A stretch of DNA of 20,000 nt from an uncultured virus (IMG/VR IMGVR_UViG_3300046810_000373). Taxonomy: Duplodnaviria; Heunggongvirae; Uroviricota; Caudoviricetes; Schitoviridae. The notes below the pieces were generated by a model that made no database searches, was not told where the DNA came from, and saw only the letters and a program-made list of their open reading frames with translations. Made by a program: the position numbers and the translations under genes. Shown one piece after another: positions 1 through 20,000 of the stretch (positions are counted from its first letter, which is position 1; every line of letters begins with the position of its first letter). Where the stretch lies: IMG/VR virus record IMGVR_UViG_3300046810_000373, one strand, 5' to 3'.

Positions 1-540
1 CCCGTCTTTGTTCTGGAACTCAATATAGTTGTCGGTGAACTTGGCTACAGGCAGCCATTCCTTGAGGAAGTCCGAGTTCTCATAACGGAACTCGATGTTC
101 TTGCGCGCCGTCTTGACGCCGTTCTCCATAGTATCGGAGACGTATATCATACCGGTGATCTCGCCGAAGCCCGGAAGATAACTGAACACGCCGATGAACA
201 AGAGGAGATACTCGAAGAAGAGCGTCGTCTTGGATGCTCCACGAAAGCAGAGGTTGGCGACCTGGTCCGAGGTCGAGGTCGCGAGCTTGTCCAGCATCTT
301 CAGATGGACCGGAGGCGTCTTGTTGCTCTCGCCTTCGGCGCCGTTCACCAGCTTGATGAAGTTCATGAAGATGAGGGCGAATTCGCTCGGCACATACGAG
401 CCGTCGTTCAGCGAGGCGTAATCCACCTCATCGAGCCACTGATCCAAGCTCTTGCGGATGACCGTCCGGCCGGTGAGCTCGAGCGTGCTGAGTGCATGGC
501 CTGAGACGCCGGACATCAGCTCCGACGCATCAGACGTCAT
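1..540 (-). CDS. terL: Terminase large subunit, N4 gp68-like (5' part; runs off the window start)
   Basis: Translated by hand (absent from the ORF track): M(540)TSDASELM...KSLDQWLDEVDY...FMNFIKLVNG..NKTPPVHLKMLD...NLCFRGASKTT...IYVSDTMENGVK..RKNIEFRYENS. Walker A-like FRGASKTT and the N-terminus are typical of N4-like terminases. Alternative start at 516. Confidence 0.93.
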   Translation of the reverse strand, partial: MTSDASELMSGVSGHALSTLELTGRTVIRKSLDQWLDEVDYASLNDGSYVPSEFALIFMNFIKLVNGAEGESNKTPPVHLKMLDKLATSTSDQVANLCFRGASKTTLFFEYLLLFIGVFSYLPGFGEITGMIYVSDTMENGVKTARKNIEFRYENSDFLKEWLPVAKFTDNYIEFQNKDG

Positions 541-1291
541 CAGCGTCGACCTTGTTGACCAGCTTGGATGCTGCGACGTCGATCGTCTTCATCTCGCCTT
601 GCTCGATCATCTGGCGCTGCTGGCCGGCGAGCTGGGTCAGGAGATCCTTCATCTCCTTCATCCCCGAGACTTCCTTGACGTTCAGATCGAGCTGGCCCTT
701 GACCACCTCGGGCTTCTTGAGATGGGTCAGGATCGAGTTGGCCGCGTCGGTGCGGACCTTCTCGGAGTTGGCGTTGAGCATCAGATCGGCCTGAACATTC
801 AGAGCCTTCTGGTAGAGATCCTGGTTAAGCACCCAGCTCGGAACCAGGGATTGCTCCATGATCAGATTGACCAGTTTGCCCTTGTGATAGGCCGAGACGT
901 AGGCCGCGATGTCCTTCGACGAGCAGCCCCTGGCGATCAACGTCGCGTGGCGCTGGGGGAAGGTTTTGACATAGGCATCCTGGTTGGAATCACCCATCAG
1001 CTTGTAGCTGACGTAGGCGACCGCATGGAGGTAGTCCTCGACCTTGAACTTCCCCTCTTTCATAATCGCAGAATATCCGATGAAATTATCTCGGATATTT
1101 TGGGCGATAATAGGATCGGCGGTTATTCCATTCAGCGCGTCGACCAGATGGGTTGTCACGGACGATCGAAGCGTCGAGGGCAGAGCCTTCTTGACGTCGT
1201 CTTCGGTCAGGGGAGCCAATGAAGCAACAGGGAGAGATGCACCCGGAGCGGCGATCGACGGAGATCCCGGGATATTTGAAAATAGGCCCAT
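530..1291 (-). CDS. N4 gp69-like conserved protein (upstream of terL; possible terminase small subunit)
   Basis: 253 aa ORF with GAGGA SD; motifs YLHAVAYVSYKLMG, AYVSAYHKGKLVNLIMEQSLVPSWVLNQD, SEKVRTDAANSILTHLKKPE; overlaps the terL start as in N4. Confidence 0.85.
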   Translation of the reverse strand: MGLFSNIPGSPSIAAPGASLPVASLAPLTEDDVKKALPSTLRSSVTTHLVDALNGITADPIIAQNIRDNFIGYSAIMKEGKFKVEDYLHAVAYVSYKLMGDSNQDAYVKTFPQRHATLIARGCSSKDIAAYVSAYHKGKLVNLIMEQSLVPSWVLNQDLYQKALNVQADLMLNANSEKVRTDAANSILTHLKKPEVVKGQLDLNVKEVSGMKEMKDLLTQLAGQQRQMIEQGEMKTIDVAASKLVNKVDADDV

Positions 1292-1448
1292 AAAATCCTC
1301 TTGCGCTTTTCTTTGAAAACCGAGATAACAAATCCGCTTTCCTTATCTCGCGCAGGGATCAGGAATATGCAAACCGATTATGAGTTGATTATCATCCTTA
1401 TTATCGGAATGCCGCGCGGTGTTTTTGGGTTTTCACCGCCGCTGGCGC

Positions 1449-1491
1449 AGGAGCCGGGACCATCTTTCCTCCCGGACTGGTCCCGGCTCCT
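1449..1491. terminator. Perfect 14-bp inverted repeat just downstream of the 1507-2409 gene (terminator or processing stem)
   Basis: AGGAGCCGGGACCA (1449-1462) / TGGTCCCGGCTCCT (1478-1491); no clear U-tract. Confidence 0.45.
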
Positions 1492-1506
1492 CCTCTCTCA
1501 GATGAT

Positions 1507-2409
1507 TCAGTCCAGCCGAGCGACCCGGGCCTTGAGGATCGCGCGGTAGCCGTTCATGTATTCGGACTGGGATAGCATGAGAGACTGGTCGATCTTCGGC
1601 AGCAGGAAGAAGGCACTCGTTTGGGTGAAGGCATTGAGCTTGGTGATCTTGTCTTCGAGCTCGTTGAGTTCGATACGCACCCGTTCGGCATAGGATCCGC
1701 TCGCCGTCGGGCCCGCGTCTGCCTTCCGCGGCTGCGCTGCGCTCGCCCCGTCGGCGCCGACGGTCCGGTAGGCTCGCTCGAAAATGTCCTTGGGGGACCA
1801 GGAGAGATAGCCACCGTAGTTGGCGACGTTGGGCTTGCCGCCATCGGTGTATTCGACCAGGTAGCCCGCGTCGTCTTCCTCATCGGCCGGCATGACCCAG
1901 CCGCGGAAGTCGTTGTAGACGGCTCGGCTCATTGGGATCGCGTGGATCACCTTGGTGCCGACGAAGACATCCCAGCCCTCGGAGATCTTGATCGCGCGGC
2001 CGTCCAGCAGCTCCTGCTCCCGGTGGATGTCCTCGCGCAAGGCAAAGCCCAGCAGCGGCCAGATCTTGCCAATCGCGTCGGACTTGGCGATGCGCTGGCC
2101 GATCTCCTCGTTGTAGTTGGCCGGGTCCGCACAGGCGCTCTGGCCAGTGACCGTGAAGCCGTTCTTGAGAACCAGAACACAGAAGGTCATCAGCTCCAGC
2201 GCGGCAGGGACAGGGCGAAGCTGGGCCCCATTAAGGGCCCCATTGACGAAGGCTGCATCCTCCATCGCCTTGGCATCACCCTGCCCCGCGGTGAAATAGT
2301 GCTCACTCACGATCGACGCATGCACGTCCTCGAGCGTCACGCGCCGGCCGGTGGCCTTGGCCTTGAGTTCCTGCTCGGTCACAGCCTGGTGGGATTTATT
2401 ATCCGACAT
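1507..2409 (-). CDS. Three-domain fusion: Phage gp49/66 (PF13876-like) + 'GTK...GYLVEY...SWSPKDxFE' domain + crAss001_48/T4 Y16Q-like helical domain; putative anti-CBASS/anti-Thoeris protein
   Basis: Motifs TFCVLVLKNGFTVTGQSACADPANYNEEIG...IWPLLGF; FVGTKVIHAIPM..YNDFRGW..GYLVEY..SWSPKDIFERAY; YAERVRIELNELEDKITKLNAF...QSEYMNGYRAILKARV. AGGA SD spacing favours the ATG at 2409 over 2415. Confidence 0.8.
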   Translation of the reverse strand: MSDNKSHQAVTEQELKAKATGRRVTLEDVHASIVSEHYFTAGQGDAKAMEDAAFVNGALNGAQLRPVPAALELMTFCVLVLKNGFTVTGQSACADPANYNEEIGQRIAKSDAIGKIWPLLGFALREDIHREQELLDGRAIKISEGWDVFVGTKVIHAIPMSRAVYNDFRGWVMPADEEDDAGYLVEYTDGGKPNVANYGGYLSWSPKDIFERAYRTVGADGASAAQPRKADAGPTASGSYAERVRIELNELEDKITKLNAFTQTSAFFLLPKIDQSLMLSQSEYMNGYRAILKARVARLD

Positions 2410-2472
2410 AATCATTTTCCTGATTGGTGGTTGGATTATCAGGAATATGTTTTAGGGCGGATTTAGTTTGGA

Positions 2473-2501
2473 TTGCAAGCGTATTTTCTATCTGCTATTT
2501 C
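2473..2501 (+). promoter_or_regulatory. Putative sigma70-type promoter for the 2531 gene
   Basis: TTGCAA (2473-2478), 17-nt spacer, TATTTC (2496-2501) preceded by TGc (extended -10-like). Confidence 0.45.
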
Positions 2502-2530
2502 CGTGATTATAAACACGAGGAAATTTCAAT

Positions 2531-2827
2531 ATGGAAAAGCACAGGAACTCGGACGGCACCTATAACGGCGCCGCGGTCTTCGCCGAGTTGACCGGTCTCT
2601 CTGAGGCCGAGATCAAATGGATCATGGTTCGAACCAAAGAGCTGATCGCTACGGGGCTGCCGAAGGAAGAGCGCCTGACGATCATCAAGGTGGAGAGCCA
2701 GAGCAAACCCTGGCTGAAGAAGGTGTGCGACCTTTGCCAGGGAGCCAAGGTGAACAACCATCACCAGCTCTGGCCTGGTCGGATCGCATGTCGCGCCTGT
2801 AACGGCGTAGGTGTCCTTGGGTTGTAG
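2531..2827 (+). CDS. Hypothetical protein with C-terminal DnaJ-type CxxCxG zinc finger
   Basis: GAGG SD; CDLCQG...CRACNGVG motifs; phage-like codon usage. Confidence 0.7.
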   Translation: MEKHRNSDGTYNGAAVFAELTGLSEAEIKWIMVRTKELIATGLPKEERLTIIKVESQSKPWLKKVCDLCQGAKVNNHHQLWPGRIACRACNGVGVLGL

Positions 2828-2981
2828 CGACGAAGGCTCCCGCCCCCGGGAGCCGGGGAGCATCGCATCCCCCTCGCCTCTGCCGACCCTTACTGGGTCT
2901 TATTTAGGCCGGGATAGACAGCGCCCCCATATTCTTCGAGCCAGAGAGCTTGACACCCCTCCCCTTCTGGTAGAGAGGTGA

Positions 2982-3113
2982 TTCACGACTTGAGCTCGCC
3001 CCCGCCGTCTTTTCCCTCTGAAATAGAAAGAGGAGAAATTAAGGCTTGGTGGATCATGTCTAAATGATGACTCATTTAGACCATCAGGGGCTACGGGCCC
3101 CTCCTCAAGTGAA
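2982..3113 (+). ncRNA. Candidate multi-branched structured RNA
   Basis: Closing stem ACTTGAG/CTCAAGT encloses three hairpins, including GTCTAAATGA-TGAC-TCATTTAGAC and AGGGGC/GCCCCT; no ORF; TTGACA at 2950. Confidence 0.35.
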
Positions 3114-3406
3114 CATAATCCCCAACATAATCATAGATAATATTATCTGATAATCCTTATGTAGGAATTATCTACGGTATTTTTATGGAAACATTAATAT
3201 GATTATGTGGATAACTTTTAGATGGTAAGCCCAAAAGATAATAGAGCTAATCATTATGGAGATAATATTATATAATATTTTTGGGTTTGGTGAAAATTCA
3301 TAGTGACGTGCCAGTGTAGTATCACACCTGGCTCACACCCCTCGAGCTAACCTACCCCCCGGTATGTTTCCTCACACCATATGCATACCACCCCCATCGA
3401 ACTAAC

Positions 3407-3426
3407 GCTGCTGCGCAGCTTCTGGA
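3407..3426 (+). promoter_or_regulatory. N4 virion-RNAP-type hairpin early promoter (Pe1-like), predicted +1 at 3424
   Basis: GCTGC-TGC-GCAGC-TTCT-GGA: on the template strand a 5-bp stem with a C-GCA-G triloop, 4-nt spacer and CC start; same geometry as N4 P2 (template TCCAAAA GAAGC GGA GCTTC). Lies just upstream of the gp1-like gene. Confidence 0.85.
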
Positions 3427-3457
3427 TGTCTTGTCCATCAACCCAGGAGCTATGACT

Positions 3458-3829
3458 ATGTCCATCACCCAGTCCACCGGTGCTACCCTTGTCGCCATGC
3501 TCGGCGCCGTCACCACAACTGCAAATACCCTCACACGTACTGTGCACACCACTGCCAGTGCACTCGACATGCTGGATCAGTATGTCCAAGACGCTCGCGT
3601 CGAACAGATCGCTCGGTCCATCGCCTCTCGCGATACCATGCTTCAGCGCATCCATGAGGATTCTGCCATCGAGAACGCTTCTCGTCAGGCTGACCTCCAG
3701 CGCAAGCTCTCGGCCGATCCCATCCTGGGTGCTCTCTTCAAGGAGAACTTCCAGCGGTTCGAAGACACCACCAAGCAGGTCATCCAGACCAAGCTGGCTC
3801 AGCTCGACAATCGTGTCGCCGTCGTCTGA
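3458..3829 (+). CDS. N4 gp1-like early protein (RNAP II cofactor)
   Basis: AGGAG SD at 3445; first gene behind the hairpin promoter; N-terminus TLVAMLGAVTTTANTL resembles N4 gp1 as recalled. Confidence 0.7.
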   Translation: MSITQSTGATLVAMLGAVTTTANTLTRTVHTTASALDMLDQYVQDARVEQIARSIASRDTMLQRIHEDSAIENASRQADLQRKLSADPILGALFKENFQRFEDTTKQVIQTKLAQLDNRVAVV

Positions 3830-3847
3830 CATCTGAACATCGTCTTC

Positions 3848-3877
3848 ATCCCTCACTCTGTAACAGGAGTGGGGGAT
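3848..3877 (+). terminator. Hairpin terminator after gp1-like gene
   Basis: ATCCCTCACTC-TGTAACAG-GAGTGGGGGAT followed by an AT-rich tract. Confidence 0.65.
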
Positions 3878-4340
3878 TATATCTTAATTAGATAGTACAT
3901 TAATTAATTAACAATCATCATCATATTAACCATAATCAGGATAGATAATCATCTCATAATCCTGATAGTCTCATCTCTGGCTCACAGATCATGTTCATGG
4001 CTCCTGGCTAAAGCCTACCTGGCTCGAGCCAGTGAGATCATCAACGATCGTGCATGTCCTCATCGAGGATCTCATACATGTGAGAATAATGGGAAAGATG
4101 GGGTATTTCAGTACATATTTGTTGAAATACACACTGATCTCATTCCCACTTTTGTGATGTTATACCAATTCAAATCCTAGCTCGTTCTCGAGCTCTCCCT
4201 AAAATCTCCCCCAAATCCAGACCGTTCATAATGGTCTCTGATTTTCCCCTTTCCATTTATCCGGATTATGGTAGTCCCTTTCAAGATATCTATCTTGAGG
4301 GCTATCCATATATGCTCAAACTCCAACCAAGGATAACCAA

Positions 4341-4529
4341 ATGCGTATTATCTCCAATATGTCTCTGGTTGCCCTTGCCATTGGCTTCTGGGCATCCGCA
4401 ACCGTCATCGGATCCAGGTTCCTTCCCAACACCGAGGGCACGCTCCTCTGGTGTCGAACCAATGATCTCTCACTGCACAGGGACTATCATCTCAAGTGCG
4501 CTCCCTATTTCGTCAAGAAGAGGAACTGA
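4341..4529 (+). CDS. Small protein with N-terminal hydrophobic/TM segment
   Basis: AAGGA SD; hydrophobic stretch LVALAIGFWASATVIG. Confidence 0.6.
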   Translation: MRIISNMSLVALAIGFWASATVIGSRFLPNTEGTLLWCRTNDLSLHRDYHLKCAPYFVKKRN

Positions 4530-4533
4530 GCCA

Positions 4534-4845
4534 ATGCCTAAAAGCAAAGCAGACATTCTTGACGAGATCACCTGTGCTCTCGAAGAGAACGGCTATGCAC
4601 ACATGGCCAATGTTGGCGGCATCGCTTCGATACTGAAAGAACTCGACGATGCTAAGTCAGCGCTCGCTGATATGGTGGATGCATTCCTGGCACGCCATGG
4701 ATGCTTTCCACTCGATCGATGCACTCCTGAACAGCGCCTCTACAATGAGGCCATGCTGAAAGCATATGAGCTGGTCGGATCTCCGTATTCGGAGCTTCGC
4801 GCCACCATCATCGCAGCAGCTACCAGAAATGCTGTGCAATCATGA
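4534..4845 (+). CDS. Hypothetical early protein (MPKSKADIL...)
   Basis: GAGGA SD; true start lies inside the ORF-track 4231..4845; ATGA overlap with the next gene. Confidence 0.65.
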   Translation: MPKSKADILDEITCALEENGYAHMANVGGIASILKELDDAKSALADMVDAFLARHGCFPLDRCTPEQRLYNEAMLKAYELVGSPYSELRATIIAAATRNAVQS

Positions 4846-5225
4846 GGGATGAACTCTTCGTCCTCTTCACGGGGATCTATCTACTGATCATCCTGTGCAT
4901 GTCCTTCTGGGCACTCACTAACACCGATCCAGAGGTCAAATCTTTTGACGATCTCTGGATCAACAATCTGCTCGACAACAGTCTGTTCAGCTCTTTTCGC
5001 GGGCTATCGACTGCAAACGCAGCGCTCGAACAGCCCATCAACAGCTCGAATTACTCTCGATCGGACGCTGAGGGCATCGAGGACAAGAACATGTTCTTCA
5101 CGATCTATTTCAAACAAGACGGACAATGGGTCCTGGTTGACTGTGGTTTACCCATGCAGGCAGCCGCGGATCTGTGTGTCCAGCTCGAGGCCGGCGGCCA
5201 TGAGATCAGAGTGGAGCTATCCTAG
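4842..5225 (+). CDS. Hypothetical membrane-anchored protein (possible internal start at 5091)
   Basis: N-terminal TM LFVLFTGIYLLIILCMSFWAL; GAGGA upstream of the in-frame ATG at 5091. Confidence 0.55.
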   Translation: MRDELFVLFTGIYLLIILCMSFWALTNTDPEVKSFDDLWINNLLDNSLFSSFRGLSTANAALEQPINSSNYSRSDAEGIEDKNMFFTIYFKQDGQWVLVDCGLPMQAAADLCVQLEAGGHEIRVELS

Positions 5226-5240
5226 CTCCTCTCGTCTCGG

Positions 5241-5260
5241 GCCGCTGCGCGGCTTTTGGA
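5241..5260 (+). promoter_or_regulatory. N4 virion-RNAP-type hairpin early promoter (Pe2-like), predicted +1 at 5258
   Basis: GCCGC-TGC-GCGGC-TTTT-GGA; same architecture as the 3407 element, with a compensatory change in the stem. Confidence 0.85.
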
Positions 5261-5275
5261 CCATCTTTGATCCAC

Positions 5276-5386
5276 CAATCAGCGGGTTAGCTGTGGGCCG
5301 TCTGTGACGCTGGCCAGCACGGGCCACAGACCTCTCGAAGAAGTAGCGGTTCGACTCCGCACGGCCCACTGCCAACCCGCTGATTG
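5276..5386 (+). ncRNA. tRNA-like structured RNA (long terminal stem, T-arm and D-arm-like hairpin)
   Basis: 5276-5301 pairs with 5361-5386 (24 bp, 2 mismatches); GCGG-TTCGACT-CCGC T-arm at 5346-5360; GTG-ACGCTGGCCAG-CAC D-arm-like element. Confidence 0.6.
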
Positions 5387-5418
5387 CTCTCTTCGCTCTC
5401 TCACAAGGAACCAACATC

Positions 5419-5643
5419 ATGCATATGGGCCATCGCCTCATCTCCCTGCTCTCGGGCCTTGGCCTGATCGGCATGGGGGAACGTCTTTTCCCGGCAGTCT
5501 CCAATCCCATGGAGATGGAAACCCGGTATCGCATCCCGACCGGGAAGATTTACGCCAGCCGGTCTCGCTACACGCCGGGCGGGCCACACCGCAATTGCGG
5601 CGATCGTGGCATCTCGCCCAAGTCGTTAATCCGCACGGTCTAG
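5419..5643 (+). CDS. Hypothetical early protein
   Basis: AAGGA SD at 5405; 74 aa ORF packed against the next gene. Confidence 0.55.
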   Translation: MHMGHRLISLLSGLGLIGMGERLFPAVSNPMEMETRYRIPTGKIYASRSRYTPGGPHRNCGDRGISPKSLIRTV

Positions 5644-5645
5644 CC

Positions 5646-5780
5646 ATGGACCAGCAGACAATCACATCTGAGCTTTCACTCGATGACGCCATGCGTCTCA
5701 TAAGCTCAGATAATACCAGAGATAATCTCTTCGATTATATCGAAGGGTTATACGATGAGGATGATCTCATCGTCGACTAA
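5646..5780 (+). CDS. Small acidic protein (44 aa, MDQQTITSEL...YDEDDLIVD)
   Basis: ATG 2 nt after the previous stop; 3' part of ORF-track 5304..5780. Confidence 0.5.
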   Translation: MDQQTITSELSLDDAMRLISSDNTRDNLFDYIEGLYDEDDLIVD

Positions 5781-5820
5781 AGAGCTGACAATAACGCCAG
5801 CTCTATTCCATCCCAAACCA

Positions 5821-5836
5821 TGCGCTACCACGCATC
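5821..5836 (+). repeat. 16-bp element TGCGCTACCACGCATC, copy 1 (gp2 leader)
   Basis: Exact copy at 16208-16223; can fold as TGCG-CTACCA-CGCA. Confidence 0.8.
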
Positions 5837-5862
5837 TCAAACGATCTCGAAAGGATCATGTC

Positions 5863-6267
5863 ATGGGTATTCTCGATTTCACGATTCCCGCCAACAAGCC
5901 GGCTGCGAACACCTCGGGCCAGCGCAACGATCGGCCGAAGGCCAAGCTCTGGCTGAACATCGGCTATGAGAGCAACGGCAAGTTCGTCAACCTGCCCGTC
6001 GGTCTCCCGATCGACACCATGGAGGGCGTCAAGGCCACCGGCCAGAACGAAGACTGGATCAAGTTCCAGTCGGCGCGCAATGGCCTCATGGAGGCTCTCC
6101 AGAAGTTCGGCTCCCAGCTCACGCCGGGCCAGGAGGTCGACGTCCCGAATCTGATCATCCGTCTGCGCTCGGTCAACGAGGAGACGGTGGTCGATGCGGC
6201 CACCAATGAATACGCCATCGATCTCTCGGCGATGTTCAAGGCAAGCCAGGCGCAGGCGGCCGAGTAG
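5863..6267 (+). CDS. N4 gp2-like ssDNA-binding activator of RNAP II (Drc-like)
   Basis: AAGGA SD; PKAKLWLNIGY...KFVNLPVGLPIDT...ARNGLME...LTPGQE..LIIRLRSV matches N4 gp2 motifs (KAQFWLNIGY, LPTGIPLDT, LEPGEE). Confidence 0.9.
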   Translation: MGILDFTIPANKPAANTSGQRNDRPKAKLWLNIGYESNGKFVNLPVGLPIDTMEGVKATGQNEDWIKFQSARNGLMEALQKFGSQLTPGQEVDVPNLIIRLRSVNEETVVDAATNEYAIDLSAMFKASQAQAAE

Positions 6268-6298
6268 GCGCGTACTACCTGCGGCAAGCTGTGCCTGC

Positions 6299-6342
6299 GA
6301 GGAGGATCAGGGAGTTATTCCCCTGATCCTCCTCTATTTTTT
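6299..6342 (+). terminator. Rho-independent terminator after gp2
   Basis: GAGGAGGATCAGGG / CCCTGATCCTCCTC 14-bp stem followed by TATTTTTT. Confidence 0.85.
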
Positions 6343-6371
6343 CTCTCGATAGATAGGCAGGAGCCAGGAAC

Positions 6372-6833
6372 ATGAAGACCAACGAAGAACTCCAGATCAC
6401 CCGGGCCGAGCGTCTCGCTCTGCTGAACACCAGGGCGCTGCTACGGGATCCGTTCGTGCCTCTGAGTTCCGATCGCGCCGAGCTCGGGCTCGGCGTGTCC
6501 TTCAATATGAGCGCCTCATCCGAGATCTACGAATGTGGTACTGCCATGTGCATCGGCGGCTTCATGAAGCTATTCATGCTGGGAGCAAAGCCAACCAGTA
6601 AAGGGGTTTATAATATAACCCCTAAGCGTGAAGAACTGATCGACAAGTATGTCCTGAGCCATGAGCCCTTTTTTACCAGTCGTCCCAATTCCAATAGGCC
6701 AATCGCTAAACTGTTCTATCCACCCGACGAGCTTACACCTTGGTCGAATATCACCAAGGAGATGGCAATCAAGGCCATCGACAACTTCCTGAAGACCGGT
6801 AAGCCGGATTGGATGAGGGCTGCGGGTCGATGA
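6372..6833 (+). CDS. Hypothetical protein (FNMS...CGTAMCIGG motif)
   Basis: AGGA SD; 153 aa; CGTxxCIGG motif is recurrent in phage hypothetical proteins. Confidence 0.75.
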   Translation: MKTNEELQITRAERLALLNTRALLRDPFVPLSSDRAELGLGVSFNMSASSEIYECGTAMCIGGFMKLFMLGAKPTSKGVYNITPKREELIDKYVLSHEPFFTSRPNSNRPIAKLFYPPDELTPWSNITKEMAIKAIDNFLKTGKPDWMRAAGR

Positions 6834-7030
6834 AATCCAGCCTCTACGACATCGAGGTCTACATTCACCACCAGACCGAAAAAGCCTGGCTAGTCTCATT
6901 GGAGGGTGAGACCAAAGTCTGGATCCCCAAGAGCCAGGGCGAAATGGAGCAGAAGCTAACAAGCGGTCTGCACCCGGTCTGGATCCTCACGGCGCCTGAG
7001 CCCCTGCTCATCGAGAAGGGCCTGGTCTGA
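6830..7030 (+). CDS. Small conserved phage protein (TEKAWLV...WIPKSQ...EKGLV)
   Basis: ATGA overlap with the previous gene; recognisable motif family. Confidence 0.75.
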   Translation: MKSSLYDIEVYIHHQTEKAWLVSLEGETKVWIPKSQGEMEQKLTSGLHPVWILTAPEPLLIEKGLV

Positions 7031-7046
7031 ACCAAGGAACACCATC

Positions 7047-7427
7047 ATGAAAGCCTATATCGTCGAGATCCGACGCTTCAAAGATCACAAAGAGCACTCA
7101 GCAATTCTGATCCTTTTCGGTGCCGATCGAAAGGCAATCATTGCTGGCGTCACTGCCCTAGGGGAAGAATTCTCATGGGTCAGCATCGAGCCGGCGCCCT
7201 GGATGAACAAGCCTGTGGGATCCAAGGCCGAAGGCAAAGGCGAGCTCGTCGCTGCACCTCAGTCCCTGCCGGTCTACGTGCCGGCCGGCTACAAGCTCGT
7301 TCCGATCCATCTATCGTTCACATCCCAGATCGCTGGCCGTGACGCGCTCGACGAAACCGATCCGGAAGCCAGCTTCTCAACCGACCAGGTTGTTGCCTGC
7401 TGGGATGCCATCCTGAAGCAGCTCTGA
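7047..7427 (+). CDS. Hypothetical protein
   Basis: AAGGA SD; 126 aa. Confidence 0.7.
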   Translation: MKAYIVEIRRFKDHKEHSAILILFGADRKAIIAGVTALGEEFSWVSIEPAPWMNKPVGSKAEGKGELVAAPQSLPVYVPAGYKLVPIHLSFTSQIAGRDALDETDPEASFSTDQVVACWDAILKQL

Positions 7428-7433
7428 TTATCT

Positions 7434-7466
7434 TAAGGGATTAGAGACATTATCTCTGATCCCTTA
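7434..7466 (+). terminator. Hairpin after the 7047 gene
   Basis: TAAGGGATTAGAGA / TCTCTGATCCCTTA (one G-U pair), AT-rich tail. Confidence 0.55.
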
Positions 7467-7593
7467 TAATTATTTAGGGATGATAGCCCCTTCAAAGTCG
7501 GAAAAGTTGATTCGAGTTTCAACTCGTGCTTAATCTGACTAAATCCTATTTCCCACTTTCCTTGATAATCCGGCTATAAAGGACCTTAAATCC

Positions 7594-7866
7594 ATGGCCC
7601 ATCGAAAATGCACCATTTGCGGCCAGGATATCGTCCTCATGCCGCCAGCTTCCGAGCGCGCCAAGAAGGATCTCTCTGGCAACTCGGCTCAGTATTATCT
7701 CGACCTCTTTCCGGACCACCCGGAATGTGTCGTCTCCAAGCGGAGCCAGGAGAGTCGAGACCTGATGGCTCGCATCTCAGGCGCCAACCCCACTCACGTC
7801 ATCCTCGACGTCAAGTACGACGAGATCCCCCTTGAGCAGCGCCTGCGCCACGCTCGGGCCCATTGA
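7594..7866 (+). CDS. Hypothetical protein, possible zinc binder (CxxC...HxxC)
   Basis: AAGGA SD; CTICG and HPEC. Confidence 0.7.
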   Translation: MAHRKCTICGQDIVLMPPASERAKKDLSGNSAQYYLDLFPDHPECVVSKRSQESRDLMARISGANPTHVILDVKYDEIPLEQRLRHARAH

Positions 7867-7878
7867 GGAACCAGCACC

Positions 7879-8133
7879 ATGAACATCGAGAACGAAAAGT
7901 TCTTCAAGAGCATCAATCAAGCCTGGCCCTGGATCGGCTTCTTTGCGATCGCACTCTGGGTGATCCAGATGGCTGGTTACGGCCTCGACAACACTGACGC
8001 CAGCGCAACCAATCGCTCCGGCATGTCCCTTCATCGGGATAACCTCACCGGCTGCGAATATCTCAGCACCAAGAACGGCGGCATCACCCCTCGCCTGACT
8101 AGCGCCGGGATCCACATGGGATGCCGGTCATGA
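7879..8133 (+). CDS. Membrane-anchored DUF6440-like protein
   Basis: GAGGA SD; TM segment followed by RSGMSLHRDNLTGCEYL...GGITPRL. Confidence 0.7.
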   Translation: MNIENEKFFKSINQAWPWIGFFAIALWVIQMAGYGLDNTDASATNRSGMSLHRDNLTGCEYLSTKNGGITPRLTSAGIHMGCRS

Positions 8134-9425
8134 GTGAAAGTCACAAGGTCACGACGAAAACCCTCGCTTCATTCGAAGAAGCGGCAAAGCAATGGGAGGG
8201 CGCTCCTTACCCTCTCGGCAAAATTATCATCAACGGGAAATTCGCCCGTTACACCGATGCCGACACAGACAATGCCTGGATAGGCTTTCAATGGGCCTTG
8301 AAGACAACTCCTGAGCCGTTCCAGCAGCGTGTTCAACCCTGGTTGCATACCTGCTTCGGTGTCGAGATCTCCTCGGACATCATCGAGCGCAACCACCGCT
8401 TTCTCGAGGAGGCTATCGAGCTCGTGCAGTCCACCGGCTGCACAGCCAGCGAGGCGCATCAGCTCGTGGATTACGTCTTCGGCCGACCGGTCGGAGAACC
8501 CAATCAGGAGAGTGGCGGTGTCTCGGTAACTCATGCTGCGCTCTGTCTCGCCGCTGGCCTGGATATGCACGCGGCCGCCGAAACCGAGCTCACTCGCATC
8601 TGGACCAAGGTCGAGGCGATCCGGGCAAAGCAGGCTACCAAGCCCAAGCATTCGCCATTGCCTGCTCATGCCAGCCCACCGCCCGCAGCGCTTGGGGTCG
8701 AGGAGGTGGCGCGCGAGAACCCGCACGTTCTGGCCAAAACGGTGCGCGAAGTGAAGGCGCAGGTTGTCAGGGCGTTCGAGGGTAAGAGCGCCAGCACGAA
8801 GCGCGACTTGAACGAGGCCGCTCACAAGCTCGAATTCGTCGCCAAGGCTGTCGAGGCTTTCGCCCTCCCCCAGCCCTCGCCCGAGGTCGCGGCAGCCCCG
8901 AGCGTGAGCGGGGTGCGGGAGGCGGTGAACGAGTTGGTGCGATACTCGATGGGCTCCACCAAAGGATATGATGAGCTGTTATTGCAAATGCAGTTAGCCG
9001 GCATTCGTGATCGTGCTAGGGCTGTCGTCGCCTCCTTCGCCAGCGAAGCCACCCCTGTCGCGGGGGAGGCGGAGGCTGAATTCTGGTGCCGTATGATGGG
9101 TCAAGCTATAGATGCGCTTGATGAAATAGCCGGCTGGGACGACGCCAGGCCCGGCGAACTGCAGACATGGGCAGAGAGTGCGGCCGGGACAATCCGCCAA
9201 TTGTACAAGCAGCCCCGCGCCACCCCACCCGTCCCGGTCAATGTAGCCAAGTTGGCGATTGAGGCGTTGAGGAAGTCGGCCGACGCCTTCAAGGTGATCC
9301 AGACCCTCGATAGCCACGGCGCGAGTGACCAGACATATATCAACTGGCTGCGATCGTGCGCGAGGGAAGCCGAGTTACAGGCGCGTGAGATTCTCGCCGC
9401 CATCCGCGCGAAGGAGACGACATGA
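8130..9425 (+). CDS. Mosaic protein with central MazG-like (all-alpha NTP pyrophosphatase) domain
   Basis: FQQRVQPW..CFG...ERNHRFLEEAIELVQ...VDYVFGRPVGEPNQESGGV; EExxE motif; ATGA overlaps at both ends. Confidence 0.7.
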   Translation: MSESHKVTTKTLASFEEAAKQWEGAPYPLGKIIINGKFARYTDADTDNAWIGFQWALKTTPEPFQQRVQPWLHTCFGVEISSDIIERNHRFLEEAIELVQSTGCTASEAHQLVDYVFGRPVGEPNQESGGVSVTHAALCLAAGLDMHAAAETELTRIWTKVEAIRAKQATKPKHSPLPAHASPPPAALGVEEVARENPHVLAKTVREVKAQVVRAFEGKSASTKRDLNEAAHKLEFVAKAVEAFALPQPSPEVAAAPSVSGVREAVNELVRYSMGSTKGYDELLLQMQLAGIRDRARAVVASFASEATPVAGEAEAEFWCRMMGQAIDALDEIAGWDDARPGELQTWAESAAGTIRQLYKQPRATPPVPVNVAKLAIEALRKSADAFKVIQTLDSHGASDQTYINWLRSCAREAELQAREILAAIRAKETT

Positions 9426-9982
9426 GCGCGAAGTTCTATGCCGGCATTGGCTCGAGAGAAACACCCGAGCACATCCAGGCCATCATGCACCACTGTGCGG
9501 CCTTCTTGTACGGTCAGGGCTGGCATCTCCGCTCTGGAGGTGCCGACGGCGCCGACCGCTCCTTCGAGGCTGGCCACGACTTCATCAAGGGCCAGCACGA
9601 GGACCTCGACAAGAAGGAGATCTTCCTTCCCTGGCGTCGCTACAACGACAACCAATCCATGCTCCACCCCGGAATGTGGCCCTTCGAGAAGCTCGAAGCC
9701 GATACAGTCGAGAAATTCCATCCTCGACCAGATGCTCTGAGCCAGGGAGCTTACAAGCTCCACATGCGAAACGTCAGGATCCTCCGCGGCCTGACAGGAG
9801 CCGAACGCTCCAAGTTCGTCATCTGCTGGACCCAGAACGGCGCCATCAGAGGAGGCACCGGCATGGCTCTGCGCATCGCCCAGGATCGCTCGATACCCGT
9901 GATCAACTTCGGCTCAGCCAAAACACCGGCCGAGCTCGAGGCTCTCGTGATCAAGGTCGACATGCTTCAGAGGAGCCTGTGA
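9422..9982 (+). CDS. SLOG/DprA-Smf-like Rossmann-fold protein
   Basis: AAGGAG SD; YAGIGSRETP, LRSGGADGAD..FEAG, IFLPW, VICWT, GGTGMALRIA. Confidence 0.85.
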   Translation: MSAKFYAGIGSRETPEHIQAIMHHCAAFLYGQGWHLRSGGADGADRSFEAGHDFIKGQHEDLDKKEIFLPWRRYNDNQSMLHPGMWPFEKLEADTVEKFHPRPDALSQGAYKLHMRNVRILRGLTGAERSKFVICWTQNGAIRGGTGMALRIAQDRSIPVINFGSAKTPAELEALVIKVDMLQRSL

Positions 9983-9984
9983 TC

Positions 9985-10284
9985 ATGGGAACCAGCCCGA
10001 ATCCTGCTCGTCACCTCTATCAGCGGCGATACGAACGCCGCGTTGAAAACGCCTGGGGTCAAGCCTCGCCCGAGGATGCAACACACATCCTGATCGAGAT
10101 CCAGCATGGCCCCTATTGCACGAGTGTTCCGTTTCTAACCGGCGAAACCAAGGACAGCCGCCGAATGGCGGAGCATTGGGCGTCACAAGTCGAACGTCTC
10201 ATCCAGCTCGGCTACGAAGCCGGCGATCGCAGCGCACGAGCCGAAATACGTGACGTGCTCGGCATCAAAAATCTGAGGGTCTGA
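9985..10284 (+). CDS. Hypothetical protein (MGTSPNPARH...)
   Basis: GAGGAG SD; 3' part of ORF-track 9325..10284; TGATG junction with the next gene. Confidence 0.65.
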   Translation: MGTSPNPARHLYQRRYERRVENAWGQASPEDATHILIEIQHGPYCTSVPFLTGETKDSRRMAEHWASQVERLIQLGYEAGDRSARAEIRDVLGIKNLRV

Positions 10285-10646
10285 TGGCAACGCACTTCGT
10301 CACTCGCGATGAGCAGATCCTCGATTATTTCGCGAAGATCGACCCGGTTATCCTGAAAACCATCGAGGATAACCGGGAAGAATTCATGGCTCTCATGGCC
10401 AAATTCTACGATCAGATGGGTGAAAACCTCATCTCGGTCACCAGGGACCTCAAAGAAAAGTCCGAAGAAACCCCCGCCGAAGACAAATTCGTGGACGAGG
10501 TCAAGCATCTGGTCCTCGCCACATACCTGGTCTCGTTCCTGGTCCAGGGAATCCCCGAGATCAACGACGTTCTCCAGGTGGCTCATCACACCGGAGTCGA
10601 GGACGGCTACGCCTTTACGCAAGTCAGGCGTATGAGGCGGAATTAA
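10284..10646 (+). CDS. Hypothetical protein
   Basis: 120 aa, translationally coupled start, phage codon usage. Confidence 0.75.
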   Translation: MATHFVTRDEQILDYFAKIDPVILKTIEDNREEFMALMAKFYDQMGENLISVTRDLKEKSEETPAEDKFVDEVKHLVLATYLVSFLVQGIPEINDVLQVAHHTGVEDGYAFTQVRRMRRN

Positions 10647-10679
10647 CAAGATAATCCCTCATTCATAATAGAGATAATC

Positions 10680-10916
10680 ATGCCCAATCTATATTTTGTC
10701 ATCGTCATGCTGGGCATGACGACTGGCACTGTCGGGCCTTTGCCTTATGACAAGGCCGAATGTGAAAGCCGAGCCGCAGAATATGCGGCCGCTTGGGACG
10801 AGAAATGGCGTGAGGGCCTCAATCTGAAAGGCCAGCCACTCAAGCGCAGCGACGTTCAGTTCCGCTGTGAATACCACTTGGTCCGACCTGTTCTGGATCC
10901 CCGAGCAGGCCCATGA
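10680..10916 (+). CDS. Hypothetical protein
   Basis: 78 aa; ATGA overlap with the next gene. Confidence 0.65.
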   Translation: MPNLYFVIVMLGMTTGTVGPLPYDKAECESRAAEYAAAWDEKWREGLNLKGQPLKRSDVQFRCEYHLVRPVLDPRAGP

Positions 10917-11338
10917 AACTCCATTATCCCTACGGACAACCTCCCGAGGGCGTCGACGTGCTGTGGCGCTGCGAAGCCAAACGCTATGCCTCATTCGATG
11001 AGGACGGCGACGTCACCTACATCAGCGATCCCAAGCTCGAGGTCCGCTGGTACAAGGTCAACAGGCGCACGCCCAAAGGCGCCTGGATCAATGGCCACTG
11101 GGCCGGAGAAATCTGGTCCAAGGGCCAGCTCGTCACCCTATCCCACAACAAGGCTTTCGCCCGCAATACAGTGGACGAGGCCGTCAAGGACTTCATCGCC
11201 AGGCGTAAGCGCCAGATCGCCATTCTCCAAGGTCAGCTCCAGCGCGCCGAGCGCGAGCTCAATCTGACCTTGGTGGATCCCCGCAATCCTCATCTGGGAT
11301 TTTCATCATGCAGCTCGTCGTCACCCCTATCGCCCTGA
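10913..11338 (+). CDS. Hypothetical protein (RRTPKGAWI motif)
   Basis: 141 aa; coupled start. Confidence 0.75.
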   Translation: MKLHYPYGQPPEGVDVLWRCEAKRYASFDEDGDVTYISDPKLEVRWYKVNRRTPKGAWINGHWAGEIWSKGQLVTLSHNKAFARNTVDEAVKDFIARRKRQIAILQGQLQRAERELNLTLVDPRNPHLGFSSCSSSSPLSP

Positions 11339-11601
11339 ACCGCGCAGTTCCGGAGTTCACCCAGGACATGCACGTCGAGGGTTTCACGGTCTCGAAGGAG
11401 ATCTTGAATTCCGCCTTCGACAAGCTCCTTGAACGCAAGGCCGGCTTCAGGTTCCTGGATGTCCAGATCGACCTGATGGCCGCCGGCCTGGTCCACAAGC
11501 TCTGCGATCGCACCGCGGATCGACTGCTTCAGTCTCTCCGGAAGCAGGGCTTCATCGAGCACAACCGCAACCACGATGGCCTCTGGAGTTGGGTCGAATG
11601 A
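11308..11601 (+). CDS. Hypothetical protein, possible winged-helix-like C-terminus
   Basis: RTADRLLQSLRKQGFIE...W pattern. Confidence 0.65.
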   Translation: MQLVVTPIALNRAVPEFTQDMHVEGFTVSKEILNSAFDKLLERKAGFRFLDVQIDLMAAGLVHKLCDRTADRLLQSLRKQGFIEHNRNHDGLWSWVE

Positions 11602-11849
11602 GCGACATCATCAAAGTCCCTGATGGGATCGAAATAGATCTCATCATGTATCTCACCTCTGATTCAACCGGAGCCAATGTTCGCTATGCTCTCCGCGGCA
11701 TGCGAGCACTGACACCTTTCCTCGATAAACCTGATGCCAGCGTGCTGGCAACTCAGGCTGGTCTTATAAGCATGGCCACTGACTGGCGCATGATGACCAT
11801 CAACGAGATCGAGGAATACAAGCTCGACGAGGATGAAGAGGACACATGA
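11598..11849 (+). CDS. Hypothetical protein with acidic tail
   Basis: GGAG SD; ATGA overlaps at both ends. Confidence 0.65.
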   Translation: MSDIIKVPDGIEIDLIMYLTSDSTGANVRYALRGMRALTPFLDKPDASVLATQAGLISMATDWRMMTINEIEEYKLDEDEEDT

Positions 11850-11980
11850 ACCCACTTCAGAAAGCCGCCAGGGCCTACTGCCTGAGCATCGGCGCAGACC
11901 CCGACGAGATCGTATGGGGCTACTGGGTCACCACCAAGCGCGAATGGATCAGCGCACCACGCTGGAGCTGGTATCAATGA
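11846..11980 (+). CDS. 44-aa Trp-rich protein (MNPLQKAARAYCLSIGADPDE...APRWSWYQ)
   Basis: Translated by hand; GAGGA SD; ATGA overlaps on both sides. Confidence 0.65.
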   Translation: MNPLQKAARAYCLSIGADPDEIVWGYWVTTKREWISAPRWSWYQ

Positions 11981-12525
11981 ACAAGAAAGATCCCGAGCGC
12001 ATCTGGCTCGAGCCCATCGGAGATCCCACTAAGTGGGTGGATGAGAGAACCTGGTGCCAAGACAAGGTCTGGCCCAATAGCGAGGAGCCGGGTGAGCCAA
12101 CCGAATATGTCCGGGCTGACCTCTATGAAAAGGTCATTTCCGATCGGCCGTATATCACCGGCTGGAATGCCGGCTTCGAGTATGTTCATGGTCCGCTACG
12201 ATTCCCCACCATGCTCCGCAAGATGTGGTCGGGGGCTGAAGTTCAGGACTGGCTCAACACCCAGCGTATCGAAGCTGCTCGACAGATCGCTGCTGATGAA
12301 GGCAGCCAGGTCAACCAGCTTCGAAACATACTCCAGCGGCTGATTGACGACATCCAGCTCATGCAGAACAAGGATGGCACTCTGTCTGAGTGGTTCGGGG
12401 CCTTCCCCGAGCATGAGATCAACTACACGGGGCCTCTCAATAACATCGAGTCGGTCAATATCGAATGGCCGGACCTGGCCGACACGGTGAAGCTCGCCGA
12501 GAAGCTCCTGAAAGGGGAAACCTGA
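11977..12525 (+). CDS. Hypothetical protein (PERIWL; FPTMLRKMWSGAEVQDWL motif)
   Basis: GGAG SD; real start inside ORF-track 11833..12525; motif recurrent in prophage accessory proteins. Confidence 0.7.
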   Translation: MNKKDPERIWLEPIGDPTKWVDERTWCQDKVWPNSEEPGEPTEYVRADLYEKVISDRPYITGWNAGFEYVHGPLRFPTMLRKMWSGAEVQDWLNTQRIEAARQIAADEGSQVNQLRNILQRLIDDIQLMQNKDGTLSEWFGAFPEHEINYTGPLNNIESVNIEWPDLADTVKLAEKLLKGET

Positions 12526-12526
12526 C

Positions 12527-12775
12527 ATGTCGGCCGATCTCACCAAGCGAGTTGAGACACGCACCGATCGCCTGGCCAAACTTGAGCCAGGCGATCCTTA
12601 CACCCTGATCGACACCACCAACCCCTATGCGTTCGAGTTCCAGCCAGGCGAGATGCTTGCTCTCCACGACTCAGTGCATGGGCCGGCTCATCTATTCAAG
12701 GTCCGCAGCGTCGAGCACACCCCGAGCAAGAACGCTGCCACATTAGAGCTTAGCTTCATCAATCGAAAGACTTAA
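12527..12775 (+). CDS. Hypothetical protein
   Basis: AGGGG SD; tightly packed. Confidence 0.65.
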   Translation: MSADLTKRVETRTDRLAKLEPGDPYTLIDTTNPYAFEFQPGEMLALHDSVHGPAHLFKVRSVEHTPSKNAATLELSFINRKT

Positions 12776-12776
12776 C

Positions 12777-13157
12777 ATGATCTTCGTGTTCGGCTCGAAT
12801 TTGGCCGGCATCCACGGCGCCGGCGCTGCTCTCAAAGCAGTCAAATTCCATGGCGCTGTTCTCGGCGATGGCGTCGGGCTTCGCGGTGAAAGCTACGCAA
12901 TACCAACAAAATCTGTGACGTTGCAGACCTTGGCTCTGGATATCATCAAGAGACACGTCGATGAGTTCATTGCTCATGCCGAGGACAATCCCGACCTAGG
13001 CTACCAAGTCACTCGGATCGATTTCGGCCTGGCTGGTTACACCGACCAGGAAATTGCTCCTATGTTCCTCTCTGCCCCTGCGAAGAATTGCTTCTTCGAT
13101 ACCAAGTGGAGACCCATCCTCGGCAACAGGTTCGAGTACTGGGGCAGTTATGGGTAA
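12777..13157 (+). CDS. N4 gp14-like protein (macrodomain-like fold)
   Basis: IFVFGSNLAGIHGAGAA...SYAIPTK...VTRI(DF)GLAGY..IAPMF; located just before RNAP1 as in N4. Confidence 0.85.
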   Translation: MIFVFGSNLAGIHGAGAALKAVKFHGAVLGDGVGLRGESYAIPTKSVTLQTLALDIIKRHVDEFIAHAEDNPDLGYQVTRIDFGLAGYTDQEIAPMFLSAPAKNCFFDTKWRPILGNRFEYWGSYG

Positions 13158-13214
13158 TCTCCTCAAACTATTATTACTGATAATCACAACCGGATTATCT
13201 TTAATACGCGAAAT

Positions 13215-13243
13215 AAGGTCGCTGAGAGATCAGCGGCCTTTTC
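13215..13243 (+). terminator. Terminator-like hairpin upstream of RNAP1
   Basis: AAGGTCGCTGA-GAGA-TCAGCGGCCTT followed by TT. Confidence 0.55.
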
Positions 13244-13332
13244 TACATCCGCAATCCTCGAGTCCAGTATTCCTGGATCTCGTCGCTTCCAATTCCGTCA
13301 TCTCACAGCCCCTGCTTGAGGAGCCCAAACCC

Positions 13333-14136
13333 ATGATCCAGTTTCAGATCGAGATTGAGAAGCTGTTCCACAAGAACCAGCTCTTCCCGCGTATCAAGAA
13401 CGAGTTCACCGAGGTGCCCGGGATCCAGAAGCATCTCGAGAAGCACGGCATCGACATCGAGTTCGGCTATGATCTCCTGGTTCAGATGGTTCTGCACAAG
13501 CGGGCCCATCTCCCAGTCTTGGTCGGCCTACTTCGCAAGCATTTCGAAGGGGACTGCCAGGCCACGGCCGATGCCCTGCTCAAGGCCTGCCAGGCGGACC
13601 TGATCGACTGGAACCCCACCAGTCACCAGTTCATCATCCGCTATGACATCACCCCTGATGTCCAGGCCGAGCTCGAACGCTTCCAGTATCCAATGCCGAT
13701 GGTTGTCGAGCCGTTGAGGCTCAAGGACAATCACGACACCGGCTACTACACCTCGAAGAACTCGGTGATCCTGAAGCAGAACCACCACGACAAGGACGTC
13801 TGCCTCGACCACCTCGATCGCGTGAACCGGATCAAGCTCAAGCTCGATATGGACACGGCCACCACGATCAAGAACTACTGGCGCCACCTCGACAAGCCCA
13901 AGCCTGACGAGGACCAGAAGGAGTTCCAGCGCCGGGTGAAAGCCTTCGAGAAATACGATCGCACCGCCCATGACGTTCTGACCCATCTGGGTCTGGCCGC
14001 CGGCGGGGAGTTCTATCTCACCCACAAGTACGACAAGCGCGGCCGCACCTACGCCCAGGGCTACCACGTCAACTACCAGGGCGCCTGCTGGAATAAGGCC
14101 GTGATCGCCTTTGCCAATGAGGAGATCGTGTCTTGA
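13333..14136 (+). CDS. RNA polymerase II subunit A (N4 gp15-like, RNAP1)
   Basis: GAGGAG SD; QYPMPMVVEP, GY, NHHDKDVCLDHL, FYLTHKYDKRGRTYAQGYHVNYQG (DxxGR motif of T7-like RNAPs). Confidence 0.95.
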   Translation: MIQFQIEIEKLFHKNQLFPRIKNEFTEVPGIQKHLEKHGIDIEFGYDLLVQMVLHKRAHLPVLVGLLRKHFEGDCQATADALLKACQADLIDWNPTSHQFIIRYDITPDVQAELERFQYPMPMVVEPLRLKDNHDTGYYTSKNSVILKQNHHDKDVCLDHLDRVNRIKLKLDMDTATTIKNYWRHLDKPKPDEDQKEFQRRVKAFEKYDRTAHDVLTHLGLAAGGEFYLTHKYDKRGRTYAQGYHVNYQGACWNKAVIAFANEEIVS

Positions 14137-14138
14137 AC

Positions 14139-14309
14139 ATGGCCAAGCTCTACCAGCTCATGAAGGAGGCACTCGACACCATGGGGCTGTCCTTCGGGCA
14201 GATGGACCAGGTGTCGGTCGAGCTAAGCCCGGCCGACAACACCATCGTCTTCACTCGGGTGGCACCGTCCTTTACGGTCACTTTGCGAGTGAAATTGGAG
14301 GAAGCATGA
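14139..14309 (+). CDS. 56-aa hypothetical protein (MAKLYQLMKEALDTMG...)
   Basis: Translated by hand; fills the gap between RNAP1 and the next gene, ATGA overlap. Confidence 0.6.
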   Translation: MAKLYQLMKEALDTMGLSFGQMDQVSVELSPADNTIVFTRVAPSFTVTLRVKLEEA

Positions 14310-14701
14310 GCATCACTCAGGAGCAGCTTGTCGAAGGACCTTGGTGGTATCGTCGGTCATGTGGTGACATCGACATGATCAACATCACCAAAGGTTTCCG
14401 CGGCAACTGGGCAATCCAGGAATTTGGGTCGAGTTATCTGATGGAGGATGTGTCTCTGTTACTCGATCGCCTGATCACACCGGTGGCTTCCTATCGGGAA
14501 ACCAACACCCTGGTCGTCATTGGGTATCTCGGAAACCGCACAGCCTACGTCAACCTTTCTAGGGATGAAGCCATCAAACGCTATGTCGCTGAAGAGACCC
14601 CTGACACGACAGCGGCCGATCTTGTCGAATCCGAGAGGATCGACGAATATGAGTTTGTTGATAAACTCTGGGCCTACGACGTGGTGGGAGATCGTAAATA
14701 G
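14306..14701 (+). CDS. Hypothetical protein (MSITQEQL...)
   Basis: GGAGG SD; real start inside ORF-track 14111..14701. Confidence 0.7.
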   Translation: MSITQEQLVEGPWWYRRSCGDIDMINITKGFRGNWAIQEFGSSYLMEDVSLLLDRLITPVASYRETNTLVVIGYLGNRTAYVNLSRDEAIKRYVAEETPDTTAADLVESERIDEYEFVDKLWAYDVVGDRK

Positions 14702-14703
14702 CC

Positions 14704-14874
14704 ATGGAAACCGTGCTCGACCGTCTCACGCTCCGTGATTTCTATGATCTCGGCTTTAGCCACGCTGCCAAAGGCTGGCGTAAACTGCGATTCCGCGATC
14801 AGTGGAGCCAGGACCAACGAGACGCCTACGATCGCGGTTTCGACGCTTTCAACGACAACGAGGAAGCGGTTTAG
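14704..14874 (+). CDS. 56-aa hypothetical protein (METVLDRL...AYDRGFDAF), weakly RMF-like pattern
   Basis: Translated by hand; GGAG SD; FYDLGFSHAAKG...QRDAYDRGF. Confidence 0.6.
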   Translation: METVLDRLTLRDFYDLGFSHAAKGWRKLRFRDQWSQDQRDAYDRGFDAFNDNEEAV

Positions 14875-15053
14875 TTATCTCAAAAATGGCGCCCCTATTT
14901 ACAAGATCGATTAGAGTGGATTAACCTCCATAAGCGTCGATAACAGGGGTGCCCTTGATGAGACTGATCCAGCGCTCCAGCAAGACACGAAGACGGATCA
15001 ACCTCCCCGCTCCATACAGCTAGACACGACACAGCTCCCGCAGATCCACACAT

Positions 15054-15088
15054 GACGGCTCTCTCACATCGAGGGAGCCGTCTTCATT
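15054..15088 (+). terminator. Hairpin terminator or attenuator upstream of the DUF4326 gene
   Basis: GACGGCTCTCTC-ACATC-GAGGGAGCCGTC followed by TTCATTT. Confidence 0.55.
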
Positions 15089-15101
15089 TCCGGAGGAACC
15101 A

Positions 15102-15404
15102 ATGGGAATTAGCTCTGTCGAGCAGACGTTCAACCGATTGTTCCCGATCGAGAGCGTCCCGAAGGTCCACAACAAATACCATGGAACAGCGCCGGCCGAC
15201 GCCGTCTATGTTGGCCGCGGATCGTCTTGGGGAAATCCCTATGTCATCGGCAAGCATGGCGATCGGGCTCAGGTAATCGAGCTCTATCGCCGGCACATCC
15301 TGCCTCAACTTTCATGCAAAGAACTGAAAGGCAAGCATCTGGTCTGCTTTTGCAAACCGGCTGCCTGTCATGGCGATTTGCTCCTGGAGAAAGCCAACTC
15401 ATGA
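15102..15404 (+). CDS. DUF4326 domain protein
   Basis: GGAGGA SD; VYVGRGSSWGNPY...R..VI..Y...ELKGKHLVCFCKPAACHGDLL. Confidence 0.9.
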   Translation: MGISSVEQTFNRLFPIESVPKVHNKYHGTAPADAVYVGRGSSWGNPYVIGKHGDRAQVIELYRRHILPQLSCKELKGKHLVCFCKPAACHGDLLLEKANS

Positions 15405-15640
15405 CTAGAACCTGGTATTCCCCCCAGGGAACCGAGATTGTCGGAACCCTCGAGACCATAACCGGACGAGCGTCCATCCAGGACATCAGCGACACCGGAG
15501 AACCCGACTATTCCGGGGGAACCGAGGTGTTCTGGGATGAGCAAAAGACCGTCCTCAACGAAGCCGGACAAGCGATCTTTCTCGACGAGAACGGAGAGCA
15601 ATGGACCTTCGATCAGCTCACCACCACGGTGCCGGAATGA
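15401..15640 (+). CDS. Acidic hypothetical protein (MTRTWYSPQGTEIVGTLE...)
   Basis: GGAG SD; ATGA overlaps at both ends. Confidence 0.7.
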   Translation: MTRTWYSPQGTEIVGTLETITGRASIQDISDTGEPDYSGGTEVFWDEQKTVLNEAGQAIFLDENGEQWTFDQLTTTVPE

Positions 15641-15939
15641 CACCGCTCGAGCGCTTCAAAAAGGAGCGGACCAAAGAGGCTCAACGCCGAGCCAGGGAAG
15701 CTCATCATGCTGCCCACACCCGCTACAAGATCACCTATCAGTGGCGCCGGCCGGAAGGCCCAAGACCTGGCATGCCACTTGGTCCCGGGCATTGGGAAGC
15801 CTGGCGCTGCTTTGGATCAATCCCGATCCTCTTCCACACCCTCAAAGAAGCCGAGACGTATATGAAGGAGTTCCCCATTTTCAAGAATATGGGGCATCTC
15901 CGAAAAGTCTCGGCCTCAATAGCTCAGGTCAAAATCTAA
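15637..15939 (+). CDS. Hypothetical basic protein
   Basis: ATGA overlap; TAATG junction with the next gene. Confidence 0.65.
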   Translation: MTPLERFKKERTKEAQRRAREAHHAAHTRYKITYQWRRPEGPRPGMPLGPGHWEAWRCFGSIPILFHTLKEAETYMKEFPIFKNMGHLRKVSASIAQVKI

Positions 15940-16196
15940 TGACAGAAAAGCCTTGGCTCAATGTCTTTCTTCGGGTCAATAATAGAAAACGCTATCATCA
16001 ACCAGTTGACCTCCATAAAGCGGGATATCCTATGGAGATCCTTCGAACCCGTGCATGGGCAGAAATACACAAACTCTGCCAGGAGCATTTCGTCGATGCT
16101 GCCGGGCGTAAAACTTATATCTGGTTTGGGGAGAAATTCTTCTTCCTAAACAAGGAAGACGCCCAGCTGTTCCGAACACTTCAATTGCTCGTTTAA
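15939..16196 (+). CDS. Hypothetical protein (MTEKPWLNVF...)
   Basis: TAATG coupling; 3' part of ORF-track 15537..16196. Confidence 0.6.
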   Translation: MTEKPWLNVFLRVNNRKRYHQPVDLHKAGYPMEILRTRAWAEIHKLCQEHFVDAAGRKTYIWFGEKFFFLNKEDAQLFRTLQLLV

Positions 16197-16207
16197 CCCC
16201 AATCCCC

Positions 16208-16223
16208 TGCGCTACCACGCATC
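16208..16223 (+). repeat. 16-bp element TGCGCTACCACGCATC, copy 2 (RNAP2 leader)
   Basis: Exact copy of 5821-5836. Confidence 0.8.
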
Positions 16224-16252
16224 GACATCAACTGTCAGTCAGGAGAAAACCC

Positions 16253-17461
16253 ATGTTTCAGACCTTCACTGGGCGCGAATACCTCAAGATCGACATCGCC
16301 AATAACTTCGGCGGCGGTCTCGATAAGCAGGACTGGAATGCTCGCATTGCCTGGTTCGACCAGAACGAGAACCAGCTCAGTGCCTTGGTCAAGCAGGCCG
16401 AGGAACCTGCTCTCTTCTACGCCGGCGCCGTAGCCTGGCAGAAGATGAAAGAGGGTAAGCCCTCGGGCTACCCGATCTCACTCGATGCAACATCTTCGGG
16501 GATCCAGATCCTCGCCTGTCTTGCCGGCGATCGCAAAGCTGCCGAGCTCTGCAATGTCATCGACACCGGCCGTCGGGAGGATGCCTATACTGTCCTCTAT
16601 GAGCACATGGTCAACGAGATCGCCGACACCGCCAAGATCGACCGCAAGCAGACGAAGCAGGCCATCATGACCAGCTTCTATGGCTCCACCGCCATGCCTA
16701 AGAACATCTTCGGCGAAGGCGAGCTGCTCGACGTCTTCTACAAGACCATGCAAGAGCGTGCTCCCGGCGCCTGGGAGATCAACGAGACCATGCTCGCCAT
16801 CTGGGACGATAAGGCCCTGGTGAACGAGTGGGCCATGCCCGACAACTTTCATGTCGTCGTCAAGGTCATGAACTCGGTCTCCGAGAACGTGCACTTCCTC
16901 AACCAGCCCTTCGAGGTCACCTACTCCGTCAACGAGCCGATCGAGAATGGGCGGTCCCTGGGAGCCAATGTCGTTCATTCCATTGACGGCATGATCGTTC
17001 GGGAGATGGCCCGTCGCTGCTCCTTCGACCTGGCCATGATCGAGCGTCTGGAGAACCTCATCCGGCGCTGCGTCAAGACCAAGAACACCCATCGAGCCAA
17101 GGACGATATGGTCCTGATCCTGTGGGGCCGCTATCTGGAATCGGGCTTTCTCTCAGCCCGGATCCTCGACTATCTCGACGAGGAGAACTTCGGTCTCGTC
17201 GATCGTGACGCTATCGTCCGAATGCTGAACAGCCTGCCCCGCAAGCCCTTCGACGTAATCTCGGTCCATGACTGCTTCAGGTGCCTGCCCAACTATGGCA
17301 ACGATCTGCGGCAGCAATACAACAATCTCCTGGCCGAGATCGCCGAATCCGAGATGCTCAGCTTCCTGGTCTCGCAGATCGTGCATCGGCCGGTCCAGGT
17401 CGCCAAGCTCGATCCCACTTTGGCTCGGGACGTGCGGTCCACCAACTACGCGCTCTCCTGA
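16253..17461 (+). CDS. RNA polymerase II subunit B (N4 gp16-like, RNAP2)
   Basis: AGGAG SD; motif A LDATSSGIQ, motif B RKQTKQAIMTSFYGS, NVVHSIDG, motif C VHDCF. Confidence 0.96.
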   Translation: MFQTFTGREYLKIDIANNFGGGLDKQDWNARIAWFDQNENQLSALVKQAEEPALFYAGAVAWQKMKEGKPSGYPISLDATSSGIQILACLAGDRKAAELCNVIDTGRREDAYTVLYEHMVNEIADTAKIDRKQTKQAIMTSFYGSTAMPKNIFGEGELLDVFYKTMQERAPGAWEINETMLAIWDDKALVNEWAMPDNFHVVVKVMNSVSENVHFLNQPFEVTYSVNEPIENGRSLGANVVHSIDGMIVREMARRCSFDLAMIERLENLIRRCVKTKNTHRAKDDMVLILWGRYLESGFLSARILDYLDEENFGLVDRDAIVRMLNSLPRKPFDVISVHDCFRCLPNYGNDLRQQYNNLLAEIAESEMLSFLVSQIVHRPVQVAKLDPTLARDVRSTNYALS

Positions 17462-17470
17462 TCCCGCCTC

Positions 17471-17503
17471 GCCCCAGGTCCCTTGTGGATCTGGGGCTTT
17501 TTT
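17471..17503 (+). terminator. Rho-independent terminator after RNAP2
   Basis: GCCCCAGGTCC-CTTGT-GGATCTGGGGC-TTTTTT. Confidence 0.9.
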
Positions 17504-17522
17504 ATTCCTTCGGATAGTCGCC

Positions 17523-17975
17523 ATGACCGAGAAGAACGAAGCCTTCCATCGCCTGGCTCAGAAGCGGGTCGACGCTCTCACCGACCAGATCAGGGTCTTC
17601 AGCAACCTGGCGGGCCCATCCTACGATTGGACGGCGGAAGAGGTCTGGTCCTATTTCAGCCAGGTCACTGCGGCCCTGGAAACGGCTCTCGGGCGCTTCC
17701 AGGAGCAGAAACGCTGGGGAGCACAGCCTTCCAACGAAGACCCTGCTCCTGAACCTCCTGACGAGAGCCAGGAGCAGGAAGCCGAGGAGGTTGCCGAGCC
17801 GCTCGATGCGGGCGCAGCCAAGCAGCGACGGCGACAGCAAACGATCGGCGATCTGATCATGGCAGCCAAGAATGACTCCAGCATGCTCCCCGAGATGCTG
17901 GCCATGCAGAAGGAGGTGATCGCCAACCTCCAAGGCATCATCAACGAGTTACGGGATACAAAATATCTGTCCTGA
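17523..17975 (+). CDS. Hypothetical protein (FxRLAxKRV...IR..SNL...Y helical family, acidic linker, coiled-coil tail)
   Basis: Start after the terminator; 3' part of ORF-track 17268..17975. Confidence 0.75.
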   Translation: MTEKNEAFHRLAQKRVDALTDQIRVFSNLAGPSYDWTAEEVWSYFSQVTAALETALGRFQEQKRWGAQPSNEDPAPEPPDESQEQEAEEVAEPLDAGAAKQRRRQQTIGDLIMAAKNDSSMLPEMLAMQKEVIANLQGIINELRDTKYLS

Positions 17976-18052
17976 TTATCCTGGATAATGTAATGTCAAT
18001 ATGTCCCTTGATTATGAGGGACGTATTTTCCCTCATTTTCAGGATGTGATTC

Positions 18053-18598
18053 ATGACAACCTATACCGCCGGTCTCAGCACCGATCAGAAATCGGTCTTC
18101 GTCATTACCTCGGGTGGCACGCTCCCCGTCGGAGCCACGGGCATCGGCAGCTTCGACCACGATGAATCCGATGATGAGCTGGGCGCTCTCGCCTCCGGCC
18201 ATGCCATCTTCCACCATATCCGTGATCTCCTCTACAAGACGAGCCATGCGGATCCTTCGGAGGCTGCCAGCTACCCCGACGGCATCTACAATATGGCTGA
18301 GATCGCGATCCTGCTCGCCTGGGCTGCGACCAATACCGTTCTGCCGGCAATCACCGGCACTGCTCAGGTCGGTCAGGTGCTGACCACCACCAATGGCACC
18401 TGGAACGGCACGCCGGCGCCGACCTATACTCGCCAGTGGAAAGCCAACGGCGTCGCGATCGTGGGAGCCACCGGAACGACCTATACCCCCGTCGTCGGCG
18501 ACATCGGCAAGACCATCACGTGCACGATCACGGCGACCAACACCGCCGGTGCAACCACTGCGACCAGCGCAGCGACAGCCGCGGTAATCGCCGCATAA
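18053..18598 (+). CDS. Ig-like domain virion protein, positional equivalent of N4 gp17 capsid decoration protein
   Basis: AGGA SD; PAITGTAQVGQVLT...GTW...YTRQWKANG..I.GATGTTYT...DIGKTITCTITATN Ig-like repeat; located downstream of RNAP2. Confidence 0.8.
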   Translation: MTTYTAGLSTDQKSVFVITSGGTLPVGATGIGSFDHDESDDELGALASGHAIFHHIRDLLYKTSHADPSEAASYPDGIYNMAEIAILLAWAATNTVLPAITGTAQVGQVLTTTNGTWNGTPAPTYTRQWKANGVAIVGATGTTYTPVVGDIGKTITCTITATNTAGATTATSAATAAVIAA

Positions 18599-18624
18599 CC
18601 ATTCTGGTTATAAAAATAATGGAC

Positions 18625-18657
18625 AGCCCCTCATTTTAATTAATGGGGGGCTTTTTT
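18625..18657 (+). terminator. Rho-independent terminator after the Ig-like gene
   Basis: AGCCCCTCATT / AATGGGGGGCT followed by a T-run. Confidence 0.85.
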
Positions 18658-18714
18658 CTTGGCCGAAAATCGGTCATTACCGTTTCAAGTTATCTTCAAA
18701 ACCCGAGCCAGAAA

Positions 18715-18936
18715 ATGCCCAAAGCTCCTGATCTGAAGGCGCTCGTTTTTGAGAGCCTCAACAACGCGAAGCTGAACACCGCTTTCGAGCCCGGCGGTAG
18801 TCTCCGCAATCTCTCTTTGGAGCAGATCGCCATCGATCTCTGCTCATATTCCTCAGACCTGGATCACGTCGACGAAATCAAAGAGGTGATCCCCCATATC
18901 GAGGCCTGGTTCAAAGAAATTGGAACAGGCCCATGA
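18715..18936 (+). CDS. Hypothetical protein (MPKAPDLK...)
   Basis: In-frame ATG after the terminator; ATGA overlap with the next gene. Confidence 0.65.
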   Translation: MPKAPDLKALVFESLNNAKLNTAFEPGGSLRNLSLEQIAIDLCSYSSDLDHVDEIKEVIPHIEAWFKEIGTGP

Positions 18937-19154
18937 TCGAGCTTCTCCCTCACGAGGACTTCAAGCTCGAGGTCCTGCGACCTCCTGGTCCAGGAGGTCA
19001 GCACGCCGGTACGGTTCCCACCACGATCCGGATCACCCATCTTCCGTCTGGAGCCATGGCCCAATATGGCGCCTGCCGCTCACAGCACCTCAATAAGACG
19101 ATCGCTTCCGAGATGCTCTTGGCTGCGCTGACCCACCCCCGTCACAACCGCTAA
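18933..19154 (+). CDS. Stand-alone RF-1/GGQ domain protein (release-factor-like peptidyl-tRNA hydrolase domain)
   Basis: DFKLEVLR.PGPGGQH.....IRITHLPSG.......RSQHLNK..A..ML aligns with the class I release factor domain 3 consensus. Confidence 0.85.
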   Translation: MIELLPHEDFKLEVLRPPGPGGQHAGTVPTTIRITHLPSGAMAQYGACRSQHLNKTIASEMLLAALTHPRHNR

Positions 19155-19189
19155 TCAAGCCCAAAAACCCTCATCAGGAACCCGAGATA

Positions 19190-20000
19190 ATGGCCGACTT
19201 GTCCGCCTACACCTGTACCCCCCGGCAGATCCGGGAATATGTCATCGATTGCATCAAGGCCGGACTGGTGCCTTTCGTCCGGTCTTCTCCCGGCATGGGT
19301 AAGAGCGCCATCATCAACGCGATCGCCAGGGAATTTGGCCTCAAGGTCATCGACCTTCGTCTCTCTCAGGCCACACCGGAAGACGCCCAGGGGCTTCCTC
19401 GCTTTCGGGATATCACCGACGACGCAGGCACCGTTCTGCGGTCGATTTCCGAATTCGTGCCCTTCGAAACGTTTCCGGTCGAGAGCACACCGATCCCGGC
19501 CGGCTTCAATGGTTGGCTCCTGTTCCTCGACGAGTTCAACTCGGGAACCAAAATGGTCCAGGCGGCCATGTACAAGATCATCCTCGACAAGATGGTCGGC
19601 CAGGACAAGCTGCATCCCAATGTTGCGATCGTCTGCGCCGGCAATCTCGAGGGCGATCGAGCCATCGTCAACTCGCTGTCAACGGCGATGCAGTCTCGCT
19701 TGGTTCACCTGATCATGCGGCTCGACCATGAGCAGTTCATGAAGGATGTGGCCTTCAAGAACCACTGGGATCCGCGGATCATCGCATATCTCAGCTACAA
19801 GCAGGGCGCCCTACATGACTTCCAGCCCGACCACGATGGGCACACCTTCTCGTGCCCACGCACCTGGGAGTTCATGAACAAGTTGATCTCGGGCAACGAG
19901 GTCACCGAGGACAAGGCGGCGCTCTACGCCGGCACGATCACATCCGGCACAGCCGTTGAGTTCATCACCTTCACCAAGGTGTTCAACGAACTGCCGAGCC
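19190..20000 (+). CDS. MoxR-like AAA+ ATPase, N4 gp24-like (5' part; runs off the window end)
   Basis: Translated by hand: MADLSAYTCTPRQ...SSPGMGKS (Walker A)...IDLRLSQ...WLLFLDEFNS (Walker B)...CAGN..DRAIVN.LSTAMQSRL; AGGA SD. Confidence 0.92.
   Translation, partial: MADLSAYTCTPRQIREYVIDCIKAGLVPFVRSSPGMGKSAIINAIAREFGLKVIDLRLSQATPEDAQGLPRFRDITDDAGTVLRSISEFVPFETFPVESTPIPAGFNGWLLFLDEFNSGTKMVQAAMYKIILDKMVGQDKLHPNVAIVCAGNLEGDRAIVNSLSTAMQSRLVHLIMRLDHEQFMKDVAFKNHWDPRIIAYLSYKQGALHDFQPDHDGHTFSCPRTWEFMNKLISGNEVTEDKAALYAGTITSGTAVEFITFTKVFNELPS

What the first reader, a model, noticed from the sequence alone, without database searches (positions are those of the whole stretch)
5258..5390. tRNA-mimic RNA as the first product of an early virion-RNAP promoter
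Seen: 18 nt after the predicted +1 (5258), 5276-5301 pairs with 5361-5386 (24 bp, 2 mismatches). A T-arm GCGG-TTCGACT-CCGC abuts the 3' strand exactly as a T-arm stacks on an acceptor stem, and a D-arm-like hairpin GTG-ACGCTGGCCAG-CAC carries the GG that could contact the T-loop. There is no proper anticodon arm and no free CCA end, so it is not a normal tRNA. Inference: an immediate-early ~110-nt tRNA-elbow mimic. It could be a decoy for host tRNA-targeting nucleases or toxins, a Y-RNA-like scaffold, or an RNase III/RNase P processing signal for the gp2 operon. The arm order is tRNA-like rather than the permuted YrlA order.
Basis: partly seen in the sequence, partly recalled or inferred. Interest (0 to 1): 0.8.

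Follow-up and report, generated by a model that had tools for sequence, protein, structure and literature searches.

The report
Scrambled tRNA-Gln relic in phage leader
A soil phage related to N4 carries, just behind one of its probable first promoters, a broken copy of a glutamine tRNA gene folded into a long hairpin; nearly identical phages lack it, so it is an optional extra rather than a core part of infection.

Summary
Arms 5276-5301 and 5361-5386 pair at 24 of 26 positions; 40 shuffled windows reached at most 20. A textbook T-arm (5346-5360) abuts the 3' strand. The element starts 18 nt after the start site implied by an N4-type hairpin motif that occurs twice in the window.

It is not a working tRNA. 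ARAGORN finds nothing at default settings. Rfam gives only a sub-threshold tRNA-Sec match (26.2 bits; cut-off 47).

It looks derived from tRNA-Gln. Its acceptor stem plus T-loop pattern matched 120 bacterial loci, and all 23 that I checked are tRNA-Gln. The D region keeps weak similarity and the anticodon arm keeps none.

The key result concerns conservation. Contigs about 97% identical nearby, from two other rhizosphere runs, replace 5261-5644 (the element plus a 74-codon gene) with 23 nt. A third run shows one side of the same junction. No homologue turned up in 55 related phage loci, a phage collection or a plasmid collection.

Best reading (0.5): a scrambled tRNA-Gln relic in a strain-specific early cassette that acts, at most, in cis as a leader or processing structure. 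The trans-acting tRNA-mimic decoy is not excluded (about 0.12). Interest is moderate to low.

The parts
3407..3426 (+). First copy of the hairpin motif GCYGC-TGC-GCRGC-TTYTGGA; probable N4-type virion-RNAP early promoter ahead of the first + strand gene
   Evidence: 2 matches, 0.04 expected. The template-strand loop is GCA (G-N-A). No + strand gene lies upstream for it to terminate.
5241..5258 (+). Second copy: 5-bp stem, 3-nt loop, 5-bp stem (5241-5253), TTTT spacer (5254-5257), implied start G5258
   Evidence: The geometry matches the N4 early promoters as described in passages of PMC4496689. No differences from the relatives are listed for 5220-5260.
5261..5644 (+). Strain-specific 384-nt segment (element plus ORF74); related phage populations have 23 other letters in its place
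   Evidence: tables 5, 5c and 8. A 73,773-nt contig in run X2 and a contig in run X3 join 5260 to 5645. A loose end in run X4 shows the right side of the same junction.
5276..5301 (+). 5' strand of the long helix (P1); its inner 7 nt, 5294-5300 (TGGGCCG), are the tRNA-Gln-like acceptor 5' strand
5300..5331 (+). Middle hairpin P2 (7 bp, 5300-5306 with 5325-5331, 18-nt loop holding GG 5312-5313).
   Evidence: P2 pairing probability 0.69-0.95, D-stem 0.0. Energies: three-way junction -55.3, cloverleaf-like -50.8, MFE -61.1 kcal/mol.
5323..5345 (+). Region where the anticodon arm and variable loop should be; no tRNA-Gln similarity and no canonical anticodon arm
   Evidence: 292 of 300 shuffles match tRNA-Gln anticodon arms at least as well; only a 5-position stem with one mismatch and one G-U, and a loop without U33, at 80% thresholds.
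5346..5360 (+). T-arm: 4-bp stem and 7-nt loop TTCGACT with the G53-C61-type closing pair
   Evidence: (pairing probability 0.98)
5361..5386 (+). 3' strand of P1; 5362-5368 (CGGCCCA) is the tRNA-Gln-like acceptor 3' strand; G-CCA at 5371-5374 is displaced by 2 nt and is paired within the helix
5419..5643 (+). ORF74, a small protein with a hydrophobic N-terminus; real gene; the second part of the strain-specific segment
   Evidence: Homologues at 81% (P0044) and 51% (L176) identity. No family in PHROGs or Pfam.
5646..5780 (+). ORF44, the first gene behind the promoter in the relatives that lack the segment
   Evidence: Both differences from the relatives inside it (5714, 5744) fall on third codon positions.
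5863..6267 (+).
   Evidence: start at M37; 197 phage records
6299..6334 (+). Strong terminator-like hairpin (14 pairs plus a T run) closing this transcription unit

Best explanation
The 111-nt element 5276-5386 is a scrambled, no longer decodable copy of a tRNA-Gln gene.

What is still tRNA-like: the acceptor stem, positions 8-9, the T-arm and a displaced G-CCA. The D region is only faintly recognisable and the anticodon arm is lost. The sequences flanking the acceptor stem have become complementary, which turns that stem into a 24-bp helix.

Where it sits: it is part of a 384-nt strain-specific segment, together with a 74-codon gene. That segment begins 3 nt after the start site of a probable N4-type hairpin promoter. 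Related phage populations, about 97% identical nearby, lack the whole segment. The element is therefore an accessory piece of the variable early region, not a conserved component.

Inferred, not shown: it is transcribed as the 5' leader of the ORF74 - ORF44 - gp2-like early mRNA. It folds into a three-way junction of long helix, middle hairpin and T-arm. Any effect it has is in cis. It would be either a very stable leader or a site of endonucleolytic processing. RNase III-type cleavage could act on the 24-bp helix, and RNase P-type recognition could act on the acceptor/T-arm stack. Processing would release a small, stable tRNA-shaped by-product. It is not a working tRNA.
For: Structure is real and non-random.

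Not a tRNA by standard tools: ARAGORN finds 0 genes in the window. Rfam finds nothing at gathering score. The best sub-threshold hit is tRNA-Sec at 26.2 bits against a cut-off of 47, carried by the acceptor and T-arm only.

tRNA-Gln descent:
- The pattern acceptor-5' ... All 23 of the 23 that I scanned carry tRNA-Gln exactly there.
- Positions 8-9 (TC) also agree with those tRNAs, although the pattern did not ask for them.
- The D region is more like tRNA-Gln than its shuffles: 10 of 300 shuffles reach the best score and 5 of 300 reach the mean score.
- ARAGORN at 80% thresholds draws a degenerate cloverleaf at 5295-5369.
- Related rhizobial N4-like phages carry true tRNA-Gln genes: OLIVR1, ort11 and metagenome locus L011.
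- OLIVR1 also holds another tRNA relic whose anticodon arm is truncated.

Accessory status:
- 5261-5644 is replaced by 23 nt in contigs from runs X2 and X3, and run X4 shows the right side of the junction.
- A covariance model of the element finds only itself in 56 sources totalling 332,915 bases.
- blastn finds nothing in the phage or plasmid collections at E <= 1.
- The ORF74 homologue in L176 has no such element upstream.

Promoter context.
Against: - Uniform neutral decay does not explain the pattern. The T-loop (7 of 7 consensus positions plus the closing pair) and the acceptor stem (7 of 7 pairs) are intact, while the anticodon arm is entirely gone.
- The 17 extra base pairs beyond the acceptor stem (15 paired, 2 mismatched) are far beyond chance and need either selection or a palindrome-making event.
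- Presence/absence polymorphism next to an early promoter is also what accessory counter-defence loci look like.
- The tRNA-Gln assignment partly rests on a pattern that I built from the element itself. The independent support (positions 8-9, D region with p about 0.02-0.03) is modest.
- No RNA data exist, so transcription, folding and cleavage are all inferred.
- The hairpin at 5241 followed by TTTT could also act as a terminator for the upstream genes.
Confidence: 0.5

Rival explanations
1. Trans-acting tRNA mimic. The early transcript is processed to a tRNA-shaped RNA of about 75-110 nt without an anticodon. This RNA titrates or misleads a host factor that reads the tRNA top half or elbow: a tRNA-directed defence nuclease or toxin, a modification or processing enzyme, or the transamidation machinery that recognises the U1-A72 pair of tRNA-Gln.
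For: The acceptor/T-arm half is intact and the tRNA elbow nucleotides are present (U8, A14, GG, T-loop). It would be the first RNA made from a probable early promoter. It is accessory and strain-variable, as anti-defence genes often are. The selective loss of only the anticodon arm fits a mimic that must not decode. YrlA shows that bacterial and phage RNAs can mimic tRNA and can be cut by RNase P (passages of PMC4201824).
Against: There is no homologue anywhere I could search, so no covariation is available. Near-identical phages do without it. There is no free 3' end or CCA, because the acceptor stem is buried in a 24-bp helix. The fold model does not support the D-arm. No partner protein such as Ro60 appeared among the 31 window ORFs scanned.
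Confidence: 0.13
2. DNA-level element: a quasi-palindrome that acts as DNA. It could be a cruciform, a recombination hot spot or a MITE-like mobile insertion, and its tRNA likeness would be irrelevant to what it does.
For: The 26-nt arms resemble terminal inverted repeats. The element lies inside an insertion/deletion polymorphism whose left edge is 3 nt past the promoter's start site. The minus strand folds as well as the plus strand.
Against: There is only a single copy: no second copy in the window or in 55 related loci, and none in 72,556 plasmid or 50,697 phage records. I saw no target-site duplication at its ends. The polymorphic segment is larger than the element and includes a gene. 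The T-arm placement is very unlikely by chance once the repeat is given: about 2e-5 by my own rough calculation, which is not a tool result.
Confidence: 0.1
3. An independent structured RNA (regulatory leader or unknown ncRNA) that merely uses a T-loop motif and is not descended from a tRNA.
For: From general knowledge, not from a call here: T-loop motifs recur in many RNAs. The best thermodynamic fold is a three-way junction, not a cloverleaf. The 5' strand can pair with either of two similar downstream segments (5319-5329 or 5361-5371), which is a switch-like layout.
Against: The acceptor stem, positions 8-9, the overall length (75 nt against 70-74) and the nearby G-CCA all fit tRNA-Gln. No Rfam family other than tRNA-Sec scores at E <= 0.1. 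The ribosome-binding site of ORF74 lies 20 nt outside the structure, so no obvious control of translation follows.
Confidence: 0.07
4. A functional but unusual tRNA.
For: At 80% thresholds ARAGORN draws a cloverleaf with anticodon ACA.
Against: Nothing is found at default or 95% thresholds. That anticodon loop lacks U33 and its stem has a mismatch. The discriminator and the CCA region are base-paired. The Rfam score is far below the cut-off.
Confidence: 0.02

Closest known systems
tRNA genes and tRNA relics in the early region of rhizobial N4-like phages (OLIVR1, ort11, RHph_X3_15)
   Same: Same phage group and same strand as the early genes. tRNA-Gln is carried by OLIVR1, ort11 and metagenome locus L011. 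OLIVR1 has an unannotated tRNA-like element with a truncated anticodon arm and a 10-bp acceptor helix.
   Different: Those tRNA-Gln genes score 58-69 bits and are called by ARAGORN. This element scores 26 bits and is not called. Its acceptor helix is extended to 24 bp. There is no sequence homology between them beyond the tRNA consensus.
YrlA / bacterial Y RNAs (tRNA mimics bound by Ro60)
   Same: A non-decoding RNA of about 100 nt with a T-arm, D-loop-like features and a long terminal helix. It is found in phages too, and one member is cut by RNase P (PMC4201824, passages read).
   Different: [quoted passage not shown] Here the terminal helix is the acceptor stem itself. No Ro60 gene is in the window, there is no Rfam match, and the Ro-stem motif is not present in a helix.
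Intercistronic RNase III processing hairpins of T7-type early transcripts; tRNA-like processing signals such as mascRNA or mitochondrial tRNA punctuation (recalled, no call)
   Same: Long duplexes or tRNA-shaped modules inside an mRNA precursor that host endonucleases cut. This is the cis mechanism I favour.
   Different: Cleavage here is entirely untested. The element is not conserved, whereas those signals are.
Coliphage N4 early promoters P1-P3 (for the hairpin at 5241)
   Same: A 5-bp GC-rich stem, a 3-nt loop that reads G-N-A on the template strand, a 4-nt spacer and then the start site. Repeated upstream of early genes (PMC4496689 passages).
   Different: The centre of the template loop is C, not the G contacted in N4. 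Only two copies are seen. The virion RNAP gene is outside the window. There is no transcript mapping.

Membership tests
Canonical tRNA (Rfam RF00005 / ARAGORN) | 7-bp acceptor stem stacked on a T-arm with a T-loop consensus | tested here: met
   7 (up to 9) acceptor pairs; 4-bp T-stem plus an A/A mismatch; loop TTCGACT; pairing probability 0.98.
Canonical tRNA (Rfam RF00005 / ARAGORN) | Anticodon arm: 5-bp stem and 7-nt loop with U33 | tested here: not met
   no similarity to tRNA-Gln anticodon arms. The best drawing has a mismatch, a G-U pair and C at position 33.
Canonical tRNA (Rfam RF00005 / ARAGORN) | D-arm | tested here: inconclusive
   A 3-4 bp stem with A14 and GG can be drawn, and the region is weakly tRNA-Gln-like. 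However, its pairing probability is 0.0 against a competing 7-bp helix.
Canonical tRNA (Rfam RF00005 / ARAGORN) | Score above the programs' thresholds | tested here: not met
   ARAGORN finds none at default or 95%. Rfam gives 26.2 bits (tRNA-Sec, cut-off 47) and nothing at gathering score.
Canonical tRNA (Rfam RF00005 / ARAGORN) | Single-stranded discriminator and 3' CCA, or a site where one can be added | tested here: not met
   position 73 and the nearby G-CCA are paired inside the 24-bp helix.
YrlA / Y RNA | Encoded next to a Ro60 (Rsr, TROVE) gene | tested here: not met
   none of the 31 window ORFs scanned matches such a family. The rest of the genome is not held.
YrlA / Y RNA | Match to the family model; T and D arms flanking a closed acceptor-like stem-loop; Ro-binding terminal stem with a GNCGAAN0-1G motif | tested here: not met
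   no YrlA match at E <= 10. The arm order is tRNA-like. Only CTCGAAG (5334-5340) resembles the motif, and it lies in a predicted single-stranded linker.
tmRNA tRNA-like domain | Detected by ARAGORN or Rfam; alanine-type acceptor; tag reading frame | tested here: not met
N4-type virion-RNAP hairpin promoter (for 5241-5258) | 5-7 bp stem, 3-nt loop centred at -11, fixed spacer to +1, several copies before early genes | tested here: met
   There are only two copies.
N4-type virion-RNAP hairpin promoter (for 5241-5258) | Transcription start at the predicted base by the injected polymerase | not testable with these tools
   No RNA run holds the stretch.
MITE / intergenic repeat element | Multiple copies; target-site duplication | tested here: not met
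   single copy; no duplication seen.
Intrinsic terminator | GC-rich hairpin followed by a U run | tested here: not met
   there is no T run after 5386.

The most novel reading that the evidence does not exclude
The element is an accessory, immediate-early, anticodon-less mimic of tRNA-Gln. After the long helix is trimmed, it would act in trans on a host factor that reads the acceptor/T-arm half or elbow of tRNAs. It would be a counter-defence or takeover RNA that this strain gained as a cassette directly behind an injected-polymerase promoter. OLIVR1's anticodon-arm-less tRNA relic would then be a second, independent example of the same strategy.
Probability: 0.12. Interest if true: 0.8.

Novelty: new variant of a known kind. 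Interest (0 to 1): 0.35.

Why it matters
If the element is only a relic, it is a clear snapshot of how phage tRNA genes decay. It also shows how the DNA just behind N4-type early promoters turns over between near-identical strains. That is useful for annotation, because such relics escape tRNA finders and may be miscalled as ORFs: here a 158-codon frame runs through the element.

If instead it is processed into a stable tRNA-shaped RNA, it would be a new kind of phage non-coding RNA. Natural variants with and without it already exist, which makes a test straightforward.

Tried and rejected
- No whole genome is held for the window, so other copies or a virion RNAP gene could not be sought.
- Close relatives sought by single proteins in IMG/VR gave 1 distant locus and then 0 loci. 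An exact 24-mer of the element in IMG/VR gave 0.
- Profile-based retrieval gave 13 metagenome and 38 IMG/VR N4-like loci, none closer than 63% in the neighbouring protein. ARAGORN, Rfam and my covariance model found no counterpart of the element in them.
- The same profile found nothing in genome contigs.
- RNA evidence: no RNA holder is listed for the stretch. All four runs laid are DNA contigs.
It remains unknown whether the element accompanies it.
- The Protein Atlas gave nothing for ORF74. PHROGs and Pfam gave nothing for the ORFs overlapping or flanking the element.
- A PDB sequence search with the gp2-like family gave only chance-level hits. I therefore do not claim identity with N4 gp2 or LUZ7 Drc.
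- MAFFT misaligned the 5' end of the element against tRNA-Gln, so I used anchored region tests instead.
- The integron attC, retron, CRISPR-repeat mimic and terminator readings were considered and dropped for lack of their defining motifs or partner genes (from sequence inspection).
- Literature: four full-text searches listed no paper describing a tRNA-like RNA behind an N4-type early promoter. I judged this from titles, abstracts and term counts only; none of the N4-like papers listed held the term 'tRNA-like'.

Full report
CONTEXT. The window is the early (left) region of an N4-like podophage (Schitoviridae).
- The two subunits of the middle RNA polymerase lie at 13054-14136 and 16253-17461 (PHROGs 'N4-like RNA polymerase' and 'RNA polymerase', E 8e-93 and 7e-163).
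- The nearest named phages infect Rhizobiales: Sinorhizobium phage ort11 (64% amino-acid identity), the Rhizobium RHph phages (about 62%) and Agrobacterium phage OLIVR1 (60%).
- The DNA occurs in rhizosphere metagenome runs.
- No whole genome is held.

THE OBSERVATION.
- The arms 5276-5301 and 5361-5386 are 92% complementary (24 of 26), with 59 nt between them. This is the best local inverted repeat in the window. In 40 dinucleotide-preserving shuffles the best such repeat reached only 18-20 of 26.
- As RNA the + strand folds at -61.8 kcal/mol (z -5.81; 0 of 200 shuffles as good). The - strand folds as well (z -6.12). The strand is therefore assigned by content, not by energy.
- The T-loop consensus GGTTCRANYCC occurs once in the window, on the + strand at 5348-5358. 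The genes and the promoter-like hairpin are on + as well.
- The T-arm (GCGG / TTCGACT / CCGC, 5346-5360) has a pairing probability of 0.98. It abuts the 3' strand of the long helix, as a T-arm abuts an acceptor stem.
However, the model gives that stem probability 0.0 and prefers a 7-bp helix, 5300-5306 with 5325-5331 (0.69-0.95).
- Energies: three-way junction -55.3, cloverleaf-like drawing -50.8, unconstrained optimum -61.1 kcal/mol. The GG of the supposed D-loop stays unpaired in either fold.

THE PROMOTER.
- The hairpin 5241-5253 (5-bp stem, 3-nt loop), then TTTT, then G5258, shares a 20-nt motif with a second site at 3407-3426. Both are on the + strand. Chance expectation is 0.04, and 0 of 200 shuffles gave two matches.
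- On the template strand both loops read G-C-A.
- Passages of the N4 polymerase review describe early promoters with a hairpin centred at -11, a 3-base loop with a sheared G:A pair, and four template A residues acting as a ruler to the start site (PMC4496689).
- The first copy has no upstream + strand gene to terminate, which favours a promoter over a terminator.
- This remains a prediction. There are only two copies, the virion polymerase gene is outside the window, and there are no RNA data.

WHAT THE ELEMENT IS NOT.
- ARAGORN calls no tRNA or tmRNA in the window. Rfam finds nothing at gathering scores.
- With permissive settings on 5150-5500 the only notable match is tRNA-Sec at 5293-5369: 26.2 bits against a cut-off of 47, E 0.0036 for that 351-nt search. 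Confident alignment is confined to the acceptor stem and T-arm. No YrlA or tmRNA match appears at E <= 10.

WHERE IT COMES FROM.
- I searched one genome per bacterial species with a pattern made of the element's acceptor 5' strand, a T-loop consensus and its acceptor 3' strand. All 23 of the 23 loci that I passed to ARAGORN carry tRNA-Gln exactly at the match.
- Beyond what the pattern imposed, positions 8-9 (TC) agree with 10 of the 11 matched bacterial tRNA-Gln sequences aligned; the two phage tRNA-Gln genes in that alignment differ. The span from position 1 to 72 is 75 nt against 70-74. A G-CCA stands 2 nt after the acceptor stem.
- I compared the element with the 50 distinct inner sequences of those 120 tRNAs. 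The D region is more similar than its own shuffles (10 of 300 reach the best score, 5 of 300 the mean). The anticodon region is not (292 of 300), and neither is the variable region (270 of 300).
- With ARAGORN's thresholds lowered to 80%, a degenerate cloverleaf is drawn at 5295-5369. Its anticodon stem has one mismatch and one G-U, and its loop lacks U33. At default and 95% thresholds nothing is reported.
- Related phages carry true tRNA-Gln genes: OLIVR1, ort11 and metagenome locus L011.
- OLIVR1 also has an unannotated tRNA-like element (L002 3071-3137, Rfam tRNA 52.3 bits). By my reading of the sequence, its anticodon arm is reduced to a 10-nt palindrome and its acceptor helix runs to 10 bp. 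It is 77.8% identical over 56 nt to tRNA-Thr of Caulobacter phages.
- tRNA gain and decay in the early region of this phage group is therefore documented.

THE KEY RESULT: IT IS NOT CONSERVED.
- I laid the contigs of four rhizosphere runs on 4800-6300. Run X1, possibly the window's source, carries the stretch unchanged.
- Run X2 (a 73,773-nt contig) and run X3 match both sides with 15-19 differences per 460-656 nt. Both join 5260 to 5645, with the same 23 other letters in between. Run X4 has a loose end with the last 12 of those letters before 5645.
- The missing 384 nt hold the element and ORF74 (5419-5643). The 23 letters resemble the window's own leader and start codon of ORF74 (5398-5421). 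In the relatives, that leader directly precedes ORF44 (5646-5780).
- The left breakpoint is 3 nt past the predicted start site.
- The element is therefore part of a cassette that is present in one population and absent from the others seen.
- A covariance model of the element (single sequence, 33 pairs) finds only the element itself in 56 sources totalling 332,915 bases. These comprise 13 metagenome and 39 IMG/VR N4-like loci and 3 named phages. With filters off it finds nothing in L176 (best 7.2 bits).
- blastn of 5261-5400 finds nothing at E <= 1 in 50,697 phage or 72,556 plasmid records.
- ARAGORN finds only OLIVR1's tRNA in the 38 IMG/VR loci retrieved with the gp2-like profile. Rfam at gathering scores finds only that same tRNA in those loci plus L176.
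- ORF74 is a real gene. In L176 it has no tRNA-like neighbour and is flanked by a different repeated hairpin.

HOW IT MOST LIKELY WORKS. Shown:
- a non-random three-way-junction RNA or DNA structure;
- a tRNA-Gln-like top half;
- a position 18 nt behind a probable early start site;
- accessory status.

Inferred: transcription as the 161-nt leader of the ORF74 - ORF44 - gp2-like mRNA, which ends at the strong terminator-like hairpin 6299-6334. The gp2-like gene (5863-6267) has homologues in 197 phage records, named 'RNAP1 subunit A' or 'ssDNA-binding protein'.

I favour (0.5) a tRNA-Gln relic whose effect, if any, is in cis. It would be a very stable leader, or a processing site cut in the 24-bp helix by an RNase III-type enzyme or recognised as an acceptor/T-arm stack by RNase P. 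A tRNA-shaped by-product would result.

Two features keep the functional readings alive.
- Decay is not uniform: the T-loop and acceptor stem are perfect while the anticodon arm is erased.
- The 17 extra pairs beyond the acceptor stem need either selection or a palindrome-forming event such as template switching. That mechanism is my suggestion and is not tested.

The trans-acting mimic (0.13), a DNA-level palindrome (0.10), an unrelated T-loop RNA (0.07) and an odd but working tRNA (0.02) are the rivals.

COMPARISON WITH KNOWN SYSTEMS.
- It works most like tRNA-shaped or long-duplex processing modules in precursor RNAs. By descent it is closest to the phage tRNA-Gln genes and tRNA relics of rhizobial N4-like phages.
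- It fails the membership tests for canonical tRNA: anticodon arm, scores and free 3' end.
- It fails for YrlA: no model match, tRNA-like arm order, no Ro60 gene among the 31 ORFs scanned. The YrlA features come from PMC4201824 passages.
- It also fails for tmRNA, MITEs and terminators.
- One survey of viral structured RNAs mentions tRNA-like candidates in general terms only (PMC10690425, passages read).
- Four full-text searches listed no paper on a tRNA-like RNA behind an N4-type early promoter. I saw only the listings for most of them.

VERDICT. The promoter context is plausible. The tRNA likeness is genuine but best read as descent from tRNA-Gln. The lack of any conservation, even among phages about 97% identical around it, argues against a core early function. 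Interest 0.35; a new variant of a known kind (tRNA-derived element).

Noticed in passing
L002 (OLIVR1, MT234338.1) 3071-3137: An unannotated tRNA-like element: Rfam tRNA 52.3 bits, above the cut-off, yet missed by ARAGORN and by the record's annotation. By my reading the D-arm, T-arm and acceptor stem are intact, the anticodon arm is reduced to a 10-nt palindrome, and the acceptor helix is extended to 10 bp. It is 77.8% identical over 56 nt to tRNA-Thr of Caulobacter phages. Its 3' end overlaps the start of the annotated gp10 CDS (3135).
   Followed up: partly
L002 (OLIVR1) 4584-4664: A tRNA with discordant calls: the record says Thr, ARAGORN says Ala(agc) with the anticodon at position 37. 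Rfam gives 43.8 bits. By my reading, the anticodon arm is a 9-bp stem with a 5-nt loop.
   Followed up: no
L002 (OLIVR1) 3960-4009: A type I hammerhead ribozyme-like match just under the Rfam cut-off (31.4 against 34 bits, E 0.00043) in an intergenic gap of the early region.
   Followed up: no
window 18933-19154: A small ORF (73 aa) matching PHROG families described as 'RF-1 domain peptide chain release factor' (E 6e-8 and 2e-6). This is a release-factor/peptidyl-tRNA-hydrolase-type domain in a phage.
   Followed up: no
window 3114-3141, 3922-3949, 5699-5726: An AT-rich repeat family ending in ...AGATAAT (68-71% identity to the reference copy). Two copies lie in the AT-rich non-coding stretches of the left end. 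The third lies inside ORF44, upstream of the gp2-like gene. It is possibly a second promoter class.
   Followed up: no
L176 1606-1650, 1914-1958, 2207-2254: In the IMG/VR contig that carries the ORF74 homologue, the same motif of about 45 nt (an 8-9 bp GC-rich hairpin plus conserved flanks) stands between successive small genes. It is a phage-specific promoter or terminator candidate.
   Followed up: no
L179/L178 (ort11 70996-73022), L177 (RHph_X3_15 73010-73458), L002 60-210, L011 469-542: Rhizobial N4-like phages repeatedly carry tRNA-Gln and/or tRNA-Asn. OLIVR1 has Asn and Gln; ort11 has Pro, Asn, Thr, Gln and Arg; RHph_X3_15 has Pro, Asn and Thr; L011 has Gln. From recall, Gln and Asn are the two tRNAs charged through the transamidation route in many Rhizobiales. 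I did not check this.
   Followed up: no
protein P0029: A homologue of the gp2-like early protein is recorded on a 475-kb Mesorhizobium contig. This suggests an integrated N4-like element or remnant in a bacterial chromosome.
   Followed up: no
window 5304-5780: A 158-codon open frame starting at a GTG runs through the element and into ORF44. It has no family match, and its first 114 codons lie in the segment missing from the relatives. It is an annotation trap rather than a gene.
   Followed up: partly
window 5318-5331 and 5360-5373: Two similar 14-nt segments (11 of 14 identical by my count) give the 5' strand of the helix two alternative partners. A proximal hairpin, 5291-5301 with 5319-5329, would pair at 10 of 11 positions. 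The layout is switch-like, or it is a trace of an internal duplication.
   Followed up: partly

What the first reader, a model, noticed from the sequence alone, without database searches (positions are those of the whole stretch)
18933..19154. Minimal 73-aa GGQ release-factor domain encoded by the phage
Seen: intact GPGGQH, IRITHLPSG and RSQHxNK motifs, no stop-codon recognition domain and only a very short basic tail (HPRHNR). Known: class I RFs, ArfB and PrfH hydrolyse peptidyl-tRNA through GGQ, and ArfB needs a long basic C-tail to sense the empty mRNA channel. Inference: this could be a tail-less rescue factor working alone or with a partner (the coupled 18715 ORF, or speculatively the tRNA-like RNA), freeing ribosomes stalled by defence RNases. 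Alternatives are a PrmC decoy or a host-translation inhibitor.
Basis: partly seen in the sequence, partly recalled or inferred. Interest (0 to 1): 0.72.

Follow-up and report, generated by a model that had tools for sequence, protein, structure and literature searches.

The report
Phage stand-alone mini GGQ release-factor domain
An N4-like phage of rhizosphere bacteria carries a real 73-residue gene that is only the peptide-releasing (GGQ) domain of a bacterial release factor; it belongs to a large, conserved, unstudied family of phage proteins whose action on the ribosome is still unknown.

Summary
Window 18933-19154 (+) encodes a 73-aa protein that passes Pfam RF-1 (E 3e-14, 53 bits against a cut-off of 35). 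It folds confidently as release-factor domain 3. It has no codon-recognition domain and no ArfB-type linker or tail.

It is not a fragment. It belongs to a family of about 70-aa "mini-GGQ" proteins: 1135 clusters at E<=1e-10 in the 37-161 aa band. 61 of 84 viral loci examined carry the short form. GGQ is invariant in 112 of 112 best members. The family has its own C-terminal cap, T-[H/S]-P-x-[F/Y]-R, and a median dN/dS of 0.32.

By sequence and fold it is RF1/RF2/PrfH-type, not ArfB-type. The family occurs in unrelated phage backbones (N4-like, lambdoid-like replication modules, PhoH neighbourhoods) and in alphaproteobacterial genome contigs. No partner gene is conserved with it. The coupled upstream ORF is an orphan of this phage lineage, and no tRNA-like RNA was detected in the window.

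The function is inferred. Most likely it triggers codon-independent peptidyl-tRNA hydrolysis at a vacant ribosomal A site. Against this, the ArfB GGQ domain alone neither binds ribosomes nor is active. A decoy or inhibitor role stays open. I found no paper on this family. Verdict: a new variant of a known kind, of moderate to high interest.

The parts
18625..18652 (+). Intrinsic-terminator-like hairpin followed by a T run. It closes the preceding Ig-domain structural gene (18053-18598), so the GGQ gene lies in a unit that starts after it.
   Evidence: The terminator scan finds 11 pairs followed by TTTTTCTT. The stem is kept by compensatory changes in the 99%-identical relative L001.
18715..18936 (+). 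Upstream 73-aa orphan ORF. Its TGA overlaps the ATG of the GGQ gene. An alternative start at 18643 lies inside the terminator stem.
   Evidence: No Pfam, PHROG or PADLOC family. Only one other homologue cluster, P0164, at 74% identity. Best AF2 model has three helices and pLDDT 72.8; the other four models score 54-56. No PDB fold match at E<=0.001.
18933..19154 (+). The mini-GGQ gene: 73 aa, consisting only of an RF1/RF2-type domain 3 (GGQ domain), with C-terminal cap THPRHNR.
   Evidence: Family membership.
19190..19999 (+). Downstream neighbour given for context only: an N4 gp24-like AAA ATPase that runs off the window. It fixes the locus in the early/middle (replication) region of an N4-like genome.
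   Evidence: PHROG 1297 ATPase at E 1e-99, and Pfam AAA. Synteny with Sinorhizobium phage ort11 gp43, which is annotated as similar to N4 gp24.

Best explanation
The gene encodes a functional stand-alone GGQ domain of the RF1/RF2/PrfH type. It belongs to a large phage and prophage family of about 70-aa mini-GGQ proteins.

Proposed mechanism (inferred, not shown): the protein is made from the early/middle gene block of this N4-like phage. It docks in the large-subunit A site next to the peptidyl-transferase centre wherever that site stays vacant long enough. Its GGQ loop then triggers hydrolysis of the P-site peptidyl-tRNA, with no reading of a codon and no probing of the mRNA channel.

Likely substrates are ribosomes stalled with an empty A site, with mRNA intact or cut, or split 50S-peptidyl-tRNA particles. 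Either way ribosomes and tRNAs are freed during infection. The family-specific C-terminal cap T-[H/S]-P-x-[F/Y]-R, which ends the helix where RF helix alpha-7 would continue, may serve as a minimal anchor or as a contact for a host factor.

Shown here: domain identity, fold, family, conservation, selection and genomic contexts. Inferred: ribosome binding, hydrolysis, substrate and benefit to the phage.
For: Domain and fold:
- Pfam RF-1 at 53.4 bits against a cut-off of 35.
- AF2 model with pLDDT 88.5.
- Foldseek best hits are domain 3 of ribosome-bound RF2 and RF1, TM 0.62-0.70.
- NCBIfam gives prfB 1.4e-13, prfH 3.7e-13 and prfA about 1e-12. ArfB scores only 7e-4, over residues 5-35.

A real family:
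- 28 of the best 150 representatives are <=95 aa.
- 1135 clusters at E<=1e-10 among 1930 candidates in the 37-161 aa band. 108 of the 114 newly returned proteins among the 120 best rows are <=80 aa.
- 61 of 84 viral loci have <=25 residues after the domain.
- In a careful tree of 161 rows, the 33 family rows form one side of a branch. Support is 87/61, in 88% of bootstrap trees. The group was defined post hoc from the quick tree.

Residues expected to matter at the peptidyl-transferase centre are kept:
- In 112 aligned members G22, Q23, H36, Q51, N54, M61 and T67 are at 100%. G21, G26, P38 and S50 are at 99%.
- GGQ is present in 51 of 52 distinct viral cores and in 25 of 29 diverse representatives.

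Purifying selection:
- Median NG86 dN/dS is 0.32 over 742 pairs, and 652 pairs are below 0.5. dS is high, so the values are rough.

The family moves between phage backbones as a single gene:
- It sits in an N4-like backbone (window, L001), a RusA / replication-initiator / DnaA-HTH module (about 20 loci) and a PhoH neighbourhood (7 loci).
- This fits a factor that works on a universal host machine.

Link to tRNA genes:
- In 9 of 57 loci scanned, tRNA genes lie 0.4-2.2 kb downstream on the same strand.
- In 4 of 5 whole records checked, that tRNA is the only one in the record.
Against: - The closest experimental precedent argues against solo activity. E. coli YaeJ/ArfB lacking residues 101-140 (GGQ domain alone) stayed entirely in the soluble fraction and had no peptidyl-tRNA hydrolase activity (PMC3950681, section 'Ribosome binding').
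- The family is not uniformly basic. Core pI has a median of 8.1 and a range of 5.6-10.7; the window protein is 9.2.
- Conservation of GGQ and of the domain surface is equally expected if the protein is a mimic that titrates something recognising RF domain 3.
- 4 of 29 diverse representatives have a degenerate GGQ: NGQ, EGQ, SPQ and PGM.
- The window protein lacks the family's usual [F/Y]-R at the very end (RHNR instead).
- The tRNA neighbourhood may only reflect an accessory-gene hot spot downstream of the replication genes in lambdoid-type genomes. The loci that show it are partly related to each other.
- There are no expression or biochemical data. No isolate with a close relative of the window protein was found in the phage genome collection. 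Only distant mini-GGQ folds from isolated phages appear in BFVD.
Confidence: 0.5

Rival explanations
1. Domain-3 mimic (decoy or blocker). The protein does not release peptides. Instead it titrates a host factor that recognises the GGQ domain of RF1/RF2, most obviously the glutamine methyltransferase PrmC. Alternatively it occupies the A-site side of the peptidyl-transferase centre unproductively. Either way it alters termination or translation to the phage's advantage.
For: - It is RF1/RF2-type rather than ArfB-type in sequence and fold, so it resembles the natural PrmC substrate.
- RF1 in its complex with PrmC (2b3t_B) is among the fold hits (rank 18).
- The isolated ArfB GGQ domain does not bind ribosomes, which favours a non-ribosomal target.
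- Strict conservation of GGQ and neighbouring residues is also what a substrate mimic needs.
Against: - No benefit to a phage from weakened termination is evident.
- No binding test could be run here.
- The residues after GGQ differ from RFs: the family has H-V-G where the aligned RF1 has H-V-N-T-T. This might weaken recognition by PrmC.
- The conserved C-terminal cap is unexplained by this model.
Confidence: 0.2
2. Host-translation abortion factor. The chemistry is the same as in the best explanation, but the role is offensive. An unsensored GGQ domain causes premature peptide release on elongating host ribosomes, as part of host takeover.
For: - It lacks every element that restricts RFs, ArfB or PrfH to their proper substrates.
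- It sits in the early/middle block next to the phage RNA polymerases and replication genes.
Against: - It would hit phage translation equally.
- It is carried by proviruses and bacterial genome contigs, where a general toxin would need tight repression or an antidote. No conserved neighbour that could be an antidote was found.
Confidence: 0.15
3. Two-piece rescue factor. The mini-GGQ needs the translationally coupled upstream 73-aa protein (18715-18936) as its ribosome-binding or sensing subunit, in the way mtRF-R works with MTRES1.
For: - The ATGA stop/start overlap.
- Both genes lie behind one terminator.
- The pair is kept in the near-identical relative L001.
- A 74%-identical homologue of the upstream protein exists.
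Against: - The upstream protein is confined to this phage lineage, whereas the GGQ family is found with quite different neighbours elsewhere.
- It has no family.
- No usable feature match in the protein atlas.
- Its model is a low-confidence three-helix bundle, not an S4-like RNA-binding fold. No PDB match at E<=0.001.
Confidence: 0.07
4. Decaying fragment of a host prfA/prfB gene picked up by the phage, with no function.
For: It is short, and its annotation names in public sources read 'release factor A/B'.
Against: - A family-wide fixed length, with its own conserved N- and C-termini, an invariant motif set and purifying selection.
- A separate clade from full-length RFs.
- Only about 40% identity to RF1/RF2.
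Confidence: 0.02

Closest known systems
Domain 3 (GGQ domain) of bacterial class I release factors RF1/RF2
   Same: Best sequence and fold match: E about 2e-9 to PDB RF1/RF2 chains, about 40% identity, TM 0.62-0.70. Same strand / GGQ loop / hairpin / helix core, with GGQ, THxP(S/T)G and RSQxxN motifs.
   Different: It is only that domain. Domains 1, 2 and 4, the tripeptide codon reader and the switch loop are absent. The helix ends after 16 residues in the family cap T-[H/S]-P-x-[F/Y]-R. After GGQ-H-V it has G where the aligned RF1 has N-T-T.
ArfB (YaeJ) / mitochondrial ICT1
   Same: A small, codon-independent GGQ protein, and the model for what a stand-alone GGQ factor can do.
   Different: It lacks the ArfB/ICT1-specific inserted helix region between the strands. 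It also lacks the roughly 40-residue linker and basic tail that bind the empty mRNA channel. ArfB is inactive and unbound without these (PMC3950681, passages read). The NCBIfam ArfB model scores 19 bits against a cut-off of 100 and aligns only residues 5-35.
PrfH (with RtcB2)
   Same: An RF homologue with a conserved GGQ domain that acts without a stop codon on a special class of stalled ribosomes. It scores as well as prfB (3.7e-13). The PrfH structures 7sa4 and 9mor are fold hits.
   Different: PrfH keeps an N-terminal recognition domain that reads the damaged decoding centre, and it is encoded with RtcB2 (PMC9304027, passages read). Neither is present here.
mtRF-R (C12orf65) with MTRES1 on split large subunits
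   Same: A GGQ factor that does not sense the small subunit and acts on large-subunit-peptidyl-tRNA after stalling caused by lack of charged tRNA (review PMC8786322, passages read). Weak fold hits to 2rsm and 7a5h_C.
   Different: mtRF-R has a C-terminal extension and a dedicated partner. No equivalent partner is conserved with the phage family.
Small phage proteins annotated 'RF-1 domain peptide chain release factor' or 'release factor-like' (PHROG 20323; BFVD entries of 64-83 aa, e.g. an uncultured Caudovirales phage 72-aa protein, Acinetobacter phages 133 and Henu6)
   Same: Same size class and fold (PHROG 20323 profile of 73 positions, E 6e-8; BFVD TM 0.64-0.70). This shows that GGQ-only proteins are already catalogued in phages.
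   Different: These are annotation only. I found no functional study. Sequence identity to the cultured-phage examples is low (26-41%). The window's subfamily was not found in isolated phages in the genome collection.

Membership tests
Pfam RF-1 domain (PF00472) | Profile score at or above the curated gathering score | tested here: met
   53.4 bits against 35, E 3.1e-14.
Pfam RF-1 domain (PF00472) | GGQ tripeptide in the loop after the first strand, and the domain-3 alpha/beta fold | tested here: met
   GGQ is at residues 21-23. The model shows strand / loop / hairpin / helix. TM is 0.62-0.70 to RF1/RF2 domain 3.
Class I release factor (RF1/RF2) | Codon-recognition superdomain (domains 2/4 with the tripeptide reader) and domain 1 | tested here: not met
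   The protein is 73 aa in total. The prfB and prfA models align only at positions 225-288 of 353 and 221-283 of 361. Scores are 46-51 bits against cut-offs of 370-423.
ArfB / YaeJ / ICT1 | Inserted helix region within the GGQ domain (feature as described in PMC3950681) | tested here: not met
   Only five residues lie between strands 31-36 and 42-45. The ArfB model aligns only residues 5-35.
ArfB / YaeJ / ICT1 | Linker plus basic C-terminal helix that occupies the mRNA channel | tested here: not met
   Seven residues follow the last helix. NF006718 scores 19.2 bits against a cut-off of 100.
PrfH | N-terminal recognition domain; gene paired with RtcB2 | tested here: not met
   There is no N-terminal domain: the release_prfH model aligns only positions 105-168 of 200, at 49.5 bits against 166.65. 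The neighbours are an orphan ORF and an AAA ATPase. None of the 34 window ORFs scanned against PHROGs was named as an RNA ligase.
mtRF-R (C12orf65) / MTRES1 pair | C-terminal extension on the GGQ protein and a dedicated RNA-binding partner | tested here: not met
   There is no extension. No partner is conserved across the family. The upstream ORF is modelled as all-helical with low confidence, and has no family.
   All features are present in the window protein except the final [F/Y]-R, where it has THPRHNR. It lies inside the family clade.
Functional ribosome rescue factor (any kind) | Ribosome binding and GGQ-dependent peptidyl-tRNA hydrolysis | not testable with these tools
   Needs biochemistry; see the decisive next steps.

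The most novel reading that the evidence does not exclude
The missing tail is the point. The mini-GGQ would be a sensor-less release factor that relies on kinetic competition alone. It would clear any ribosome, or split 50S-peptidyl-tRNA, whose A site stays empty, including ribosomes stalled on intact mRNA. tmRNA, ArfA and ArfB handle those poorly. Phages would carry it, often beside their own tRNA genes, to keep the translation apparatus turning over when host defences or starvation deplete or cut tRNAs and mRNAs. The conserved T-H-P-x-F-R cap would act as a minimal large-subunit anchor. This would be a new, third logic of bacterial ribosome rescue, and the smallest known release factor.
Probability: 0.2. 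Interest if true: 0.8.

Novelty: new variant of a known kind. Interest (0 to 1): 0.6.

Why it matters
Every characterised GGQ factor (RF1/RF2, ArfB/ICT1, PrfH, mtRF-R) couples the catalytic domain to a module that tells it when to fire. The isolated ArfB GGQ domain is inert.

This is a family of more than a thousand sequence clusters that consists of the catalytic domain alone. It is under selection and spread among unrelated phages. So either a roughly 70-residue GGQ domain can work on the ribosome by itself, through its own short cap or a host factor, or phages use a release-factor mimic for something else.

Either answer would be new for ribosome rescue and for phage takeover or counter-defence. 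At about 70 residues the protein is very easy to test.

Tried and rejected
**Complex prediction (GGQ alignment A2 with upstream-ORF alignment A5)**
Every call returned 'queue full' or 'too early', then 'not available'.
- Nothing was folded, so pairing of the two proteins remains untested.

**No whole genome held for the window**

**tRNA-like RNA in the window**
- ARAGORN found 0. Rfam found 0 at gathering score.
- At E<=1, Rfam gave only two sub-threshold sRNA rows, one of which overlies the 17471-17497 terminator.
- ARAGORN at 85% and 70% thresholds gave 10 and 206 scattered calls. These fall inside coding regions and I treat them as noise.

**Expression**
- No RNA holder is listed for the stretch.

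**Alignments too diverse**
- The search for related loci rejected A2, and rejected A3 for genome contigs. Narrower alignments were used instead.
- The genome scan therefore used one narrow pattern, and its 7 loci greatly undercount the family.

**Other checks on the locus**
- PADLOC: no defence-family hit for the GGQ protein or the upstream ORF.
- Protein atlas and PDB fold search on the upstream ORF: nothing usable.
- The motif AACCCGAG lies upstream of both start codons, 18715 and 19190. There are 2 matches, but 22 of 200 shuffles do as well, so it is not significant.

**Apparent hits in isolated phages**
- The Pseudomonas phage Y1 hit is a full RF2-like ORF in an unverified record, not a mini-GGQ.
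- Most of the 45 phage-collection hits are RF1/RF2-like stretches in unannotated or host-like records.

**Literature**
- Seven full-text searches found no paper on phage GGQ-only proteins.
- Burroughs and Aravind 2019 (PMC6514570) has no occurrence of 'phage' and mentions only ArfB as a stand-alone bacterial RF domain (passages read). Supplements were not examined.

Full report
**1. The observation**

Window 18933-19154 (+) is an ATG-to-TAA ORF of 73 codons. Its ATG overlaps the TGA of the preceding ORF (ATGA). The product carries PGPGGQHAG, IRITHLPSG and RSQHLNK, and ends in THPRHNR.

- Pfam RF-1 matches residues 5-68 at E 3.1e-14 and 53.4 bits, against a curated cut-off of 35.
- PHROGs gives 'RF-1 domain peptide chain release factor' families: phrog_20323, a 73-position profile, at 6e-8, and phrog_3122 at 2e-6.
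- Against PDB sequences, all 43 hits at E<=1e-3 are RF1, RF2, PrfH or mitochondrial RF1-type factors aligned on their GGQ domain. None is ArfB or ICT1.
- An AlphaFold2 model built on a 29-sequence family alignment has pLDDT 88.5: strand 10-15, GGQ loop, strands 31-36 and 42-45, helix 51-66.
- The model superposes on domain 3 of ribosome-bound RF2 and RF1 at TM 0.62-0.70, with PrfH and C12orf65/mtRF-R further down the list.

**2. The setting**

The window is part of an N4-like (Schitoviridae) genome.
- ORFs match the N4-like RNA polymerase subunits (13054-14136 and 16253-17461), a DprA-like protein and a terminase fragment.
- An Ig-domain structural protein lies at 18053-18598, and an N4 gp24-like AAA ATPase starts at 19190.
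- The closest isolates are N4-like phages of Sinorhizobium, Rhizobium and Agrobacterium, with RNAP2 at 60-64% amino-acid identity.
- The stretch is held by rhizosphere-metagenome DNA runs.

In Sinorhizobium phage ort11 the same slot, between the Ig-domain gene and the ATPase, holds two small unrelated ORFs. So this is a variable accessory slot in the early/middle block.

A terminator-like hairpin at 18625-18652 precedes the two-gene pair. Its stem is kept by compensatory changes in a 99%-identical relative.

**3. It is a family, not a fragment**

*Size and length*
- A word-indexed search found a 99%-identical 73-aa protein and three 78-79-aa relatives.
- An exhaustive phmmer search gave 2605 hits at E<=1e-3. 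All four hits at E<=1e-10 are 72-92 aa long, and 28 of the best 150 are <=95 aa.
- A profile of 29 short members retrieved 1135 clusters at E<=1e-10 among 1930 candidates of 37-161 aa. 108 of the 114 newly returned proteins among the 120 best rows are <=80 aa, with a median of 70.
- Public names are only 'protein subunit release factor A/B', 'peptide chain release factor 2' or 'peptide chain release factor-like protein'.

*Conservation in 112 aligned members*
- At 100%: G22, Q23, H36, Q51, N54, M61 and T67.
- At 99%: G21, G26, P38 and S50.
- At 96-98%: V25 (Ala in the window), G40, A43, R49 and P69.
- The proteins end in T-[H/S]-P-x-[F/Y]-R: F at 72%, Y at 13%, R at 78%.
- The window protein keeps T-H-P but ends in RHNR.

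*Exceptions and selection*
- Among the 29 more diverse representatives, 25 have GGQ. The others have NGQ, EGQ, SPQ or PGM.
- In IMG/VR, 117 stretches were confirmed as relatives. Of the 84 loci I examined, 61 have <=25 residues after the domain. They give 52 distinct cores, of which 51 have GGQ. The exception, L045, has an in-frame stop near its N-terminus.
- Pairwise NG86 dN/dS has a median of 0.32 over 742 pairs, and 652 are below 0.5. dS is large, so the values are rough.

*Phylogeny*
- In a careful ML tree of 161 GGQ domains, the 33 family rows are one side of a branch, at 87/61 and in 88% of bootstrap trees. A starred 34-row set has support 96/92.
- I defined the group after seeing the quick tree, so this shows coherence and is not an independent test.

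**4. Which kind of GGQ domain**

NCBIfam models rank prfB (1.4e-13), prfH (3.7e-13) and prfA (about 1e-12) together. All are far below their full-length cut-offs. ArfB reaches only 7e-4, over residues 5-35.

The model has five residues between the second and third strands. That is where YaeJ and ICT1 carry their characteristic inserted helix region (feature taken from PMC3950681). The protein is therefore an RF1/RF2/PrfH-type domain 3. It is cut just inside helix alpha-7: its last residue aligns with about RF1 residue 285, by the offset.

**5. Partners and neighbours**

*The upstream ORF (18715-18936)*
- It has no Pfam, PHROG or PADLOC family.
- It has one other homologue cluster, at 74% identity.
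- There is no usable atlas hit.
- Its model is a low-confidence three-helix bundle with no PDB match.

*Neighbours in other phages*
- Neighbours follow the phage backbone, not the GGQ gene.
- About 20 loci show RusA, replication initiator (phrog_270), a DnaA-C HTH protein, the GGQ gene and then a 207-aa protein of phrog_15385.
- Seven loci have a PhoH neighbourhood.
- The two largest 'conserved neighbour' clusters in my script were antisense ORFs over the GGQ gene itself, and I discarded them.

*Genomes and RNAs*
- One narrow pattern found the family in genome contigs of Rhizobiales, Aquamicrobium, Rhizobium, Ochrobactrum and Sphingopyxis. One IMG/VR record is classed as a provirus.
- No tRNA-like RNA is detectable in the window.

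*tRNA genes elsewhere*
- In 9 of 57 other loci scanned, tRNA genes lie 0.4-2.2 kb downstream on the same strand. They are tRNA-Met(CAT) in six loci, His/Asn/Gln in one, Gly in one, and Thr plus a doubtful CTA tRNA in one.
- In 4 of 5 whole records checked, that tRNA is the only one in a record of 34-62 kb. In the fifth, 3 of 4 tRNAs are adjacent.
- Several of these loci are syntenic relatives, and this position resembles the accessory region downstream of the replication genes in lambdoid phages. I count it as suggestive only.

Complex prediction for the GGQ protein with the upstream ORF could not be run.

**6. Mechanism**

*Shown*
- An intact, selected RF-type catalytic domain with none of the modules that target known GGQ factors.

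*Inferred (confidence about 0.5)*
- It enters a vacant large-subunit A site and triggers peptidyl-tRNA hydrolysis, without reading a codon or the mRNA channel.

*The main objection*
- This is experimental. YaeJ lacking residues 101-140 does not bind ribosomes and is inactive (PMC3950681).

*Ways out*
- The family-specific cap.
- High expression.
- A substrate without a small subunit. mtRF-R acts on split large subunits after tRNA starvation, though it has a partner (PMC8786322).
- A host co-factor.

*Other readings*
- Conservation cannot separate a decoy reading (PrmC or another reader of domain 3) from the best explanation; I give it 0.2.
- An offensive 'premature release' role gets 0.15. It sits poorly with carriage in proviruses and bacterial genomes.
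- A dedicated two-gene factor gets 0.07, and a dead fragment 0.02.

**7. Known or new**

GGQ-only phage proteins are already catalogued.
- PHROG 20323 is one such family.
- BFVD holds models of 64-83 aa from uncultured Caudovirales and from Acinetobacter phages 133 and Henu6.

Seven full-text searches found no study of them. The comparative survey of release-factor domains that I read in passages does not mention phages.

With E limits of 1e-3 and 1e-6, tblastn of the window protein and of a central family member found no isolate with a close relative in the 50,697-record phage collection.

Earlier notes of this scan describe another phage GGQ gene with a conserved in-frame TGA, and a stand-alone GGQ family in Patescibacteria. 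I did not test either; they agree that small GGQ-only proteins are widespread and unstudied.

I rate this a new variant of a known kind, with interest 0.6.

Noticed in passing
L013 5039-5115; L024 5849-5925; L037 5188-5264; L039 4881-4957; L081 5009-5085; L091 4188-4264: A phage tRNA-Met(CAT) gene lies 0.7-1.8 kb downstream of the mini-GGQ gene, after a conserved 207-aa protein (phrog_15385). In the whole records checked it is the only tRNA. The L039 copy has a C1 x A72 acceptor-end mismatch, which I recall as typical of initiator tRNA. The type (initiator, elongator or Ile2) was not determined.
   Followed up: partly
L020 5069-5142: ARAGORN calls a tRNA with anticodon CTA (labelled 'Pyl', that is, amber-reading) 0.9 kb downstream of a mini-GGQ gene. 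The Rfam tRNA model did not report it in the whole-record search, so it is doubtful.
   Followed up: partly
L052, L060, L069-L073, L076-L078, L080, L082, L088 (match at about 4001-4190 in most): A second, distinct phage GGQ family of about 112-151 aa. The GGQ domain is at the N-terminus (GGQHQNK type) and is followed by a 50-70-residue extension that does not look ArfB-like. It was not analysed further.
   Followed up: no
L097 1126-1710 (Vibrio phage 2.275.O, NVP2275O_093): A jumbo-phage 194-aa 'hypothetical protein' ends in a mini-GGQ-like domain whose motif is degenerate (GMQ). A 125-aa N-terminal region of unknown kind precedes it. P0033 and P0077 show similar N-terminal extensions.
   Followed up: partly
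L045 3941-4159: One family member has an in-frame TAA in the first strand region, a possible pseudogene or sequencing error.
   Followed up: partly
window 18598-19190 compared with L009 7200-7842 (Sinorhizobium phage ort11): The interval between the Ig-domain structural gene and the gp24-like ATPase is a variable accessory slot in rhizobial N4-like phages. ort11 has two unrelated small ORFs there (82 and 49 aa), where the window has the orphan ORF and the GGQ gene.
   Followed up: yes
window 18625-18652 compared with L001: The terminator hairpin differs at several stem positions between the two 99%-identical phages, yet pairing is preserved. These are compensatory changes.
   Followed up: partly
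P0055 (218 aa), P0140 (198 aa): Two RF2/PrfH-sized proteins that lack domain 1 have a domain 3 resembling the mini-GGQ family (GGQ-Q-V-G type). They grouped next to the family in the quick tree, so a PrfH-like lineage is a possible source of the phage domain. This is unresolved.
   Followed up: partly
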